A stretch of 64,000 bases of DNA from an uncultured Spirochaetaceae bacterium (GTDB taxonomy: Bacteria; Spirochaetota; Spirochaetia; DSM-27196; SLST01). A model generated the notes under the pieces. It was given only the letters and a program-made list of their open reading frames with translations, had not been told where the DNA came from and did no database searches. This document shows positions 1 through 64,000 of this stretch, piece by piece; positions within the stretch are counted from its first letter, which is position 1, and each line of letters opens with the position of its first letter. The translations under genes were made by a program, and so were the position numbers. The DNA lies in the NCBI GenBank assembly GCA_964458555.1, contig CAYWJH010000007.1:328-64327 (forward strand), read 5' to 3'.

Positions 1-39
1 GCGATTGCACTACGCACTGCACGGGACTGCGAGGCACCC

Positions 40-1170
40 ATGACCGAACGAGAATGCTACCGGCGGATCGCCCTCTTTGAAAAAGCGGATTACATCCCGA
101 ACTACGACTCGCTTCCGAAGGAACGACTGCTCCGCGAGTGGTACGACCAGGGGCTCCCACGCGACGTGGACCTTCACGATTACTTCGGGCTCCTCCCGAA
201 GCCGCACCTCTACCGCAAGATCGACTTCGACCCGCAGCCCGGTGTTCCCGATCCGGAGGAACGCATCGCCCGCGTCACCGCGCGAACGCCTGCGCCTGAA
301 GGCACGGTGCCGCGCTGCAACACGTGGGGCCGAGTCGCTGCCTGGCCGGAGGTGCACGACATCGACCGGTGGGCGGAGGGCGCGTACCACGTCCTCGAGG
401 GCGCGCTCGAGGATCCATCGGACTGGGAGATCATTCGCGATCACTTTCGGCCGGACGTGGAGAAGCGCCTGGGGCTCGGGCGCGGAGGTACGAGCTGGGC
501 CGCCGACGTGGAGGAGTGGCGGGACCACGAGAGCGTCCTCGTGCTCGAGGCGCCGAGTATGGTCGGCGAGCCACGGATGCAGCTTGGCTTCGAGAACTAC
601 TGTATCAAGCTCTACGACGCGCGGGATATGATTCACAAGATGCTCGACCGCCAGACCGAGATGGCGATCCCGCTGCTCGAGGCGGCGTGCGAGGAGATCG
701 AGTTCGACATGCTCTGGTTCTGGGAGGACATGGCGTATCGCAACGGACCGATCATGTCGCCCGAGCTCTTCGAGGAGATCGCCGTGCCGCGCTACCGCCG
801 GCTCGCCGACTGGTGGCGTGATCGTGGCGGGGAGATCGTGGCCGTCGATTCGGACGGCGACGTGAACAAGCTCATACCAGGATGGCTCAAAGGAGGCATC
901 AACCACATCTGGCCGCTCGAGCCATTCGCCGGCTGCGACGTCGTGGCGATGCGCAAGCAGTACGGACAGGCGTTCAGCATGCGCGGCGGGGTCGACAAAT
1001 TCTGCGTCGGCAAGGGTCGCGCGGAGATCGACCGCGAGCTTGACAGGATCTTCCCCGTGGTCCAGGACGGCGGCTTCATTCCCCACCTCGACCACATGCT
1101 CCCGCGCTGCACGTTCGAAGACTACTGCTACTACATGGAGCGGAAGAAGGAGATGCTTGCGAGCGTGTAG
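40..1170 (+). CDS. Uroporphyrinogen decarboxylase / MtaA-CmuA family protein
   Basis: C-terminal half has the family pattern WEDMAYRNGPIMSPELF...DSDGDV...GGVDK...GGFIPHLDH; strong G/C third-position codon bias. Confidence 0.85.
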   Translation: MTERECYRRIALFEKADYIPNYDSLPKERLLREWYDQGLPRDVDLHDYFGLLPKPHLYRKIDFDPQPGVPDPEERIARVTARTPAPEGTVPRCNTWGRVAAWPEVHDIDRWAEGAYHVLEGALEDPSDWEIIRDHFRPDVEKRLGLGRGGTSWAADVEEWRDHESVLVLEAPSMVGEPRMQLGFENYCIKLYDARDMIHKMLDRQTEMAIPLLEAACEEIEFDMLWFWEDMAYRNGPIMSPELFEEIAVPRYRRLADWWRDRGGEIVAVDSDGDVNKLIPGWLKGGINHIWPLEPFAGCDVVAMRKQYGQAFSMRGGVDKFCVGKGRAEIDRELDRIFPVVQDGGFIPHLDHMLPRCTFEDYCYYMERKKEMLASV

Positions 1171-1172
1171 GG

Positions 1173-1205
1173 CACGCGGAGCGATGGTCGGCGCTGCCGG
1201 GGATC
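1173..1205. repeat. 33-bp direct repeat, copy 1 (intergenic)
   Basis: cacgcggagcgatggtcggcgctgccggggatc matches 3177-3209 with one mismatch. Confidence 0.9.
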
Positions 1206-1245
1206 CGTCTTGCCACCAAGCGGACGTACCGGCTACGATTCCCCC

Positions 1246-2619
1246 ATGAACATCTCCGGAGTCCAGCCCGATCTCGCCGTCCTCGCAGACCACGAGCCGC
1301 GCCGCAGCGAGACCGGCATCGGCGCGCTCATGCCGTGGGCAAACCGCCTGTGGATGGTCACCTACGTCGCGCACACGAAGACGACCGGCGCCGGCACGGG
1401 GCTCTTCTGGCTCGACGTCGACGACGAAGGCCGTATCACCCGTACGAAGCACCCGGAGAGCCGGGTGGGCACGTACGCGAACCGGATCATCCACCGCGAA
1501 TCGAACCAGCTCTTCATCGGGCCGCACGCGATCGACATCCGCGGCAACGTCCGAACGATCGACGAGCTCGTCGACACGCGGCTCGCGGCGACCGCGCGAC
1601 ACCTCTCCGATCCGGAGCACAAGGTCTACGTCCTGGGAATGGAGGGCGAGCTCTTCGAGGTCGACGTCGAATCGCTCGAGGTCACGAAGCTCTTCAACCT
1701 GCTGTCCGACCTGGACATCAGCGACAAGCCGCACTTCAAGGACGCATACACCGACCACGACCGGCTCGTCGTCGTGAACAACAGCTACTACCCGGCCGAC
1801 TGGGAACGCGGCGAGAGCGACGGCCGCCTCGCCGAGTGGGACGGAAGCACCTGGCGCACGGTCGAGCGCACGCAGTACAACACCGTCACCGGCCGGTGCG
1901 AGGGCGACCTGGGGCGCGCGATCTACGCCGTCGGTCAGGACCGCGCGTCGGCGCTGCTCTCGGTCTATCTGCCGGCGACCGGCTGGCGTCGCTATCGGCT
2001 CCCGAAGGCAACGCACACGCAGGACCACGCATGGACGACCGAGTGGCCGCGCATCCGCGAGATCGAATCCGAACGCTGGCTCGTAGATGCGAGCGGGATG
2101 TTCTACGAGATGCCGGCGATGACCTACGGGAACGCGCTGCGCGGCCTCGTGCCGGTCTCGCGGCATCTGCGGATCATCGGCGACTACTGCACGTGGCGCG
2201 GCATGCTCGTCATGGCGGGCGACCAGACCACGCCCATCCACGACTCGAACCCCTTCGTGGGCCAGCCGCAGGCGAATCTCTGGTTCGGGAAGTCCGACGA
2301 CCTGTGGAGCTTCGGCACGCCGGCCGGCTGGGGCGGACCGTGGTGGGATGCCGATGTGACCGCCGGCGAGCCCTCCGACCCCTTCCTGTTCAACGGCTTC
2401 CGCGACAAGGGGCTGCACCTCTCGCACGAGGGCGACCAGCCGCTGTCGGTCCGCATCGAGCTCGACGTCACGGGCACCGGACGCTTCCACCGCTACGACA
2501 CGCTCACGACGAGCGACGGGTACGCCGCGACGACCTTCCCGGCCGGCCTCGCCGCGCACTGGGTGCGGCTCGTCTCCAAGCGCGACGCGAAGGTGACGGC
2601 GCAGTTCTTCTATGGGTAG
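1246..2619 (+). CDS. Conserved hypothetical protein, likely beta-rich
   Basis: Long ORF with strong coding bias; ATG at 1246 lies 6 nt after TACGAT (1234-1239), with TTGCCA at 1210-1215. No catalytic family recognised. Confidence 0.75.
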   Translation: MNISGVQPDLAVLADHEPRRSETGIGALMPWANRLWMVTYVAHTKTTGAGTGLFWLDVDDEGRITRTKHPESRVGTYANRIIHRESNQLFIGPHAIDIRGNVRTIDELVDTRLAATARHLSDPEHKVYVLGMEGELFEVDVESLEVTKLFNLLSDLDISDKPHFKDAYTDHDRLVVVNNSYYPADWERGESDGRLAEWDGSTWRTVERTQYNTVTGRCEGDLGRAIYAVGQDRASALLSVYLPATGWRRYRLPKATHTQDHAWTTEWPRIREIESERWLVDASGMFYEMPAMTYGNALRGLVPVSRHLRIIGDYCTWRGMLVMAGDQTTPIHDSNPFVGQPQANLWFGKSDDLWSFGTPAGWGGPWWDADVTAGEPSDPFLFNGFRDKGLHLSHEGDQPLSVRIELDVTGTGRFHRYDTLTTSDGYAATTFPAGLAAHWVRLVSKRDAKVTAQFFYG

Positions 2620-2658
2620 ACCGAGGGGTGCTTTGCGCCGCGAAGCCCGGCCGTTCTC

Positions 2659-3111
2659 TCAGAAACCGCGTCGCCCCGCGCTGCCGCGTGTACGTCTGCC
2701 TCGCAACGATACACCGAGCAACGCAAACCCGCCAGCCCCCTCGGCGAGGATGACGGCGCGCTCGAACCATGATCCGTACCCGCCCACGACGACCTGTGGG
2801 ATCGTGTGCAGCGCGGCGAGGACGAGGAGCTCGATTCCCACGACACGCGCGGCGCGCGTGAGCAGTCGCCCCTTCAGATACCCGGTGCGGTAGTAGTGCT
2901 CGAGGAAGACGATGACGACGATGAGCGCGATCGCCGCGAAGAACAGGAAGAAACGGTCGACCGCGGTCCTCACGAGCTCGTCCGCGCCGGCGACCACCAT
3001 GACGATCCCGGCAGTCTGCCGCGAGACGAGGTAGAGCGCGATGCCTATCGCAACCGAGAGTACCCACAGCCCGTAGGCTGCAATCCAGCCGGCGATCTCA
3101 CGTCTGTGCAT
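2659..3111 (-). CDS. Small integral membrane protein (about 4 TM)
   Basis: Four hydrophobic stretches; start overlaps the end of the upstream ABC ATPase gene, so probably co-transcribed. Confidence 0.75.
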   Translation of the reverse strand: MHRREIAGWIAAYGLWVLSVAIGIALYLVSRQTAGIVMVVAGADELVRTAVDRFFLFFAAIALIVVIVFLEHYYRTGYLKGRLLTRAARVVGIELLVLAALHTIPQVVVGGYGSWFERAVILAEGAGGFALLGVSLRGRRTRGSAGRRGF

Positions 3112-4153
3112 CGGCAGTGTCGTTGCGCTTCCGCAAGTCGTAGTAGTTCTTCAGCTTGAGCTCTTCCTTGAAGTGACACGCAGAGCGATGGTCGGCGCTG
3201 CCGGGGATCTGCGTGAGAGGCGGCTCTTCGGAGAAGCAGATGTCCTTCGCGTACGGGCAGCGCGTGTTGAAGTTGCAGCCCTCCGGTGGATTCGCCGGGT
3301 CGGGCACGGTCCCCTGGAGCGGACGACGGATCTTGCGCCGGCGCGGGTCGCCCTCCGGAATCGAGCCGAGGAGCGCCTCCGTATACGGGTGGTGCGGATT
3401 CTCGTAGATTTCCTGCGCGGTGGCGATCTCCACGATCTTGCCGAGGTACATGACGATCACGCGATCGGAGATGTGCTCGATCACGTTGAGGTTGTGCGCG
3501 ACGAACAGCAGCGACAACCCAAACTCCTCCTGGAGCTCGGCGAGGAGGTTCAAGACCTGCGCCTGGACCGAGACGTCGAGCGCGCTCACCGGCTCGTCGC
3601 AGACGATGAACTTGGGCTGCAGAGCGAGCGATCGTGCGATGCCGATGCGCTGTCGCTGCCCGCCGGAGAACTCGTGCGGATAGCGGTTGAGGTGATATCT
3701 CGACAATCCGACGCGACCGAGGAGGTACTCGACCCGCTCGGTGTTCTCCCTCCGGTTGCCCATGCCCTGGATCTTCAGCGGCTCGGCGATGATGTCGCGG
3801 ACGCTCATCCGCGGGTCGAGCGAGGAGAACGGATCCTGGAAGATGATTTGCATCTCCTTGCGGAGCTCCTTGAGGTCCGAGCCGTCGGTCTCCATGAGGT
3901 CGATTCTGTTGCCGTTCTGATGGTAGTGAATACTGCCGGAGGTCGGCTCGATGAGCCGGATGACGCACCGTCCGGTCGTCGTCTTGCCGCACCCGCTCTC
4001 GCCGACGAGGCCGACCTTTTCGCCCTCGTAGACTTCGAAGCTCACGTCGTCCACCGCGCGGACATAGCCGCTGATGCCCTTGAAGATCCCCTTGCGGATG
4101 GGGAAATGCTTCTTGAGGTTCTCCACTTCGAGGAGCACGTTCCGATCACTCAT
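3098..4153 (-). CDS. Oligopeptide/dipeptide-type ABC transporter ATP-binding protein (OppF/DppF-like)
   Basis: Walker A GESGCGKTT, signature FSGGQRQR, DEPVSALD, C-terminal Cys-containing oligo_HPY region; start re-called at MSDRNVLLEV. Confidence 0.95.
   Translation of the reverse strand: MSDRNVLLEVENLKKHFPIRKGIFKGISGYVRAVDDVSFEVYEGEKVGLVGESGCGKTTTGRCVIRLIEPTSGSIHYHQNGNRIDLMETDGSDLKELRKEMQIIFQDPFSSLDPRMSVRDIIAEPLKIQGMGNRRENTERVEYLLGRVGLSRYHLNRYPHEFSGGQRQRIGIARSLALQPKFIVCDEPVSALDVSVQAQVLNLLAELQEEFGLSLLFVAHNLNVIEHISDRVIVMYLGKIVEIATAQEIYENPHHPYTEALLGSIPEGDPRRRKIRRPLQGTVPDPANPPEGCNFNTRCPYAKDICFSEEPPLTQIPGSADHRSACHFKEELKLKNYYDLRKRNDTADAQT
3177..3209. repeat. 33-bp direct repeat, copy 2 (inside ABC ATPase 3' end)
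   Basis: cacgcagagcgatggtcggcgctgccggggatc, encoding part of IPGSADHRSAC on the minus strand. Confidence 0.9.
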
Positions 4154-5204
4154 CGGTCGCCTCCTCCGCGGCCGCGTCTGCACCGGCCGACGCGCCCACG
4201 GGAGCCGCAGCATCGGCCTCCTCCCCGTGGAGCCAGCACTTCGCGTAGTGGCCGTCTTCGACCTCAAACTGCGGCGGCGCCTTCTTCCGGCATATATCCA
4301 TCGCAAACGGGCAGCGCGGGGCGAAATAGCAGCCCTCCGGCAGGTTGAGGAGGTTCGGTACGGTGCCCCGGATGGGCTCGAGCTTCTCGTGCTCTCCGAT
4401 CCGGGGGATCGATTTCAGCAGCGCCTGCGTGTACGGGTGGGCCGGGTTGTAGAAGAGCTGCTCGGTCGTCGCGGTCTCCACGACGTTGCCGGTGTACATG
4501 ACCATGACCCGCTCGGCTATCTCGCCGATGACGTCGAGGTCGTGGGTGATGAACATCACCGACATCCCGAACTGCTCCTGCAGATCCTCGATGATCTCGA
4601 GTATCTGCGCTTCGATCGTGACGTCGAGCGCCGTCGTGGGCTCGTCCGCGATCAGGAGCGTGGGATCGCACGAGAGCGCCATGGCGATCATGATCCGCTG
4701 GCGCATGCCACCGGAGAGCTGGTGGGGATACGCGTCGACCGTCTCGGCGGGCCGTCCGATGTTCACCCGGGAAAGCATCTCGATCGCGCGTTCGCGCGCC
4801 TGCTTCTCGTCGGCCAGCTGATGGAGGCGCACCGCCTCCATGATCTGCTCGCCGACCGAGTAGACCGGGTTGAGCGAGGTCATGGGCTCCTGGAAGATCA
4901 TCGCGAGCTCGTTCCCGCGGATCGAACGCATCTTTGGACCCTTCGGGTCGAACGTGGTGAGGTCGACCGGATCGTCCCCGCCGTGGTAGCGAATCGCCCC
5001 GCCTTCGATCCTGCCCCGTGGTTTGGGCACGAGCTGCATGATCGAAAGCGCGGTGATGCTCTTCCCGCACCCGCTCTCACCCACGACGCCGAGCGTCTCG
5101 CCCTTGTCTATGTGAAAACTGACATCGTCGACCGCGCGCACGATGCCCTCGTGGGTATGGAAGTAGGTCTTCAGTCCCTCGACCTCGAGTAGTCGTTCAC
5201 CCAT
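4146..5204 (-). CDS. Oligopeptide/dipeptide-type ABC transporter ATP-binding protein (OppD/DppD-like)
   Basis: GESGCGKS, IFQEPMTSLNP, LSGGMRQR, DEPTTALD, HPYT. Confidence 0.95.
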   Translation of the reverse strand: MGERLLEVEGLKTYFHTHEGIVRAVDDVSFHIDKGETLGVVGESGCGKSITALSIMQLVPKPRGRIEGGAIRYHGGDDPVDLTTFDPKGPKMRSIRGNELAMIFQEPMTSLNPVYSVGEQIMEAVRLHQLADEKQARERAIEMLSRVNIGRPAETVDAYPHQLSGGMRQRIMIAMALSCDPTLLIADEPTTALDVTIEAQILEIIEDLQEQFGMSVMFITHDLDVIGEIAERVMVMYTGNVVETATTEQLFYNPAHPYTQALLKSIPRIGEHEKLEPIRGTVPNLLNLPEGCYFAPRCPFAMDICRKKAPPQFEVEDGHYAKCWLHGEEADAAAPVGASAGADAAAEEATDE

Positions 5205-5231
5205 CTACGCGTGCTCCTGCCTGAGAAAATG

Positions 5232-5259
5232 GGCGAGCCCGGCAGATGCCGGGCTCGCC
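5232..5259 (-). terminator. Stem-loop after the solute-binding protein gene (partial terminator or mRNA stabiliser)
   Basis: 12-bp perfect stem ggcgagcccggc-agat-gccgggctcgcc followed on the minus strand by a short U run. Confidence 0.6.
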
Positions 5260-5275
5260 AGAGATGGCTTAGAAA

Positions 5276-7231
5276 CTACTCGCCGCGCTTCGTAGCGGAC
5301 GTCCAGTAGTACTGCTCCATCCAGTTGTTACGAGTACCACCGGTAGAGATGTTGTCCGGGTACGAGTCTTTGCGGACATTGCCCAGCTCGGTGCTGGCAG
5401 CGATGGGCTTGCCCATCATGCCGACCGTTCCGATCATCCACAGGTTCTCCGCGTACGCGTCGCCGACGACCTTGACCGCCGCAGCCTGCTCCTCGGGCGG
5501 GACGTACTGGATGTCCAGGAGCGCCTGGTAGAGGTCCTTGATGACCTGAGGCGGCTCGATGCCCTCGTCGCCGTCCGATGCCAGCCAGGTCTTCCAGTCG
5601 GGACCGATGGGGCCGAACCAGAAGTTCGGATTCAGCCACGAACCGTTCGACTCGATGAACGCCGGCCCGAACACGCGGTCGAGCGGCCACGCGAAGACCG
5701 CGTAGGTTCCGTTGCTCCTAATGGGCCCGAAGGCGCTTCCGGAGACCGAGCGGATATTGACGTCCACGCCAATATCTTCCCAGTAGCCTTCGACGAGCTC
5801 GGTCGTCTGGTTCCAGGAAGCGGCGGGGTTCACCGGGATATTCAGCGTGAACTGTCGTCCCTCGGGATCGAGGCGCATGCCGTTCGAGCCGCGCTCGGTG
5901 AGTCCCATCGAGTCGAGAAGCGCGTTCGCGCGCTCGGGATTGAACTCCGCGTAAGCTTCGGCCCAACGCTCCTCGTAGCCGATCGTCTTCGGGTGCACGG
6001 TCGCCTGGCGCGGCGTACCCTGGCCGAGCGCGGCGAGCTCGTTGATCTCGTCGCGGTCGATCGCGAGCGAGAGCGCCTGCCGGAAGCGAAGGTCCTGCAG
6101 CAGCGGCGCGATGACCTCGGCGTTGTCGCCATTGTAGGTCTGGTTGATCGACAGTCCGGGGGCGGCTCCCCACAGATCGGGCGCGACCCACGTCTCGTAG
6201 CCGCCGGCGGCCTCGTTCTGCTTCATCACCGGGAAGTTCTCGATAGAGGTACCCCAGGCCACGAAGTCGAGCTCGCCGTTGAGGATCTTGAGCAGGCGGA
6301 CCTCAGCGTCCTCGATCTTCACGTGGATGTGCGTGTCTATGTAGGGAAGCTGATTGCCGGCGGTGTCGACCTTGTAGTAGTACGGGTTGCGCTCGTAGAT
6401 GTACGCGGTGGGAGTCTCTTCCTTGAAGACCCACGGGCCGAGCCCGGGTCGACCGAGCTTCTCGCCGGTGAAGTTATTGTCCGCATCTTCGAGATCGGCG
6501 ACCTGGCTAAAGTACTGCCACCACTCTTCGAAGTCGGCTTCCTGCGCGACCGCGTCCGCGTCGTCGTTGTAGTCGATGTGGAACCGTCCGAGCCAGTGGC
6601 TAGGCGCGGGGCCGAAGAAGAAGCGGTTTCCAACGAGGTTCATCTTGTGGATGACCGCGTAGAAGGGACGGGCGAACTGGAGCTGCACCGTGTAGTCGTC
6701 GACCTTCACCATCTCGACGAGCTCGTCGCCCACCTTCGCCCAGTTCGGCGCAACGGGGTTCAGCTCCTCGTTCAGGTCGATGTCGTAGTATTGGAAGAGG
6801 TAGTCGTCCGCGGTCACCGGCTCGCCGTCCGACCACTTGAGCCCACGGCGGATGTTCATCGTGAAGACCGTGCCGTCGTCGTTGAACTCGAAGCTCTCGA
6901 GGTAATTGGGAATCGTACCTGTCGCCTCGCGGGTCAGCAACAGATTCGCCTCGCCGTTCGGGCCGTTTCCGCGCACGATCTGCCCACCGTACTGTCCGAT
7001 CGAGTCGTTCGGCTCGACGACCATGGGGGTGTCCGGCAGTCGCTCGTCGACCGGAGGAAGCTCGCCGGCTTCGACCATCGCGGCGAGCACGGGCGCCTCG
7101 TTGAACTCCGACGGCACCTCCGCGGTCACGCCGGGAGCGTCGTCGGCTGCTTCCTCCTGCCCGCCGCTCGCAAACGCGAGGAACGGCGTCAAGAGGAGGA
7201 CCAGGATAAAGAGCGCTAACTTGTCTTTCAT
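5276..7231 (-). CDS. ABC transporter solute-binding protein, family 5
   Basis: Signal peptide MKDKLALFILVLLL...FASGGQEE; EAPVLAAMVEAGELPPVDERLP motif; KWSDGEPVTADD; FRQALSLAIDR; GGAGG SD at 7236-7240. The track's 1217-aa ORF over-extends upstream. Confidence 0.92.
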   Translation of the reverse strand: MKDKLALFILVLLLTPFLAFASGGQEEAADDAPGVTAEVPSEFNEAPVLAAMVEAGELPPVDERLPDTPMVVEPNDSIGQYGGQIVRGNGPNGEANLLLTREATGTIPNYLESFEFNDDGTVFTMNIRRGLKWSDGEPVTADDYLFQYYDIDLNEELNPVAPNWAKVGDELVEMVKVDDYTVQLQFARPFYAVIHKMNLVGNRFFFGPAPSHWLGRFHIDYNDDADAVAQEADFEEWWQYFSQVADLEDADNNFTGEKLGRPGLGPWVFKEETPTAYIYERNPYYYKVDTAGNQLPYIDTHIHVKIEDAEVRLLKILNGELDFVAWGTSIENFPVMKQNEAAGGYETWVAPDLWGAAPGLSINQTYNGDNAEVIAPLLQDLRFRQALSLAIDRDEINELAALGQGTPRQATVHPKTIGYEERWAEAYAEFNPERANALLDSMGLTERGSNGMRLDPEGRQFTLNIPVNPAASWNQTTELVEGYWEDIGVDVNIRSVSGSAFGPIRSNGTYAVFAWPLDRVFGPAFIESNGSWLNPNFWFGPIGPDWKTWLASDGDEGIEPPQVIKDLYQALLDIQYVPPEEQAAAVKVVGDAYAENLWMIGTVGMMGKPIAASTELGNVRKDSYPDNISTGGTRNNWMEQYYWTSATKRGE

Positions 7232-7444
7232 AAGACCTCCATTTTTGCGGCGCGCGCCCACCTTCGGGGTCGCAGCGGCACGCCGGTTTGAATTCAGGCT
7301 ACACCCGTATGCCGTACGCGTCAAGGACGATTGCCGCGAACGTGCCTTGTTTTTGCGGTACCGTTCCGGTAGGCGCCCGCAATCGGATGAAGGTTTTGCT
7401 TGCATAATCCGCGCCGATGATTCACAATCGATCGCAAGAGAGGT

Positions 7445-8002
7445 ATGAGAGAGTCCACCTACCGTGAGCGCACGACCGACGAGCTTCGCGACGCGTACGA
7501 CCGCGCCAACGGCCTCATCCTGGAGAAGTCGCTCGGCGAGGCCGAGGAGATTCTCAAGGGCATCGTCGAGAGCGAGCCGGGCTTCGCGCCGGCGTACAAC
7601 AAGCGGGGCGTGATCGAGGTCAGCCGCGGTGAGCGCGACGAGGCGCTCGAGTGGTTTCTCGCCGCCGTGGAGGCAGACGACAACTACGCCCCGGCGCTCA
7701 CGAACCTGGGCAACATGGCGCTCGAGCGCGGCGACGAGCACCAGGCGAAGGCGTACTACAACCGGGCGGTGGACGCGGACCGGGAGTACGGGCCGGCGCA
7801 CAACAGCCTGGGGATTCTCCTGCGTCGGGAGGGAAACCTCTCCGAATCCGTCCGCCACCTGCGGATGGCGAGGCGACAGGGCGGCTACCGCGTCACGTAC
7901 GAGAGTATCTCCAGCCCCGGCGGACGACGAGGCTGCCTCTTGCTGATCGGCTTTGTCGTCGCGATGCTGGTAGGAGCGATCCTTCTGTTCCTGCGCTACT
8001 AG
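7445..8002 (+). CDS. TPR-repeat protein with C-terminal transmembrane anchor
   Basis: About 3-4 TPR units (APAYNKRG, APALTNLG, GPAHNSLG) and a hydrophobic C-terminal tail. Confidence 0.8.
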   Translation: MRESTYRERTTDELRDAYDRANGLILEKSLGEAEEILKGIVESEPGFAPAYNKRGVIEVSRGERDEALEWFLAAVEADDNYAPALTNLGNMALERGDEHQAKAYYNRAVDADREYGPAHNSLGILLRREGNLSESVRHLRMARRQGGYRVTYESISSPGGRRGCLLLIGFVVAMLVGAILLFLRY

Positions 8003-8023
8003 GGAGAATTTGGAGAGAACGAT

Positions 8024-9007
8024 ATGAGAACCTTTATTCTTCGCCGGATCATCATTCTCATCCCGCTGTTCCTCGTGATCTCGATGTTCATCTTCATGAT
8101 CATCCAGCTCCCGCCGGGCAGCTACATAGACAACTACATCATGGAGTTGCGGCTCCAGGGGCAGGACGTCGGGCAGGCCGAGATCGAGGCGCTGACGCGG
8201 ATGTACGGGCTCGACCAGCCCATCCACGTTCAGTACGTGCGCTGGTTCAGCGGCTTCATGACCGGTGACCTCGGATACTCGCTCGCGCTGAAGCAGCCGG
8301 TGGGCGAGATCATCATGTCGCGACTCGGCTACACGATCCTCATATCCGTGCTCGTCATCGTGTTCCAGTGGGTCGTGTCGATCCCGATCGGCCTCTACTC
8401 CGCGGTGCACAAGTACACCGTGGGCGACTACATCGTCACCTTCCTGGGGTTCATCGGCCTGTCCATCCCCAACTTCATGCTCGCGCTCATCATCATGTAC
8501 ATAGGCTACCGCTACTTCGGCGCGAATCTGACCGGGCTGTTTTCCATCGAGTTCATCAACCAGCCGTGGAGCTTCGCCAAGTTCATGGACATGCTGTCGA
8601 ACATCTGGGTAGCGGTGATCGTCGTCGGGACCGCGGGCACGGCCGGTTTCATCCGCGTCCTGCGCAGCCAGATGCTCGACGAGCTCGGTAAGGCGTACGT
8701 ACAGACCGCGCGCGCGAAGGGTCTGCACGAGCGCGTGGTGATCGTGAAGCACACGCTTCGCGTCGCGATCAACCCGGTCATCAGCACCGTCGGATGGATC
8801 CTGCCGCGCATCTTCAGCGGTTCGGCGATCGTCGCGATCGTGCTCGGGCTTCCCACGCTCGGGCCGGCGCTTCTGAACTCGATCCTCGCGCAGGATATGT
8901 ACCTCGCCGGGGATATCATTCTCATCCAAACCATTCTCGTCCTGATAGGGACGCTCATCTCCGACATCGCGCTTGCCGCAGTCGACCCGAGGATCCGCTA
9001 TGAGTGA
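8024..9007 (+). CDS. ABC transporter permease (OppB/DppB-like)
   Basis: FILRR N-terminus, GLDQP..VQY, GDLGYS, YVQTARAKGL EAA loop, DPRIRY end. Confidence 0.95.
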   Translation: MRTFILRRIIILIPLFLVISMFIFMIIQLPPGSYIDNYIMELRLQGQDVGQAEIEALTRMYGLDQPIHVQYVRWFSGFMTGDLGYSLALKQPVGEIIMSRLGYTILISVLVIVFQWVVSIPIGLYSAVHKYTVGDYIVTFLGFIGLSIPNFMLALIIMYIGYRYFGANLTGLFSIEFINQPWSFAKFMDMLSNIWVAVIVVGTAGTAGFIRVLRSQMLDELGKAYVQTARAKGLHERVVIVKHTLRVAINPVISTVGWILPRIFSGSAIVAIVLGLPTLGPALLNSILAQDMYLAGDIILIQTILVLIGTLISDIALAAVDPRIRYE

Positions 9008-10184
9008 GCAGAGACCGATCGATCAGAAGATGGAACAGCCGACGCAGGCTTCGGTGAACGTCGACGATCCCGAGCTCGTCGAAGGCGGCGACCGCCTCGC
9101 GCCACAGTCGCTGACGCAGAGCCAGCTCATCGTCCGCGAGTTCAAGCGACACAAGCTCGCCGTCATCGGGATGATCATTCTCGCGATCATGTACCTCGTC
9201 GCGCTGACCTGCGACTTCGTCTCGCCGCGAGATCCCAACGAGGTCTACTCGGAATACTCGTACCTCAGGCCGCAGCGCATCAGATTCTTCCACGAAGGAA
9301 GCTGGGAGGGTCCGTTCGTCTACGGAGTGACCTCGACGCGGAACCCGGAGACGCTCGAGAAGGAGTTCGTGCCGGACACGAGCGTGCGCTATCCCGTGAA
9401 GTTCTTCGCCGAAACCAACATCGACTACAAGTTTCTCGGGCTCTTCGAGACGAACCGGAAGCTCTTTTGGGCGGAGGACGAAGCGCCCCTCTACCTGATG
9501 GGCGCCGATCGGTCGGGCCGGGACATGTTCAGCCGGGTTCTCTACGGCGCACGGATCTCGCTCACGATCGGTCTCATAGGGGTCGCGATCAGTTTCGTCC
9601 TGGGGATCACCATCGGGGGGCTCTCGGGGTTCTACGGCGGCGTCGTGGACGAGATCTTCCAGCGAATCATCGAGTTCCTGATCTCGATTCCGAAGCTGCC
9701 GCTGTGGATGGCGCTCTCCGCGGTCATCCCGCTCGGCTGGCCGGTGATCAAGACCTACTTCGCGATCACCGTGATCCTTTCGGTCGTGGGATGGACCGGG
9801 CTCGCCCGCGTCGTACGCGGCAAGATCCTCGCGCTGCGCGAGGAGGAGTTCGCGCTCGCCGCAAAGGCGGCGGGAGCTCCGGACGTCTGGATCGTCTTCC
9901 GCCACCTCGTTCCGAACTTCATGAGCTATATCCTCGTCAACATCACGCTCTCTATCCCTGCGATGATCCTGGGCGAGACGAGCCTCAGCTTCATCGGGCT
10001 GGGCCTGCAGCCGCCGGCGATCAGCTGGGGCGTGCTCCTGAAGAACGCGCAGCAGGTGCAGGTCGTCGCGAACTACCCGTGGCTGCTCCTGCCCGGAGTA
10101 TTCGTAATCGTGGTCGTGCTGTGCTTCAACTTCGTGGGCGACGGCCTGCGCGACGCCGCCGACCCCTACGCATCGATGACGTAG
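9000..10184 (+). CDS. ABC transporter permease (OppC/DppC-like)
   Basis: GADRSGRDMFSR, GARISL, EAA loop AAKAAGA, NFVGDGLRDAADP; ATG overlaps the upstream permease end. Confidence 0.95.
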   Translation: MSEQRPIDQKMEQPTQASVNVDDPELVEGGDRLAPQSLTQSQLIVREFKRHKLAVIGMIILAIMYLVALTCDFVSPRDPNEVYSEYSYLRPQRIRFFHEGSWEGPFVYGVTSTRNPETLEKEFVPDTSVRYPVKFFAETNIDYKFLGLFETNRKLFWAEDEAPLYLMGADRSGRDMFSRVLYGARISLTIGLIGVAISFVLGITIGGLSGFYGGVVDEIFQRIIEFLISIPKLPLWMALSAVIPLGWPVIKTYFAITVILSVVGWTGLARVVRGKILALREEEFALAAKAAGAPDVWIVFRHLVPNFMSYILVNITLSIPAMILGETSLSFIGLGLQPPAISWGVLLKNAQQVQVVANYPWLLLPGVFVIVVVLCFNFVGDGLRDAADPYASMT

Positions 10185-10199
10185 GCGCCGCGCCGGCCG

Positions 10200-11048
10200 T
10201 CAGGCCGGCTTCGGCCGCGGCGTCGTATCTGCCTTCAGATCACCGAGCGCGAACTGGATCCCGGCGAGCATGTGCTCGAGGATGGGCGCGTTCCAGAAGA
10301 TGTGGTCGTTGTGTCCGAGCGACGTGTAGAAGACCCGTCCCCGTTCCTCGCTTCGGATCCAGCTGATCGCGATGTCCTCGTCCTCGCGGCGTTCGGGAAG
10401 GATCTTCCGGTCTTCGCTGAACGGCGTCTTCTGCTCGTCGATGCGCAGCAGCACGCGCAGACGGTCGCGGGAGTAGTGGTCCTTCATCTGGAAGACCTCG
10501 TCCTGAACCTCGAAGTCGGAGCCCCCGAACGGTGCGTTGATGGGGCTCTCCGCGTCCTCCGGGGTGAGGACGATCGTGTCCTTCGGGCCCCAGGGATGAC
10601 CGAAGTTCTCGTAGCCGCCGAGCATCTTCCCGAATTCGGGGAACTGATCGTAGCGCGGGTACTGGCAGAAGGTCGCCGCGGCCGCGTGCAGCCCGACGAA
10701 GCCGCCGCCTCCGCGCACGAAGTCGAGCAGGCTCTGCTGCAGTTTCGGATCCTCGGTCAGCACGCCCACCGTGTTGTTGAAACAGACCGCGTCGAACTGC
10801 GCGAGGTGCTCCGGGGCGAACATCGCCGTGTCGTCGCAGAAGAAGGCGGTGTAGGCGCCCGTCTTCGCGCCCATGCGCTGGATCGCGTAGTTGCCGGGTT
10901 CGATGGACGGATGTCCGGCGCGGATCTGACCGTCTTTTACGTTGAGGTTGGAGACGAGCAGGCGCCGGGTCTTCCCGGCCGCGGCCGGCGCGGATGCCGG
11001 CAACGCCTGCTCGATCTGCGTTCGTTTCTCGTCTTCAATCCTGTGCAT
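10200..11048 (-). CDS. ThuA-like domain protein (class I glutamine amidotransferase-like fold)
   Basis: FDAVCFNNT, GGGGFVGLHAA, GHP, DEVF, GRVFYTSLGH. Confidence 0.85.
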   Translation of the reverse strand: MHRIEDEKRTQIEQALPASAPAAAGKTRRLLVSNLNVKDGQIRAGHPSIEPGNYAIQRMGAKTGAYTAFFCDDTAMFAPEHLAQFDAVCFNNTVGVLTEDPKLQQSLLDFVRGGGGFVGLHAAAATFCQYPRYDQFPEFGKMLGGYENFGHPWGPKDTIVLTPEDAESPINAPFGGSDFEVQDEVFQMKDHYSRDRLRVLLRIDEQKTPFSEDRKILPERREDEDIAISWIRSEERGRVFYTSLGHNDHIFWNAPILEHMLAGIQFALGDLKADTTPRPKPA

Positions 11049-11069
11049 ATGTACTCCTTCGCGTGAGTG

Positions 11070-12170
11070 CTATTCGAGGCCGAGCTCGACGGCCAGCGGA
11101 TACTTCGACTGCTCGACCGGCCGGGTGATCACCGTTCCGGTGCGGGCCGATTCGTAGGCGCCCATCAACAGCTCGAACCCGCGCATCGTGTACGGCGCGC
11201 CCATGGGGTGCTCGCTGTCCGGTTTGCCGGTGCGCACGAGCTCCACCGCCTTCTCGTACGCGGTCTGGATGAGGTTGCGCGACTCGCGCTTCTTCGCCTC
11301 CGGTACGGGTTCCCACCCGCCGCCGGTGCGCCGCAACACGGTCTCCTCGCCCTTGTCCCCGCGCCGCCACAGCGAGCCCGTCGTCCCGAGGATCTCGATG
11401 TCGTGGTAGGGCCGATCGGGAGTCCGCAGGTCGCCCGTGAGAAACTCGACGCGAAGCCCGCTCTCGAGCTCGCAGACGGTCATCATCCCGTCCTCGACCG
11501 GATGCCCGAAGCGCCAACCACCCTTCACGTGGAAACCGCCGCCGGAGTCCTGGTCGCCACCGCCGGCCTCCTCCTCGGGGACGTCGCGGTGGTGCGCGGC
11601 GAACACCCACTTCCAATCCTTATCGCCGGTCAGGTAGAGCGCCGAGTCGATCAGATGCGTGCCGTCGCTCAGCATATCGCCGGCGCACGTCGCGCGGACG
11701 AGGTAGACGTCGCCGATCGAACCGCTTGTGATCTGCTCGCGCAGCCACACGAAGTCCTCGCCGGTCCGCCGCTGGTGGTTCACGACGAGCGGGACCCCGG
11801 CCTTCTCGCAAACCTCCACCATCCTCCGGGCCTCGCTCAGATCGACGGCGATCGGCTTCTCGCAGTAGACCAGCTTCGCGCCGGCCTCGACCGCGGCGAT
11901 CGTCATCTGCGCGTGGAGTCGGTTGGGCGTGGCCACGCCGACGATCTCCGGCTTCACCTCGCGAAGCATCTGCTCGTAGTCGGTGAACCGCGCCGGCTCG
12001 GCTACGTCGCCCTTCCCGGCCTGCTTCGCCGTCGCGACGCAGTCCGCGGCGACCGTCTCCAGCTTCTCCGTGTCGATGTCGCAGAGCGCCGCGAGCTCGA
12101 CACCCTCGATCGCCGCGAGCGCGAGCGCGTGATTGCGCCCCATCTTGAGTCCTACAACTGCTGCTTTCAT
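11070..12170 (-). CDS. Gfo/Idh/MocA family NAD(P)-dependent oxidoreductase
   Basis: Rossmann start KAAVVGL, VATPNRLHA, CEKPIA, NHQRR, DGTHLID. Confidence 0.92.
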   Translation of the reverse strand: MKAAVVGLKMGRNHALALAAIEGVELAALCDIDTEKLETVAADCVATAKQAGKGDVAEPARFTDYEQMLREVKPEIVGVATPNRLHAQMTIAAVEAGAKLVYCEKPIAVDLSEARRMVEVCEKAGVPLVVNHQRRTGEDFVWLREQITSGSIGDVYLVRATCAGDMLSDGTHLIDSALYLTGDKDWKWVFAAHHRDVPEEEAGGGDQDSGGGFHVKGGWRFGHPVEDGMMTVCELESGLRVEFLTGDLRTPDRPYHDIEILGTTGSLWRRGDKGEETVLRRTGGGWEPVPEAKKRESRNLIQTAYEKAVELVRTGKPDSEHPMGAPYTMRGFELLMGAYESARTGTVITRPVEQSKYPLAVELGLE

Positions 12171-12314
12171 GTACCGTCCTCTCGTACGGGATTCAGGTCG
12201 AAACCCAGGCTCATTGTAACGCGTACGTCGACGCGTGAAAACCGGAAAACGGCTTCGAGAAAGCGGTGCAGAGCCGTAAAATACCGCAAAGCTTACAGTT
12301 CGGTCAGCCGACGG

Positions 12315-14873
12315 TCAGCTTGTCCTGGAGATCCTCACGGTGCGCGCCGCCGTGCCTTCGAGCGGGAAGACGGCGTACCGGCTGCCTTCGACCTCGCGTA
12401 CGCGCACGTCCTCGGCGGGCTCGCCGTCGACGGTCACCTCCACGCTCCGCCAGCCGTCGGGCAGAAGCACATCGGCCTCGGTCTCCTGAGCGCTGCCCGC
12501 GATGTCGAGCGCGAGCTCGTCGCCCTCCTTTCGATAGCGGTAGCGCGCGTAGCCGCCGGAGGACGGAAGCACCGCACCGGCGGTCACGGTGTCGACGCCG
12601 GCCGCCTGCCACCGCGGGGCGATCCGCGCGCGCTCGAAGCCGGGCCCGGCGTCCTCGATCCCGGCGAGCCCCTCGATGAGCGCGTAGACGAGATCCGCGG
12701 CGCCCCACATCGCGGGGATACCCTTGGACACCTTCGTCACCGGAAACGACACCGGCCCGTCGGAGAGCGTGAGCCCGGCGACGAGCCAGATGGAATCGGT
12801 CTCCGCGGCCTCGAGCTCGATCCGCTCGATCGGCTTCTGCGGGTGCGGGTGCTCGAGCCCGTAGACGAACACGCCCACGTTCTCGTACGTTCCGCCCGGT
12901 CCCTGGTACCCGACGCGATAATTCCCCGTCCGGATCTGATGCCCACCGACCGCGTCGGGCGCGGGGAAGAGCCACGACTCGAGCCCGCGGTGGCTGTGGA
13001 CGTAGTCGGTGTGATGGCTGCCGTCGGCGTAGACGATGCGGATCGTCCCGACGAGCGGTCCCGGCGAGACGCCGGCGCCGGTCGCCCCGTGCGGGCTGTA
13101 GGCGACGGTCGACTTGTCCCAGCCTTTCGCGTCGCGGCCGTGCGCGGTGTGGAAGAAGCAGACCGTGCGCGCGGCCCGGCCGACCGGAAGCGTCACCGAC
13201 CGTGCGTATGGCCCGGCGTGCGAGAGCCCGATGACCGCCCGGCGGCCGTTCTCCGCAGGGTCGATCACGGTGAAGGGGACGCCTGCGTACTCGGCGCGAC
13301 CGGGCGGGAGATGCCGCATGTCGTTCTCGGGGTCGCCGACCCAGCCGGGAACGCCCGCGGCGCCGGCGCCGTGCGTGTCCGTGTTGGCGAGCGCCTCGAT
13401 GGAAAGCGGTTCGTAGCGCGCCGGCGGAGGCGGCTCGGGAAGCGCGCCCTTGAAGGCGGTGAAGAGATACCCGCCGTACTCCTCGCACAGCGCGTTCACG
13501 CGTTCGAGGATGTCGACCGCGTAGCGCTCGTAGCCGTGCTCGAAGGCGCCGCGGGCGAGCTGGCCGGCGGCGATCGTGCTCACACCGCCGTTCATGTACT
13601 CCCACTTCGGGAAGTGAAACCCCTTCTCGAAGGGCGGATAGATGTTGTACCACTCGCCCGCCGACGTCTCCGGCATCTCGCGGCGGATCCTGAGGGACGT
13701 CTCGATGATCGCGACCGCCTGCTCGTGCGGAATGCCGCGGTTGAGCGCGTGCGTGTTCGACAGCGATACCTGCCGGTCGATCGGCGTGCCGCCCAGGTCG
13801 CGCCTTGCCCCCGGGTTCTCCGGGACCATGTGCGTGTAGAACTCGCCGTTCCACGCGACCTCGTCGAGCCGCTGCCGGAGCTCGCGGGAGAGGCGCAGCT
13901 GCTCGGCGGCCTCCGCGTCGCGGCCGGCGGCGCGGAGCATCTCGGCGAGGAGCTCGAGGCTCTTCGCCATGCCCGTGTTATCGCCGTGGAAGACGTTGAA
14001 CTCGCCGCTGTCCAGGTTGATGCGCATCACCGTACCGGTCGAGCTGCGCGCCGCGTCGTCGTGGCTCTGGAAGTCCCAGCTGTCGATCGTGAATCCGCGC
14101 TTCAGGAGCTTGAACTTCGTGCTCCAGCGGTACGGGTCGGTCGTGGCATAGCGCACCGCGCGCAGCGCGGAGTCGAGCAGCCCCGCCACCCACTCGGTGT
14201 CGCCCGAGGACTTCCAGGCGCGGTAGAGCCCCTCGATGTAGAGGTACTCGACGTCGTTCTCCACCGGAATGCGCATCCACCGGCGATTGGTGTTGTGCTC
14301 GTCGATGGGCCGAACGAAGTCGCCTTCGGCGAACTCGTAGTCGCGGAAGGTCTGCCAGGCCGAGTGGCACATCTGCTTGCACTTGTCCCAGATCATGCCG
14401 TCCTCGCGCTGCGAGTCGGCGTAGAGCTCGATGCCGCTCTTCACCTCGTGCTCCCAGTAGCGCATGCCCTTCAGCGCGTGTACGTGATCGCGCAGCCACG
14501 TCACGTAGTACTTGTAGTTCTTCTCGCCCACGCGGATGTACTTGGGGAGGTTCGACGTCCACCACGCGTGCATCGTGGTGTAGAGCAGGCCGAGCAGGTT
14601 GCGGTAGAACCCGTCCTCGTCGTCGATCTCGGTCTCGTACTCGACGGTCAGCGGAGAGACGCCGCGGACGCGCTGCTCATCGTCGAGCACCATGACCAGA
14701 TGCGCGCCCAGCGCGCCGGACACGGTGAACGAGAACGAATCGGCCGCCCGCTCGTGCACGTACTCGGTTCCCCGCCCGTCGCGAACGGAGACGATTCCGG
14801 GAGCCAGGCCGGAGAGGGTGACGACGTCGAGGGGGCGGGCGCGTCGCGCCGACAGCGTTGGTTCGTGTGCCAT
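12315..14873 (-). CDS. Six-hairpin (alpha/alpha) glycosidase-like protein
   Basis: Helical barrel-like segments (ENDVEYLYIEGLYRAWKSSGD, FHGDNTG, WNGEFY, YMNGG) plus C-terminal beta domains; exact GH family not determined. Confidence 0.6.
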   Translation of the reverse strand: MAHEPTLSARRARPLDVVTLSGLAPGIVSVRDGRGTEYVHERAADSFSFTVSGALGAHLVMVLDDEQRVRGVSPLTVEYETEIDDEDGFYRNLLGLLYTTMHAWWTSNLPKYIRVGEKNYKYYVTWLRDHVHALKGMRYWEHEVKSGIELYADSQREDGMIWDKCKQMCHSAWQTFRDYEFAEGDFVRPIDEHNTNRRWMRIPVENDVEYLYIEGLYRAWKSSGDTEWVAGLLDSALRAVRYATTDPYRWSTKFKLLKRGFTIDSWDFQSHDDAARSSTGTVMRINLDSGEFNVFHGDNTGMAKSLELLAEMLRAAGRDAEAAEQLRLSRELRQRLDEVAWNGEFYTHMVPENPGARRDLGGTPIDRQVSLSNTHALNRGIPHEQAVAIIETSLRIRREMPETSAGEWYNIYPPFEKGFHFPKWEYMNGGVSTIAAGQLARGAFEHGYERYAVDILERVNALCEEYGGYLFTAFKGALPEPPPPARYEPLSIEALANTDTHGAGAAGVPGWVGDPENDMRHLPPGRAEYAGVPFTVIDPAENGRRAVIGLSHAGPYARSVTLPVGRAARTVCFFHTAHGRDAKGWDKSTVAYSPHGATGAGVSPGPLVGTIRIVYADGSHHTDYVHSHRGLESWLFPAPDAVGGHQIRTGNYRVGYQGPGGTYENVGVFVYGLEHPHPQKPIERIELEAAETDSIWLVAGLTLSDGPVSFPVTKVSKGIPAMWGAADLVYALIEGLAGIEDAGPGFERARIAPRWQAAGVDTVTAGAVLPSSGGYARYRYRKEGDELALDIAGSAQETEADVLLPDGWRSVEVTVDGEPAEDVRVREVEGSRYAVFPLEGTAARTVRISRTS

Positions 14874-14950
14874 GGAATCAGTATGTACGATCAACAGTCA
14901 GGTGTCATCGCGTCGGAGCGCATCTCCCGACATCGCGGACCGCTCGCCGA

Positions 14951-15547
14951 TTACCGCCCAACGCTGCCGACATCCCGGGCCAGGATCGACATGACCTGAG
15001 TATGAGACTCGAAGACAACCCCCTGCATCCCCAAATTGCGCGCAGCTTCGACATTGTCCGCCCGATCGTCAACGAAGAGACACTCGCCGGGCTGAACCGC
15101 CAGGGCGGACAGCACCGATCGGTAGATCCTCGGATCAGGCTTGGTGATACCGATCGCGGCGGAGACGACGATCGCGGCGAAGTCATTGCACGCCCCCAGT
15201 GCGCGCTGTCGTGCGGCGAAGAGCTCGACCGAGTCGTTCGTGAGCACGGCGAGACGGAAACCGCGGTCGCGCGCGAAATCGATCATGCCGCGAGCCCCCG
15301 GCATCGGTGCCGCGAAGGCCTCGACGGACAGATCGGACATGGTAGGCTCGAGGCCCCTCTCGCGAAGCAACCGTGCCCAGAACTCGTTCTCAGACAGAGC
15401 ACCGGTGTCAACGTACGAACGAAGCCGACGCGCTTGGTCGAGAAGGTCGGGTTCGGACAGACCGTGTCTTGCCGCGAGCTCGCCGACCTTTGGCGCGACG
15501 GCGTCCGCGCACAGCACGCCACCCACGTCGAGCACGAGCGCATTCAT
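14951..15547 (-). CDS. HAD-superfamily hydrolase (subfamily IA-like)
   Basis: Motif I LDVGGVL, motif II LTN, KPDPRIY, FVDDRADNV; ATGA overlap with the GDPD gene. Confidence 0.9.
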   Translation of the reverse strand: MNALVLDVGGVLCADAVAPKVGELAARHGLSEPDLLDQARRLRSYVDTGALSENEFWARLLRERGLEPTMSDLSVEAFAAPMPGARGMIDFARDRGFRLAVLTNDSVELFAARQRALGACNDFAAIVVSAAIGITKPDPRIYRSVLSALAVQPGECLFVDDRADNVEAARNLGMQGVVFESHTQVMSILARDVGSVGR

Positions 15548-16281
15548 CGCCGAAACCCTGGTACGAACCGATCGAATTCGCTGTCGATCTGCAGCTCGGT
15601 GCATCCGAGCGCGACGAGTCGGTCGATATCCTCGCCGGCCGGCCCGAGGGGATCGAGGCGCGGCAGGTAGTGAAAGCGGTTAATTGATGGGATGATTCTG
15701 ACCGAGCGTTCGAGCAGCTGCTCGACGAGGGGGTCGGGGAGTTGCGTTGCGTGAGCGAAGACGAACTCGCGCTCGCCGACCGAGTCGATTCCGCGCTCGC
15801 CGCGCAGGAGCTGCCGGACCGGGACGGCGGTCGTGGTGGTACCGGCGAAGAACTCCTTCGCCTTACGGGCCCCGATTACCATCGCCGAACCGAGCATCGC
15901 CCTTGCCGTGAGCGCGTCGGAGACGGTTCGCAGGAATCGTTCGCCGGGCGCGTCGTGTTTCACATCGATCATGACATCGACCCGATCGCGGCATCGGTCC
16001 AGCATCTCGTCAAGCGTCAGGATCCAACTGCCTACCGCTCCGCGTAGCTCACCGATCGAGACATCCCGCACGCGTCGTCTACGCAGGAAGCCACTCGCAA
16101 TCGAAGGATCGTGGTAGCAGACGATCGCCCCGTCGCTCGTCTCGCGGAGGTCGATTTCGACCGCCGCGTACCCTCGTCGGACCGCAGCGTCGAGCGCGTC
16201 TGGGCTGTTCTCGTGGTAGCGGCCTTCGACGACGCCGCCGCGGTGGGCGATGAGCCGAATGGTGTCGGCGGCGGAGCTCAT
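15544..16281 (-). CDS. Glycerophosphodiester phosphodiesterase (GDPD) family protein
   Basis: IAHRGG...ENS...EIDLRETSDG...YHD. Confidence 0.88.
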   Translation of the reverse strand: MSSAADTIRLIAHRGGVVEGRYHENSPDALDAAVRRGYAAVEIDLRETSDGAIVCYHDPSIASGFLRRRRVRDVSIGELRGAVGSWILTLDEMLDRCRDRVDVMIDVKHDAPGERFLRTVSDALTARAMLGSAMVIGARKAKEFFAGTTTTAVPVRQLLRGERGIDSVGEREFVFAHATQLPDPLVEQLLERSVRIIPSINRFHYLPRLDPLGPAGEDIDRLVALGCTELQIDSEFDRFVPGFRR

Positions 16282-16285
16282 CTGC

Positions 16286-17182
16286 CTACCCCTTCAGCCC
16301 GGTGAGCTGAATCCCCTCGACGAAGTAGCGTTGGAGAAAGACGAAGATCAGGAGAACGGGCAGGATAATCAACGTGGCGATCGCCATGTAGAGATGCATG
16401 TTCGGGATCGATTGCAACTCCTCGGCGTAGGCATCTCGGAACATGTTGAGACCCACGTTGAGCGTGTACATGTCGCTGTCCTTCAGGTAGATGAGTGGAT
16501 CGACGAACTTGTTCCAATGGGACACGAACTCGAGTATCATGACCACGCCCACCGCCGGTTTCGCGAGCGGCGCCATGATAAGCCGCAAGCGCTGAGGCAC
16601 GCTCGCCCCGTCAATTTTAGCCGCATCGTCAAGGTCGCGAGGGATGGTCCTGAAGAACTGTCGCATGAGGAACACCTTGGGCGCCCCGGCAGCGAGCCAC
16701 CCCGGGACGATGAGCGGGACGTAGGTGTTCACGAATCCTAACCGCCACCAAATCACGAACTCGGGTATGAGCGTGACCTCGCCGGGCAGGAGCATGGAGG
16801 CGATGAGGATCGCGAAGAAGACCCGTGCGGCGGGAAAGCGAATTCGCGCCATCGCGTAGCCAGCGGCGGAGGTAGAGACGACTGCACCGATCATCCCCAT
16901 GCCTGTCACGTAGAGCGTATTGAGCAAGTAGCGCGTGAACGGGAACGCGGTCCAAGCCTGCACGTAGTTCTCGATCTGGAAGTCCCACGGAATCCACTGG
17001 AATGGCCTGACGTACAACGATTCCGGCGCCTTGAGCGACGTGATCACCATGATAAACAGCGGTAGCCCGAAAACGACCGCGAGCGCGCTGGCGAGCGTGT
17101 ACCAAGGCAGCTTACGCATCCCATCGCGCAGCCGTCTGCGGGAGTCAAATTCGATGATGATTTCGGCAGCACGGTGTTCCAT
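16286..17182 (-). CDS. Carbohydrate ABC transporter permease (MalG-like)
   Basis: ENY, AGYAMAR, IPRDLDDAAKIDGA EAA loop, QRYFVEGI end; alternative start 17191. Confidence 0.93.
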   Translation of the reverse strand: MEHRAAEIIIEFDSRRRLRDGMRKLPWYTLASALAVVFGLPLFIMVITSLKAPESLYVRPFQWIPWDFQIENYVQAWTAFPFTRYLLNTLYVTGMGMIGAVVSTSAAGYAMARIRFPAARVFFAILIASMLLPGEVTLIPEFVIWWRLGFVNTYVPLIVPGWLAAGAPKVFLMRQFFRTIPRDLDDAAKIDGASVPQRLRLIMAPLAKPAVGVVMILEFVSHWNKFVDPLIYLKDSDMYTLNVGLNMFRDAYAEELQSIPNMHLYMAIATLIILPVLLIFVFLQRYFVEGIQLTGLKG

Positions 17183-17194
17183 CGGTGTCATCTC

Positions 17195-18157
17195 CTACTC
17201 GTAGTAGACCCGCCGTCCGAAGACGAGGAAGTTGACGAGCGTGATACTCATCACGATCAAGAAGAGGATCCACGCGAGCGCGGATGCAAGGCCCATCCGG
17301 CTCTCACTGAAGGCCCGGATGTAGAGGTAGACCGTGTAGAAGAGCCCCGAATTAAGCGGTCCGCCCGGCGCCGATGACTCGAAGATGACGATCGGTGCGG
17401 TGAGCACCTGAAAGACCCTAATCGTTTCGATGATGAAGACGTAGAAAAGGCTCGGCGAAACGAGCGGGATCGTCACGTGCCACAGCCGCTGCAGAGGCCG
17501 TGCACCTTCAATCCGCGCGATCTCGTACATCTGCCGAGGGATACCCTTGAGACCGGCCAGCAAAATGATCATTGCCGTGCCAATTTCCCACACGCGCATA
17601 ATCGCAAACGAAGGCAGCACCATGCGCGGGGATGCGAGCCATGGCAGCGGCTCGGCCAAGCCGAACACTCCCTGGAGCAGCAGATTAAGCGGTCCTCGCT
17701 GTGGATCGAAGACGTACAGCCAGACGAACGCTGCAGCCACGCCGGTGACCACGGACGGCAAATAGAAGATTGCACGGTAAACGGTCACTCCACGGTGAGG
17801 CCGAGTCAGCAGAAGCGCGAGCGAGAAGGCCACAACCATGTTCAGCGGGACGGACATCAAGACAAACGAGAATGTGACCTCGAGCGCCCGACGGAAAAGC
17901 CGGTCGCGGGTAACGATGTACTCGAAGTTGTAGAGACCCACGAACTCGGCCGGGCCGAAGCCCCGCCACTCGAAGAGGCTCATGACCAGCGAGACGATGA
18001 AAGGCCCGGCCACGAGCAGGATAATGCCGAACAACCACGGAAGACTGAGCAGATAGCCCCAGACGGCGTCCGCCCGGTTTAAGCGGTCACGGCCGAGGAA
18101 GAACCGGTACACGGCTTCAAGCCACGGTACCCGGCTCACATATGGCAGGTCTTTCAT
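17195..18157 (-). CDS. Carbohydrate ABC transporter permease (MalF/UgpA-like)
   Basis: FVGLYNF, IFYLPSV, LAGLKGIPRQMYEIARIEGA, VTIPLVSP. Confidence 0.93.
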   Translation of the reverse strand: MKDLPYVSRVPWLEAVYRFFLGRDRLNRADAVWGYLLSLPWLFGIILLVAGPFIVSLVMSLFEWRGFGPAEFVGLYNFEYIVTRDRLFRRALEVTFSFVLMSVPLNMVVAFSLALLLTRPHRGVTVYRAIFYLPSVVTGVAAAFVWLYVFDPQRGPLNLLLQGVFGLAEPLPWLASPRMVLPSFAIMRVWEIGTAMIILLAGLKGIPRQMYEIARIEGARPLQRLWHVTIPLVSPSLFYVFIIETIRVFQVLTAPIVIFESSAPGGPLNSGLFYTVYLYIRAFSESRMGLASALAWILFLIVMSITLVNFLVFGRRVYYE

Positions 18158-18251
18158 CTCGGTCTCCTCCTGCAGGGCAACGATGGGAAGAGCGGCCCGG
18201 CGCGCCTCCCGCGCCGGACCAGGGGGAATAGTTCTTTGCGGTTGGCTGAGA

Positions 18252-19571
18252 CTACTCGCGACGCGCCCAGAACTCGTCGAGCTCCTGCTGCGCGGTCTCC
18301 GCGTAGGTCGCCACCGCCTCTTCCGGGGTCGCCTCGTCAAAGCGAACCGCGTCGAGCATGGTGCCCCGGTCGCCGTAGGCAAGACCCTTCCGAATGATCC
18401 TCAGGCGATCGGCCTGGTCGAGGAAGACCTGGACCTGCGGCACGTCCTGCACGAAGGATTGCCAGGTTTCGGTCTCCATCGCGCTCTCGGTCATGGGAAG
18501 GTACCCGGCGTCCACCGACCAACGGGCGTGGACCTCAGGGCTGTAGAACCACGAGATGAAGTCGAGCGTCGCCTCCTCGCGCGCGTCGTTCGTCGCGAAC
18601 AGCGCGAGTGATTTCTGGTACCAGCGAGAGTACTGTACGCCGGTCTCCGCGTCGCGCGGCATGGGAGCAACCCCGAGCCGATCGTTCGAATAGGCACCGT
18701 TGGGCTCAAGGTTCCGAGCAATGTCCCATGGTCCGGTGATCTCGAAGACCATGTCCTGGGTCCCGAAGCCCTGATCGCCGATGTCGTTCGCCGTGATTCG
18801 GTCCTCCCAAAGCATCCGGCGTATGACATGGAGCGCATCGATCATCTTCTGCCGCATCTCTTCGTCGGATACGATGAGATTGGTCTTCAGGTCCTCGCTG
18901 AGGTACTCGCCGCCCTTCTCCCAGAAGATCGTGTTGAGAACGGCCGAGTTGATCCGCGGTTCCCAACCGTATATGCCCTCGGACGGGTTGCTGAACTGCG
19001 CGGCCGCTTCGATGAACTCGTCCCAGGTCCACGTGCCATCCGGGTCGAGAGACGGCTCCTCGATGCCGGCTTCCTGAAGCTTCTGGCGGTCGTAGAGCAG
19101 AGCCAGGCTCGAGTTCTCGAAGGGAAGCGTGATATCTTCGCCCAGGAACTGCTGCCGGTCCGCCAGCTCCGCGATCAGATCGTCACGATCGACGTGCCCG
19201 TCGTAGACGCGGTCGATGTCCATGAGCTGGCCCGCCTCGTAGTAGGCCGAACCGAAGTTCGAGATCCACGCGATGTCGGGCGGATCGCCCGCGGCAAGCG
19301 CGCCGGCGATCTTCTCCGAGCGTCGGCCACCCATGTACACCGGCATCACGAACACGTCGGCGGTGTTCTGCTCGTTGTACTCGTCGATCAGCCCGCTAAG
19401 CACACTTCCCTGGACCCCTTCAGGAGCCCAATCGTGCCAGAACTCGATCTTGACGGCACCGCTCTCGGTGGTCTCGACCTCCGGTTCCTGTGTGCCCGAC
19501 GCGAACCCCGAAACGACCGTCAACGCAAAAACGGCCGCCGCGAGTGCTGTCAATCGAATGTACCTTTTCAT
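18252..19571 (-). CDS. Carbohydrate ABC transporter solute-binding protein, family 1
   Basis: Signal peptide ending FASGTQE, IEFWH, PPDIA, LLYDR, WTWDEF; SD GAGGAG upstream. Confidence 0.92.
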   Translation of the reverse strand: MKRYIRLTALAAAVFALTVVSGFASGTQEPEVETTESGAVKIEFWHDWAPEGVQGSVLSGLIDEYNEQNTADVFVMPVYMGGRRSEKIAGALAAGDPPDIAWISNFGSAYYEAGQLMDIDRVYDGHVDRDDLIAELADRQQFLGEDITLPFENSSLALLYDRQKLQEAGIEEPSLDPDGTWTWDEFIEAAAQFSNPSEGIYGWEPRINSAVLNTIFWEKGGEYLSEDLKTNLIVSDEEMRQKMIDALHVIRRMLWEDRITANDIGDQGFGTQDMVFEITGPWDIARNLEPNGAYSNDRLGVAPMPRDAETGVQYSRWYQKSLALFATNDAREEATLDFISWFYSPEVHARWSVDAGYLPMTESAMETETWQSFVQDVPQVQVFLDQADRLRIIRKGLAYGDRGTMLDAVRFDEATPEEAVATYAETAQQELDEFWARRE

Positions 19572-19587
19572 GAAACCCTCCTCGTAG

Positions 19588-19601
19588 TTGAAATGTTTCA
19601 A
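19588..19601. promoter_or_regulatory. Candidate LacI-family operator upstream of the ABC operon
   Basis: Near-perfect palindrome TTGAAATGTTTCAA (extends to GTTGAAA-TG-TTTCAAC) just upstream of the SBP ribosome-binding site. Confidence 0.7.
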
Positions 19602-19648
19602 CGTGGAGAGAGTACTATCCTGATCGTGAGAATCGTGTTAACGCAGAG

Positions 19649-20668
19649 TTAGAAATCGTTTAGACCGAGGGTCGACTCGCGGGCGTGGAGTTCGCTGCGT
19701 ACCATCACGCGCGTAGACACGGCGGCCTCGCCCTCGATGAGCGAAACGAGTGTTCGCACCCCGCTTCGTGCCATCTCCTCGCCCGGCAGGCTGAAACTCG
19801 ATAGCTGAACGCTCAGAAGCGAGGCGAACTTCTGATCGTCGAAACCGATTACCCGTACCCGACCCGGAACGTCGATTCCGCTGCGGGTGGCACGTCCGAT
19901 CGCCCCGGCGGCCATCGCGTCGTTCGTGCAAAACAGACTGTCGACCTCCGGTCTCGCAGCGAGGAGCGCGGTGAGCCCCCTCGCCCCCGACGGCGCTTCG
20001 AAATCACCGTGAAAGACCAGCTCGTCGGGCAAATCAATGGAGGCCTCAGCGAGCGCACGCCGAAACCCGGCAAGCCGGTTGCGGCTCGCAGCGCGGTTCA
20101 TAGGACCGACGATGATTGCCGGTCGCATCGCGCCGTGATCAAGGAGATGCCGCGCCGCGCGGTAGCCGCCGTCGACGTTGTCGCAGAGGACCGCCGGCGC
20201 GGCATCGCTAATCGGCCGATTGACTCCCACGGCGGGCACATGGAGGTGGGGGAGGCAATCGAGCGGTTCCTCGTGCGCGATGCCAGAGACGAAGAGCACG
20301 CCGTCGATCGCCTTCTTGACCAGGTGATCGACGGCTGCAGCGAGATCGTCGTCAAACTCTCGTGTCGAGTTGATCGTGAGATGGTAGCCGCGCTCGCGGG
20401 CGGCCGATTCGGCTCCCTGAAGCATCGGAAGCATGATCGTCTCACGCCAGTCGGAGACCATCACGCTGATCGCGTTGTTGCGGACCGCCTTCAGCGCCTG
20501 TGCGTTGGGATTCGGCCGATATCTGAGCTCGCCAATCGCGCGGTGTACGCGAGCAGTTGCCGCAGGGCCAATCGGCCGCTTACCGCTGAGTACGTAACTG
20601 ACGGTCGCTACCGAGACATCAGCCGCTTTCGCGACATCGACGATCGTGGGCCTACTTCGGTTCGTCAT
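19649..20668 (-). CDS. LacI family transcriptional regulator
   Basis: HTH TIVDVAKAADVSVATVSYVLSG, hinge YRPNPNAQAL, FCTNDAMA, VIGFDD. Confidence 0.95.
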   Translation of the reverse strand: MTNRSRPTIVDVAKAADVSVATVSYVLSGKRPIGPAATARVHRAIGELRYRPNPNAQALKAVRNNAISVMVSDWRETIMLPMLQGAESAARERGYHLTINSTREFDDDLAAAVDHLVKKAIDGVLFVSGIAHEEPLDCLPHLHVPAVGVNRPISDAAPAVLCDNVDGGYRAARHLLDHGAMRPAIIVGPMNRAASRNRLAGFRRALAEASIDLPDELVFHGDFEAPSGARGLTALLAARPEVDSLFCTNDAMAAGAIGRATRSGIDVPGRVRVIGFDDQKFASLLSVQLSSFSLPGEEMARSGVRTLVSLIEGEAAVSTRVMVRSELHARESTLGLNDF

Positions 20669-20691
20669 GCGCGAGAGTATAGGAGATACCA

Positions 20692-20705
20692 TTGAATTGC
20701 TTCAA
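20692..20705. promoter_or_regulatory. Second candidate LacI operator overlapping the regulator's own -35
   Basis: TTGAATTGCTTCAA shares TTGAA-N4-TTCAA with 19588-19601; on the minus strand TTGAAG-N18-TATACT precedes the lacI ATG by 7 nt. Confidence 0.65.
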
Positions 20706-20771
20706 CGATCTCCAGCACCAGTTGCTGCGCGCTCACGAAACCCTCACACTCGACGTCCATCTTCTGGGGGC

Positions 20772-21641
20772 ATGGAGCTCCAGTTCCTCGGTACCGGCGC
20801 GGCCGAAGGCATCCCGCCGTTGTTCAGCCGCAACGAGCACACCGATCGCGTCCGCCGCGAAGGCGGGCCCGATCTCCGCACGCGGTCGGCATTCCGGATA
20901 GGCGACGAATACCAGATCGACTTCGGCCCGGACGCGTTCTTCCAGTCCGTGCGCTGCGGCTGCGACTACTTCGATTTGCGTCACCTCATCGTGACGCACA
21001 TGCACCACGACCACTTTCAGCTCGAGGGCGTGATGGCGAAGAATATGCCGTACGACACGAACGGCGAGCCCATCGCGATCTACGCCAGCCGCCCCGCGAT
21101 CGACTGGCTGCGCCGCGCAATACCGGCGCTCCTCGGGCGCTCCGCCGACGACGCCCACCCGCTCGGCGATCGGTATCCGCTCGTGGCGCTCGACTACTTC
21201 GGCGAGTACCGGATCGGTGAGCTCACCGTGCACACGGTGCGGGGCAACCACGTCGCGATGAGCGACGACGAATTCCCCATCAACCCGCTGGTCACCTTCC
21301 CGAACGGGAAGCGCCTGCTCTACGCCGTGGACACCGGCTACTACGACGAGGAGAGCTGGGAGTTCCTCGCGGGTCACCGCGTGGACCGGCTCGTGATGGA
21401 GGCGACCTTCGGCGGTAGGACCGACCGCGGCGACTACCCGAGCGGCCACCTCGACGCCTTCTCGTTCGTGCGTGCCGTCGAGCGGATGGCGACAATCGGC
21501 CTCCTCGACGAGACCACGCCCATCTACGCGACGCATATCAACCCGAAGCACCCCTGGGACCATCACCAGCTCGAGTCGTTCTTTCGCAGCACCGACTTCA
21601 CCATACGGATCGCCTACGACTGCCTGAAGCTGAGCGTGTAA
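20772..21641 (+). CDS. Metallo-beta-lactamase-fold hydrolase, PhnP-like
   Basis: FLGTGAAEGIP, RTRS, THMHHDH (HxHxDH), YAVDTG, THINP. Confidence 0.85.
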   Translation: MELQFLGTGAAEGIPPLFSRNEHTDRVRREGGPDLRTRSAFRIGDEYQIDFGPDAFFQSVRCGCDYFDLRHLIVTHMHHDHFQLEGVMAKNMPYDTNGEPIAIYASRPAIDWLRRAIPALLGRSADDAHPLGDRYPLVALDYFGEYRIGELTVHTVRGNHVAMSDDEFPINPLVTFPNGKRLLYAVDTGYYDEESWEFLAGHRVDRLVMEATFGGRTDRGDYPSGHLDAFSFVRAVERMATIGLLDETTPIYATHINPKHPWDHHQLESFFRSTDFTIRIAYDCLKLSV

Positions 21642-21687
21642 GGGCACGCTCCCGCGCCCCCGCGGCCGCCGGCCGGGAGGGGACCGC

Positions 21688-22518
21688 CTACGCCCGCCGA
21701 TTCGCCGCGAGCCGGTACTGGCGCGGAGCCATGCCGTAGGAGCGCTTGAAGACGTGATAGAAGTGGCTGAGATTGTTGAACCCGGACTCCATGGCGATCT
21801 CCACGATCGGCTCGTCGGACGTGGACAGCAACTCGGCGGCGCGCGCGCACCGCAGCGACGAGAGGTAGGAGACGAAGGTCTCGCCGGTCTCTTCCTTGAA
21901 CAGCGCGTGGAAATGGCTGCGGCTGAAGGGCACGAACTGCAGCACATCGTCCACCGTTACCTGGTTCACGTACTCGCGCTGCAGATAGAGGATGACGTCC
22001 TGCATGCGCGTGGTAGGCATCGGCTTGAGTCCACGGATGGGGATGGGAAAGTTTCGATCGCGCATCACGGTGATAAGGAGCTCGATGAGCTTGAGCCGCA
22101 GCGCCCACGAGTAGCCGCGGCGGCGTTCGCGAAACTCCCAGAGCATGCTCTCGAGGAGCATCGCCGAGCGCTCGGTTCCGATCTTCGAGAGGCTGATGCG
22201 GTTCTGCTTGCGCGCGTGGAGCTTGATCACACCCAGGACGTGGAGCGCCTCGCGTTCCATCGGCACGGCCTGCGAGAACAGCTCCTCGGAAAAGAGGAGC
22301 TGTACGATCGTGAGCACGCCGCCCGCGGAGCGGATACGGCCGGCCGGATCGAGCAGGAGGTCGCCCTCCTCCACGCTTGTGCGCTCACCACCGTGGGAGA
22401 GCTCTCCGGAGCCGCTGCGAACGAAGAGAAGCTCGTGCACATCGTCGGCCTCTTCCCCGCCGGTCACGAAGTGGCGTGAGGCGACCTCGACGCCGCGGAT
22501 GAAAAAGTAGAGCTTCAT
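21688..22518 (-). CDS. AraC family transcriptional regulator
   Basis: N-terminal cupin-like region; C-terminal FSRSHFHALFKEETG...IAMESGFNNLSHFYHVFKRSYGMAPRQYR. Confidence 0.93.
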   Translation of the reverse strand: MKLYFFIRGVEVASRHFVTGGEEADDVHELLFVRSGSGELSHGGERTSVEEGDLLLDPAGRIRSAGGVLTIVQLLFSEELFSQAVPMEREALHVLGVIKLHARKQNRISLSKIGTERSAMLLESMLWEFRERRRGYSWALRLKLIELLITVMRDRNFPIPIRGLKPMPTTRMQDVILYLQREYVNQVTVDDVLQFVPFSRSHFHALFKEETGETFVSYLSSLRCARAAELLSTSDEPIVEIAMESGFNNLSHFYHVFKRSYGMAPRQYRLAANRRA

Positions 22519-22680
22519 GGTGCAATCGTAGAGCGAGAGGAGCACGGCGGCAAGTCGCCCGCTGCGTCTCCAGCCATCGACCAGACAATCGCACAAGAAC
22601 GCAGGACGATCTCGAAAGAACATCGACGTGCGCTTCGCTACCATTGAGCATCGGCACAGAGTCGAAAAGCGAGGTACGAG

Positions 22681-23925
22681 ATGAACGGTCGGCGAGTCGT
22701 CATAACGGGAACGGGCACGGTGAATCCGCTGGGGAACTCATCCGCCGAAACGTGGGAGGCGATCCTCGCGCGCCAGAGCGGGATCGGGCCGATCACCCGG
22801 TTCGACGCGTCGGACCTGCCGGTCCGGATCGCGGGCGAGGTGCGCGACTTCGACTACACGCAGCACTACGACGAAGAGATGCTCAAGAGCGCGAAGCGGA
22901 TGGACGAGTTCTGTCACTACGCCGCGGCCGCCGCGGGCGAAGCAACGCGCCAGGCGGGACTGGAGACCATCGAGGAGCGCCACCGCATCGGGATCAGCGT
23001 GGGCAGCGGAATCGGTGGACTCAACGTGCAGCACCGGAACTCCATCGACCTCGCGACGAAGGGACACCGGCGCGTGAGCCCCTTCTACATCCCCATGTCG
23101 ATCGGCAATATGGCCTCCGGGATGCTCAGCATCGCCTACGGCGTCACGGGCCCGAATCTCAGCCTCCAGACGGCGTGCGCGACGGCGAATCACTCGATGG
23201 CGATGGCGGCGATGATCATCGGAAACGGCATGGCAGACGTCATGATCGCCGGCGGCGCGGAGGGCACGCTGACCGAGCTCGCGATCGCCGGGTTCGCGAA
23301 CATGCGTGCGCTCTCCACGCGCAACGATTCGCCGCAGACCGCCTCCCGTCCGTACGACGCGAATCGCGACGGGTTCGTGCTGAGCGAGGGGGCCGCGATC
23401 CTGGTGCTCGAGGAGTACGAACACGCGAAGCGACGCGGCGCGGAGATTCTCTGCGAGGTCCTCGCGTGCGGCATGTCCGGAGACGCGTTCCACTTCGTGC
23501 AGCCCGACCCGAAGGGCAGAGGAGCCGCCGCCTCGATGCGGATGGCCGTCGAGCAGGCGCAGATCCCGACGGATCGGATCGGCTACATCAACACCCACGG
23601 TACCTCGACACCCGCCGGCGACGTCTCAGAGCTCAACGGCATCTACGAGCTCGTCCATGACAGCGCGACCGCCACGCACGTGAGCTCGACGAAGTCGTAC
23701 CACGGGCACGTCCTCGGAGCCACCGCGGGCGTCGAGGCGATCATCACCATCCACGCCATGCGCGAGGGCCTCGTTCCCGCGAACCTCAACATCGAAACGC
23801 TCGATCCCGAGTGCCCGCCGGTTCAGCTCCCCACCGAACACGTCGAGAAGGAGATCGACGTGGCGATCTCGAACTCGTTCGGGTTCGGCGGGCACAACTC
23901 CAGCCTGACGCTCGGGCGGGTGTAG
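22681..23925 (+). CDS. fabF: Beta-ketoacyl-ACP synthase II
   Basis: TACATA catalytic Cys, HGTST, KSYHGH, SNSFGFGGHN. Confidence 0.95.
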   Translation: MNGRRVVITGTGTVNPLGNSSAETWEAILARQSGIGPITRFDASDLPVRIAGEVRDFDYTQHYDEEMLKSAKRMDEFCHYAAAAAGEATRQAGLETIEERHRIGISVGSGIGGLNVQHRNSIDLATKGHRRVSPFYIPMSIGNMASGMLSIAYGVTGPNLSLQTACATANHSMAMAAMIIGNGMADVMIAGGAEGTLTELAIAGFANMRALSTRNDSPQTASRPYDANRDGFVLSEGAAILVLEEYEHAKRRGAEILCEVLACGMSGDAFHFVQPDPKGRGAAASMRMAVEQAQIPTDRIGYINTHGTSTPAGDVSELNGIYELVHDSATATHVSSTKSYHGHVLGATAGVEAIITIHAMREGLVPANLNIETLDPECPPVQLPTEHVEKEIDVAISNSFGFGGHNSSLTLGRV

Positions 23926-23996
23926 GCGGGGCGCGGCGTTGCAAGCGCGGCGCCGTCGGCCGGACTCCTCGCACGCGCCCGAGAGGCGCCGGCAGC

Positions 23997-24479
23997 CTAA
24001 CGACCGGACGCGCTCTTGCCGCTGAAGAGGTTCCGCAGCCACCCGCCGCGGCGCTTCCGTGCGGAGGTGCCGCTGCCGCCGGCGCGTCCGCTACCCACGC
24101 GACGGGCGCCCGCCTGCTGCTGACCGCCCGCGTCCGGCAACTGGCGCGGCGCCTGCGACGCGGCCGACGCGAGCGCCTCCATCTGCTTTTCGCGCGCCTT
24201 CAGCGTCTCGTCCTTCGACTTCATCGACTGCTCCTGGCTCTTCAGGCGCTCCTTCTGCATCGCGAGCTTTTCGCGGCGGGTTCGGGCGAGGTAGCTCGAG
24301 ACGTAGAGGACGAAGGAATAAAGCGCCCCGGCGACGAACGAGAAGATCGCAATGACGACGACCTGTACGTTCTCGACTTGCCAGCCGAAGAGATTGAAGC
24401 CGGTCGTCGTCCCCGCGTTCATCACCATGATGACGGCGAGAACGACGAGGCTGATGATACTGAAGATGATCCGGCCCAT
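23997..24479 (-). CDS. LapA/DUF1049-like membrane protein
   Basis: Two TM helices with the N...F.LFGW pattern followed by a charged coiled-coil tail; TGATG coupling to the upstream gene. Confidence 0.65.
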   Translation of the reverse strand: MGRIIFSIISLVVLAVIMVMNAGTTTGFNLFGWQVENVQVVVIAIFSFVAGALYSFVLYVSSYLARTRREKLAMQKERLKSQEQSMKSKDETLKAREKQMEALASAASQAPRQLPDAGGQQQAGARRVGSGRAGGSGTSARKRRGGWLRNLFSGKSASGR

Positions 24480-24892
24480 CAGAGGATAACGGTTGCCGGA
24501 AACAGGAAGTGGAGCAATCCCACGAGGAGACCTGCGAGGCCGATGGGATTGCGGTACGCGACGAGCATCTGCGTCTGCGAGCGCGGAAGCTCCGGATCTC
24601 GTTCGCCGGGACGATGCTGCTGCGCGAGCAGCAGGACCCCACCCGTCACGATACCGGCGACCGCCGGGAGCAGATCACCGACTACCGCCACGCCGTCTCC
24701 GGGGGCCCGGAGAAAGAACTTGAGGATGCCGACCGCGAGTGCGAACACCCCCACCGTCGTCGCGACCGAGCGTCGCTCGGCGAGATCGGAGAGCGCCGCG
24801 AGCGCAGCCATGCGTTCGGTCAGGAAACCGGACGCGGCGAGCGCGCCCGCGAGGATAAGAGAGAGCACGCTCAAGAGGTAGAACTGGACCAT
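24479..24892 (-). CDS. Hypothetical membrane protein (about 4 TM)
   Basis: Hydrophobic ORF with GGAGG SD. Confidence 0.7.
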   Translation of the reverse strand: MVQFYLLSVLSLILAGALAASGFLTERMAALAALSDLAERRSVATTVGVFALAVGILKFFLRAPGDGVAVVGDLLPAVAGIVTGGVLLLAQQHRPGERDPELPRSQTQMLVAYRNPIGLAGLLVGLLHFLFPATVIL

Positions 24893-24981
24893 AGGACCTC
24901 CATCCGGGCGGAGCTCTGCGTCTCCGCTCCTTCTCTAATATAGAGAATCACCGCGCGTGTTGACAGGTATCGTTCCGCGCG

Positions 24982-25266
24982 TCACTCGAGCTCCGTGATG
25001 TCCTTCTCGGTGAACAGGTACGTGCGAAGCTCTTCGTCCCAGCCCGGCATCTCGCGACGCAGCCACTCGAGCGTCATGCAGGCGTGCTCGATCTCCTCGT
25101 CGCGGTTGTGCGCGACGACCGCCTTGAGCTGCTCGTCCTTGGTGACATCGACGCGCTGCTGGTACCAGTCGATCGCCTCGATCTCTTCGCGCAGGCTGTG
25201 AAGCGCGCGCACGAAGTCTTTCGTCCGATCGGACAGCTCGCCGGGTTTTTCGTGATAGTCTGACAT
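24982..25266 (-). CDS. Encapsulin-associated ferritin-like protein (EncFtn/Flp type)
   Basis: YHE..EL...SLREEIEAIDWYQQR...HNRDEEIEHACMTLEWLRR...W...LRTYLF; GGAGG SD; 94 aa. Confidence 0.88.
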   Translation of the reverse strand: MSDYHEKPGELSDRTKDFVRALHSLREEIEAIDWYQQRVDVTKDEQLKAVVAHNRDEEIEHACMTLEWLRREMPGWDEELRTYLFTEKDITELE

Positions 25267-25339
25267 AGGGCCTCCTCCGCATATGCTCACAGGAAGGCGC
25301 GGAAAGCGCAAGTCCCGGGAGCCGGGTCGCGACGCGGGA

Positions 25340-26422
25340 TCACTCTTCCTCGCGGGGCTCGATGAGATCGAACGGCGTCTGGCCCCCGTTGCGCAGCGCG
25401 AAGAGCTTGAGCACCCGCCGCACGCCCGCGACGCGCTCGCGCATCAGGCGACGGTCGTTGTTGACCGTGCGGTAGAGATCGGCGGCGGTCACCCCGGGCT
25501 CGATCTCCACGGTCGCGACGAACTCGCGCACGTACGGCGCCATCGCGTCGAGCCGTGCCAGCACCGGCTCGAGCCGGAACATGGCGAGTCGGACGCTGCG
25601 CAGCGCTGAGACGAACTCGCGTCGCTCGCGGAGCGAGCCCGCGCGGGGACGCACGCCGCGCCGGGCTTCGTCGAGCCACTCGTCGATGAGGTCTCGATAG
25701 CTCATGAGATCGCCGTAGGCGGTGACGAAATCACCGCGCGCGCGGAGGTAGCGACGGCCGTAGAACGAGAGGATCCGCGGCGCGTTCTCGATGAAACGCT
25801 CGAGCCGCTCGGCGCGCCACTGCTGCCGGAACGCGACGAGCTGCGCGCGATCGTAGCGAACGGTGCGGAAGAGCGATGACTCCTCGTCCACCTCCACCGC
25901 TTCGCCCGGACTCGCGAAGAGCGATCGGCCGTTCGGGTCGGTCACCTCGACGAGCCCCTCCTCGGTCGTGACGAGGAGCTCGCCGCCGGGAGCCCCGCTC
26001 ACGTCGAACACGGTTCCGCGGACGCCCATGATCGCGGCCGGCGTGCGAATCTCGAAGCGCGAGCGTCCGGTGAGCCGACGCGCCGTGACGCTCACCGAGC
26101 CGGCGATGAGCTCGATCGCGCCGGTCTGCTCGCCTCGGAGGCTCGAGAGCTCGACGGCAAAGTGCGTGTCGGGCTCGACGCTCACCGAGGCGTCGACGCC
26201 CGTCGCCGGGTCGAAGTCGATCTCGAGCGCGCTGCGCTCGTCGGTACGCACGACGTCGAAGTTCTCGATCCGAAAGCCGAAGTCGATCTCCTCGTAGACA
26301 TCGGTGCCATCCCGGACGATCTCGGGGAATCCCTCCACGTAGCTGACGGTACCGATCTCGTCGGCGGCGAGCCCTGCGGCTGCCACCGCGACGAGCAGCG
26401 ACCAGATAATGGCGCGTCTCAT
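25340..26422 (-). CDS. Secreted FecR-domain protein
   Basis: Signal peptide; FecR-like RFEIRTPAAIMGVRGTVFDV...EEGLVEV; helical C-terminal region. Confidence 0.75.
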   Translation of the reverse strand: MRRAIIWSLLVAVAAAGLAADEIGTVSYVEGFPEIVRDGTDVYEEIDFGFRIENFDVVRTDERSALEIDFDPATGVDASVSVEPDTHFAVELSSLRGEQTGAIELIAGSVSVTARRLTGRSRFEIRTPAAIMGVRGTVFDVSGAPGGELLVTTEEGLVEVTDPNGRSLFASPGEAVEVDEESSLFRTVRYDRAQLVAFRQQWRAERLERFIENAPRILSFYGRRYLRARGDFVTAYGDLMSYRDLIDEWLDEARRGVRPRAGSLRERREFVSALRSVRLAMFRLEPVLARLDAMAPYVREFVATVEIEPGVTAADLYRTVNNDRRLMRERVAGVRRVLKLFALRNGGQTPFDLIEPREEE

Positions 26423-26492
26423 ACGACCTCCCGGCTTGAATATAGCACGGCCGTTCGAGCGCTGCGGGCACCGGTCTGCTATACTGGGCGTC

Positions 26493-27410
26493 ATGGCACG
26501 TATCATGACAGTGACCGGCCCCATCGACGCCACCGAGATGGGCATGACGCTCCCGCACGAGCACATCGTCGTCGACTTCGGGGGCGCGGAGACCGCCGGC
26601 CCGCATCGGTACAACCGCGACGAGGTCGTCGCGACGATGCGCCCGCACGTGGAAGCGGCGATGCAGGAGGGCATACGGACCTTCGTCGACTGCAGCCCCA
26701 TGTACCTCGCGCGCGACGTGCACGTTTTGCAGACTCTCGCGGAGCAGACCGGGATGCGCTTCGTGACGAACACCGGTCAGTACAAGGAGCCGTACCTCCC
26801 GGCGCGGACCTTCGAGATCACCGCGCAGGAGCTCGCCGCCGAGTGGATCGCCGAGTGGGAGGAAGGGATCGAGGGGACCGATGTACGGCCCGGGTTCATC
26901 AAGACGGCGGTGTTTCCGAACCCGCTCGAGCCGATCCAACGCAAGGTAACGACCGCCGCCGCGATCACGAGCCGGGCGACCGGCCTGACGATCGGCACGC
27001 ACACCGCGAAGGGCGTGCCCGCGCTCGAAGTCATCCGCCTCCTCGAGGAAAACGGCGTCGACCCGCGGAAGTGGATCTTCATCCACGCGCACCAGGAGCC
27101 GGACATCGAGCTCATCCGCATGGCCGCGGCCGCCGGGGCGTGGATCGAGCTCGACGGACTGAACGGACAGGACGACACGCCCATCCTCGTGCAGCTTCTC
27201 AAGCTCCTCGACGCAGGCTACGAGAAGCAGATCATGCTCTCGCACGACGCGGGATGGTACCACGTGGGCGAGCCCGGCGGCGGCGAGCAGAAGCCGTTCA
27301 CGCCCATGACGCGTACCTTCCTGCCGCTCGCGCGGCGCTACGGCGTGGACGACGAGCTCGCGCGCACGCTGACGGTGGAGAATCCGGCGCGGGCGTTCGT
27401 CTTCGACTGA
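26493..27410 (+). CDS. Phosphotriesterase-family amidohydrolase
   Basis: TVTGP, TLPHEHI (HxH), GFIK, THT, HAH, LSHDAG. Confidence 0.9.
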   Translation: MARIMTVTGPIDATEMGMTLPHEHIVVDFGGAETAGPHRYNRDEVVATMRPHVEAAMQEGIRTFVDCSPMYLARDVHVLQTLAEQTGMRFVTNTGQYKEPYLPARTFEITAQELAAEWIAEWEEGIEGTDVRPGFIKTAVFPNPLEPIQRKVTTAAAITSRATGLTIGTHTAKGVPALEVIRLLEENGVDPRKWIFIHAHQEPDIELIRMAAAAGAWIELDGLNGQDDTPILVQLLKLLDAGYEKQIMLSHDAGWYHVGEPGGGEQKPFTPMTRTFLPLARRYGVDDELARTLTVENPARAFVFD

Positions 27411-27440
27411 CCGCGGACGCCGCCAGGCGGCCGAGCCAGA

Positions 27441-28193
27441 TCATGCGCCCGGATGGTAGTCCGGCACGACCCTTCGGGCAAGGGCACGGGTCGTGACCTC
27501 ACCGTCCTCGCACGGCGGTCCATCGTGGTAGGTCATCGTCACTCGCCCGGAATCGACCTCGACGACGGTCAGGCTTCGCGTCCCGCCGTCGTCGCGGTGC
27601 ACGCACACCGAGTACGCCCCACGCGACGGAAGGTGGCTGCGATGGTAGGCCTCGAGACGCTCCGGCGAGGGGTCGTCTCCCACGAGACGGCGGTAGGCGT
27701 CGCGTCGGGCGGCGATCACCGCCTCCGAGTCGAAGCTCGACGACGCCACCGGCCGGTCGGGGCCCTCGGTCGATTCGAGCGCGCCGCACCCGTCCCATTG
27801 GTGGACCACCGGACGCGCGCGCGCGCACATCGCGAGGAGCGTGAACGGCCGGTAGCGTGCGAGCTCCATGCGGCGAATCGCCGCGGAGACCTCCGCCGCC
27901 GAGCGCGCCGGTATCAGGTCGCGGACGAGATGACCGCGGCTTCGGTAGCCCGTTCGCTCCCCGCCGGGCCCGCACGGCTCGGCGGGATAGTGGTTGAGCA
28001 GGCAGACCGTCAGCCCGTGCTCGTTCGCGGCGATCCACGTCCCCCCGGCGTCGCTGTCGGTAGGCGAGAGGTATTGGACGGTGGTGTCGCGGTGAACGCC
28101 GGGCGGCTCGGCAGAGCCGCGCGTGAAACGCTCGTCGCGGTTCATGAACAGCCGATAGCCGGTCGCCGAGGCTGCCCAGGTGACGGTACACAT
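27441..28193 (-). CDS. NRDE/TANGO2 family protein
   Basis: Starts MCT (Ntn-type Cys), NRDE motif, GGTWIAANEHG, SRGHLV. Confidence 0.9.
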   Translation of the reverse strand: MCTVTWAASATGYRLFMNRDERFTRGSAEPPGVHRDTTVQYLSPTDSDAGGTWIAANEHGLTVCLLNHYPAEPCGPGGERTGYRSRGHLVRDLIPARSAAEVSAAIRRMELARYRPFTLLAMCARARPVVHQWDGCGALESTEGPDRPVASSSFDSEAVIAARRDAYRRLVGDDPSPERLEAYHRSHLPSRGAYSVCVHRDDGGTRSLTVVEVDSGRVTMTYHDGPPCEDGEVTTRALARRVVPDYHPGA

Positions 28194-28739
28194 CTACGAT
28201 TCCTGCGACGCGAGATAGCGCAGCGTGGACGGGGCGACGCCGAACTCGGCGGACACGGGCTGGCCTTGCATCCGCAGCAGGAGCGCGATGATCGCGTAGT
28301 GGTGCACCGTGTGGCTCGCGAGCGTGGAGAGCTCGCGCCCGAGGCTGGAGGCGACCCGCAGGCTGTCGCCCGCCTCGTCCTGCACCTCGGAGCTCACCTC
28401 GAGCTCCTGCAAGCCGCTGCCATCCGTCTCGGCGACGATGTCGCGGAGGCTCGCGATGGTCGCCCGGGCAACTGTGATCGCGTAGTCCGGATCGGACTCG
28501 ATGCGCTCGTCGCGCCGGCGCGCGTTGTAGTCGACGAAGCTGCCACGACCCTGAACGAACCGGTCGTAGAAGTCGAGGATATGGCGCACGTGCTTGCCCA
28601 TACCGCTCGAGAAATGGGCGTGCTCGTTGTTCGTGTAGCGGTCGAGATCGATCGACGCGATGAGCTCGACCGCCTGCTCGATCAACCCGACGTTCTCTTC
28701 GACGAGCAGCGCCACCACCGAACGTTCATTCGTCGCCAT
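28194..28739 (-). CDS. DinB superfamily protein
   Basis: GKHVRHILDFY, YNARRRD, SHTVHHYA metal-binding His pattern; embedded in the track's spurious 786-aa ORF. Confidence 0.85.
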   Translation of the reverse strand: MATNERSVVALLVEENVGLIEQAVELIASIDLDRYTNNEHAHFSSGMGKHVRHILDFYDRFVQGRGSFVDYNARRRDERIESDPDYAITVARATIASLRDIVAETDGSGLQELEVSSEVQDEAGDSLRVASSLGRELSTLASHTVHHYAIIALLLRMQGQPVSAEFGVAPSTLRYLASQES

Positions 28740-28826
28740 ATCACCCTCGCACGAAACATACTTCCCTCGTGCCGGGAGGACAAACTTGTATTTGCATGCT
28801 TCGCCGAGTGGAGGTAGACTCTGATC

Positions 28827-30101
28827 GTGATCGAACCCCACCCGTCTCTCGACATCCAGGGCTCCCTCGGCTCCGAGCTCGCCGGCCGGCGTATCGTGCA
28901 CGCCGTATGCGGAAGCGTCGCCGCCGCTCGCGCGCCGGAGATCGCCCGGCTGCTCATGCGTCACGGCGCCGATGTCTTCCCGGTCATGTCCGCCGAGGCG
29001 CAGCGGCTGCTCCACCCGAACCTCCTTCATTGGGCGAGCGGACACGAGCCGGTCACCGAGCTCACCGGCGAGACCGAGCACGTCGCGCTGGCGGGGAACA
29101 CATCGACCAAGGCCGATGTGCTCCTGATCGCCCCGGCGACGGCGAACACCGTCGGGAAGATCGCCGCGGGCATCGACGACGGCCCGGTGACTACGTTCGC
29201 GACGACGGCGATCGGCGAGCAGATTCCGGTCATCGTGGTGCCGGCGATGCACGAGCCCATGTACCGCCACCCCATCGTCCGGCGCAACCTCGACACGCTG
29301 CGCGAGATCGGACTGGAGGTCATCATGCCGCGCGTGGAAGAGGGCAAGGCGAAGATCGCGGCGAGCGAGGAGATCGTCGCCTCGGTGATCGCGAGGCTCG
29401 CCGGGCACGCGCCGGGGGAGGCGGGCACGCTCGCCGGGCGCAGGGTACTCGTGACGGTGGGCCGCACCGTCGAATACATCGATCCCATCCGGGTCGTTAC
29501 GAACAACAGCTCCGGCAAGATGGGCATGGCCGTCGCGCAAGCGGCGACGGAAGCCGGCGCGGAGGTCACGGCGGTGTACGGGAAGGGAAGCGCCGAGGTT
29601 CCGCCCGGCGCACGCGTTATCCGCGTAGACACAGCCGAGCAGATGCGGAAGGCGGTGTGGGACGAGCTGGGCGACGGACGTGGCTACGACGTCGTCGTCG
29701 CGGCCGCGGCGGTCGGCGACTGGCGCCCGGTCGGCGAAGAGAAGAAGAAGATATCGACCCACGACCGCGACCGCCTCGTCCTCGAGCTCGAGCCGACGCC
29801 CAAGATCATCGACCGGATCAAGCACGACTTTCCGAAGACCTTTCTCGTCGCCTTCCGCGCGCAGCACGACCTCACGCTCGACGAGCTGCTCGCCGACGCT
29901 CGTGCCCGCGCGAAGAAGGCGGACGCCGACCTCATCGCGGTCAACGACGTCAGCCGGCAGGGCACCGGCTTCGAGGCCGACACGAACGAGATGTATCTCA
30001 TCGGGCGAGACGGCAACGAGGACCACGTTCCCCTCGCGAGCAAGCTCGCCGTGGCCCGCCGGATCGTGGAGGCGATCGCTCGTCGCATGGGCTCCGGTTG
30101 A
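28827..30101 (+). CDS. coaBC: Bifunctional phosphopantothenoylcysteine decarboxylase / phosphopantothenate-cysteine ligase
   Basis: GSVAA, APATANT, PAMHEPM, IDPIR..TNNSSGKMG, AAAVGD. Confidence 0.93.
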   Translation: MIEPHPSLDIQGSLGSELAGRRIVHAVCGSVAAARAPEIARLLMRHGADVFPVMSAEAQRLLHPNLLHWASGHEPVTELTGETEHVALAGNTSTKADVLLIAPATANTVGKIAAGIDDGPVTTFATTAIGEQIPVIVVPAMHEPMYRHPIVRRNLDTLREIGLEVIMPRVEEGKAKIAASEEIVASVIARLAGHAPGEAGTLAGRRVLVTVGRTVEYIDPIRVVTNNSSGKMGMAVAQAATEAGAEVTAVYGKGSAEVPPGARVIRVDTAEQMRKAVWDELGDGRGYDVVVAAAAVGDWRPVGEEKKKISTHDRDRLVLELEPTPKIIDRIKHDFPKTFLVAFRAQHDLTLDELLADARARAKKADADLIAVNDVSRQGTGFEADTNEMYLIGRDGNEDHVPLASKLAVARRIVEAIARRMGSG

Positions 30102-30135
30102 CAGGAGCCGGGGCCGACCGTAGGATGCGGCAACC

Positions 30136-31452
30136 ATGAAGGTTGCGATTATTGGGTGCGGCACCGTGGGCGGTGCGACGGCCCGGCACATACAGGACAG
30201 CTCGGATCTCATAGACCGGCGGTACGGCGTGCGGCTCGAGCTCGCCGCGGTTGTCGACAAGAAGCTCGACCACGCGCGGGCGATCGGGCTGCCGGAGGAA
30301 CTGCTCGGCGAGAACCTCGACGAGGTGCTCGCGCGCGGCGACGTGGACGTCGTCGTGGAGCTCGTCGGCGGGATCGACGTAGCGCGCGGGATCATCGCCC
30401 GTGCGCTCGAGGCGGGCAAGCACGTGGTCACCGCGAACAAGGCGCTCCTCGCCCACCACGGCGAAGAACTCTTCGCGATCGCGCACGAAACCCGGCGCGC
30501 GCTCGCCTTCGAGGCGAGCTGCGGCGGCGGCATCCCGCTGATCCGGGCGCTCACCGACGGGCTCGCGGGAAACCGGATCGACGCGATCTACGGCATCGTC
30601 AACGGAACCTGTAACTACATCCTCACCGAAATGATTCGCCGGTCGATCTCCTACGACGAGGCGCTCGTCGAGGCGCAGCGCGACGGGCTCGCCGAGGCCG
30701 ATCCGACGCTCGACGTGGGCGGGTTCGACAGCGCTCACAAGATCGCGGTCATGGCCTCGCTCGCCTTTGACGCAAAGGTGGACTACGACGCGATCCCGGT
30801 CGAGGGAATCGATTCGCTCGACCTGCTCGACGTGAGCTGGGCGACGAGACTCGGCTACGTGACCAAGCTCCTCGCGATCGCCGAGCGAGGCGACGAAGGA
30901 ATCTCGCTGCGCGTTCGGCCCTGCTTCGTCCACGCCGAGCATCCGCTCGCCTGGGTGGGCGGCCCCTTTAACGCGGTGAGCGTCTACAGCTATCCCACCG
31001 GCCACACGATGTACTACGGTCGCGGGGCCGGCGGGTCGGCCACCTCGGGAGCGATCGTCGCAGATCTGGTGTCGATCGCCACCGGCGCGTGGGACGCCTT
31101 CTTCGCGCGCACGCGTTTCTGGCCGGACCGGACCGAATCGGCACGGCAGAACGCGCCCGGCACGATCCGCGGCCGCTACTACGTGCGCGTCCTCGTGCAG
31201 GACCGCCCGGGGGTGCTCGCCGAGATGACCAACCGGTTCGCCGAGCACGGCATCAGCATCGCGAGCGTCCACCAGGACGAGCTCGGCGACGATACGCACC
31301 AGCTCGCGCCGGTGGTCGTCGTGACGCACGGGGCGAGCGAGGACGACGTTCGCGCGGCGGTCGGCGAGATCGACGCGATGCAGCAGACGAGCGGCGCGTG
31401 CGCGGTTATTTCGATCATCGACGAGCCCGACGAGGAGCTCATCGAGCTTTAG
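30136..31452 (+). CDS. hom: Homoserine dehydrogenase with ACT domain
   Basis: GCGTVG, HVVTANKA, FEASCGGGIP, NGTCNYIL, EADPTLDVGG, DRPGVLA. Confidence 0.95.
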   Translation: MKVAIIGCGTVGGATARHIQDSSDLIDRRYGVRLELAAVVDKKLDHARAIGLPEELLGENLDEVLARGDVDVVVELVGGIDVARGIIARALEAGKHVVTANKALLAHHGEELFAIAHETRRALAFEASCGGGIPLIRALTDGLAGNRIDAIYGIVNGTCNYILTEMIRRSISYDEALVEAQRDGLAEADPTLDVGGFDSAHKIAVMASLAFDAKVDYDAIPVEGIDSLDLLDVSWATRLGYVTKLLAIAERGDEGISLRVRPCFVHAEHPLAWVGGPFNAVSVYSYPTGHTMYYGRGAGGSATSGAIVADLVSIATGAWDAFFARTRFWPDRTESARQNAPGTIRGRYYVRVLVQDRPGVLAEMTNRFAEHGISIASVHQDELGDDTHQLAPVVVVTHGASEDDVRAAVGEIDAMQQTSGACAVISIIDEPDEELIEL

Positions 31453-31475
31453 CGCACCGAAGAGGAAGGATAGCC

Positions 31476-34016
31476 ATGAAGATCGTTTCGTATACCGTCG
31501 ACCCGAAAATACCCGAGGCGCTGCAGCCGCTCAAGGAGCTCGCGAGCAACCTCTGGCTGAGCTGGAACTTCGACGCGGTCATGCTGTTCATGCGGCTCGA
31601 CTACGACCTGTGGATGGAGTCGCACCAGAACCCGGCACGGCTGCTGGGAATGGTCGGCCAGGAGCGCTACGAGGAGCTCGCCGCCGACGACTCGTACCTC
31701 GCGGCGCTGAATCGCGTCTACGAGAAGTTCCTCGCGTACCGCAAGGGCGAGACCTGGTACACCGGCGAGACGACGGACGTGGTCGCCTACTTCTCGATGG
31801 AATACGGGCTGGACGTGAGCCTGCCCATCTACTCCGGCGGCCTGGGCGTACTCTCCGGCGACCACCTGAAGACGAGCTCCGACCTCGGTCTCCCGCTCGT
31901 GGGCGTGGGTCTGCTCTACCGGCAGGGCTACTTCCAGCAGTACCTCAACGCCGACGGCTACCAGCAGGAGAGCTACCCGGAGAACGACTGGTACAACATG
32001 CCGGTGACGATCTGCCGCGACGACGAGGGTGCGGCGGTCAAGATAAGCGTCCGGATCGGGGAGGCGACGGTCGTCGCCCAGATCTGGGAGGTGAGGATAG
32101 GTCGGACGTCGCTTTACCTCCTCGACACGAATATCGCCGACAATACCGAAGATCTGCGGGCGATCACCTCCACGCTCTACGGCGGGACGAAGGAGACGCG
32201 CATCAGACAGGAGATCCTGCTGGGAATCGGCGGGTTCCGCGCGCTGCGCGCGCTCGGCGTCAACCCCGCGGTCGCGCACATGAACGAGGGCCACTCGGCG
32301 TTTCTCGCGATCGAACGGATCCGTGAGCACGTCGCGCAGCACGGTCTCACCGTCGGCGAGGCGATCGAGGCCATTCGCCCTACGAGCATCTTCACGACGC
32401 ACACGCCGGTACCGGCCGGTAACGAGCGCTTTACGCCCGAGCTGATGCAGAAGTACTTCTCGAGCATCACCGGGGATCTGGAGATCGGCTTCCACGATTT
32501 CATGGCGCTCGGCCGTGAGAACCCCGACGACGAGCTCGAGCACTTCTGCATGACCGTGCTCGCGATTCGACTCTCTGCGTACAACAACGCGGTGAGCGCG
32601 CTGCACGGCGAGGTGAGCCGCGACATGTGGAAGAACCTCTGGCCGAACCTCCCCACCGAGGAGGTTCCCATCACGAGCATCACGAACGGCGTCCACATCC
32701 GCACGTGGCTCAGTCACGACATGCAGGACCTGCTCGATCGCTACTTCGGCCCGCGCTTCTACGACGATCCGACCTACCTGGACATCTGGGATCGGATCGA
32801 TCGGGTGAGCGACGAGGAGCTGTGGCGGACCCACGAGCGGCGCAAGGAACGCCTCGTCGCCTTCGCGCGCGAGCGACAGTATCAGCAGCACCGCAACCGC
32901 GGCGTCTCCGGAAGCCAGCTCACCGCGGCCACCGAGGTTCTCTCTCCGTACGCGTTCACGATCAGCTTCGCGAGGCGGTTTGCAACCTACAAGCGAGCTA
33001 CGCTGCTCTTCCGCGACAAGGAGCGGCTCTACAAGCTGTTGACGAACACCGAATACCCGGTCCAGATCATCTTCAGCGGCAAGGCGCACCCGCACGACGT
33101 CCCCGGCAAGAACCTCATCAAGGACATCTACCACTTCGCCCAACAGCCCGAGATCCGGCGGAAGGTCGTCTTCCTCGAGAACTACGACATTGGCGTGGCG
33201 AAGTACCTCGTCAGCGGCAGCGACCTCTGGCTCAACACGCCGCGGCGCCCCATGGAGGCGAGTGGGACGAGCGGCATGAAGGCCGGCATCAACGGCGTGC
33301 TGAGCTGCTCGATCCTCGACGGTTGGTGGGCCGAAGGGTACCAGCCGTCGCTCGGCTGGGCGATCGGAAGCGGCGAGCACTACGAGGACGAGGAGGAGCA
33401 GGACGAGATAGAGAGCAAGCTGCTCTACGACCTGCTCGAACGCGAGATCGTGCCCCGCTACTACGAGCGCGCGCGGGACGGTCTGCCGCGCGAGTGGATC
33501 CGCATGATGAAGTCGAGCATGCGCGAGCTCGGTCCTCAGTTCGCGAGCCACCGGATGCTCATGGAGTACGCCGACCAGTTCTACATACCCGCGCTCGAGA
33601 GCGCGAAGCGGATCGAATCGACCTCGTACGCAGGCGCGAAGGACCTCGCCGCGTACATGAAGCGGCTCGACGCCGCGTGGGCCGACCTCCGTGTCGTCGA
33701 AACCCCGACGATTCCCGACCGGACGCTCAAGGTGGGCGATTCGATGGAGCTCAGCGCGAGGGTACGGATGGACGGCCTCGAGCCCGACGAGGTCGCCGTG
33801 GAGCTCTACTACGGACCCATGAAGAGCACCGGCGAGATCGGCAGCCCGTCCTCGGCGCCGATGGAGCACACGAAGACGGAGAAGGACGGGGTCCACGTCT
33901 TCACCGCGACGATCGAGCTCGGCTACGCCGGCCGCCAGGGTCTCGCGGTACGCGTCGTCCCGAGGCACGAGCAGCTCGCCCAGCGCTTCGTGCCCGGCTA
34001 CGTCGTATGGGGATGA
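31476..34016 (+). CDS. glgP: Alpha-glucan phosphorylase
   Basis: YSGGLG.L.GD, NEGH, FTTHTPVPAG, FARRFATYKRA, EASGTSGMK PLP-lysine motif. Confidence 0.96.
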   Translation: MKIVSYTVDPKIPEALQPLKELASNLWLSWNFDAVMLFMRLDYDLWMESHQNPARLLGMVGQERYEELAADDSYLAALNRVYEKFLAYRKGETWYTGETTDVVAYFSMEYGLDVSLPIYSGGLGVLSGDHLKTSSDLGLPLVGVGLLYRQGYFQQYLNADGYQQESYPENDWYNMPVTICRDDEGAAVKISVRIGEATVVAQIWEVRIGRTSLYLLDTNIADNTEDLRAITSTLYGGTKETRIRQEILLGIGGFRALRALGVNPAVAHMNEGHSAFLAIERIREHVAQHGLTVGEAIEAIRPTSIFTTHTPVPAGNERFTPELMQKYFSSITGDLEIGFHDFMALGRENPDDELEHFCMTVLAIRLSAYNNAVSALHGEVSRDMWKNLWPNLPTEEVPITSITNGVHIRTWLSHDMQDLLDRYFGPRFYDDPTYLDIWDRIDRVSDEELWRTHERRKERLVAFARERQYQQHRNRGVSGSQLTAATEVLSPYAFTISFARRFATYKRATLLFRDKERLYKLLTNTEYPVQIIFSGKAHPHDVPGKNLIKDIYHFAQQPEIRRKVVFLENYDIGVAKYLVSGSDLWLNTPRRPMEASGTSGMKAGINGVLSCSILDGWWAEGYQPSLGWAIGSGEHYEDEEEQDEIESKLLYDLLEREIVPRYYERARDGLPREWIRMMKSSMRELGPQFASHRMLMEYADQFYIPALESAKRIESTSYAGAKDLAAYMKRLDAAWADLRVVETPTIPDRTLKVGDSMELSARVRMDGLEPDEVAVELYYGPMKSTGEIGSPSSAPMEHTKTEKDGVHVFTATIELGYAGRQGLAVRVVPRHEQLAQRFVPGYVVWG

Positions 34017-34093
34017 ACCGCCGACCGAAGTAGCCCGCGCCGCCCGCCCCGGCGGATGACCGCCGGGCGGATGACGTCTATACTCGAAGTGCC

Positions 34094-35377
34094 ATGTTCG
34101 CGAACCCGCTTCTTTCGGCGCTGTTCTTCGGTCTGCTGACCGCGGTCTCGCTGCCGCTCGGCGCGATCGTGGCGCGCTTCTGGGTGCCGCGCGATCGCGT
34201 ACTCGCCTCGCTCATGGCCTTTGGCGCCGGGGCGCTCCTTTCGGCGCTGACGATCGACCTCGTGGGAAACGCGCTCGAACACGGCAACGTCTGGCCCCTG
34301 TCGGGCGGGGCGGTGCTGGGCGGCCTGCTCTTCGTCGTTCTCAACCAGGTCGTCAACAACCAGGGCGGGTTCCTCCGCAAGTCGGCCACGACGCTGAAGT
34401 ACCTGCGCGGGCTGAAGGAGGAGCGGCTCAAAGAGCTCTTCCGCAGCATCAGCGCCGTGCCGGTCTTCAACGAGCTCCCGCCGGAGGAGATCGCCGAGCT
34501 CGTCCCGTACATCGGCACCAGAACCTTCGCGGCCGGAGACACGGTCATCCGCGAGGGCGAGCCCGGCGACAGCGTCTTCATCGTGGAGTCGGGTCGCGTG
34601 AGGATAGCGAGCAACGACACGCACGTGGCGACGCTCGGGGACGGCGACGTGCTGGGCGAGATGGCGCTCGTCACCGGGGAGCCGCGATCGGCGACCGCGG
34701 TGGCCGAAACCGAGTGTCGAGTCTGGTACATCATGAAGGACGATTTCGACGAGCTCCTCGCCGCGTCGCCGCACCTCAAGCAGGCGGTCAGCGAGCTCGC
34801 GATGGAGCGGATCTCGAACCTGCAGGAACAGCAGATCATGCACCCCGACGACGCGCGGCGCTGGTACCAGAAGGCGGCGCGCAACGTCGATCAGGAACTG
34901 CTGCAACCGACGCCGGTGGAGATCCGCGAGGCGGCGCACGAGCACGGCGGCGCGCCGCTGGCAATCTGGCTCGGCATCCTGCTCGACGGTATCCCCGAGT
35001 CGCTCGTGATCGGCGCGAGCCTCGTCCAGGCGAGCATCAGCTTCTCGCTGCTCGCCGGGCTCTTTCTGTCGAACTTCCCGGAGGCGTTGTCGAGCTCCGC
35101 GGCGATGCGGCAGGCCTCCTACGGGTTCGGCCGAATCCTCGTGATGTGGGTTTCGCTGATGCTGCTCACGGGGCTGGGAGCGCTACTGGGCAACCTCTTC
35201 TTCACCGGTGCCTCGCACGAGATGCTCGCGCTCGTGGAGGGCATCGCGGCCGGCGCGATGCTCACGATGATCGCCGAGACGATGCTGCCCGAAGCGTACC
35301 ACAAGGGCGGGACGGTGACGGGGCTGTCCACGCTGCTGGGCTTCCTCGTGGCGATCCTGTTCAAGACGCTGGAGTAG
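34094..35377 (+). CDS. ZIP-family metal transporter with inserted cyclic-nucleotide-binding domain
   Basis: ZIP TM1-3 (AFGAGALLSA), then a CNB domain (IREGEPGD...GEMAL..GEPRSATA), then ZIP TM4-8 (LDGIPES, SNFPEA, AAGAML). Confidence 0.85.
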   Translation: MFANPLLSALFFGLLTAVSLPLGAIVARFWVPRDRVLASLMAFGAGALLSALTIDLVGNALEHGNVWPLSGGAVLGGLLFVVLNQVVNNQGGFLRKSATTLKYLRGLKEERLKELFRSISAVPVFNELPPEEIAELVPYIGTRTFAAGDTVIREGEPGDSVFIVESGRVRIASNDTHVATLGDGDVLGEMALVTGEPRSATAVAETECRVWYIMKDDFDELLAASPHLKQAVSELAMERISNLQEQQIMHPDDARRWYQKAARNVDQELLQPTPVEIREAAHEHGGAPLAIWLGILLDGIPESLVIGASLVQASISFSLLAGLFLSNFPEALSSSAAMRQASYGFGRILVMWVSLMLLTGLGALLGNLFFTGASHEMLALVEGIAAGAMLTMIAETMLPEAYHKGGTVTGLSTLLGFLVAILFKTLE

Positions 35378-35431
35378 CGGCCGGTCGCGGGAAACGCGAC
35401 CGCCGGGCGGCGAGCGCGCGGCCGCCCGCGC

Positions 35432-36127
35432 CTACAGCGCCAACCAGGGGTCGAGCAGCACGAAGACGATCACGACGAGGATCGCGGGGATGTAGTCGGC
35501 GGTCTTGATGTGCTTGAGGTTGAGCAGGTTGATCCCGATCATGAGGATCAAGGCTCCCCCCACCGCGGTGATCTCGCTCAGCATGAGCTCGCTCACCCAG
35601 GGGCTGAGCGACCCCGCGAGCAGCGTCACCCCTCCCTGGTAGACGAGAATGACGAGCGCGCTGAACGCGACCCCGATGCCCATCGAGGCGGCGAGCAGGA
35701 TCGACATGAACCCGTCCATGACCGACTTCGTGAGGAGCAACTGGTAGTCGCCCTCCACGCCGGCCCGGAAACTGCCCAGAATCGCCATGGCGCCCACGCA
35801 GAAGAGCACGGACGCGCGGAGGAACCCGTACGCGAACTCGCTGCCGGAGCTGGAGCGCTGAAACCGTTGCCGCAGGAGCTCGCCGAGCCTGAGGATGCCA
35901 TCTTCCACGCCCCACCACGAGCCGAGGATCCCGCCGAGAACGACGGCGAGCGCCAGATAGAGCACGCGCTGCATCTCCAGCGCCATGGACATGCCAATAA
36001 CGAGCGTGATGATTCCCACACCCGAGTACAGCACCTCTCGGACCCGATCGCCGATCCGCCGATTGAAGATCAGACCGATCAGCGAACCGGCGATCACGGC
36101 CGCGGCGTTGATGATGGTGGCGATCAT
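35432..36127 (-). CDS. DUF554 family membrane protein (YqgA/YdfK-like)
   Basis: TIINAAAV..GSLIG, FCVGAMAILGS, KSVMDG. Confidence 0.88.
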   Translation of the reverse strand: MIATIINAAAVIAGSLIGLIFNRRIGDRVREVLYSGVGIITLVIGMSMALEMQRVLYLALAVVLGGILGSWWGVEDGILRLGELLRQRFQRSSSGSEFAYGFLRASVLFCVGAMAILGSFRAGVEGDYQLLLTKSVMDGFMSILLAASMGIGVAFSALVILVYQGGVTLLAGSLSPWVSELMLSEITAVGGALILMIGINLLNLKHIKTADYIPAILVVIVFVLLDPWLAL

Positions 36128-36209
36128 GCAGGCGAGTGTAGCGGCGGTCGACCCTAAACTCAAGTGCCGTTCCGATCGATGCTTATAGTGAACGGACGAG
36201 GAGGACATC

Positions 36210-36542
36210 GTGAGCCAGACGGCACAGGCGGAATCAGGCATCGGGACGAAGCGGAAGATCTACTGCGCGAACTGCAAGAACTGCAAACTGGTGCCGTCGC
36301 CGGTCGACGACGACACGCGCTACGTGCTCCGCGTTCGCTGCGCCGCCGGGAAGTGGCGCAAGCGACTGGGCGGTGAGAAGCTCTACAAGTACTTCACCGT
36401 CATCCGCCGCAGCATGGAAGACTGCGACTCGTACGAGCCCATGGGCGACGAGGACGAGTTCCTTCAGGACCTCAAGCGAAACCTGCCGATCAACGACGAG
36501 GTCTACGAGTCCGACCCGGTATCGAACCCGCAGGGCTCGTAG
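36210..36542 (+). CDS. Small Cys-rich conserved hypothetical protein
   Basis: CANCKNC plus two further Cys; SD GAGGA before GTG. Confidence 0.7.
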   Translation: MSQTAQAESGIGTKRKIYCANCKNCKLVPSPVDDDTRYVLRVRCAAGKWRKRLGGEKLYKYFTVIRRSMEDCDSYEPMGDEDEFLQDLKRNLPINDEVYESDPVSNPQGS

Positions 36543-36609
36543 CCCGCCGGCGCCGCAAGCGCCACCATGGCGTTGATACGACGCACGTGGGGGTGTACAT
36601 TGCTCAGTA

Positions 36610-37035
36610 ATGAAACGACTCAGCCTCATCGCCGTGGCGGCCGTGGTCTTGTTCGGCTGCCAGACCGTTCCCACCGAGATACCCGAGGACCTCACGCAGG
36701 CTGAGCTCATCCAGCTCGCCCAGGAAGCGACCGACCAGGAGAACTGGGAGGCGGCGCAGGCGTACTACGCCGCCATGGTCGACCGGTATCCCAACGACCG
36801 CGCTGCGATCGCCACGGCGCGGTACGAGATCGCGTTCATCGAGTACAAGCGGGGCGACTTCGACGAAGCCGAGCGCCGATTCGAAGAGCTTCTCGGCATG
36901 TACGACTTCGAGCGCGACGAGCTCCCTGCCTGGCCGCGCGTGCTCGCCAACCGCGTGCTCGACGAGATGGAAGCCGAGCGCCAACGAGCGGCCGAGGAAG
37001 CGGCCGCCGACTCGGAAGCTACTGCGGAAGAATGA
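36610..37035 (+). CDS. TPR lipoprotein (BamD-like fold)
   Basis: Lipobox LFG-C; TPR helices (ARYEIAFIEYKRG). Confidence 0.75.
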   Translation: MKRLSLIAVAAVVLFGCQTVPTEIPEDLTQAELIQLAQEATDQENWEAAQAYYAAMVDRYPNDRAAIATARYEIAFIEYKRGDFDEAERRFEELLGMYDFERDELPAWPRVLANRVLDEMEAERQRAAEEAAADSEATAEE

Positions 37036-38236
37036 TCGTGTGGATTTTCACGCCGCGGCGCTCGGCCTCCGCCTGGACGAGCTCGCGCGTCACCGCTCCC
37101 CGCGCGTGCGGGTGCGGGGGGGCGTCGCCCACGAGGACGACGTGACGCTCGTCGGCGGTCCATACGTAGCGCGTCACCGCGGTGTAGAGCGCCTCGTAGA
37201 CCGCCTCCGGGATGTCGCGACCGCCGGCGACACGGATCGTGTCGACCGCCCGCTGCACGAATCCCAGATCGTTCTGAAAGTCGAACCGCCGCGTGAGGTA
37301 CTCCTCCATGTAGTCGCGGTAGTAGACGAGCCCCACGCGCAGTGAGGCGCTCGCCTCCACGTACTTCTCGAGCATGGGCACGAGGTTTGACTGCAGGTGT
37401 GGCACGTTGTCTTCCATGCTCTGCGTCGTGTCGAGCGCGAGCACGAGCTCGACCGATGTGCCTCGCGCCCCGGCGATGATCCGCTCGATCGTGTCCAGGA
37501 CGTCCTCGTCGGTCTCGCTCTCCACCGCATCGCCGCCGTTCTCTTCGGCGATCTCGCGCAACCGGTCGACCGCCTCGGGCATGTACTCCGGCCTCTCGGT
37601 GACGCGCTCGCGCTGCGAGACGCGCAGGATGAAGGGGTTGTCGCGGTAGCCGCCGGAGTAGTCGGCGTACGGCTTCTCGAAGGCGCGGATGCTGAGGTAC
37701 GTTCCGTCGAGGACCTGGAGCTCGCCGCTTCGCGTCCACTCGTACCCGTAGACCACGACGTAGGGGATGAAGATCCGGTACGCCTCGCCGAACTCCTCGT
37801 CGGCCACCGGCGTCGAATCCACGAGCGAGTAGACCCCGTCCGCGTCGAGGACCTCGCCGTCGAGTACGCGCCGCTCGTCGCCGTTCTCCGGATGCCAGGA
37901 GGGATTTCGGTAGGCGTAGGTCGCGACCTCGTGGTCGGACCGTTCGGTCGATTCGGTCAACAGGATCGAGCCGAGCCCCTCGCGGTTGCGAACGTGAAGG
38001 TAGTAGCCCCCTTCGATCGTCTGGTCGATCCGGACGTCTTCCGGCTGAAGCGACAGGGCCGATGTCGTCCGCTCCCGCGTGCCGGCCGGCCCGCGTTCGG
38101 GCGCCGCACCGCTCGCCGCCGCGGTCCGCGTCGCGTCTTCGGAGCCCTCCGTCTGCGCGGGGAGCCCTCCGGCGACCGCGAGGAGCAGGAGCGAGCCGAG
38201 TGCGAGCACCGCGATACCGAGCCTTCCCTGTGCCAT
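37019..38236 (-). CDS. Secreted von Willebrand factor A domain protein
   Basis: Signal peptide; MIDAS-like DTTQSM, YRDY, GGRDIPEAVYEAL, LVGDAPPH. Confidence 0.85.
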   Translation of the reverse strand: MAQGRLGIAVLALGSLLLLAVAGGLPAQTEGSEDATRTAAASGAAPERGPAGTRERTTSALSLQPEDVRIDQTIEGGYYLHVRNREGLGSILLTESTERSDHEVATYAYRNPSWHPENGDERRVLDGEVLDADGVYSLVDSTPVADEEFGEAYRIFIPYVVVYGYEWTRSGELQVLDGTYLSIRAFEKPYADYSGGYRDNPFILRVSQRERVTERPEYMPEAVDRLREIAEENGGDAVESETDEDVLDTIERIIAGARGTSVELVLALDTTQSMEDNVPHLQSNLVPMLEKYVEASASLRVGLVYYRDYMEEYLTRRFDFQNDLGFVQRAVDTIRVAGGRDIPEAVYEALYTAVTRYVWTADERHVVLVGDAPPHPHARGAVTRELVQAEAERRGVKIHTIILPQ

Positions 38237-38258
38237 CGGTTCTAGTATCGGCGGGAAG

Positions 38259-38760
38259 TTACAGCTCGATTACCGCCGGAAAGACCGGCGCGCGTCCCGG
38301 GATGCGCACACCCTCGAGGTTACTGAAGAAGAGATGCTGCGCGATGAAGCGGTCGACGAAGGAACAGACCGTCACGTCCGGCGGAAGCTCGCCCGCGGCG
38401 ACCTCCACGAGAAGCGACCACCCGGCGTCGGACTCGTGGTAGACCAGGCCGTCGGCCGCGCGCAGCGCCCGCTCGGGACAGGCCGCGGGCGCCCACGCCG
38501 CCGGACGCTCGAGCGGCGCGTCCACGTACAGGACGTCGACGAACGCCTCGGCGACCCGGTAGCGACCGTACCAGTAGGGAGTCACATCGGGGGCAAACGC
38601 GTCGATGCCGCGGCGCGCCTCGGGTCCGACCTCGAGCACGGCGGTACGCGCGAAGTCGGGCACCTGCTCCGTCGTCTGCGCCGCCGCGGGCCGCGCGGAG
38701 TACGGCCCGGCGACCGCAACCGAGCAGAGCGCGAGCACGAGCAGCCGGCGTCTGATCGGC

Positions 38761-38777
<17 letters not shown>
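38259..38777 (-). CDS. Hypothetical exported protein
   Basis: Signal-like LLVLALCSVAVA segment; probable GTG start overlapping the glmS end. Start uncertain. Confidence 0.5.
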
Positions 38778-40583
<1,806 letters not shown>

Positions 40584-40584
<1 letters not shown>

Positions 40585-41207
40585 CAGTTGCCTCCTAAGT
40601 TGGCGAGCTGGTTCAGCCGGCCCTTATCGAGAAGCCAGACCGCGTTCCCCTTGATCGAGAGAACGCCGCTCGAGGCGAGCTCGTCGAGATGCTCGCGGAC
40701 GAGCTCTACCGGGGTCTCCAGGTTGAGCGAGATCTGCTCGACGGTTCGGTCGAGCGGCAGATGCTGCTCGTCGGGCTTTCGCTCGCCGAAGCGCGTGTAG
40801 AGATTGAGCGCGATCAAACTGTGCTGATTGCGCTGGTAGAGCATCTGAATCTGGCTGTTCGCGTTCTGGAGCCTGCGGCTGAGCTTGTCGATGATGTTGA
40901 GCGCGATCTTCGCGTTCTTCTCGATCATCCCCATGAAGCCCTGCCGGTCGAACGCGAGGAGCTGCGTCGTGTTGACCGCCGTCGCCGTCGCGGTCCGCGC
41001 GATGCGCGACACGATCGCCATTTCGCCGAAGAAATCGCCCTTCTCGAGGACCGCGAGCTCGTGCTCGCGTCCGCCGATGTTCTTGGAGATCTTCACCTGG
41101 CCGGTCTGGATGATGTACATGTGGTCGCCCTGGTCACCTTCGCGGAAGATGACCCGGCCGGCCTCGAAGGTCTGGCCGTATTTCTCGAAGAGCGGATTCT
41201 CTGGCAT
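40584..41207 (-). CDS. Crp/Fnr-like cyclic-nucleotide-binding protein
   Basis: IFREGDQGD, FFGEMAI...RTATA, C-terminal putative HTH. Confidence 0.85.
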
Positions 41208-41336
41208 GCAGACTCCCCTGAGTTTTCGTTGAGTATACCTCGTGGGATCTCCGTTCTCAAGCTCGCGGCGCGCTCCGGCCCGGCGGCTTTTGAAGCACGA
41301 CGCGCTCACGCCGCGTAGGAAAGATGGGAGGAGACT

Positions 41337-42356
41337 ATGCGAAGACTATGGCTGCTCTGTGTGGGTTTGATGACGACGTCGTGCGCGCCGCTTCCGCCCA
41401 TCCCCTTCGTCACGGATGCCGATCTGGCCGCACCGGTCGTCACGGACCTCCGGCTCGCGAGCCCGGTCGAGCTCGAGGTCGCCTTCGACGAACCGGTGAG
41501 CGTCGTTTCCGAGCCGCTGGGCTCGGCGTCGGTCGGGGAGGTGGCCCTGCGCGCGGAGGAGACGCCGCAACCGGTGGTGGGATTCCTCTTCGAGGCGGCG
41601 CCCTCGCCTGCGGCCGAGCACCACGTGGAGGCGCAGGTCGCCGACGAGGCGGGCAACCACCTGCGATTCGTCGCCCGCTTCTACGGGCTCAACCCCCTGC
41701 TTCCGGCGATGATCATCAACGAGCTCACGACTCAGGGCTCGGGCAACCACCCGGACCTCGTCGAGATCCGCGTCCTCACCGACGGCAACCTCGCCGGAGC
41801 GTGCCTCTACGAGGGCGTGCCCGGCAACTGGGAGCAGCGCTTCGTCTTCCCGTCGGTGGACGTCGTCGCGGGAGACTACCTCGTCGTGCACTTCAAACCT
41901 GAGGGCATCGCGGACGAGGTGAACGAGACCTCGCGCCGCGACGCGTCCGGCGGCCTGGACGCGTCGCCCGAGGCGTGGGACTTCTGGGTAGACGGAGGCA
42001 CGGGGTTATCGGGGAACAACGGCGCGATCTCGCTCTGCGAGAACCCGCTGGGAGGGTATGTAGACGCGGTGCTCTACTCGAACCGCACGAGCGACTCCGA
42101 CGAGCGGTACCGGGGCTTCGCGAGCACGAAGGTGATGAATCGTGCCGATGCGCTCGCGGCCGCCGGCGCGTGGACGTTCGCCGGGGAGGCGGTCGCGCCG
42201 GAGGACGCGGTCGACCCGGAGCCGAGCACCGCGACCCGCTCGATGGCGCGCAGGTCGGACGGAACAGACACCAACTCCCGGTCGGACTGGCACATCACGC
42301 CCACGCGCGGGTTGACCCCAGGAACCGAGAACACCGACGAGGTATACGAGCCGTAG
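41337..42356 (+). CDS. Lipoprotein with lamin-tail-like domain
   Basis: Lipobox-like TTS-C; IINEL...DLVEIR pattern; GGAGG SD. Confidence 0.6.
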   Translation: MRRLWLLCVGLMTTSCAPLPPIPFVTDADLAAPVVTDLRLASPVELEVAFDEPVSVVSEPLGSASVGEVALRAEETPQPVVGFLFEAAPSPAAEHHVEAQVADEAGNHLRFVARFYGLNPLLPAMIINELTTQGSGNHPDLVEIRVLTDGNLAGACLYEGVPGNWEQRFVFPSVDVVAGDYLVVHFKPEGIADEVNETSRRDASGGLDASPEAWDFWVDGGTGLSGNNGAISLCENPLGGYVDAVLYSNRTSDSDERYRGFASTKVMNRADALAAAGAWTFAGEAVAPEDAVDPEPSTATRSMARRSDGTDTNSRSDWHITPTRGLTPGTENTDEVYEP

Positions 42357-42381
42357 GGCGGCCCCCGCTACGCGCCCCTCG

Positions 42382-42705
42382 TCAGACGTGGTCCTTGAAG
42401 AGCTCCTCGATCGCGGGGCGCGGCACGGCCCCGACTTTACGGCCGACTTCCTCGCCGTTCTTGATCAGCAGCAGCGTGGGGATGCTCTGGACGCTGAACT
42501 TCATCGCGAGCTCGCCCTGAGCGTCCACGTCGAGCTTCCCGATCTTGAGCTTCCCGTCGTAATCCTTGCCGATCTCTTCGAGCACCGGCGCCACCATCTT
42601 GCACGGCATGCACCAGTCGGCCCAGAAGTCGATGAGGACGGGAACCTCCGAGTTCACGACCTCCTCCTCGAAGTTGTCGGTCGTTATTTCTACTTCGTTT
42701 GCCAT
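42382..42705 (-). CDS. trxA: Thioredoxin
   Basis: DFWADWCMPCK, SIPTLL. Confidence 0.95.
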   Translation of the reverse strand: MANEVEITTDNFEEEVVNSEVPVLIDFWADWCMPCKMVAPVLEEIGKDYDGKLKIGKLDVDAQGELAMKFSVQSIPTLLLIKNGEEVGRKVGAVPRPAIEELFKDHV

Positions 42706-42807
42706 GGGGTACTCCACCGAATCGGTATGCCTACGAATATGGCGCCTGCGCTGCACGCCGTCAACTCGCGACGGGCGTGCCGGCCCGCGCTCGCCCCGGC
42801 GCCGCGA

Positions 42808-43572
42808 TCAAGCCTGTCCCGCCAGCGACGCAGCCTGCTCGCGGAGCGCTCCGCTCAGCGCCTCGGGCGTGTCGTCGGCGTGCGCGGCGACGGTGCGCAC
42901 GAAGGCGCTGCCCACGACCGCCGCGTGCACGTGCGGCTCGAGCGCGACGATCTGATCGCGCTCGGAGATGCCGAAGCCGGCCATCACCTTCGCTCCGGTC
43001 GTTCGCAGGCGGTCGAGGACGCGGGTGTTCTCTTCGCCTATCTCGGTGCGCTCGCCGGTGATCCCGCGGCGTAGCGCGACGTAGACGTACTCCGGCTTGC
43101 GGTCGGTGATGAGCCCGATCCGCTCCTCGCGCGCGGTCGTCACGGTGACCGGCATCACGCGCGTTCCCAGCTTCTCCGCCGCGGTCCACGTGCCCTCGTC
43201 GTAGTCGAGCGGCACGTCCGGCAGGATGAAGCCGGCCGCCCCCGCCTCGACGCCGGCCCTCATGAACGCCTCCACGCCGCGCGCGTAGAGCAGGCTCGCG
43301 TAGGTCATGAGGAAGATAGGCACGTCGCGACCGGCTTCCCGCGCGATCGCGGCGACGTCTGACACGAATCGGAATCCTTCGGCGACGGTGAACCCGGCCT
43401 CGAGCGCGTGGTGGCACGCCTGTTGGATCGTCGGGCCGTCGGCGGTGGGGTCCGAGAAGGGGAACTGCACCTCCAGGTACGCGGCGCCGCCTTCCACGAG
43501 CCCGCGCGCCACCGCGAGCGCGCGCCGGGGATCGGGGTAGTGCGAGACCAGGTGCGCCATGATCCGGCTCAT
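42808..43572 (-). CDS. trpA: Tryptophan synthase alpha chain
   Basis: EVQFPFSDPTADGPTIQ, GFGIS, VVGSA. Confidence 0.95.
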   Translation of the reverse strand: MSRIMAHLVSHYPDPRRALAVARGLVEGGAAYLEVQFPFSDPTADGPTIQQACHHALEAGFTVAEGFRFVSDVAAIAREAGRDVPIFLMTYASLLYARGVEAFMRAGVEAGAAGFILPDVPLDYDEGTWTAAEKLGTRVMPVTVTTAREERIGLITDRKPEYVYVALRRGITGERTEIGEENTRVLDRLRTTGAKVMAGFGISERDQIVALEPHVHAAVVGSAFVRTVAAHADDTPEALSGALREQAASLAGQA

Positions 43573-44801
43573 CGTTCTACCTCCGTACGCAGGAATTCGC
43601 GCCAGCGCTCGCCGTCGAGCTCGCGCGCGGTGATGAAGAGGTCCTTGTCGCCGCGGCCGGACATGTTGACGACGATCGCCTTCTCCGGCGGCAGCTCGCG
43701 CGCGAGCTTGATCGCCTCCGCCGCGCCGTGCGCGCTCTCGAGCGCGAAGACGATCCCCTCGTTGCGCGCGAAGAACTGCAGCGCCTCGAGCGCGTCGCGG
43801 TCGGTGGCGCGCGCGAACTCCACGCGTCCGGCGGTGCCGAGCGAGGCGAGCTGCGGTCCTATGCCCGGGTAGTCGAGCCCGGCGGAGACCGAGTGCGTGT
43901 CCTGCACCTGGCCGTCGTCGTCGAGCAGGAAGAGACTCTTGTAGCCCTGCACGATGCCCGGCCTGCCAAGCCCGCCCATGCGCGCGGCGTGGTCGCCGGC
44001 GCGCGTGCTGCGGCCGCCCGCCTCCACGCCGACAAGCCGTGGCCCCTCGTCTTCCAGAAACGGAGCGAAGAAGCCGATCGCGTTGCTCCCGCCGCCCACG
44101 CACGCGACGAGCGCCTCGAGCTCGAGCCCGCGCGCGTCGATCATCGCCTTCGCCTGCGCCTGCGTCTCGCGCCCCACGATCGACTGGAACTCGCGCACCA
44201 TGTCCGGGTAGGGGCTCGGCCCGAGCGCGGAGCCGATGATGTAGTGCGTCTCGTCGAAGCTCGCCGCCCAGTCGCGCAGCGCCTCGTTGACCGCGTCCTT
44301 GAGCGTGCGCTGGCCGCTCGCCACCGGCTGCACCTTCGCGCCGAAGAGCTCCATCCAGTAGACGTTGGGCTTCTGCCGCGCCACGTCCACCTCGCCCATG
44401 TACACCGTACAGGGAAATCCCATCTTCGCGCAGACCGCCGCGGTCGCGAAGCCGTGTTGCCCGGCTCCGGTCTCCGCGATGATCCGCTTCTTGCCCATCC
44501 GCTTCGCGAGCAGCACCTGCCCCACCGCGTTGTTGATCTTGTGGGCGCCGGTGTTCGCGAGCCCCTCGAGCTTCACGAAGACCTTCGCGCCCCCCAGCTC
44601 GCGCGAGCTGTTCTCCGCGTAGAGAAGCGGCGTGGGCCTGCCCACGTACGTCGTCGCGATCTCGTTGAACTCATCGTGGAAACTCTCGTCGGCCATCGCC
44701 TCCACGAACGCCGCCTCGAGCTCGTCGAGCGGCGTGCGCAGGACCTCGGCGACGTACCGCCCGCCGAACTCGCCAAAGTAGTCGTTGTAGATCTTCGTCA
44801 T
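43569..44801 (-). CDS. trpB: Tryptophan synthase beta chain
   Basis: FGEFGGRY, GAHKINN PLP lysine, ETGAGQHG, GLDYPGIGP, SGRGDKD. Confidence 0.97.
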   Translation of the reverse strand: MTKIYNDYFGEFGGRYVAEVLRTPLDELEAAFVEAMADESFHDEFNEIATTYVGRPTPLLYAENSSRELGGAKVFVKLEGLANTGAHKINNAVGQVLLAKRMGKKRIIAETGAGQHGFATAAVCAKMGFPCTVYMGEVDVARQKPNVYWMELFGAKVQPVASGQRTLKDAVNEALRDWAASFDETHYIIGSALGPSPYPDMVREFQSIVGRETQAQAKAMIDARGLELEALVACVGGGSNAIGFFAPFLEDEGPRLVGVEAGGRSTRAGDHAARMGGLGRPGIVQGYKSLFLLDDDGQVQDTHSVSAGLDYPGIGPQLASLGTAGRVEFARATDRDALEALQFFARNEGIVFALESAHGAAEAIKLARELPPEKAIVVNMSGRGDKDLFITARELDGERWREFLRTEVER

Positions 44802-46243
44802 GTGATGAGCTCCTCGAAGAAGCGGCGCAGCTTCTCCTCGTCCTTGCGTCCCGGCCCCGCCTCGAGCTTGCTCGAGACGTCGACGAGCTCGGGCGCGTAG
44901 TCGGCCACCACCCGCGCGATGTTCTCGTGCGAGAGCCCGCCGGCGAGCCACAGCGGCCCGCGCTCGCGCACCGCGGCGATCGTCTCCGGTGACAGCCGCT
45001 TCCCGCTCCCGCCGTACGCCGTGCTGTCGCGCGCGTCCACGAGGATCCTCGGAGACCGATATCGCTCGAGCGCATCCGCGGCCTCCGGCCGATCGAGGCG
45101 CAGCGCCTTGTAGTACGGAAAGGCCTGCGCCGCGCACTCGTCCGGCTCCTCGTCGCCGTGAAACTGCACCGCGTCGAGGAACCCTTCCTCGAGAAGCGCG
45201 CGCACCTCCGGCGCGAGCGGCCCGTGCGCGCCGCCGGTCACGACGACCGCGACCTTGAGCGCCGGCAGGTCCGCGAGGTCGCCGACGATCGCAGGGTCGG
45301 CGCGGCGCGGCGAGTCGGCGAAGACGAAACCGAGCAGCTCGGCGCCGAGCTCGACCGCGAGCTCGGCGTCGTGTCGATTGGTGATCCCGCAGATCTTGAC
45401 AAGCGGTCGGTCGGCGCGCATCCGCGCGGTGAGCCGGCGCCAGAAGTCGGGGGCGGTCGCGCGCGCGGGGTCCCCGTCCGCCGACGGCTGCCCGCGCAGC
45501 CCGGCGAGGATCCCGCCAATCGCGTCCTGGTCTCGCACGGCGGCCTCGCCCACGAGCAGCCCGTCGAACCCGCTCGACGAGACGAGCAGCGCGTCCTCGC
45601 GCGTAAACACCCCGCTCTCGAAGACCGCGCGGTGATCCCAGTCTATCTTCGCGCGCAGCCGGACCGGCGTCAGCAGGTCGACGCGAAAGGTCGACAGGTC
45701 GCGCGCGTTGATGCCCACAAGCGGCGGCGCGACCGCGCGCGCCTTCTCGAAATCGTCGTCCTCGTGGAGCTCGACGAGCGCCGCCATTCCCAACTCGCCC
45801 GCGCGCGCGTGCATCCGGGCAAGCTCGTCCGCGTCGAGGACCGAGGCGATGAGCAGCACCGCGTCCGCGCCGGCGCGGTAGCTCACCTCCACGTCCTCCT
45901 CGTCGACGAGGAAGTCCTTGCGCAGCACCGCGAGGTTCGGATGCGCGCGCTTCACGGCCATGAGGTCGTCGAGCGAGCCCGCGAAGTGCTCTTCTTCGGT
46001 GAGGATGGAGACCGACCGCACCCCCCGGTCGACGTAGCGGCCGGCGAGCTCGACCGGGTCGAGCCCGGCGTCGATCGCGCCGCGCGACGGGCTCTTCCGC
46101 TTGATCTCGCAGACGAGGCGCGGCGCGCGCAGGAAGCGCACGAGCGGCGCGGTGCGCTCGGGAGCGACGTCGGCGCCGAGCGTGTGGCCCTCGGCGGCGA
46201 TGCGTCCTCGGCGCCGGGTGACGATCTCGTCGCGGATGTTCAC
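44798..46243 (-). CDS. trpCF: Bifunctional indole-3-glycerol-phosphate synthase / PRA isomerase
   Basis: TrpC part: EIKRKSPSRG, LRKDF, GINARDL; TrpF part: VKICGIT, VQFHG, LAGGL, DVSS. Confidence 0.93.
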   Translation of the reverse strand: MNIRDEIVTRRRGRIAAEGHTLGADVAPERTAPLVRFLRAPRLVCEIKRKSPSRGAIDAGLDPVELAGRYVDRGVRSVSILTEEEHFAGSLDDLMAVKRAHPNLAVLRKDFLVDEEDVEVSYRAGADAVLLIASVLDADELARMHARAGELGMAALVELHEDDDFEKARAVAPPLVGINARDLSTFRVDLLTPVRLRAKIDWDHRAVFESGVFTREDALLVSSSGFDGLLVGEAAVRDQDAIGGILAGLRGQPSADGDPARATAPDFWRRLTARMRADRPLVKICGITNRHDAELAVELGAELLGFVFADSPRRADPAIVGDLADLPALKVAVVVTGGAHGPLAPEVRALLEEGFLDAVQFHGDEEPDECAAQAFPYYKALRLDRPEAADALERYRSPRILVDARDSTAYGGSGKRLSPETIAAVRERGPLWLAGGLSHENIARVVADYAPELVDVSSKLEAGPGRKDEEKLRRFFEELIT

Positions 46244-47870
46244 GCCGCGCCCTCCGCGGCGGCGCGCGCCGCGCGCTCGGCGAGTTGCTGCGAGGCGGCG
46301 ACGATGCGATCCACGTAGGCGGCGAGCGTCCCGTCGTCGATAGCCGCGCGCACCTTCGCCGCGCCGGCGGCGATGTCGTCCACGACGCCGTAGACGGCGA
46401 GCGCGGCGGCGGCGTTCAGCACGACCGCGTCGCGGACGGCGGCCGGGCCCCCGCCGGCGAGGATCTCCTTCGCGACGGCCGCGTTGTCGGCGGCGTCTCC
46501 TCCGGCGAGGTCTGCCATCGTGTGGCCGCTCACGCCGAAGTCGGCCGGATCGATCACCGCCTCGTGCATGTCACCGGCCTCGTCGATCGTCACAGAGCGC
46601 GTGCGGTCGCTCACCGAGATCTCGTCGATCCCGTCGAGCCCGTGGACGACCATGGCCTTGCGGATACCGAGCATGTGCGCGGCCTCCGCGACGATGGGCA
46701 CGAACTCTTCGGCGTAGACGCCGATGAGCTGGTACGCAGCGCCGGCCGGGTTCACGAGCGGACCTAAGAGGTTCATGATCGTCTTCACGCCCAGCTCGCG
46801 GCGGGGAACCGCGGCGTGGCGCATCGCGCCGTGGTAGAGCGGCGCGAAGAGGAAGCCAAAGCCGTGCTCGCGGATGAGCTGCTCGGTATACGCCGGCGGG
46901 AGGTCGATCGCGATGCCGAGCGCGCGGTAGAAGTCGGCGCTGCCGGACTTCGAGCTCACCGCGCGGTTGCCGTGCTTCGCGACCGTCGCGCCGCAGGCGG
47001 CGGCGGCGAGCGCGGAGAGCGAGCTGATGTTGAAGGTGCCCAGCCCGTCGCCGCCGGTCCCGCACGTGTCGAGCACCGGCCGGTCGATCGTCACCGGCGT
47101 GCGTTTTCGCTGGAGCACCGACGCGCACCCGGCGATCTCCGCGGGGAGCGGGCCGCGCGATGCGATCGCCACGAGAAAGCCGGCGACCTGCGCGGGGGTG
47201 AGGTTGCCCTCGGTGAGCTCCTCCATGAAGTTCGCCGCCTCCTCGCGCGAGAGCGTCGCGCCCTCGAGCAGCGAGGTGAGCACCACCTTGGAGACGAAGG
47301 GCTCGCGCCGGTAGTTCAGGAAGTTGCGAAGCAGCCGCTTGCCCGCGTCGCTCGCGATGCTCTCCGGGTGGAACTGGACGCCCTCCACCACGTGCTGCGT
47401 GTGGCGGATGCCCATGATCTCGCCGTCTTCGCTCGTCGCGGTGACCTCAAAGCCGTCGGGGACGGTCGCCTCGTCGACGGCGAGCGAGTGGTAGCGCGTG
47501 AACAGCGACGGCGTGGGGATCGAGCGGAAGAGGCCGCGTCCATCGGTCCCGATCCACTCGGCCTTCCCGTGCACGATGCGCTTCGCCTGCACGATCCGTG
47601 CGCCGAAGGCGTAGCCGATCGCCTGGTGTCCGAGGCAGACTCCCAGGATAGGGATGCGGCCGGTGAACTCCTGAATCGCCTGGACCGATACGCCGGCTTC
47701 TTCCGGCCTGCCCGGACCCGGCGAGATCACGAGCTTCGACGGCTCGAGCGCGCGCAGCCCGTCGATGGTGATGCGGTCGTTGCGGATCACGCGGACCTCT
47801 TCGCTCGTGAGCTCGCTCAGGTACTGGAAGAGATTGTGCGTGAACGAATCGTAGTTGTCGATGAGAACGA

Positions 47871-47874
<4 letters not shown>
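46240..47874 (-). CDS. trpGD: Bifunctional anthranilate synthase component II / anthranilate phosphoribosyltransferase
   Basis: TrpG part: IDNYDSFT, SPGPG, GVCLGHQ, RYHSL, QFHPES; TrpD part: DTCGTGGDG, KHGNR..SSKSGSAD, NLLGPL.NP. Confidence 0.95.
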
Positions 47875-49277
<1,403 letters not shown>

Positions 49278-49305
49278 GCGTCCTCCTTGCGGCGCCCCCC
49301 GGTCT

Positions 49306-49334
49306 CACCCACGGGCCCGGCACCCACGGGCCCG
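49306..49334. repeat. Tandem 14-bp direct repeat
   Basis: cacccacgggcccg at 49306-49319 and 49321-49334. Confidence 0.85.
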
Positions 49335-49340
49335 ACCCAC

Positions 49341-49367
49341 AAAAAAAGCCGCGCTTGCGCGCGGCTT
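49341..49367 (-). terminator. trp attenuator intrinsic terminator
   Basis: Minus strand AAGCCGCGC-GCAA-GCGCGGCTT followed by a T run (7 T in total), upstream of trpE. Confidence 0.9.
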
Positions 49368-49432
49368 CTTCTCGCTGCCGCGACGACCAGGATCTCTCTC
49401 AGGTCGGCGGCATACCGGTACCGGGACCTGAG

Positions 49433-49483
49433 TCAGGTCCACCACCAGTTCATGCTGATCTGTCGTACGACAGGGGTAATCAT
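49433..49483 (-). CDS. trpL: trp operon leader peptide MITPVVRQISMNWWWT (16 aa)
   Basis: Three tandem TGG codons just before the stop, upstream of the terminator and trpE; too short for the ORF track. An internal ATG at 49453 would give MNWWWT. Confidence 0.85.
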   Translation of the reverse strand: MITPVVRQISMNWWWT

Positions 49484-49490
49484 TGCTGGA

Positions 49491-49519
49491 ACCTTACCGG
49501 TTTGGACGGGTTGCGTCAA
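49491..49519 (-). promoter_or_regulatory. Sigma70-type trp promoter
   Basis: TTGACG-N17-TAAGGT, ending 7 nt before the leader ATG. Confidence 0.75.
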
Positions 49520-49545
49520 GCGTTCCCTGGTAGAGTGCAGCAGCC

Positions 49546-49947
49546 TCACGCGGTCCAGTCTTCCACCGCGAGGCCGGGCACCCGCCCGAACTCTGACGTG
49601 TTATGGGTGACGAGCGTGCATTCGCACGCGCGGGCAATCGCGGCGATGACGAGGTCGTTCGGTCCGATCGGCGTGCCCAGACGCTCGAGCCCGGCCCGGA
49701 TGTCCGCGTAGTGGTCGGCCTCGATGCTCCCAAAACCCACGAGCGAGAACGGTTGAAGAAACTGCCGGAGCACACGCAGGTTCTCTTCGAGTCGGTCGCT
49801 CTTGTACGCTCCGTAGAGCAACTCCGCCTTTACGAGCGCAGGAACACCGATCTCAGTGGGGCGCATCGCAAGAACATGCCGGCGCACCGCGGGGGAAACA
49901 CCCTTGAGATAGTCGATGCACGTGTTCGTGTCGAGGAGATAGGTCAC
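49546..49947 (-). CDS. vapC: PIN-domain toxin (VapC)
   Basis: YLLDTNTC, ELLYGA, IGPNDLVIAAIA, LVTHN..EF.RV.GL. Confidence 0.93.
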   Translation of the reverse strand: MTYLLDTNTCIDYLKGVSPAVRRHVLAMRPTEIGVPALVKAELLYGAYKSDRLEENLRVLRQFLQPFSLVGFGSIEADHYADIRAGLERLGTPIGPNDLVIAAIARACECTLVTHNTSEFGRVPGLAVEDWTA

Positions 49948-50168
49948 AGCTGGTCGCGGGGTACGTCATCGGCGGACGCGTCGTCGACGCCAAACGTATC
50001 GTCGTCAATCGCACCGAAGAGGTCGCCGAAATGGGCCGGCCATTCGTCTTCCATCGACGAACGAAGCTTCCTGGCAACGTACTTGGAGAGCGATACGCCT
50101 TCCGTCGTCGCCGCAAGCTCGATGCGCCGAAGCGTTGTCTCGTCGAGATACAATGACACCTGCGGCAT
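49944..50168 (-). CDS. Antitoxin (RHH/CopG-like, VapB type)
   Basis: MPQVSLYLD RHH start, acidic tail, ATGA-type overlap with vapC; GGAGG SD. Confidence 0.82.
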   Translation of the reverse strand: MPQVSLYLDETTLRRIELAATTEGVSLSKYVARKLRSSMEDEWPAHFGDLFGAIDDDTFGVDDASADDVPRDQL

Positions 50169-50211
50169 ATTCTCCTCCTATGTTATATAATATACTTGCA
50201 ATACCACGCCG

Positions 50212-50283
50212 TCAAACTACTTTGGCAGCCATCACTCTTCGAGAATCCGATCCAGCGACCAGTTCCCGGACTCGCTCCTTCAC
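50212..50283 (-). pseudogene. Putative 5' remnant of an AbiEii-type nucleotidyltransferase toxin
   Basis: GTG overlaps the AbiEi stop (GTGA) and reads MKERVRELVAGS... for only 23 codons. Confidence 0.45.
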
Positions 50284-50912
50284 GTCGTGCCTCTCTTGTC
50301 CTCATCGCCGATGTGCTCGTCGAGCAGCCGGATCGTCCGCTGCAGCCGCGGGGCACGGAATCGCTCTGCCATCTCGGCCATCGTCCGCATATCCAGCCGA
50401 TCGGTCTCCTGCAGTCGCAACTCAGAGACATAGGCCGGATCCTCACTTCCGGGGGTCAGGTAGAACAGGTCGAGCAGCGCCTTTTCGGGTCTCGCGATGT
50501 GCGCCTCCTGCTTTCCCGAGGTTTCCTGCGTGTAGCCGAAGAACACTTCGCGTTTCACATGTCGATATACGATTCGTCCGACGGGTGACTCGATGGTAGA
50601 CGGCCTGCCGGTCGTGACGCACGTCGTTTCGGCCACGTACTCCGGGATCATGCCGAAATGCGCGAGCGCCGACTGAAGACTCACGTAGCTCCCCCGCTTG
50701 ATCGTCGACGCGACGACGTTCAGGTCGAGTCGCACGCGCCTGAACGGTTCGCGAAGCGTATACCATCCCTTGTGAATGCGGATGAGCCGCCCCCTGGCCA
50801 CCCAACGGCTGAGCTGGACTCGAACCACGCTGATGTCCTGCCCTGCGGTGATCATTCCAGCGGAGAAGCAGTGAAGATCCGAAGCGATCTCGACGAGCCG
50901 ATCAAACTCCAT
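50280..50912 (-). CDS. AbiEi-like (type IV TA) antitoxin / transcriptional regulator
   Basis: QLSRWV..G.LIRI.KGWY, SYVSLQSALAHFGMIPE, TCVTT, ARPEKALLD; promoter TTGCGC-N17-TAAGAT 6 nt upstream. Confidence 0.85.
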   Translation of the reverse strand: MEFDRLVEIASDLHCFSAGMITAGQDISVVRVQLSRWVARGRLIRIHKGWYTLREPFRRVRLDLNVVASTIKRGSYVSLQSALAHFGMIPEYVAETTCVTTGRPSTIESPVGRIVYRHVKREVFFGYTQETSGKQEAHIARPEKALLDLFYLTPGSEDPAYVSELRLQETDRLDMRTMAEMAERFRAPRLQRTIRLLDEHIGDEDKRGTT

Positions 50913-50995
50913 TGCAATATCTTAACAAGAATGGCAAAATGGCGCAACCTAATGCTCGGCGAACATCGTCTCGCGCCGCAGCCTCGTTCCGATTA

Positions 50996-51047
50996 TGCGG
51001 AGTGCCGCTCCGCAAAATAGGCCGATTCTGCGGAGTTTTGCTCCGCA
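50996..51047. promoter_or_regulatory. Pair of identical-arm palindromes TGCGGAG-N5-CTCCGCA
   Basis: Sites at 50996-51014 and 51029-51047, 33 bp apart, in the divergent AbiEi / AAA ATPase intergenic region. Confidence 0.8.
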
Positions 51048-51084
51048 TTCTTGCCGTATCCCGTGGATCGTGCTACCGTGAGAC

Positions 51085-52227
51085 GTGTATGTTCCACGCG
51101 CATGCGAGCCGCTTTCGGCGGCCATCAGCCCGGACAAGGTGCTGGTGATTCTCGGACCGCGGCAGGTCGGAAAGACGACGATGGTTCGCAGCTTCATGGG
51201 CCAGGAGAGCGGGCGAGCGCTCTTCGTGCACGGCGACGATGTCCGTGCCCAGACCAACTGGGGTTCGAACGACCTCGAGCTCCTGCTCCGCATGGTCGAG
51301 GGCTACGATGTCGCGGTGATCGATGAGGCCCAGCGCATTCCGTCCATCGGCGTGTCGCTGAAGCTGCTTATCGACGCCGGCGCCGGAGTCAAACTGATCG
51401 CAACCGGGTCGTCGGCCTTCGAGGCGGCCGGGCAGGTCGGCGAGCCGCTGACGGGCCGCAAACGCACCCTGACACTTCTTCCGCTTTCACAGGTCGAGCT
51501 CAGGACAATCTGGAATCGTTTCGAGCTCACCGAGAAGCTGGACGAGTTCCTCGTCTACGGCTCGTATCCGGAGGTCATCACGGCGGCGAGTCGCGAGGAG
51601 AAGCGCGCCATACTCCAGGAGATAACCGGATCGTACCTCTTGAAGGACATCCTCGAGCTCGACCGGGTGCGAAGCTCGAAGGTTCTGCTGGATCTGCTTC
51701 GTCTCGTCGCCTTTCAGGTAGGCTCCGAGGTCTCTCATCGCGAGCTCGCCACGCAGATCGGTCTGGACGGCAAGACGGTTGGCCGGTATCTCGATCTGCT
51801 CGAGAAGGGATACGTCCTGTACAACGTCCGGGGATTCAGCCGCAACCTGCGGAAGGAAGTCACCAAAAAGAGCAAGTACTATTTCTACGACACGGGCATC
51901 CGAAACGCCGTGATCGCCAACTTCAACGAGCTACCCGACCGCGACGACCGCGGAGCCCTGTGGGAAAACTTCATCTTCGTCGAGCGCCTGAAGCGGCTCA
52001 CCTACGCCGGAGGAGCTGCGAAGACGTACTTCTGGCGAACGTGGGACGGTCAGGAGATCGACATGGTCGAAGAGCGTGGAGGGCGAATCTCCGCGTACGA
52101 GATGAAGCAGCGCCGCAAGGCCCGCTCATCCGCACCAACCGCATGGAAGGAAGCCTACCCGGACGCGACGTACACGGTGATCACGCCGGAGAACTACCTG
52201 GAGTTCGTGCTCGGCGACGACGGGTAG
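51085..52227 (+). CDS. AAA_14 ATPase with C-terminal DUF4143 domain
   Basis: GPRQVGKTT, IDEAQ, ATGSS, GEPLTGR, YGSYP, KYYFYDTGIRNA, LWENF, YFWRT..GQEID...EMK; promoter TTGCCG-N17-TACCGT. Confidence 0.92.
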   Translation: MYVPRACEPLSAAISPDKVLVILGPRQVGKTTMVRSFMGQESGRALFVHGDDVRAQTNWGSNDLELLLRMVEGYDVAVIDEAQRIPSIGVSLKLLIDAGAGVKLIATGSSAFEAAGQVGEPLTGRKRTLTLLPLSQVELRTIWNRFELTEKLDEFLVYGSYPEVITAASREEKRAILQEITGSYLLKDILELDRVRSSKVLLDLLRLVAFQVGSEVSHRELATQIGLDGKTVGRYLDLLEKGYVLYNVRGFSRNLRKEVTKKSKYYFYDTGIRNAVIANFNELPDRDDRGALWENFIFVERLKRLTYAGGAAKTYFWRTWDGQEIDMVEERGGRISAYEMKQRRKARSSAPTAWKEAYPDATYTVITPENYLEFVLGDDG

Positions 52228-52274
52228 CTCAGCGGTCGGCTGTGTGGGACATGGTTCCGCCTCAGGCAAGGATC

Positions 52275-52412
52275 TGCCGCTACGTGCAGCTCAAGACGAT
52301 CCAGAGAACGGGTCGAGCGGATGGTGTTCAGTTGGCGGGTCAGATCAAGCTCCCGATCAATGAAGCCGAATTCACTACGGATACGCGAGCGAACGGTTTC
52401 GCTATCCGACAC
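52275..52412 (-). pseudogene. Truncated HEPN (HepT-like) toxin 5' fragment
   Basis: GTG overlaps the MNT gene end; helical N-terminus to ...LDRLELHVAA, then similarity is lost and no RX4H motif follows. Confidence 0.55.
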
Positions 52413-52701
52413 GCACAAGCTCTGCGTGGGTTCTGACGTCGCGGGAAACGTCGTTGTCGTAGTCGAGGCCGATAAGGTCAAACGGGAGCTGAAGTTCCAT
52501 CAACAGTTCGCCATACGCCGCGAAAAAGCGATTCTTTGGCAAGCCCACTGCCGCAATGTCGATATCGGACTCGGATCGTGCAGTGCCTGAAGCATAGGAA
52601 CCAAAGAGATAGACCTCAGTCGCGCCGTACCTCTTGAGGATCGCCGTCGCCTTACTGAGGTCCTGCTCGACAATCGGTGATAGAGACCCCGGTGTTCCCA
52701 T
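52402..52701 (-). CDS. Minimal nucleotidyltransferase (MNT) antitoxin
   Basis: VYLFGSYASGTARSESDIDIAA (GS...DxD), FDLIGLD. Confidence 0.88.
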   Translation of the reverse strand: MGTPGSLSPIVEQDLSKATAILKRYGATEVYLFGSYASGTARSESDIDIAAVGLPKNRFFAAYGELLMELQLPFDLIGLDYDNDVSRDVRTHAELVRVG

Positions 52702-52738
52702 GCCACAAGTCTACTCACGATTCAGTTCGACAACAACC

Positions 52739-52828
52739 TGGCAAAATGCCTGCTCTGAGGCGACCTACACCGTGAGCACGCGGCACGAGTGCCTAAACTG
52801 CGTACTCCGCGACGACGGATAGCTCAGC
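52739..52828 (+). pseudogene. Degenerate copy of the 3' end of the DUF4143 ATPase gene
   Basis: WQNACSEATYTVSTRHECLNCVLRDDG* aligns with WKEAYPDATYTVITPENYLEFVLGDDG*; both stops are followed by ctcagc. Confidence 0.75.
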
Positions 52829-53159
52829 CGCGGCCTCGCTCGACTCGCGTCACGCGCCTCAGAAGGACGTTCTGGACGTCACGGCGGCCGTCGATGATGG
52901 CCACAACGAAGGTGACATCCTGATCGGTCTGGTAGAACAGGCGCCACGGTGAGAGGACGATCTCCCGATAGCGTGTCACGCCGTAGCGCGCAAGTTCGGG
53001 TACCACGCGTCCGCTGTCCGGATGGGTCTCGAGCCGCTGGACTGCCGTGTCCACGCGCTCGACGAGCGTGGTCGCAGCCTGCGGTGACTCGATCCCAAGG
53101 AACGACACGAGCTCTCGAAGGTCCTCGGCCGCCACCGAAGCCCAGCGGACGGGTCTCAC
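52824..53159 (-). CDS. RelE/ParE family toxin
   Basis: VRW...A.EDL, HPDSGRVVPEL, WRLFY, IIDGRRD; GTGA coupling to the antitoxin. Confidence 0.9.
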   Translation of the reverse strand: MRPVRWASVAAEDLRELVSFLGIESPQAATTLVERVDTAVQRLETHPDSGRVVPELARYGVTRYREIVLSPWRLFYQTDQDVTFVVAIIDGRRDVQNVLLRRVTRVERGRG

Positions 53160-53431
53160 TGGCTGTGGATCGACTTCATCGCACCCGCGATCGCTTCGTC
53201 GTGGGTCACGGTCTTCCCTTCGTCTATCTCGCGCTCCGCCTGGGCAACGAGCTTCAGCAGCCCGATCGCATCGACCATCTCCTGGTACGAGGCGGTATCC
53301 AGCAACACGCCTCTGGCGTGGCCGTTCTGAGTGATCACGATCGGGTTTCGGCTGTCGTTCACGCGCTTGAGCATCTCTGCTGCGTGCGTCTTTACGTAGG
53401 AAATGGGGCGGATCGACTCGTCGAGTTTCAT
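53156..53431 (-). CDS. Phd/YefM family antitoxin
   Basis: IRPISYVKTHA, PIVITQNG.A.GVL. Confidence 0.92.
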   Translation of the reverse strand: MKLDESIRPISYVKTHAAEMLKRVNDSRNPIVITQNGHARGVLLDTASYQEMVDAIGLLKLVAQAEREIDEGKTVTHDEAIAGAMKSIHSQ

Positions 53432-53467
53432 GGTGACCTCAGTCCGGATAAAGTATCATTTTCGGAC

Positions 53468-53869
53468 TCATCGCGCAAGAATCAGCCCGAATCGCGCGTA
53501 CTCGTCGAACCGTGAGTCCGACGAAAGCATCGCGAATCCTGCCTGGATGCACTGCAAGATCAGCAGGCGGTCGAAGGGATCCCGATGATCGGTGACCACC
53601 GGCAGCCGGTGCGATCCCGCCGCGACTTCGGCGTCGAGCGGGAGTACGTGGAAGCCGGACGCAACGGCCGCGGGCAGCGTCTGCTCGGGCGTGATGCCGC
53701 CCAACTCAAGCTTGCCAAGGGCGTACTTCAGCGAGATTTCCCAGTAGCTCACCGCGCTCGTGTACTTGACGTCATCGTTGTTCTCAACGACCTCTCGAGC
53801 GCGTCGGTCGAGTCGATCGGGGTCAACGAGCGTCCACAGGAGGCAGTGGGTATCGACCAGGACGTTCAC
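53468..53869 (-). CDS. vapC: PIN-domain toxin (VapC)
   Basis: LVDTHCLLW, SAVSYWEI..K..LGKL, HRDPFDRLLI.Q, LSSD. Confidence 0.92.
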   Translation of the reverse strand: MNVLVDTHCLLWTLVDPDRLDRRAREVVENNDDVKYTSAVSYWEISLKYALGKLELGGITPEQTLPAAVASGFHVLPLDAEVAAGSHRLPVVTDHRDPFDRLLILQCIQAGFAMLSSDSRFDEYARFGLILAR

Positions 53870-54105
53870 GGTTCAACGAGCTCCTCACCGGTCATTTCGA
53901 AGTCGTCCATGAACCGCACCGAACCACGCCCGGCGAGAGCACCTGTCGCCACGGCGTGCCGCGAACGGTATGACGAATACGGAACCAGCACCGCCACGGG
54001 CTCCTTGCTCCGGCCGTAGGAGATCACGACCTCCTCGCCGTGCTTGACGAGGTCGATCACCTCAGAGAACCGTGCCTTGAAGTCGCCTACGGGCATGGTC
54101 TTCAT
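53866..54105 (-). CDS. Phd/YefM family antitoxin
   Basis: GDFKARFSEV...GEEVVI...PVAVLVPY. Confidence 0.9.
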   Translation of the reverse strand: MKTMPVGDFKARFSEVIDLVKHGEEVVISYGRSKEPVAVLVPYSSYRSRHAVATGALAGRGSVRFMDDFEMTGEELVEP

Positions 54106-54113
54106 TGTCCACA

Positions 54114-54149
54114 ATGATAGCTGTTGCATCGTTACTTGTCAACTTGACA
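54114..54149 (-). promoter_or_regulatory. Promoter and operator of the phd-vapC pair
   Basis: TTGACA-N17-TATCAT, 8 nt before the ATG; the -35 is one arm of the palindrome TGTCAA-C-TTGACA (54137-54149). Confidence 0.75.
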
Positions 54150-54232
54150 TGCGGAGCCCTCGGTACGCTTCGCCGGCGTCCCGAATATCAGCCGATGGGC
54201 GGTCGCCCGCCCACCGGCCCCATCGGTCGCGT

Positions 54233-54649
54233 CTAGAAAACGGGTACAGCCTCCTTCTTCTCGGCTTCGGCGGTTTCGCCCTTTTCGGCCGGCAGATCCG
54301 CCTGCGCCTCGACGCGCTTGTTCCACTGCGGCTTGAACTCGACGTGCTCGGCGACGACCTTCACGCGCGAGCGCGGCTCGCCGTCCTTATTCTCCCAGCG
54401 GTCCTGCTTCAGCCGCCCCACCACGCGCACGCCACGGCCCTTCTCGAGCTCGTCGTTGCACCGCTCGGCGAGTCGGCTCCAGACTTCGACTTCGAAGAAG
54501 GAGACCTCCTCCTGCATCTGCTCGTCCGCGCGATAGTACCGGTTCGCCGCCACGCCGAAGTTGCACACCGGCGTCCCCTTCGGCGTCGACGCGAGCAACG
54601 GATCCCGCGTGAGGTTTCCCTCAATCAGTACCGAATTCAGATCGTTCAT
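54233..54649 (-). CDS. ssb: Single-stranded DNA-binding protein
   Basis: LNSVLIEGNLTRDP, FFEVEVW, KGRGVRVVGRLKQDRW; GGAGG SD. Confidence 0.92.
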   Translation of the reverse strand: MNDLNSVLIEGNLTRDPLLASTPKGTPVCNFGVAANRYYRADEQMQEEVSFFEVEVWSRLAERCNDELEKGRGVRVVGRLKQDRWENKDGEPRSRVKVVAEHVEFKPQWNKRVEAQADLPAEKGETAEAEKKEAVPVF

Positions 54650-54797
54650 GTTTTCCTCCTCGCGGCGCCGCCGGGCCCGATCGACGCCGCTGTAAGAGGT
54701 ATACGGGGGAAAGGGGCGTGGTGCTTCATAACAGCCAGGCGCCGCGCGAGCCCGGGCGCGCGTCGGAGCGCTCGCCGATGCGGGACATTGTGACGGC

Positions 54798-55136
54798 ATC
54801 GAGGAGCGCCTTCTCCGCGGTCGCGATGTACGCCTCCTGCACTCCGGAGGCTTCCTGCGTGTAGCCGAAGAATACCTGCCGCTTCACGTGCCTGAAGACG
54901 ATGCGTCCCGCCGGCGAGTCGATGGTCCGCGGCCTGCCAGTCGTGACGCACGTCGTCTCCGCCACGTATTCGGGGATCACGCCGTGGTGCGCAAGCGCGG
55001 ATTGGAGACTCACGACCCCTGGTTGATGGTCGATCCTACGACGTTGAGGTCGAGCCGCACGCGCCGGAAGCGCTCCCGGAGCGTATACCAACCCTTGTGG
55101 ATGCGAAGCGAGCTCGACGAGCTCTTCAAGCTTCAT
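54798..55136 (-). pseudogene. Decayed second AbiEi-like gene
   Basis: Collinear with 50280-50912: MKLEELVELAS start, internal deletion, net 4-nt frameshift at GSYVS, truncation after EKALLD. Confidence 0.85.
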
Positions 55137-55219
55137 CGCAAGCGCTCGCCGAACGACTACGAGCATTTCGTCCGAAGCGGGAGGTGGATAGCGGGAATCG
55201 CCTACGCTATAGTGGGCGC

Positions 55220-55876
55220 ATGCGAACCCTGTTTACGTTCATCATCGTCGCCCTCCTGCTCCCGCTCCCGGCGTTCGGGCAGGAATGGGCTCTGCACCGC
55301 GTCGCCGACATAGCCGAGCTCCGCGCGACCACCGATCGGCGAATCGACGAGGGGTATACGCCGGTAGCGCTCGACATCAGCGACGAGCTTGGCCTGACGG
55401 TGCTCTACGCCCGGCTCGGCTCGTGGGACGCCGACTCGTACGCGATCGAGCAGCTGTCCACGCTGGACAACCTGAACGAGCTCGTCACGAGCCGCATCCG
55501 CGAAGGCTGGTTTCCCATGGACTTCGCCTTCGGCGCCGACGCGAACGCGCTCCTGTTCACGAGCACTGCCGCCGTCGTCGGAGGCTGGCGCATCGTCAGC
55601 GCGCCGGCTTCCTCGATCGAGGTGCAGAAAACGGTCGCCGAGTACCGCGCCGAAGGATTCACGCCGATGGGCGTCTCGGCGCTCGACGACGGCCAGCTCG
55701 CGCTGCTGCTTCTGAACCTCCCCGAGGCGGAAGCGCCCGCGTCGATCATCATGGGCGTGCCGACGGACCCGGAAGAGGCGGTCGTCGCGCTCCAGTCGAT
55801 GGTCGCCGACGGCTGGACGCCGATCAGCGTCACGACCACCGCGACCGAGATGGTCGTCCTCTTCCTCGAGCTGTAA
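55220..55876 (+). CDS. Secreted protein with four ~50-aa tandem repeats
   Basis: Signal peptide; repeats centred on EGYTP, EGWFP, EGFTP, DGWTP. Confidence 0.75.
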   Translation: MRTLFTFIIVALLLPLPAFGQEWALHRVADIAELRATTDRRIDEGYTPVALDISDELGLTVLYARLGSWDADSYAIEQLSTLDNLNELVTSRIREGWFPMDFAFGADANALLFTSTAAVVGGWRIVSAPASSIEVQKTVAEYRAEGFTPMGVSALDDGQLALLLLNLPEAEAPASIIMGVPTDPEEAVVALQSMVADGWTPISVTTTATEMVVLFLEL

Positions 55877-55916
55877 CCCCCGCGCGCCCTGCCGCGCGCC
55901 CTGCCGGGCGCACCAC

Positions 55917-55946
55917 AAAAAAGGGCTGCCTCCTGAGAGGCAGCCC
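55917..55946 (-). terminator. Intrinsic terminator of the outer-membrane protein gene
   Basis: GGGCTGCCTC-4 nt loop-GAGGCAGCCC followed by TTTTTT on the minus strand. Confidence 0.88.
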
Positions 55947-55975
55947 CGATATCCGTCTGCGTCGAGTGTGGACGC

Positions 55976-57223
55976 TTAGAAGGAGATCGTTCCCGCAGCG
56001 GTGATCACACCCTTGTCGCCCTCTTCGGCGAGGTCTTCGGACTCGTACTGGAGCGTGAAGACGGTGTTCTCAACGAAGCCGCTGAGCTCGACACCGGCGA
56101 TGAGAGACAGCGTCGTGGCAGGATCGACACCGTAGTCGGTCTCTACGAGGTAGCCGAACGCAGCGAACGGCATGATGCCGCCGGTCGCGTAGGCGAGCGC
56201 GGTCTCGTTGTAGATGCCGTAGAGCACCATGATGTCGATCATCTGGAAGGTGTTCGACAGCGCAAGGCCCTCGACGAGGCCCGAGGCGTCAACGGTCACT
56301 TCCTGGTCGATCTTCAGGTCGGGATCGCCGTCTGCTACGTAGGTCGTGGCGCCGAGGCCGAGGCCGGCAACGTCCGCGCTCAGACCGAGCGACGCGTCGT
56401 ACGTCTCACCGGGCACCCAGTAGTCGACACCGATGTCGACCGTGGCAGGACCGAGAGTGGCGTCAATGCCGGCGGTCAGGCCAATGTCGCCCGGCTCCTG
56501 GAAGGGGCCGTAGTGCGCGCCGAGGGTGACGGTAGCGGGGCCGGCGGCGACCTCCGCGATTCCACCGAGCGCGTACGCGTTGGTCACGTTCTCTTCCCAC
56601 GTGCCCGCGGAGGCGACGATGAGCGAGAGGGTGGCAGGCCCGAAGGTACTGCTCGCGGTCAGGCCCTGGTAGGACGAAGCCGTGTCGCCAACTTCGTCGG
56701 CGATGAAGCTCACTTCGCCCGAGCTATCGGTACCAAGAACGATATCGTCGTCTTCGAGATCAGCGGTCAGGACCGCCTCGACGTTCTCGTAGCCTTCGCC
56801 CTCTTCGAGGGTCACGTCGCTCAGCGAAACCTTCACGACGTCGGCAGGGTCGTCGTCATCGCTGAAGACGAATCCGGCCGCGTTGCCCGCCGCAAAGCTC
56901 GGGGCCGACCAGATGGTGACCGTCACGGGGTCGAACATCCAGCCCGCTTCCACGGACGGGGCCGCGACCGTGACGGCGTCGTCGCTCGCGAACGAGATCT
57001 CCCAGCCGCTCAGCGTGATCCAGCCCTGCGTACCGCTCTCTTCGTCGCCGCTCAGCCACTCGAGCGAGATGCTGCTCGCGGCTTCGTTCTGGAAACCGGT
57101 GGCGTTGTTATTCAGGTCCATGCCAAAGGTAAGCGTGGCGCTACCGGTGACGGTGACATCCTGAGCAAACGCGAGCCCGGAGACGAGAAGCAGTCCAATT
57201 AACAGAATACTCAGCTTCTTCAT
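55976..57223 (-). CDS. Msp/Tpr-like outer-membrane beta-barrel protein
   Basis: Signal peptide ending AFA, N-terminal TGSATLTFGMDL...GF pattern, alternating beta strands, terminal Phe. Confidence 0.7.
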   Translation of the reverse strand: MKKLSILLIGLLLVSGLAFAQDVTVTGSATLTFGMDLNNNATGFQNEAASSISLEWLSGDEESGTQGWITLSGWEISFASDDAVTVAAPSVEAGWMFDPVTVTIWSAPSFAAGNAAGFVFSDDDDPADVVKVSLSDVTLEEGEGYENVEAVLTADLEDDDIVLGTDSSGEVSFIADEVGDTASSYQGLTASSTFGPATLSLIVASAGTWEENVTNAYALGGIAEVAAGPATVTLGAHYGPFQEPGDIGLTAGIDATLGPATVDIGVDYWVPGETYDASLGLSADVAGLGLGATTYVADGDPDLKIDQEVTVDASGLVEGLALSNTFQMIDIMVLYGIYNETALAYATGGIMPFAAFGYLVETDYGVDPATTLSLIAGVELSGFVENTVFTLQYESEDLAEEGDKGVITAAGTISF

Positions 57224-57299
57224 TAGAGTTCCTCCTTGAAGCTTCAGGGGCTCGGGTCAACGACCCGAGGTCGTCCCCCCATCTTAGGATTTGTCCGGT

Positions 57300-57328
57300 A
57301 GTATAGCCGAGCCCGATTGCGCTGTCAA
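57300..57328 (-). promoter_or_regulatory. Strong sigma70 promoter of the OMP gene
   Basis: TTGACA-N17-TATACT; the 5' UTR holds an 8-bp hairpin (57251-57269) and a GGAGG SD. Confidence 0.85.
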
Positions 57329-57524
57329 GCATTTCGCAAGTTTCTCACAAAGCGCGTATCTGTCGGCCATGCAAGGAATTCGCACCCCCCGAACGGGCTA
57401 TTGTCGGCCGCGGGCCGATGTATACGACGGCCGGGGCGCGCGAAAACGGCGGGACACGGCGACAGAGGCCGGTTTCCTCCGCCCCGGCCACACCAGAACG
57501 CCGAAATTCGCTATCCTACCAGGC

Positions 57525-58469
57525 ATGAGCGATCAGAGCCGCCGCGCGAGGGCAGACTGGACCGCGTTCGACGCGACAGGGGGCGATCTGGAGACCCGGG
57601 CCGACGCGCTCGGCCTCGAGCGCGAGGACCTCGCGGCGCAGGCGGAGCCGCTCGAGCTCGCCGTGGAAGGCGGCATCCTCGAGTACAAGCGGACGCTCCT
57701 CAACGACGCCTTCCGGGCGATCGAACAGGCGCGCTACCGCTCGCTCACCGGCGCGCAGATCCTCGGGATCGCGAAGCAGTTCGGGGTCTACGCCTACGTG
57801 GCGACCGTCCAGCGGTTCATGGCCGACGGCACCATGCCGCTGCGCGAACATCGGCCCAAAGCCGAAGAGCCCGAACCGTCCGAAGCCGACGAGGCGGAGG
57901 CCGACGTCAAGCAGATCATCGCCGAGATCCAGGAGCGCGTGAAGAAGGAGCCGGAGCTTCGCACGCGGCAGCCGGTGAAGAACATCCTCATGCAGCTCTC
58001 GCGTTACTCGCGCGAGCTCGAACAGTTCAAGGACGTCACCGCGCGCACACCGCCGGATAAACGGGGCAATATCGCCAAGAATTTCCGCATGACGACCGAG
58101 GAGATCTTCGCGAGCATCCGGCGCAACTACCAGCAGCTCGAGCGGGAGGAACGCGAGGCGATGCCCACGCAGCCGCAGAACATCCTGCTTCGCATCCCCG
58201 TCGACAAGCTCTCCGGGCTCTTCCTCAAGCAGTCGCGCGCGGCGGTCGAGGTCCGATCGGGCCTGCTCTTCGCGCACGAGGAGCAGTACCAGACGCGCGA
58301 GCTCCTGCTCTCGCTCGCCGACTATCACGAGCGCATGCTCGCCATGGTCGACGAGGAGGAGACGAGCTACCGCGAGCTCACCGGCACCGACCGCCTCGCG
58401 ATCCTCGCCTCGCGCACCTTCGCCGGCGAGGTGAAGAAGCGCATCGAGCGGGAGACCGAGGTCTACTGA
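57525..58469 (+). CDS. Conserved hypothetical helical protein
   Basis: Strong coding bias; ATG 7 nt after TATCCT. Confidence 0.75.
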   Translation: MSDQSRRARADWTAFDATGGDLETRADALGLEREDLAAQAEPLELAVEGGILEYKRTLLNDAFRAIEQARYRSLTGAQILGIAKQFGVYAYVATVQRFMADGTMPLREHRPKAEEPEPSEADEAEADVKQIIAEIQERVKKEPELRTRQPVKNILMQLSRYSRELEQFKDVTARTPPDKRGNIAKNFRMTTEEIFASIRRNYQQLEREEREAMPTQPQNILLRIPVDKLSGLFLKQSRAAVEVRSGLLFAHEEQYQTRELLLSLADYHERMLAMVDEEETSYRELTGTDRLAILASRTFAGEVKKRIERETEVY

Positions 58470-58473
58470 GGTA

Positions 58474-58818
58474 TCAGGGGCGCAGCGAGAGCACGAGCTC
58501 GAGCCCGGCGTCCACCTCGCGCACGAGCTCGTAGGAAAGAACGCCGTGCCGACGCACAAGACGCCTCTTGTCGACGGCCGCGAGCTGAGATACGACGATC
58601 ACCGACGTCCTGCGCAGGCCGGTATCATCCGTGTCGGCGAGCACGTTGCCCGGGGCGTCGGCGAGTTGCAGGTTCGTCGTGAAGGGAACCACGATCGTCG
58701 TAGCGATTCTGCTCGCGTTGAACGCATCGGCCTGGACGACGAACACTGGACGCTCGAAGCCGGGCTCGCTTCCGAACGGCAGGCCAAAATCGGCCCACCA
58801 GATCTCACCACGGGTCAT
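58474..58818 (-). CDS. mazF: MazF/PemK family endoribonuclease toxin
   Basis: RGEIWWADFG...GSEPGFERP..VVQ.D.FN.S.I.T.IVVP.TTN, GL...S......Q. Confidence 0.93.
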   Translation of the reverse strand: MTRGEIWWADFGLPFGSEPGFERPVFVVQADAFNASRIATTIVVPFTTNLQLADAPGNVLADTDDTGLRRTSVIVVSQLAAVDKRRLVRRHGVLSYELVREVDAGLELVLSLRP

Positions 58819-59059
58819 CACGCGTGAGGTCGCGCAGCGCTTCGATCGAGACGTCTGCTTCGGCGACGGAGTGGTGTTCGCTTCCGTCCCCGGACCCGTA
58901 TACCGCGTCGAGCTTCTCCGTGAGCCGATCGCGCTCGTGGTTGCGTATGAACTCCTCGAGCGCACGCGTCACGAGCTGGCTGCGCGGGACGCCCAGCTGT
59001 CGGGCCGTGCGCTCGGCGTCGGCATAGACGTCGTCAGGAATGGAAACGGCGGTCTTCAT
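58805..59059 (-). CDS. RHH antitoxin (ChpI/MazE-like)
   Basis: MKTAVSIPDDVY...RSQL..RAL; overlaps mazF start. Confidence 0.88.
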   Translation of the reverse strand: MKTAVSIPDDVYADAERTARQLGVPRSQLVTRALEEFIRNHERDRLTEKLDAVYGSGDGSEHHSVAEADVSIEALRDLTRDDPW

Positions 59060-59066
59060 CTGCCTT

Positions 59067-59088
59067 GAGTATAACCGGAGTATAACCG
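59067..59088. repeat. Tandem 11-bp repeat over the antitoxin -10 box (candidate operator)
   Basis: GAGTATAACCG x2; each copy contains TATACT on the minus strand. Confidence 0.75.
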
Positions 59089-59106
59089 AAGAGCAAGGGC
59101 GATCGG

Positions 59107-59601
59107 CTACTCGTCCTCCAGCCTCGCGAGCTCGCGCAGCTCGTCGACGAAGGCAGCGTGGGCCGTGATTACGCCCTCCACCGCCGGTTCGACGTGGTCC
59201 TGCGCGATCATGAGCTTGCGTGGATCCAGACCCGAGTCGTAGATGTGGCGAAAGGCGTGGCGGAACCGGCGCAGCTCGTCGACGTGCCGGGTCAGCTCGA
59301 GCGACCAGACCCGCGGCCGAATCTCCGGCACCTCCACCGCCATCCGCTGAACGACCGAGCGGTGCCACGAGCGCTCGTTCAGGTGGTTCTCGAACGCCTT
59401 CGCGATGCGCAGCGCGTACCCCTCGATCGCGCTGTAGAGATTGTGAATCGTGTAGCCGACCGCCGCGTAGTCGTACTCGGACTGCTGCGAGGCGCGAAGG
59501 CGTTCGAGAGCCTGCCGATTCGTCTCAGCCAGTCTGCGGATAAGCACGAGATCGAGCTCCAGCTCTCCGATCAGGTCAAACAGCTCCTCACCCGTCGGCA
59601 C
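59107..59601 (-). CDS. hepT: HEPN-domain ribonuclease toxin (HepT-like)
   Basis: LHNxY-like IHNLYSAIE, WH..., RX4HXY motif RHAFRHIY. Confidence 0.85.
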   Translation of the reverse strand: MPTGEELFDLIGELELDLVLIRRLAETNRQALERLRASQQSEYDYAAVGYTIHNLYSAIEGYALRIAKAFENHLNERSWHRSVVQRMAVEVPEIRPRVWSLELTRHVDELRRFRHAFRHIYDSGLDPRKLMIAQDHVEPAVEGVITAHAAFVDELRELARLEDE

Positions 59602-59989
59602 GATACACCTCCACACCGTGGCGCTCGACGGCATCGCGGACGTAGTCGGAGCACCACGTGAGATCGACGAGATCCACGTCGAAGCTCGAATCGAGCGCGA
59701 CGTCGAGCAGATCGCCGTAGCGATCGGAGTCCACCGCGAGGTCGATGTCGAAGCCGGGCCGCTTCACGCGCCCGCGCGCGATCGAGCCGAAGAGAACGAC
59801 CCGGCGGAGCCCCGGATCGCGGGCCCGGAACGCCACGACGAGCCGATCGACCTCCGCGCGTGCCTCCCGCAGGCGCACCTCGATCAGCCGCGCGCGTTCG
59901 ACGCGGTCGCGCTCGGCGCGTCGCCGGGCGCGCACAGCGATCGCGCGCAGCTTGTCATGCTCCGTCTTGTCGCTCATCGCGTGTTCCAC
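59588..59989 (-). CDS. mntA: Minimal nucleotidyltransferase antitoxin (MntA-like)
   Basis: VLFGSIARG...DIDLAV, VDLVD; Arg-rich N-terminal helix; alternative ATG at 59977. Confidence 0.85.
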   Translation of the reverse strand: MEHAMSDKTEHDKLRAIAVRARRRAERDRVERARLIEVRLREARAEVDRLVVAFRARDPGLRRVVLFGSIARGRVKRPGFDIDLAVDSDRYGDLLDVALDSSFDVDLVDLTWCSDYVRDAVERHGVEVYRADG

Positions 59990-60011
59990 CCCGTCACACT
60001 ACCACCTTCGC

Positions 60012-61136
60012 CTACTCCCCCACCAGATCGCCCATCCCCGCCGCCTTCGCGGTCTCCACCGCCTCCTTCACGAGCTGGCTCTCGCCGCGTCGGCAGACGA
60101 GCACGCGCCCGTTCTTCACGACGACGTGCAGATCGTTCACCCCGCAGAGCGCGACCGGCAGGTCGGAGTCGATGTGGTTCCCGGAGCTCTCGATCTCCAC
60201 GATCGACGCCGCGCCGGGCGCGGTCGCACGGTCGGGCGACGGCGAGAGGCTCGCCGCCTCGTCCCAGCTCCCCACGTCGCTCCACGCGAAGCTCGCCGGC
60301 ACGACCGCAACCCGCTCGCTCTTCTCCAGGAGCGCGTAGTCGATGCTCGCCTTCGGCAACGACTCGTACACCGATGCGAGCGCGTCCGGATCGGCGGCGC
60401 GCGATCCGTCGCTTCGGGATTCCAGGCCGATGCGGCCCGAACGCCCGAATACCCGCGCGATCTCCGGCGCGTGCTCGGCGAGCTCGTCGGCGAAGCGGCC
60501 GGCGGTGAACGCGAACATCCCGGCGTTCCAGTAGAAGTTCCCGCGGCGCAGGTACTCCTCGGCGGTCTCGCGGTCCGGCTTCTCGCGGAAGGCGTCCACC
60601 ACGAGCCCGGTGGCGAGCCCGGCGCCGGCCTGGATGTAGCCGTAGCCGGTCTCCGGCCTCGTGGGCGCGATCCCGAAGGTGACGAGGTACCCCTCGCCGG
60701 CGAGCTGCACGGCGAGCCCGGCGTCGGCGGCGAAGCGGTCGACCGGCTCGATCACGTGGTCGGCGGTGAGCACGAGCACCGACGCGTCGGGCGGATGCTC
60801 CTGCGCGATCCAGCGCACCCCCAGCGCGATCGCCGGCGCGGTGTTGCGCCCGACCGGCTCGGGGAGGTAGACGACGCGAGAGAGGAGGTCGGGGGTGGCG
60901 AGCTCGCGCACGTGCTCGGCGATGGGCTCCACGTGGTCGCGATGGGTAACGACGACGATGGGCCCCTCGGGCGTCGCCGCGAGCGCGCGGAGGACCGCCT
61001 GCTGGACGAGGCTGGGCGGGCGGCCGTCCGCGCCGGCCGAACCGATGCGCATGAGCTGCTTGGGCGCGCTGGGGATGGAGGCCGGCCAGAGCCGCGTTCC
61101 CGACCCTCCGGCCATGATGATCGTTGCGTCAGCCAT
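60012..61136 (-). CDS. manC: Mannose-1-phosphate guanylyltransferase
   Basis: IMAGGSGTRLWP.S..PKQ, EPVGRNTAPA, ADH, YGYI, FREKP, WNAGMF, WSDVGSW. Confidence 0.93.
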   Translation of the reverse strand: MADATIIMAGGSGTRLWPASIPSAPKQLMRIGSAGADGRPPSLVQQAVLRALAATPEGPIVVVTHRDHVEPIAEHVRELATPDLLSRVVYLPEPVGRNTAPAIALGVRWIAQEHPPDASVLVLTADHVIEPVDRFAADAGLAVQLAGEGYLVTFGIAPTRPETGYGYIQAGAGLATGLVVDAFREKPDRETAEEYLRRGNFYWNAGMFAFTAGRFADELAEHAPEIARVFGRSGRIGLESRSDGSRAADPDALASVYESLPKASIDYALLEKSERVAVVPASFAWSDVGSWDEAASLSPSPDRATAPGAASIVEIESSGNHIDSDLPVALCGVNDLHVVVKNGRVLVCRRGESQLVKEAVETAKAAGMGDLVGE

Positions 61137-61159
61137 GCTCCTACTATATCATGTTCGCC

Positions 61160-62254
61160 ATGGCTAGCAGTTTCACCCTGGCGATGTACCCGTGGGTCTA
61201 CAAGGCGCAGTATCAGGACGACGGCTCGTGGACCGAGACGTACGACGAGAAGCCGCACAAGTCTCCCACCGAGGAGGCGGCGCTCCCGCCCGAAAAGCGG
61301 CGGGCGCTCCAGGGGTCGCGGAACTCGTTCCCCGAGCTGCCGCTCGTGAACTACACGACGCAGTACGGGATGGGCTGCTTCGAAGGGCTGAAGGCGTTCC
61401 CGCAGAAAGACGGCTCGCTGGCGATCTTCCGACCGGACGAGAACGGCGTGCGCATGGCCCGATCGATGGAGGGGCTCCTGATGCCCGTGTATCCGGCCGA
61501 TCTCTTCGTCGAGGCGTGCGTCGAAGCAACGCGTCGCAACCACCGCCTGGGCTTCTCGCCGGACTACGACCCGGCGTGGGAGAAGACCGACTTCGTCGAC
61601 GGCCACTCGATCTACATCCGGCCGTTCAGCTACTCGGAGCCGGGGATCGGGCTGAACCTCTCGTCGAAGCCGTGGGTCGTCATGGTCGAGACCGAGGTGG
61701 GAAGCTACTTCGACCCGGAGGCCGACGCGAAGGCGATCACGACCGACAAGGTCCGTGCGACCCCCGGCGGCACCGGCTGGATCAAGTGCGACGCCAACTA
61801 CGTCATCCCCACCCTGACGAAGAAATCGGTCCAGAAGCAGGGCTACATGGAGGCGATCTTCCTCGACGCGGCCGAACAGCGCTACGTCGAAGAGGGGTCG
61901 AGCTGCAACGTCTTCTTCCTGCTGTCGAACGGCACGCTCGTCACGCCGTCGCTCGAGGACACGGTCCTGCCCGGCATCAACCGCAAGAGCGTCGTCGACA
62001 TCGCGCGCTCGAAGGGCGTGAAGGTCGAGGAGCGCCGCGTGCCCATCGACGAAGTGATGGACGACGCGGTCGAGTGCTTCGTGACCGGCACCGCCGCCGG
62101 CGTGGCGTACCTCGAATCGATCGAGCACCACGGGACGACGCGCGTCTTCCGCGACGGCAAGGTGGGCGAGCTCACCCACGAGCTGCGCTCGACGCTCAAG
62201 GGCATCCAGTACGGCACGGTCGAAGACGGCTTCGGCTGGATGGTGCCGGTGTAG
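61160..62254 (+). CDS. ilvE: Branched-chain amino acid aminotransferase
   Basis: YG..CFEGLKAF, FRPDEN, YIRP, KCDANY, EEGSSCN, LPGINR, GTAAG. Confidence 0.92.
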   Translation: MASSFTLAMYPWVYKAQYQDDGSWTETYDEKPHKSPTEEAALPPEKRRALQGSRNSFPELPLVNYTTQYGMGCFEGLKAFPQKDGSLAIFRPDENGVRMARSMEGLLMPVYPADLFVEACVEATRRNHRLGFSPDYDPAWEKTDFVDGHSIYIRPFSYSEPGIGLNLSSKPWVVMVETEVGSYFDPEADAKAITTDKVRATPGGTGWIKCDANYVIPTLTKKSVQKQGYMEAIFLDAAEQRYVEEGSSCNVFFLLSNGTLVTPSLEDTVLPGINRKSVVDIARSKGVKVEERRVPIDEVMDDAVECFVTGTAAGVAYLESIEHHGTTRVFRDGKVGELTHELRSTLKGIQYGTVEDGFGWMVPV

Positions 62255-64000
62255 TCAGAACACCAGGTCGTCGAGGTCCTCGGGGATATCGTTGTAGATC
62301 TGCATCTTGTACTCGGGCCGCGGGTAGAGCGCCTCGCGCTGGTTGAGGTAGGCGAGATCGACGGCGTCCGACCGTGAGAGCGTGGCCGGGTCGCGCTGAT
62401 AGTTCTCGGCGAGCTCGGTCGATTGCGTGAAGTAGACGAGGCTCTGCGAGTACTTGTCGGGGTCGCTGTTCTGCTCGGAGAGCTCATAGAGCGCGACGCC
62501 GAGGTTGTTGTACCCGCGGAAGAGGTACTCGATGACCGACTGGTGCTCGGGGTCCTCGTCGACGAGCAGGTTCCGGATGCTGTCGCGCTGCCGCTCGGCG
62601 CGGTCGATGAGCTCGCGGTAGTACGCCTCCGAGGCGAAGTAGGTGGCGCGGCGAAAGTGCGTATTCGCGGTCGCCCACAGGAGCGCGTTCGTCTCCGCGG
62701 CGGGGTCGTCTGCGGCCGCGCGGAACTCGGCGAGCGCCTCCTCCAGTCGTCCGCCACGGTAGTGGACGAAGCCCTGTTTGTAGTCGAGGTCCGAGCTGCC
62801 GTAGCCGGCGGCCTCCGCGTTGTCGAACTGGGCGAGCGCCCGCTCGTACTCCCGCCCCACGTAGTAGAAGACGTCCCCGAGCCGGGCGTAGGCACGGGCG
62901 AGCTCGGGGTCGGGGCCCAGGATGCGGCGCTCGCGGCCCCGCTCGTAGAGCTCGATCGCGCGCGTGAACTGCTCCTGCGCGTCGAGGTAGTTGCCCGCGT
63001 CGTACTCGTTCTCGCCCATGCGCGTGTGCGTGTCGACGAGCATCGCGCGCCGCTCGGCGGTAAACGGCTGCGCGTCGGCGAGCAGCCGCCGGGCCGTGTC
63101 GAGCGCGAGCTCCTCCTCCCCGAAGGCCGATATCTCGCGGTAGTAGCGCGCGAGGTGGTAGTGGAGCTCGGGAACGGTCCGATCGACCTCGAAGGCGCGG
63201 AAGATCACGTCCTCCACGTCGCCGAGCAGATCGTTGTCGATGAGGTACCCGGCGAGCTCGGCGTAGATCTCCGGGTTGATCTGAGCCCGCGGGTCGTTCT
63301 GGAACGCGGTTTTGATCGCGATGACCTCGTCCAGGTTGTCGGTCGCGATGAAGTAGCGCAGCATCCGGAAGAGGAGCTCGTCGGTCTGGCCGTACTGCTC
63401 CATGAGCCGCGCGTACGCCAGGCGCGCGTCCTCGTACCGAGCCGGATCGTCCTCCGCCCAGCGCATAGAGTTGTCTCCGAGCGCGAGGCGGGCGTCGTAG
63501 TCGTTGGTGTCGCGGAAGAGCAGGAGGTTGATGAGCCGGTCGGCGCGCTCGTAGTTGCCGAGCATGCGCGACTCGAGCTCGGCGAACTCGAGCACGCCGC
63601 GCTTGGGAAGCGGATGGTTGGCGACGATCGGCGCGTAGGTCCGGCCGGCGAGCGCCTCGAGCGCGATCTCTCGCACGGCGGGGTCGCGGCCGAAGAGCAG
63701 CTCTTCGTACTTCTCCTGCGCGAGGGTGTACTCGCGCTCGGCCTCGAAGGCGTCGGCGTACTCGTAGTACCAGTCGCTGTCGGGCCAGACCTCCCACGCG
63801 CGGTCGAAGGTCTGGTTGCCGAGCGAGTACTGATCGGCCTCGATGAGCTCGATTCCCTCGCGGTAGAGCGAGCCCGCGAACAGCGGTCGGAACACGAGGT
63901 GGTAGCCGGCGAGCGCGAGCCCGGAGGCGAGGACGATGAAGACCACCGCGAGGCGGACGATGGGCCAGATGTTCTCGCGGAACTGGTAGAGGAAGCTCTC
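62255..64000 (-). CDS. flcA: Membrane-anchored TPR protein, FlcA-like flagellar collar protein (5' truncated by window edge)
   Basis: Open frame to the window end; TM helix followed by F.P..A.SLY..G and many TPRs, the architecture I associate with spirochaete FlcA. Confidence 0.6.
   Translation of the reverse strand, partial: ESFLYQFRENIWPIVRLAVVFIVLASGLALAGYHLVFRPLFAGSLYREGIELIEADQYSLGNQTFDRAWEVWPDSDWYYEYADAFEAEREYTLAQEKYEELLFGRDPAVREIALEALAGRTYAPIVANHPLPKRGVLEFAELESRMLGNYERADRLINLLLFRDTNDYDARLALGDNSMRWAEDDPARYEDARLAYARLMEQYGQTDELLFRMLRYFIATDNLDEVIAIKTAFQNDPRAQINPEIYAELAGYLIDNDLLGDVEDVIFRAFEVDRTVPELHYHLARYYREISAFGEEELALDTARRLLADAQPFTAERRAMLVDTHTRMGENEYDAGNYLDAQEQFTRAIELYERGRERRILGPDPELARAYARLGDVFYYVGREYERALAQFDNAEAAGYGSSDLDYKQGFVHYRGGRLEEALAEFRAAADDPAAETNALLWATANTHFRRATYFASEAYYRELIDRAERQRDSIRNLLVDEDPEHQSVIEYLFRGYNNLGVALYELSEQNSDPDKYSQSLVYFTQSTELAENYQRDPATLSRSDAVDLAYLNQREALYPRPEYKMQIYNDIPEDLDDLVF

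What the first reader, a model, noticed from the sequence alone, without database searches (positions are those of the whole stretch)
34094..35377. ZIP metal transporter with a cyclic-nucleotide-binding domain in its TM3-TM4 loop
Seen: a complete CNB domain with an intact phosphate-binding cassette (GEMAL..GEPRSATA) splits the ZIP fold exactly where the cytosolic regulatory loop lies. TM4/TM5 read DGIPE and SNFPE rather than the His-containing HNxPEG of characterised ZIPs. Known: ZIPs import divalent metals; CNB domains gate channels and exchangers. I know of no characterised cNMP-regulated ZIP. Inference: second-messenger control of metal uptake, possibly with altered ion selectivity.
Basis: partly seen in the sequence, partly recalled or inferred. 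Interest (0 to 1): 0.72.

Follow-up and report, generated by a model that had tools for sequence, protein, structure and literature searches.

The report
Cyclic-nucleotide-sensing ZIP metal transporter family
This gene encodes a ZIP-type metal transporter whose cytosolic regulatory loop is replaced by an intact cyclic-nucleotide sensor; it belongs to a large, widespread, unstudied family that probably couples cAMP/cGMP signalling to metal uptake.

Summary
Window 34094..35377 (+) encodes a 427-aa protein with three TM helices, a complete cyclic-nucleotide-binding (CNB) domain, a conserved linker and five more TM helices. Pfam finds cNMP_binding (E=1.9e-25) and Zip (E=1.8e-11, above cut-off). 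The membrane part aligns to BbZIP (E~1e-7), and a model of TM4-8 hits only BbZIP in the PDB (TM-score 0.63-0.67). The CNB domain keeps the Gly-Glu...Arg phosphate-binding cassette and the lid Arg of MloK1.

It is not a one-off. At least 515 species genomes in over 20 lineages encode relatives, almost all uncultured. No paper on the fusion was found.

First, the unusual metal site is a trait of the whole ZIP clade, including CNB-less members: Asp for His177 in 267/267, a degenerate M2 site, and an acidic residue at the TM2 selectivity-filter position in 205/208. Second, a tandem-CNB subclass has replaced the cassette Arg with His and probably senses something else.

Best reading: a cNMP-regulated elevator-type ZIP importer, with the CNB domain replacing the loop that acts as a built-in Zn sensor in BbZIP. 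The all-oxygen site suggests a harder cation than Zn2+. Ligand binding, regulation and substrate are untested. This is a new variant of a known kind.

The parts
34056..34084 (+). Tentative sigma-70-like promoter (ATGACC-17-TATACT) ending 10 nt before the start codon. No Shine-Dalgarno is visible, so the leader would be very short or absent.
   Evidence: one match where 0.1 is expected from shuffles. Sequence read. This is a consensus match only and function is not shown.
34094..35377 (+). Complete CDS of the 427-aa CNB-ZIP protein, including the stop codon TAG at 35375-35377.
   Evidence: The identical protein P0001 is called on a 226-kb metagenome contig.
34094..34363 (+). ZIP TM1-TM3 (residues 1-90). 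It contains the invariant acidic residue D55 (nt 34256-34258), equivalent to BbZIP S106, ZIP8 Q180 and ZIP4 H379, the selectivity-filter position.
   Evidence: Helices in the model; alignment to BbZIP TM2-TM3; Asp or Glu in 205 of 208 members; position equivalence from PMC10372143.
34364..34381 (+). GGFLRK motif (residues 91-96) at the cytosolic end of TM3, where the insertion begins.
   Evidence: G91 in 207/208, R95 in 207/208 and K96 in 187/208; invariant in A1.
34382..34816 (+). Cyclic-nucleotide-binding domain (residues 97-241): N-terminal helices, an 8-strand beta-roll, the phosphate-binding cassette GEMALVTGEPRSATA (residues 188-202, nt 34655-34699), and B/C helices with the lid Arg R239 (nt 34808-34810).
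   Evidence: Pfam E=1.9e-25. PDB sequence hits to PKG, PKA-R, MloK1 and HCN. Foldseek to the MloK1 CNBD gives TM-score 0.81 at 38% identity. R198 maps to MloK1 R307 and R239 to MloK1 R348 in an ungapped alignment.
34817..34954 (+). Conserved linker from the CNB C-helix to TM4 (residues 242-287). It has invariant W257, near-invariant A254 and P272, and the motif EI(K/R)EAA..H.GAP.
   Evidence: Conservation. The model has low confidence here (pLDDT 41-52 for residues 241-270), so its position relative to the membrane domain is not established.
34955..35374 (+). ZIP TM4-TM8 (residues 288-427). Motifs are LDGIPES in TM4 (nt 34982-35002), LSNFPEA in TM5 (nt 35066-35086), T359 in TM6, and AETMLPEA in TM7 (nt 35273-35296).
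   Evidence: BbZIP alignment at E=9.6e-8. Foldseek on the half-model returns only BbZIP with confidence: 8ght_A and 8czj_A at probability 1.00 and TM-score 0.63-0.67. Conservation statistics.

Best explanation
The gene encodes an inner-membrane ZIP-family (elevator-type) divalent-metal importer. Its cytosolic TM3-TM4 loop has been replaced by a ligand-competent cyclic-nucleotide-binding domain.

Shown here: the 3TM-CNB-5TM architecture; ZIP homology and fold; an intact phosphate-binding cassette and lid Arg; very strong conservation of the transport-site residues and of both linkers; and a wide phylogenetic spread.

Inferred: the CNB domain binds cAMP and/or cGMP in the cytoplasm. It is tethered on one side to scaffold helix TM3 and on the other to transport-domain helix TM4. 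The ligand-induced rearrangement of its N-terminal helices and B/C helices would therefore change how freely the transport domain (TM1/4/5/6) slides against the scaffold (TM2/3/7/8), or whether the cytosolic egress is capped. Either effect would switch metal uptake. By analogy with PKA-R, Epac, HCN, MloK1 and SLC9C1, where the apo CNB domain is inhibitory, activation by cNMP is somewhat more likely than inhibition.

More speculative: the primary site is built only from oxygen ligands (D298, E302, E330, plus or minus S326 and N327, joined by D55 in the outward-facing state), and the second site (M2) is degenerate. The preferred substrate is therefore more likely a harder cation such as Mn2+, Fe2+, Mg2+ or Ca2+ than Zn2+.
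For: - ORF and domains.
- ZIP homology: Pfam Zip above its gathering score; BbZIP at E=9.6e-8 for TM4-8 and about 1e-5 for TM2-8; the TM4-8 model matches only BbZIP with confidence (probability 1.00, TM-score 0.63-0.67, next hit probability 0.11).
- CNB competence: best structural match is the MloK1 CNBD at 38% identity and TM-score 0.81. The cassette Gly-Glu...Arg is kept in 141 of 179 single-CNB members, including this one. R198 and R239 align without gaps to MloK1 R307 and R348.
- Residue map to BbZIP.
- Conservation: D298 267/267, E302 264/267, N327 265/267, E330 266/267, acidic TM2 residue 205/208, R95 207/208.
- Family size and spread: 3846 hits, at least 515 species genomes, and 129 clusters at 50% identity with E<=1e-30.
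- Mechanistic frame from the literature: transport and scaffold domain definitions, and M1 as the primary site (PMC9873690); loop L(3,4) as a built-in Zn sensor that caps the egress site and inhibits uptake (PMC10256678); the TM2/TM5 pair as a selectivity filter where His/His favours Zn and Gln/Glu allows Fe, Mn and Cd (PMC10372143); cAMP modulation of another CNBD-bearing solute carrier, SLC9C1 (PMC13095418).
Against: - No experiment bears on this protein or any relative.
- No cyclase gene lies within 10 kb on either side, and the genome's capacity to make cNMP was not assessed.
- There is no conserved gene neighbour pointing to a particular metal.
- About 21% of single-CNB relatives and nearly all tandem-CNB relatives lack the canonical cassette, so CNB-like domains in this family do not all need cNMP.
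- The direction of regulation and the substrate are arguments by analogy and by coordination chemistry only.
- S326 is Ala in 22% of members, so the ligand set is uncertain.
Confidence: 0.6

Rival explanations
1. A ZIP transporter whose inserted CNB-fold domain does not respond to cyclic nucleotides. It would be a structural or dimerisation module, or a sensor for another ligand such as a metal ion, another nucleotide or a metabolite.
For: CNB-fold domains with other ligands are well known from established knowledge (for example CooA and FNR). Within this family, the tandem-CNB class has lost the cassette Glu and Arg in 42 of 43 cases for each domain, usually in favour of a conserved His. About 21% of single-CNB members are also non-canonical. 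No cyclase lies near the gene.
Against: The window protein itself has the full canonical cassette GEMALVTGEPRSATA, and its lid Arg aligns with MloK1 R348. It is 38% identical to a CNBD that crystallises with cAMP and cGMP. G188 and R198 are invariant, and E189 is nearly invariant, among its 30 closest cross-phylum relatives.
Confidence: 0.15
2. An ordinary zinc importer, as one source's name 'zinc transporter ZupT' implies. It would be regulated by cNMP, but the altered motifs would not change selectivity.
For: All well-characterised prokaryotic ZIPs carry Zn2+, often with broad specificity. The P-E cores of TM4 and TM5 are kept. Carboxylate-rich sites can bind Zn2+. One database name reads ZupT.
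Against: The only nitrogen ligand of M1 (His177) is Asp in 267 of 267 members. The M2 ligands N178, D208 and E240 become Gly, Asn and Thr. The filter pair is Asp/Ser rather than His/His. In ZIP8 and ZIP4, swapping His for oxygen ligands at the filter pair shifts preference away from Zn (PMC10372143). The His-based Zn sensor of loop L(3,4) is absent.
Confidence: 0.2
3. Not a transporter. The ZIP-like membrane domain would serve only as an anchor or metal sensor for a cNMP receptor, acting like a transceptor or a cNMP sink.
For: Function is untested, and some transporter folds have been recruited as sensors.
Against: The residues that form the transport pathway in BbZIP are the most conserved in the protein: D298, E302, N327, E330, the two helix-breaking prolines and TM7 P-E are each at least 98% conserved. 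That pattern is expected for an active translocation site. There is no output domain.
Confidence: 0.05

Closest known systems
BbZIP (Bordetella bronchiseptica ZIP; PDB 5TSA, 8CZJ, 8GHT, 8J1M), GufA/ZupT-type prokaryotic ZIP
   Same: It shares the 8-TM fold with a 3+5 arrangement. The P-E cores of TM4 and TM5 and the TM7 P-E are kept. The regulatory element sits in the TM3-TM4 cytosolic loop. It is the only confident sequence and fold match in the PDB.
   Different: BbZIP's loop is a short His-containing Zn2+ sensor (D144/H149/H151 with E276); here it is a 145-residue CNB domain with conserved linkers. The residue changes are H177 to D, N178 to G, Q207 to S, D208 to N, E240 to T, H275 to E, E276 to T, M99 to L and S106 to D. 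The binuclear centre is therefore probably mononuclear and built only from oxygen ligands.
MloK1 / SthK / HCN / CNG cyclic-nucleotide-gated channels
   Same: The CNB domain is closest to the MloK1 CNBD (38% identity, TM-score 0.81). It has the same cassette and the same lid Arg spacing. In both cases a CNB domain controls ion flux through a membrane protein.
   Different: Those proteins are tetrameric pore-loop channels with the CNBD attached C-terminally through a C-linker. Here the CNB domain is inserted inside a carrier, between a scaffold helix and a transport-domain helix, so both of its ends are tethered.
SLC9C1 (sperm Na+/H+ exchanger with a voltage sensor and CNBD)
   Same: It is a secondary transporter whose activity is modulated by cAMP binding to an appended CNBD (PMC13095418). 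It is the best precedent for cNMP control of a carrier rather than a channel.
   Different: SLC9C1 is eukaryotic, has a different fold (NHE, 13 TM), carries its CNBD C-terminally, acts through a voltage-sensor domain, and transports monovalent ions.
Human ZIP8/ZIP14 (LIV-1 subfamily, multi-metal ZIPs)
   Same: They deviate from the His-rich consensus at the TM2/TM5 selectivity-filter pair towards oxygen ligands (Gln/Glu), and this goes with Fe2+, Mn2+ and Cd2+ transport (PMC10372143).
   Different: ZIP8 and ZIP14 keep His at the TM4 M1 position and have no CNB domain. The pair here is Asp/Ser, and the TM4 His is also replaced.

Membership tests
ZIP (Zrt/Irt-like protein) family, Pfam PF02535 / TCDB 2.A.5 | Significant sequence match to the family profile and to a solved member | tested here: met
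   Pfam Zip scores 44.3 bits against a gathering score of 35.1, E=1.8e-11. BbZIP 5tsa_A scores E=9.6e-8 over TM4-8, and 8j1m, 7z6m and 8ght score E about 1e-5 over TM2-8.
ZIP (Zrt/Irt-like protein) family, Pfam PF02535 / TCDB 2.A.5 | Eight TM helices arranged 3+5 with a variable cytosolic loop between TM3 and TM4 | tested here: met
   The AF2 model has three N-terminal and five C-terminal TM helices. Basic residues flank the TM1-2 and TM3-4 loops, which fits a cytosolic location (read directly from the sequence).
ZIP (Zrt/Irt-like protein) family, Pfam PF02535 / TCDB 2.A.5 | ZIP three-dimensional fold | tested here: met
   The TM4-8 half-model gives BbZIP 8ght_A and 8czj_A at probability 1.00, TM-score 0.67 and 0.63, and rmsd 3.7-4.0 A over about 144 columns. 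No other hit exceeds probability 0.21. Caveats: the model's pLDDT is only 67, the Foldseek E-values are only 0.03-0.05, and TM1-3 were not tested by fold.
ZIP (Zrt/Irt-like protein) family, Pfam PF02535 / TCDB 2.A.5 | Canonical binuclear metal centre (TM4 H-N-x-P-E, TM5 H/Q-D/E/N-x-P-E, TM6 E) | tested here: not met
   Only the P-E cores are kept. H177 becomes D298, N178 becomes G299, Q207 becomes S326, D208 becomes N327 and E240 becomes T359, and these replacements are conserved family-wide. I therefore file the protein as a divergent ZIP clade rather than a canonical ZupT/GufA member.
ZIP (Zrt/Irt-like protein) family, Pfam PF02535 / TCDB 2.A.5 | Transport of divalent metal ions into the cytoplasm | not testable with these tools
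   This needs uptake assays.
Cyclic-nucleotide-binding (CNB) domain, Pfam PF00027 | Eight-stranded beta-roll flanked by N-terminal and B/C helices | tested here: met
   Pfam E=1.9e-25. DSSP on the model shows the beta-roll strands between residues 141 and 214 and helices at 97-139 and 215-241. Foldseek to MloK1, HCN, PKA and PKG CNBDs gives E about 1e-8 to 1e-9 and target TM-scores up to 0.84.
Cyclic-nucleotide-binding (CNB) domain, Pfam PF00027 | Phosphate-binding cassette with Gly-Glu (ribose 2'-OH) and Arg-Ser/Thr/Ala (phosphate) | tested here: met
   The protein has G188-E189...R198-S199, aligned to the PKG and PKA-RI cassettes. G188 and R198 are invariant, and E189 is nearly invariant, in the 31-sequence alignment. 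The Gly-Glu...Arg set is kept in 141 of 179 single-CNB members.
Cyclic-nucleotide-binding (CNB) domain, Pfam PF00027 | Lid or capping residue on the C-helix that contacts the base | tested here: met
   R239, invariant in A1, aligns without gaps to MloK1 residue 348, while R198 aligns to residue 307. That R348 is the base-contacting residue is from my own knowledge of MloK1.
Cyclic-nucleotide-binding (CNB) domain, Pfam PF00027 | Measured binding of cAMP or cGMP, and the selectivity between them | not testable with these tools
   A Ser after the cassette Arg, as in MloK1, does not decide between cAMP and cGMP.
Cyclic-nucleotide-gated channels and CNBD-regulated carriers (MloK1, HCN, CNG, SLC9C1) | CNBD appended C-terminally to the membrane domain through a C-linker or helical bundle | tested here: not met
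   Here the CNB domain is an internal insertion between TM3 and TM4. The protein may work like these systems but is not a member of any of those families.

The most novel reading that the evidence does not exclude
The family is not a zinc transporter. It would be a second-messenger-gated entry route for a hard divalent cation (Mn2+, Fe2+, Mg2+ or Ca2+), built on an elevator-type carrier. That would make it a prokaryotic functional counterpart of cyclic-nucleotide-gated cation channels. The CNB domain would act as a ligand-controlled clutch between the scaffold and transport domains. Sister subclasses (the tandem His-containing pseudo-CNB class and the CNB-less class) would have rewired the same loop to other signals.
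Probability: 0.3. Interest if true: 0.8.

Novelty: new variant of a known kind. Interest (0 to 1): 0.62.

Why it matters
ZIP transporters are central to zinc, iron and manganese homeostasis from bacteria to humans. How their activity is switched after translation is still poorly understood, and the only structural example is a short Zn-sensing loop in BbZIP. A natural ZIP whose regulatory loop is a well-understood, ligand-controlled module would help in three ways. It would give a tractable handle on the elevator cycle, since the transporter could be switched with cAMP or cGMP for cryo-EM and kinetics. It would define a new class of bacterial cNMP effector linking second-messenger signalling directly to metal uptake. 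Its invariant all-oxygen site and acidic selectivity-filter residue would also provide a natural test of the rules for ZIP metal selectivity proposed from ZIP8/ZIP4 engineering. The family is large and spans many phyla, but it sits almost entirely in uncultured lineages, which probably explains why it has not been studied.

Tried and rejected

I used the contiguous TM4-8 piece instead. That model was mediocre (pLDDT 67, with TM7 and TM8 fused into one helix) but still gave BbZIP as the only confident hit. TM1-3 were therefore tested by sequence only.

3. Model coordinates are not exposed to scripts. I could not measure site geometry or look for a CNB-membrane interface.

4. The conserved-neighbourhood analysis of 66 loci found no universal partner gene. 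The recurrent Bacteroidota neighbours (DsbD_2 His-rich protein, Kup, DUF4290) come from closely related genomes, with the DsbD_2 proteins 72-85% identical to each other. I rejected them as functional evidence.

5. Pfam scans of relatives with long, CNB-negative loops (P0220, P0243, P0265, P0235) found no other domain.

6. Five literature searches for the fusion found nothing relevant.

7. No RNA runs hold the gene, so there is no expression evidence.

8. My first PBC tally had a column-mapping bug. It was corrected, and only one search is used.

9. I considered that the ORF might be a spurious high-GC frame. I rejected this because of the domain E-values and orthologues at 55-96% identity with conserved motifs.
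Full report
**1. What is in the sequence**

Window 34094..35377 (+) is a complete ATG-to-TAG ORF of 427 aa. Pfam finds cNMP_binding at residues 143-224 (E=1.9e-25, 89.1 bits against a cut-off of 27.5). It also finds Zip (PF02535) in two stretches, the best at 277-419 (E=1.8e-11, 44.3 bits against 35.1). NCBIfam has no model for the whole protein and reports only sub-threshold CNB-domain matches to Pat, CRP and family 2B encapsulin.

An AlphaFold2 model built on 31 cross-phylum homologues has mean pLDDT 79.6 and pTM 0.65. Its layout is:
- TM helices at 5-29, 34-62 and 66-89.
- A helical segment at 97-139, an eight-strand beta-roll at 141-214 with a short cassette helix at 189-194, and B/C helices at 215-241.
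- A poorly predicted segment (residues 241-270, pLDDT 41-52).
- TM helices at 288-312, 317-340, 345-370, 375-405 and 408-426.

**2. The membrane part is a ZIP**

With the CNB domain cut out, the only PDB sequences matched are those of BbZIP. The E-value is 9.6e-8 over TM4-8 for 5tsa, and about 1e-5 over TM2-8 for 8j1m, 7z6m and 8ght.

Foldseek with the full model returned only CNB domains, so I modelled TM4-8 alone (pLDDT 67). Its only confident PDB matches are BbZIP 8ght_A and 8czj_A, at probability 1.00, TM-score 0.67 and 0.63, and rmsd 3.7-4.0 A over about 144 columns. The next hit has probability 0.11.

The alignment gives these residue equivalences (BbZIP to this protein):

| BbZIP | This protein |
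|---|---|
| M99 | L49 |
| S106 | D55 |
| H177 | D298 |
| N178 | G299 |
| E181 | E302 |
| Q207 | S326 |
| D208 | N327 |
| E211 | E330 |
| E240 | T359 |
| H275 | E395 |
| E276 | T396 |

**3. The CNB domain looks ligand-competent**

The best sequence matches are the cNMP-binding domains of PKG, PKA-R, MloK1 and HCN. The best structural match is the MloK1 CNBD, at 38% identity and TM-score 0.81.

The cassette reads G188-E189-M-A-L-V-T-G-E-P-R198-S199-A-T-A and aligns residue for residue with the PKG and PKA-RI cassettes. An ungapped alignment to full-length MloK1 (2zd9_A residues 289-348 against query 180-239) places R198 on residue 307 and the invariant R239 on residue 348. From my own knowledge of MloK1, these are the phosphate-binding Arg and the C-helix Arg that contacts the base. 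The sequence does not reveal selectivity between cAMP and cGMP.

**4. It is a large, conserved and unstudied family**

- The whole protein finds 3846 proteins at E<=1e-5. The top 120 are nearly all about 430 aa with the same two Pfam domains and 44-72% identity, apart from a few ~610-aa relatives. They carry names such as 'cyclic nucleotide-binding domain-containing protein' or 'CRP-like cAMP-binding protein', and once 'zinc transporter ZupT'.
- The best 80 are almost all MAGs. They come from Spirochaetota, Bacteroidota, Latescibacterota, Rokubacteria/Methylomirabilota, Gammaproteobacteria (Pseudohongiella, Oceanococcaceae, SAR86), Alphaproteobacteria, Thermodesulfobacteriota, Elusimicrobiota, Fibrobacterota, Nitrospirae, Omnitrophota, Myxococcota, Gemmatimonadales, Atribacteria, several candidate phyla, and one bin labelled 'archaeon'.
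- The closest match, at 96% identity, is an uncultured Spirochaetaceae MAG. The gene is found in microbial-mat and salt-pan metagenomes.
- An exhaustive search with TM4-8 against 1.84 billion cluster representatives gives 129 clusters at E<=1e-30, 926 at <=1e-10 and 2414 at <=1e-3.
- Five literature searches found no paper on a ZIP with a CNB domain.

**5. Architecture classes**

I built local HMMs for the three modules and scanned the 269 proteins held. The classes are:
- 160 proteins with TM1-3, one CNB domain and TM4-8.
- 42 or more with two tandem CNB-like domains (about 610 aa).
- 11 with no detectable CNB domain. These range from a 248-aa protein with a minimal loop (P0269) to proteins with 115-195-residue loops that match no Pfam family.
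- The rest are fragments.

A 696-aa variant comes from a transcriptome of the green alga Pyramimonas. The tandem class occurs in cultured cyanobacteria, namely Leptolyngbya sp. PCC 7375 and Adonisia turfae CCMR0081.

Cassette integrity differs sharply between classes. Gly-Glu...Arg is kept in 141 of 179 single-CNB domains, including this one. It is kept in only 1 of 43 first domains and 1 of 43 second domains of the tandem class, where the Arg is mostly a conserved His (consensus GGxSFLTGxRHTxTA). The cNMP reading therefore applies to the single-CNB class and probably not to the tandem class.

**6. The metal site is a clade trait, not a consequence of the fusion**

Conservation was measured across 267 TM4-8 modules and 208 TM1-3 modules, covering all architecture classes:

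| Position | Conservation |
|---|---|
| D298 | 267/267 |
| G299 | Gly 232, Ala 18, Ser 9 |
| E302 | 264/267 |
| S326 | Ser 206, Ala 59 |
| N327 | 265/267 |
| E330 | 266/267 |
| T359 | Thr 225, Ser 19 |
| E395 | Glu 177, Gln 49 |
| T396 | 248/267 |
| E400 | 265/267 |
| D55 | Asp 150, Glu 55 of 208 |
| R95 | 207/208 |

PMC9873690 defines the binuclear centre as M99, H177, N178, E181, Q207, D208, E211 and E240, with M1 as the primary transport site. Measured against that definition:
- M1 becomes Asp/Glu/(Ser)/Glu, so its only nitrogen ligand is lost.
- M2 loses three of its ligands, which become Gly, Asn and Thr.

PMC10372143 shows that BbZIP S106, ZIP8 Q180, ZIP4 H379 and IRT1 H104 occupy one TM2 position. 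That position pairs with the first TM5 motif residue (ZIP8 E343, ZIP4 H536) to form a selectivity filter in the outward-facing state. His/His favours Zn2+, and Gln/Glu allows Fe2+, Mn2+ and Cd2+. Here the pair is an invariant acidic residue with Ser or Ala.

An all-oxygen, carboxylate-rich and probably mononuclear site argues for a harder cation than Zn2+. This is inference from coordination chemistry and is not shown.

**7. Likely mechanism**

In BbZIP the transport domain is TM1/4/5/6 and the scaffold and dimerisation domain is TM2/3/7/8. On metal release, the cytosolic end of TM4 swings away from TM3 and TM7 (PMC9873690). Loop L(3,4), through D144, H149 and H151 together with E276, forms an egress-site Zn sensor that inhibits uptake (PMC10256678).

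In this family that loop is replaced by a CNB domain anchored at both ends:
- At the TM3 end by the invariant GGFLRK motif.
- At the TM4 end by a conserved 45-residue linker (invariant W257, then the EI(K/R)EAA..H.GAP motif).

The two ends of a CNB domain, its N-terminal helices and its B/C helices, are the parts that move on ligand binding (established knowledge of PKA-R, Epac, HCN and MloK1). The simplest model is therefore a ligand-controlled brake or cap on the elevator movement or on egress. By analogy with other CNB effectors, and with SLC9C1, where cAMP releases an inhibitory CNBD contact (PMC13095418), activation by cNMP is more likely than inhibition.

All of this section is inference.

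**8. Gene context**

The gene follows glgP, which ends at 34016, after a 77-nt spacer. The spacer holds one sigma-70-like match (ATGACC-17-TATACT, 34056-34084) ending 10 nt before the ATG, and there is no Shine-Dalgarno. The gene converges on a DUF554 membrane-protein gene.

Within 10 kb on either side there is no cyclase or metal-homeostasis gene. A stand-alone CNB-domain protein lies directly downstream of glmS. Across 66 loci no neighbour is universally conserved.

**9. Verdict**

This is a new variant of known kinds (ZIP carrier plus CNB sensor). It is widespread and already visible as a domain architecture in databases, but to the extent I could search it is uncharacterised. Confidence levels:
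- About 0.9 that it is a ZIP-fold membrane protein with a canonical CNB domain.
- About 0.6 that cNMP regulates metal transport.
- About 0.3 that the substrate is a hard cation rather than Zn2+.

Noticed in passing
Relatives P0073, P0083, P0113, P0117, P0121-P0141 and others; loci L082-L090 (e.g. L089:3001-4818, Leptolyngbya sp. PCC 7375): A subclass of about 610 aa carries two tandem CNB-like domains in the same loop. In both domains the cassette Glu and Arg are lost (1 of 43 canonical in each), and the Arg is replaced mostly by a conserved His (consensus GGxSFLTGxRHTxTA). This suggests a different ligand, possibly a metal ion. The subclass occurs in cultured cyanobacteria.
   Followed up: partly
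Relatives P0269 (248 aa), P0176, P0227, P0264; P0220, P0243, P0265, P0235: CNB-less members of the same ZIP clade keep the D-x-x-P-E / S-N-x-P-E / T-M-x-P-E motifs. Some have minimal TM3-TM4 loops. Others have 115-195-residue loops with no Pfam match, so the loop appears to be a hot spot for swapping regulatory modules.
   Followed up: partly
Relative P0242 / P0293 (696-724 aa): A family member with a much longer loop (CNB domain plus about 300 extra residues) comes from a Pyramimonas (green alga) transcriptome, so the clade reaches eukaryotic phytoplankton.
   Followed up: no
window 40587-41309 (-), directly downstream of glmS (38761-40584, -): A small stand-alone protein has only a cNMP_binding domain (E=4.7e-25) and no detectable DNA-binding domain. 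Its start abuts the glmS stop, so the two are probably co-transcribed. It is a second putative cNMP receptor within 6 kb of the CNB-ZIP gene.
   Followed up: partly
window about 24204-24434 (-) (= L081:111-341): A 76-aa gene is annotated with PF22277 EncFtn-like (encapsulated ferritin). Separately, the CNB domain of the target gives a sub-threshold NCBIfam match to family 2B encapsulin shell proteins, which also carry an inserted CNB domain. No link between the two was examined.
   Followed up: no
L045, L046, L047, L049, L054, L055, L057, L071 (e.g. L046:5256-5966, +): In one group of Bacteroidota genomes the CNB-ZIP gene is preceded, about 35 bp upstream on the same strand, by a DsbD_2-family (PF13386) membrane protein with a long His-rich loop. 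This may be a metal transporter and an operon partner. The eight loci are closely related (72-85% identity), so this is weak evidence.
   Followed up: partly
window 35383-35401: A perfect 7-bp GC-rich hairpin (GGTCGCG-ggaaa-CGCGACC) lies 6 nt after the stop codon, between the convergent CNB-ZIP and DUF554 genes. It has no T-run, so the terminator scan did not call it.
   Followed up: no
L066 (DATKXY010000234.1): A full-length family member (46% identity over residues 4-422) sits on a contig of a MAG labelled only 'archaeon'. It could be a real archaeal occurrence or a binning or labelling artefact.
   Followed up: no
window about 41333-42365 (= L081:17240-18272): Two adjacent genes carry the TP_1001_2nd domain (named after a Treponema pallidum protein). 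This fits the Spirochaetaceae assignment of the window.
   Followed up: no

Follow-up and report, generated by a model that had tools for sequence, protein, structure and literature searches.

In the his attenuator of Salmonella and E. coli, six RNA segments form either the hairpins A:B, C:D and E:F or the alternative helices B:C and D:E. The trp leader of E. coli (trpL, RF00513) consists of a short open reading frame (ORF) with tandem Trp codons towards its end, an intrinsic terminator and mutually exclusive hairpins under kinetic control. In S. meliloti, the 14-amino-acid leader peptide contains three consecutive Trp residues, and the trpL RNA is drawn as a classical four-segment switch. This RNA, rnTrpL, starts at the ATG of the 14-aa trpL ORF and is a leaderless attenuator of trpE(G) (PMC7298713, PMC6614838). 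Trans-acting roles have been shown there for both the small RNA (sRNA) and the peptide (PMC6614838, PMC7298713). By dRNA-seq, 14 leaderless leader peptides enriched in the cognate amino acid were found in D. deserti, and the transcription start site (TSS) of its trpEGD leader lies one base before the start codon, at −1 (PMC4007540). Leaderless polycysteine uORFs of mycobacteria are amino-acid-responsive attenuators (bioRxiv 10.1101/834739), and C. diphtheriae has a leaderless ilvB leader as well as a WWW trp leader, MTNMNAHNWWWRA (PMC5784534).

Here we describe a putative trp attenuator in a 64-kb stretch of DNA (the window) from an uncultured Spirochaetaceae bacterium and compare it with these systems. 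The spirochaete leader follows the relay logic of the his attenuator, with three consecutive hairpins and the alternatives B:C and, as a candidate, D:E, but the his system senses His through a leader that has seven His codons, a Shine-Dalgarno sequence and an unrelated sequence. With E. coli trpL it shares the placement of tandem Trp codons in the last part of a short ORF, the intrinsic terminator, the mutually exclusive hairpins and, as proposed here, kinetic control. The gene order and the trpGD and trpCF fusions are also the same as in the E. coli trp operon. E. coli trpL differs in its Shine-Dalgarno sequence and 5′ UTR, in having WW instead of WWW, in using four segments and not six, and in the additional repression by TrpR. 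Compared by description, S. meliloti trpL resembles the scheme proposed here for the spirochaete leader in its leaderless short Trp peptide, its ribosome-dependent choice between terminator and antiterminator and the lack of a separate repressor (PMC7298713, PMC6614838). In contrast to the locus described here, it belongs to another phylum and, within a split trp regulon, acts on trpE(G) only. The system of D. deserti likewise comes from another phylum, in an organism in which about 60% of the mRNAs are leaderless, and its leader structures are uncharacterized (PMC4007540). The actinobacterial attenuators differ in phylum too; the mycobacterial elements sense Cys, and for the trp leader of C. 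diphtheriae no TSS was found.

A complete trp operon, trpE-trpGD-trpCF-trpB-trpA, begins 63 nt downstream of the element; its gene junctions overlap, and the part following trpE spans 42808..47874 on the minus strand. We propose, with a probability of roughly three in four, that the element is a ribosome-mediated, Trp-sensing transcription attenuator of trpE-GD-CF-B-A that combines a leaderless trpL with a six-segment relay. The genes of the operon and the ribosome binding site of trpE are as follows.

49282..49288, minus strand: Shine-Dalgarno sequence of trpE, AAGGAGG, strong (motif location)
47871..49277, minus strand: trpE, anthranilate synthase component I, 468 aa (Pfam Chorismate_bind and N-terminal domain)
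46240..47874, minus strand: trpGD fusion (Pfam GATase and Glycos_transf_3)
44798..46243, minus strand: trpCF fusion (Pfam IGPS and PRAI)
43569..44801, minus strand: trpB (Pfam PALP)
42808..43572, minus strand: trpA (Pfam Trp_syntA)

All TrpE homologues with 65-95% identity that carry a source name come from Spirochaetota, among them Spirochaeta africana (67%), S. dissipatitropha (67%) and metagenome-assembled genomes (MAGs) of Alkalispirochaetaceae; the assignment to spirochaetes made in the first-pass annotation was thus correct. An identical TrpE protein is present in microbial-mat metagenomes. A TrpE scan of genome contigs yielded, among the matches listed, only relatives with 38-47% identity from other phyla and no spirochaete. 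For comparison of the leaders we used the DNA around 11 TrpE homologues, two leaders from metagenomes (L204 and L218) and the window itself, which gave 14 distinct leaders; the TrpE proteins of the 13 further leaders are 67-88% identical to that of the window. The next gene upstream is ssb in 12 of the 14 cases. An insertion of 4.7 kb has come between ssb and the leader in the window, where the leader is nevertheless still joined to trpE. The leaders are listed below with the TrpE identity and the leader peptide.

Window: MITPVVRQISMNWWWT
L086, TrpE 88%: MITTVVQTAQLNWWWT
L204, TrpE 87%: MDGREVTMTAELNWWWT
L089, TrpE 84%: MRRTNDCTTQQDWWWA
L223, TrpE 83%: MKRSAFPAVHRISSRNWWWAS
L222, TrpE 81%: MNTVACTNSQRWWWT
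L091, TrpE 80%: MTVSMFCSSRERYWWWSW
L221, TrpE 77%: MQRVAGVELQLELSTHQWWWT
L094, TrpE 77%: ...ENQQDWWWA
L224, TrpE 70%: MRNMNMHAASISLSWWWLR
L218, TrpE 69%: VNKEVHNYTTKNTLSWWWLGNRAS
L100, TrpE 70%: 39 aa, ...RRGWWRPR
L097, S. africana, TrpE 67%: MKLNQITTAIHFSGSWWPSV
L099, S. dissipatitropha, TrpE 67%: MNKNSAVIQIYFSASWWPSL

In two other loci, L142 and L146, WWW is part of a longer frame that precedes a terminator and a trpE-like gene; they were set aside as unrelated. A scan of 80 trpE loci of other phyla returned few candidates for WW leaders, for example ...GNWWWLNSDLS in L017, a deltaproteobacterial MAG. In metagenomes, a search for the pattern TGGTGG-N60-90-terminator placed trpE downstream at 5 of 120 loci among the matches listed, and the spirochaete leaders L204 and L218 come from these.

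The leader ORF lies 155 nt upstream of the trpE start and ends with a TGA stop codon at 49435-49433.

49433..49483, minus strand: leader ORF trpL, MITPVVRQISMNWWWT*, 16 codons, coordinates with the stop codon (sequence; orthologous ORFs)
49439..49447, minus strand: TGG TGG TGG, three consecutive Trp codons (sequence)

The sequence TGGTGGTGG occurs once in the 64-kb window, compared with 0.11 occurrences expected. Conservation of the TGG run in related leaders had been suggested as a check in the first-pass annotation, and it was borne out: all 14 distinct spirochaete trpE leaders have a Trp run, WWW in 11 and WW in three. The orthologous leader ORFs encode 15-39 aa and carry WWW or WW 1-8 codons ahead of the stop, while the remainder of the peptide diverges freely among the 14 leaders. 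Because the Trp run alone is conserved, the ORF is likely to be regulatory rather than to encode a functional peptide. An internal ATG at codon 11 was considered as the true start and dropped, as it is replaced by TTG or CTG in relatives. At none of the loci examined, neither in the window nor at the homologous loci, did a gene call cover the leader ORF.

Folding of the 154-nt leader of the window gave a minimum energy of −75 kcal/mol (z = −4.5 versus dinucleotide shuffles; none of 200 shuffles was as good). The minimum-energy structure contains four hairpins, namely a small hairpin inside the ORF, P1, P2 and the terminator. Together with the competing helices, the RNA features are:

49460..49473, minus strand: small hairpin within the ORF, CUGUC-GUAC-GACAG, −6.2 kcal/mol (folding)
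49414..49449, minus strand: P1 (A:B), −20.0 kcal/mol, with the Trp codons in the 5′ arm and the stop codon in the loop (folding)
49398..49432, minus strand: alternative hairpin B:C, CUCAGGUC (49432-49425) with GACCUGAG (49405-49398), −18.0 kcal/mol
49376..49412, minus strand: P2 (C:D), proposed anti-antiterminator, −18.7 kcal/mol (folding)
49357..49387, minus strand: candidate antiterminator D:E, core CGCGGC (49382-49377) with GCCGCG, −14.1 kcal/mol (folding)
49341..49368, minus strand: terminator E:F, GCCGCGC-GCAA-GCGCGGC (49365-49348) followed by U7 (49347-49341), −15 to −19 kcal/mol

The pairings that had been proposed before are present, but P1 turned out to be longer, P2 has an additional inner helix, and D:E can be extended from its 6-pair core to 9 pairs with two bulges. 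In the outer stem of P1, ACUGGUGG, which includes the Trp codons, pairs with CCGGUACCGGU. P2 is composed of the outer helix GCCGC:GCGGC and the inner helix CGACC:GGUCG (GCCGC-CGACC with GGUCG-UC-GCGGC). Its outer helix copies the terminator stem GCCGCGC:GCGCGGC, so that D would be able to pair with either C or E. The small ORF-internal hairpin, which could be a pause hairpin, was found only in the window, L086 and L089.

The layout of P1, P2 and terminator was recovered in all 14 leaders when folding was limited to a span of 48 nt. On an alignment of 13 sequences, the terminated structure is paired in 83% of the positions versus 40-53% when the partners are slid by 1-3 columns. In P1, pairing amounts to 76% for the outer helix and 83% for the inner one, with three pairs changed on both sides; P2 is paired in 79% of the alignment cells. 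The terminator stem is GCCGCGC in 13 of the 14 leaders and GCCGUGU in L224, and each stem is followed by 7-9 U residues (14/14).

The alternative helix B:C is incompatible with both P1 and P2. Five of its seven pairs are changed on both sides, for example UA/GC/AU and CG/AU/GC, and the RNAalifold consensus consists of B:C and the terminator. The window has a B:C z-score of −3.2; among the 14 sequences, 12 have values from −1.9 to −5.6. The sub-sequence of B and C folds at −15 to −22 kcal/mol across the leaders. No other helix is as well supported as B:C. Of the relay postulated in the first-pass annotation, this part is thus backed by compensatory changes, but the second part, D:E, lacks covariation. 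Its pairing potential is kept in 87% of the cells of the 13 sequences, compared with 26-47% in slid controls; the lack of compensatory changes is due to the invariance of E. Against shuffled sequences D:E is weak (z = −0.45 in the window and −0.4 to −2.5 overall) and not significant in any single sequence.

From these structures the following mechanism can be proposed. A sigma-70-type promoter would start transcription at the ATG of the 16-codon ORF or one base earlier, and the leader would then be translated as a leaderless mRNA without a Shine-Dalgarno sequence. The six RNA segments would pair as A:B, C:D and E:F (P1, P2 and terminator) or, alternatively, as B:C and D:E. With ample Trp-tRNA, the first ribosome would reach the UGA in the loop of P1 and cover B; C would pair with D, leaving E free for F, and transcription would stop at U7, yielding an RNA of about 143 nt. 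Under Trp-tRNA shortage, the ribosome would stall with the first or second UGG in the A site, covering A and leaving B free to capture C once C is made. The unpaired D would then capture E (CGCGGC:GCCGCG) before F is synthesized, allowing read-through into trpE. Without translation, all three hairpins would form and termination would be maximal. In this scheme, we infer the position of the TSS, the ribosome geometry, the kinetic precedence of D:E over E:F and the dependence on Trp.

The scheme was examined by folding with ribosome masks. The mask was assumed to reach 11 nt past the first base of the A-site codon, an extent in line with published toeprint and footprint distances. With this geometry, B stays free when the ribosome stalls on the first or second Trp codon (W1 or W2) and is covered when it reaches the stop codon. 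In transcripts ending before F, masking at W1 or W2 gave B:C together with the 9-pair D:E as the minimum-energy fold in the window, as the relay predicts. The same fold was obtained in L086, L204, L223, L221 and L094, and similar ones in L089 and L091. A mask at W3 or at the stop codon restored the inner helix of P2. The expected switch was thus confined to closer relatives of the window. In the more distant members S. africana, S. dissipatitropha, L218 and L100, however, P2 persists at equilibrium even when A is masked, and in the non-stalled state of the transcript ending before F the 6-pair D:E is also part of the minimum-energy fold. The mean pairing of the 5′ arm of the terminator in this transcript was 0.77 in the stalled state and 0.62 with the ribosome at the stop codon; thus, thermodynamics alone discriminates poorly between the two states. 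The full-length RNA at equilibrium keeps the terminator under every ribosome mask (P about 1.0 where the pairs were correctly identified; three sequences were judged from the structures), and each of the minimum-energy structures shows it. Since equilibrium never removes the terminator, antitermination must be kinetic and depend on the order of synthesis.

The same data could be taken to mean that the decision step is not D:E and that pause release, a Rho or RNase site or pairing of D elsewhere decides, or that the leader acts through RNA stability or in trans like rnTrpL and peTrpL. We regard this as unlikely. It would accord with a D:E helix that is statistically like shuffled sequence and with equilibrium folds that retain the terminator. 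Against it, the complementarity of D to the invariant E far exceeds that of the slid controls. In the E. coli trp leader, the 3:4 terminator is more stable than the 2:3 antiterminator as well. An action in trans has its precedent in S. meliloti, where the attenuator RNA and the peptide both act in this way (PMC6614838, PMC7298713); the conservation of the spirochaete leader peptides in the Trp run alone speaks against such a role of the peptide.

The predicted leaderless start was deduced from the position of the promoter relative to the leader ORF.

49514..49519, minus strand: −35 hexamer TTGACG (sequence; TTGACn at the same relative position in orthologous leaders)
49491..49496, minus strand: −10 hexamer TAAGGT, with a 17-nt spacer from the −35 hexamer (sequence; TAnnnT in orthologues)
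49483..49484, minus strand: predicted transcription start, the A of the ATG or the A just before it (from the 7-nt gap)

The gap between the −10 hexamer and the leader ATG at 49483 is 7 nt long (TCCAGCA). The minus-strand coordinates given earlier for promoter, gap, ATG, segments, terminator and U7 were all correct. For the orthologous leaders, the best sigma-70-like promoter of each upstream region was picked by score alone, ignoring the position of the ORF. In 12 of the 14 leaders, 6-9 nt (mostly 7 nt) lie between the end of the promoter picked in this way and the first in-frame start codon, ATG or GTG. S. africana is the 13th such leader, with a promoter of tied score, TTGACT-18-TAAGTT, that was chosen by hand. 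At the spacing set by the promoter, 12 leaders start with ATG and one (L218) with GTG. By our estimate, an in-frame start codon would fall within a 4-nt span by chance in a few percent of sequences, and 13 of 14 is therefore far above chance. The exception is the L094-L096 lineage, whose WWW frame lacks an ATG or GTG at the predicted TSS behind the −10 hexamer TACTCT; the promoter call in L094 is doubtful. A further departure in the −35 hexamer is TTGCCG in L089. As the gap mostly ends with CA, the +1 base could be that A, which would give a 1-nt leader, or the A of the ATG.

The −10 hexamers of the 13 leaders are TAAGGT, TAAGGT, TAAAGT, TATCGT, TAGTAT, TAGAGT, TACGGT, TAATCT, TACTGT, TATATT, TATTAT, TAAGTT and TATTAT. 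All of them fit TAnnnT, with variable inner bases and a spacing of 17-18 nt to TTGACn, and no conserved GGAGG-like Shine-Dalgarno sequence precedes the leader ORF across the 13 leaders. The claim of a leaderless start is thus sustained as far as promoter geometry can tell. A consensus scanner detected neither the promoter nor the terminator of the leader in the window; TAAGGT matches TATAAT in 3 of 6 positions, and the ability of the terminator stem to extend into the U-run is the probable reason why the terminator escaped detection. In spirochaetes, about 440 leaderless mRNAs are known from Leptospira interrogans (PMC5243855) and 85 from Borrelia burgdorferi (PMC5314773).

An attenuator whose leader ORF is carried on a longer, leadered transcript, arising from an upstream promoter or from read-through, with TAAGGU as a weak Shine-Dalgarno sequence 8 nt before the ATG, seems quite improbable. 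The AAGG of TAAGGT does lie at a workable Shine-Dalgarno distance in the window and in L086, and read-through transcripts probably exist, since there is no terminator between ssb or vapC and the leader. However, the hexamers of the orthologues retain TAnnnT (for example TATCGT, TAGTAT, TACTGT, TATATT and TATTAT) and vary inside, with no GGAGG core; TAAGGT was therefore dropped as a Shine-Dalgarno candidate. The constant distance of 17-18 nt from TTGACn is the signature of a promoter and not of a Shine-Dalgarno sequence. The retention of TAnnnT with variable inner bases points to a promoter element.

That a chance ORF lies beside the ordinary terminator of an upstream gene and has no regulatory role is very hard to reconcile with the conservation of the Trp run, the promoter, the position of the ORF and the alternative pairing in 14 lineages in which TrpE identity falls to as little as 67%. 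Terminators with the GC-rich pattern GCCGCGC...GCGCGGCUUUUU are indeed common, and among the matches listed for the metagenome pattern, 115 of the 120 loci have no trpE downstream, but in the window the leader stayed with trpE despite the insertion that separates ssb. In the window, no Rfam family reached its gathering score, and at E ≤ 10 neither RF00513 (Trp_leader) nor a T-box was matched; the matches at this level were terminator-driven hits to Leu_leader (27.5 and 24.1 bits, where the cut-off is 50) and matches to models of unrelated sRNAs or snoRNAs. A TRAP- or T-box-like control by protein or tRNA without a ribosome, as known for trp operons of Firmicutes, is scarcely credible given the lack of a T-box or any other Rfam family at threshold and the scarcity of (G/U)AG triplets: the 143-nt leader has four, of which three overlap within GAGAGAG, and a TRAP site has 9-11 spaced repeats.

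The first-pass annotation had regarded the relay as unusual. This view has to be given up, as the six-segment relay is the design of the his attenuator. A leaderless trp leader has likewise been described before, in S. meliloti (PMC7298713). Neither the leaderless start nor the multi-hairpin relay is thus new; what appears to be new is their occurrence in Spirochaetota. In the literature searched, of which the coverage was incomplete, we found no description of a trp attenuator in spirochaetes.

In conclusion, our findings extend classical ribosome-mediated attenuation, in a putatively leaderless form, to the Spirochaetota and imply no new mechanism. The 14 conserved leaders could seed a new RNA family and improve the annotation of spirochaete MAGs, in which gene callers overlook the leader ORF. 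The same architecture occurs in two named species, S. africana and S. dissipatitropha, so that the prediction is testable if the strains are available. Leader peptides of attenuators have often turned out to be leaderless, and Spirochaetota would be one more phylum in which this holds, which bears on the coupling of the pioneer ribosome to RNA polymerase. Tentatively, and with considerable doubt, we speculate that trpL is an independently evolved RNA family that converged on leaderless initiation and that its 143-nt RNA may act in trans like rnTrpL. If this were true, a general rule would suggest itself from the leaderless leaders seen in Alphaproteobacteria, Deinococcus, Actinobacteria and Spirochaetota: loading a 70S ribosome directly on the 5′ AUG may be a favoured means by which attenuators couple the first ribosome to the polymerase.

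In one spirochaete lineage related to that of the window, represented by L094 (at about 1870-2000), L095 and L096, whose TrpE is 77% identical to that of the window, the frame with the run of three Trp codons, the hairpins and the terminator of the trp leader are all retained. No ATG or GTG was found at the predicted leader start in any of these three loci. Their start region reads TTGACG-18-TACTCT-TTGAGCA-GGC, and the sole in-frame TTG of the leader directly adjoins the -10 element. The sequence is the same in three independent assemblies and is therefore not an assembly error.

Between the U-run of the terminator and the Shine-Dalgarno sequence of trpE, the window carries a 13-nt direct repeat, GGGCCCGTGGGTG, on the minus strand (49306-49333, two copies separated by 2 nt). 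The repeat lengthens the spacer between U-run and trpE, which is 63 nt in the window. It was not found in the more distant orthologous leaders, and in several of these leaders without the repeat trpE starts 13-25 nt past the U-run. The operon that follows (42808-49277) has the enterobacterial-type order trpE, trpGD fusion, trpCF fusion, trpB and trpA, with overlapping gene junctions and ATGA at trpCF/trpB and trpB/trpA. Both fusions are common to all spirochaete relatives examined; in one of them, L100, trpGD was called as two separate ORFs. Among the matches listed by the genome scan, the best identities of non-spirochaete TrpE proteins were 38-47%.

Of the 13 related loci, 12 have ssb as the gene next upstream of the trp leader. 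In the window, ssb (about 54335-54649) is separated from the trp promoter by an islet of ~4.7 kb (49546-54230). Type II toxin-antitoxin genes and defence-like genes are abundant in this islet, and most of its genes are on the minus strand. Its final gene is vapC, the stop of which is located 26 nt upstream of the trp -35 element.

Genes of the islet between ssb and the trp promoter (window coordinates).
53866-54129 and 53468-53869, Phd antitoxin and PIN
53156-53431 and 52824-53159, Phd and ParE
52402-52701, MNT-like nucleotidyltransferase
52194-52481, unassigned partner ORF of the MNT-like nucleotidyltransferase
51085-52227, plus strand, AAA_14/DUF4143 ATPase
50280-50912, AbiEi_4
49944-50168 and 49546-49947, VapB-like ORF and PIN

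Candidate Trp leader peptides were also seen upstream of trpE in other phyla, namely in a deltaproteobacterial MAG (L017), where the peptide ends in MNHEQRYHYISLGNWWWLNSDLS and a T-run follows 66 nt downstream, and in two Burkholderiales MAGs (L010 and L047), where it ends in SVHSWWQSFGGWWR. Among the matches listed by the metagenome pattern scan were two loci of an unrelated high-GC organism (L142 and L146), in which an extended open frame contains a Trp-Trp-Trp run (within RARWWWRTHDDR) some 150 nt ahead of the match to the pattern, with a GC-rich terminator and then a trpE-like gene (46% identity) downstream. This run may form the C-terminal end of a protein encoded upstream, or else belong to another kind of Trp leader.
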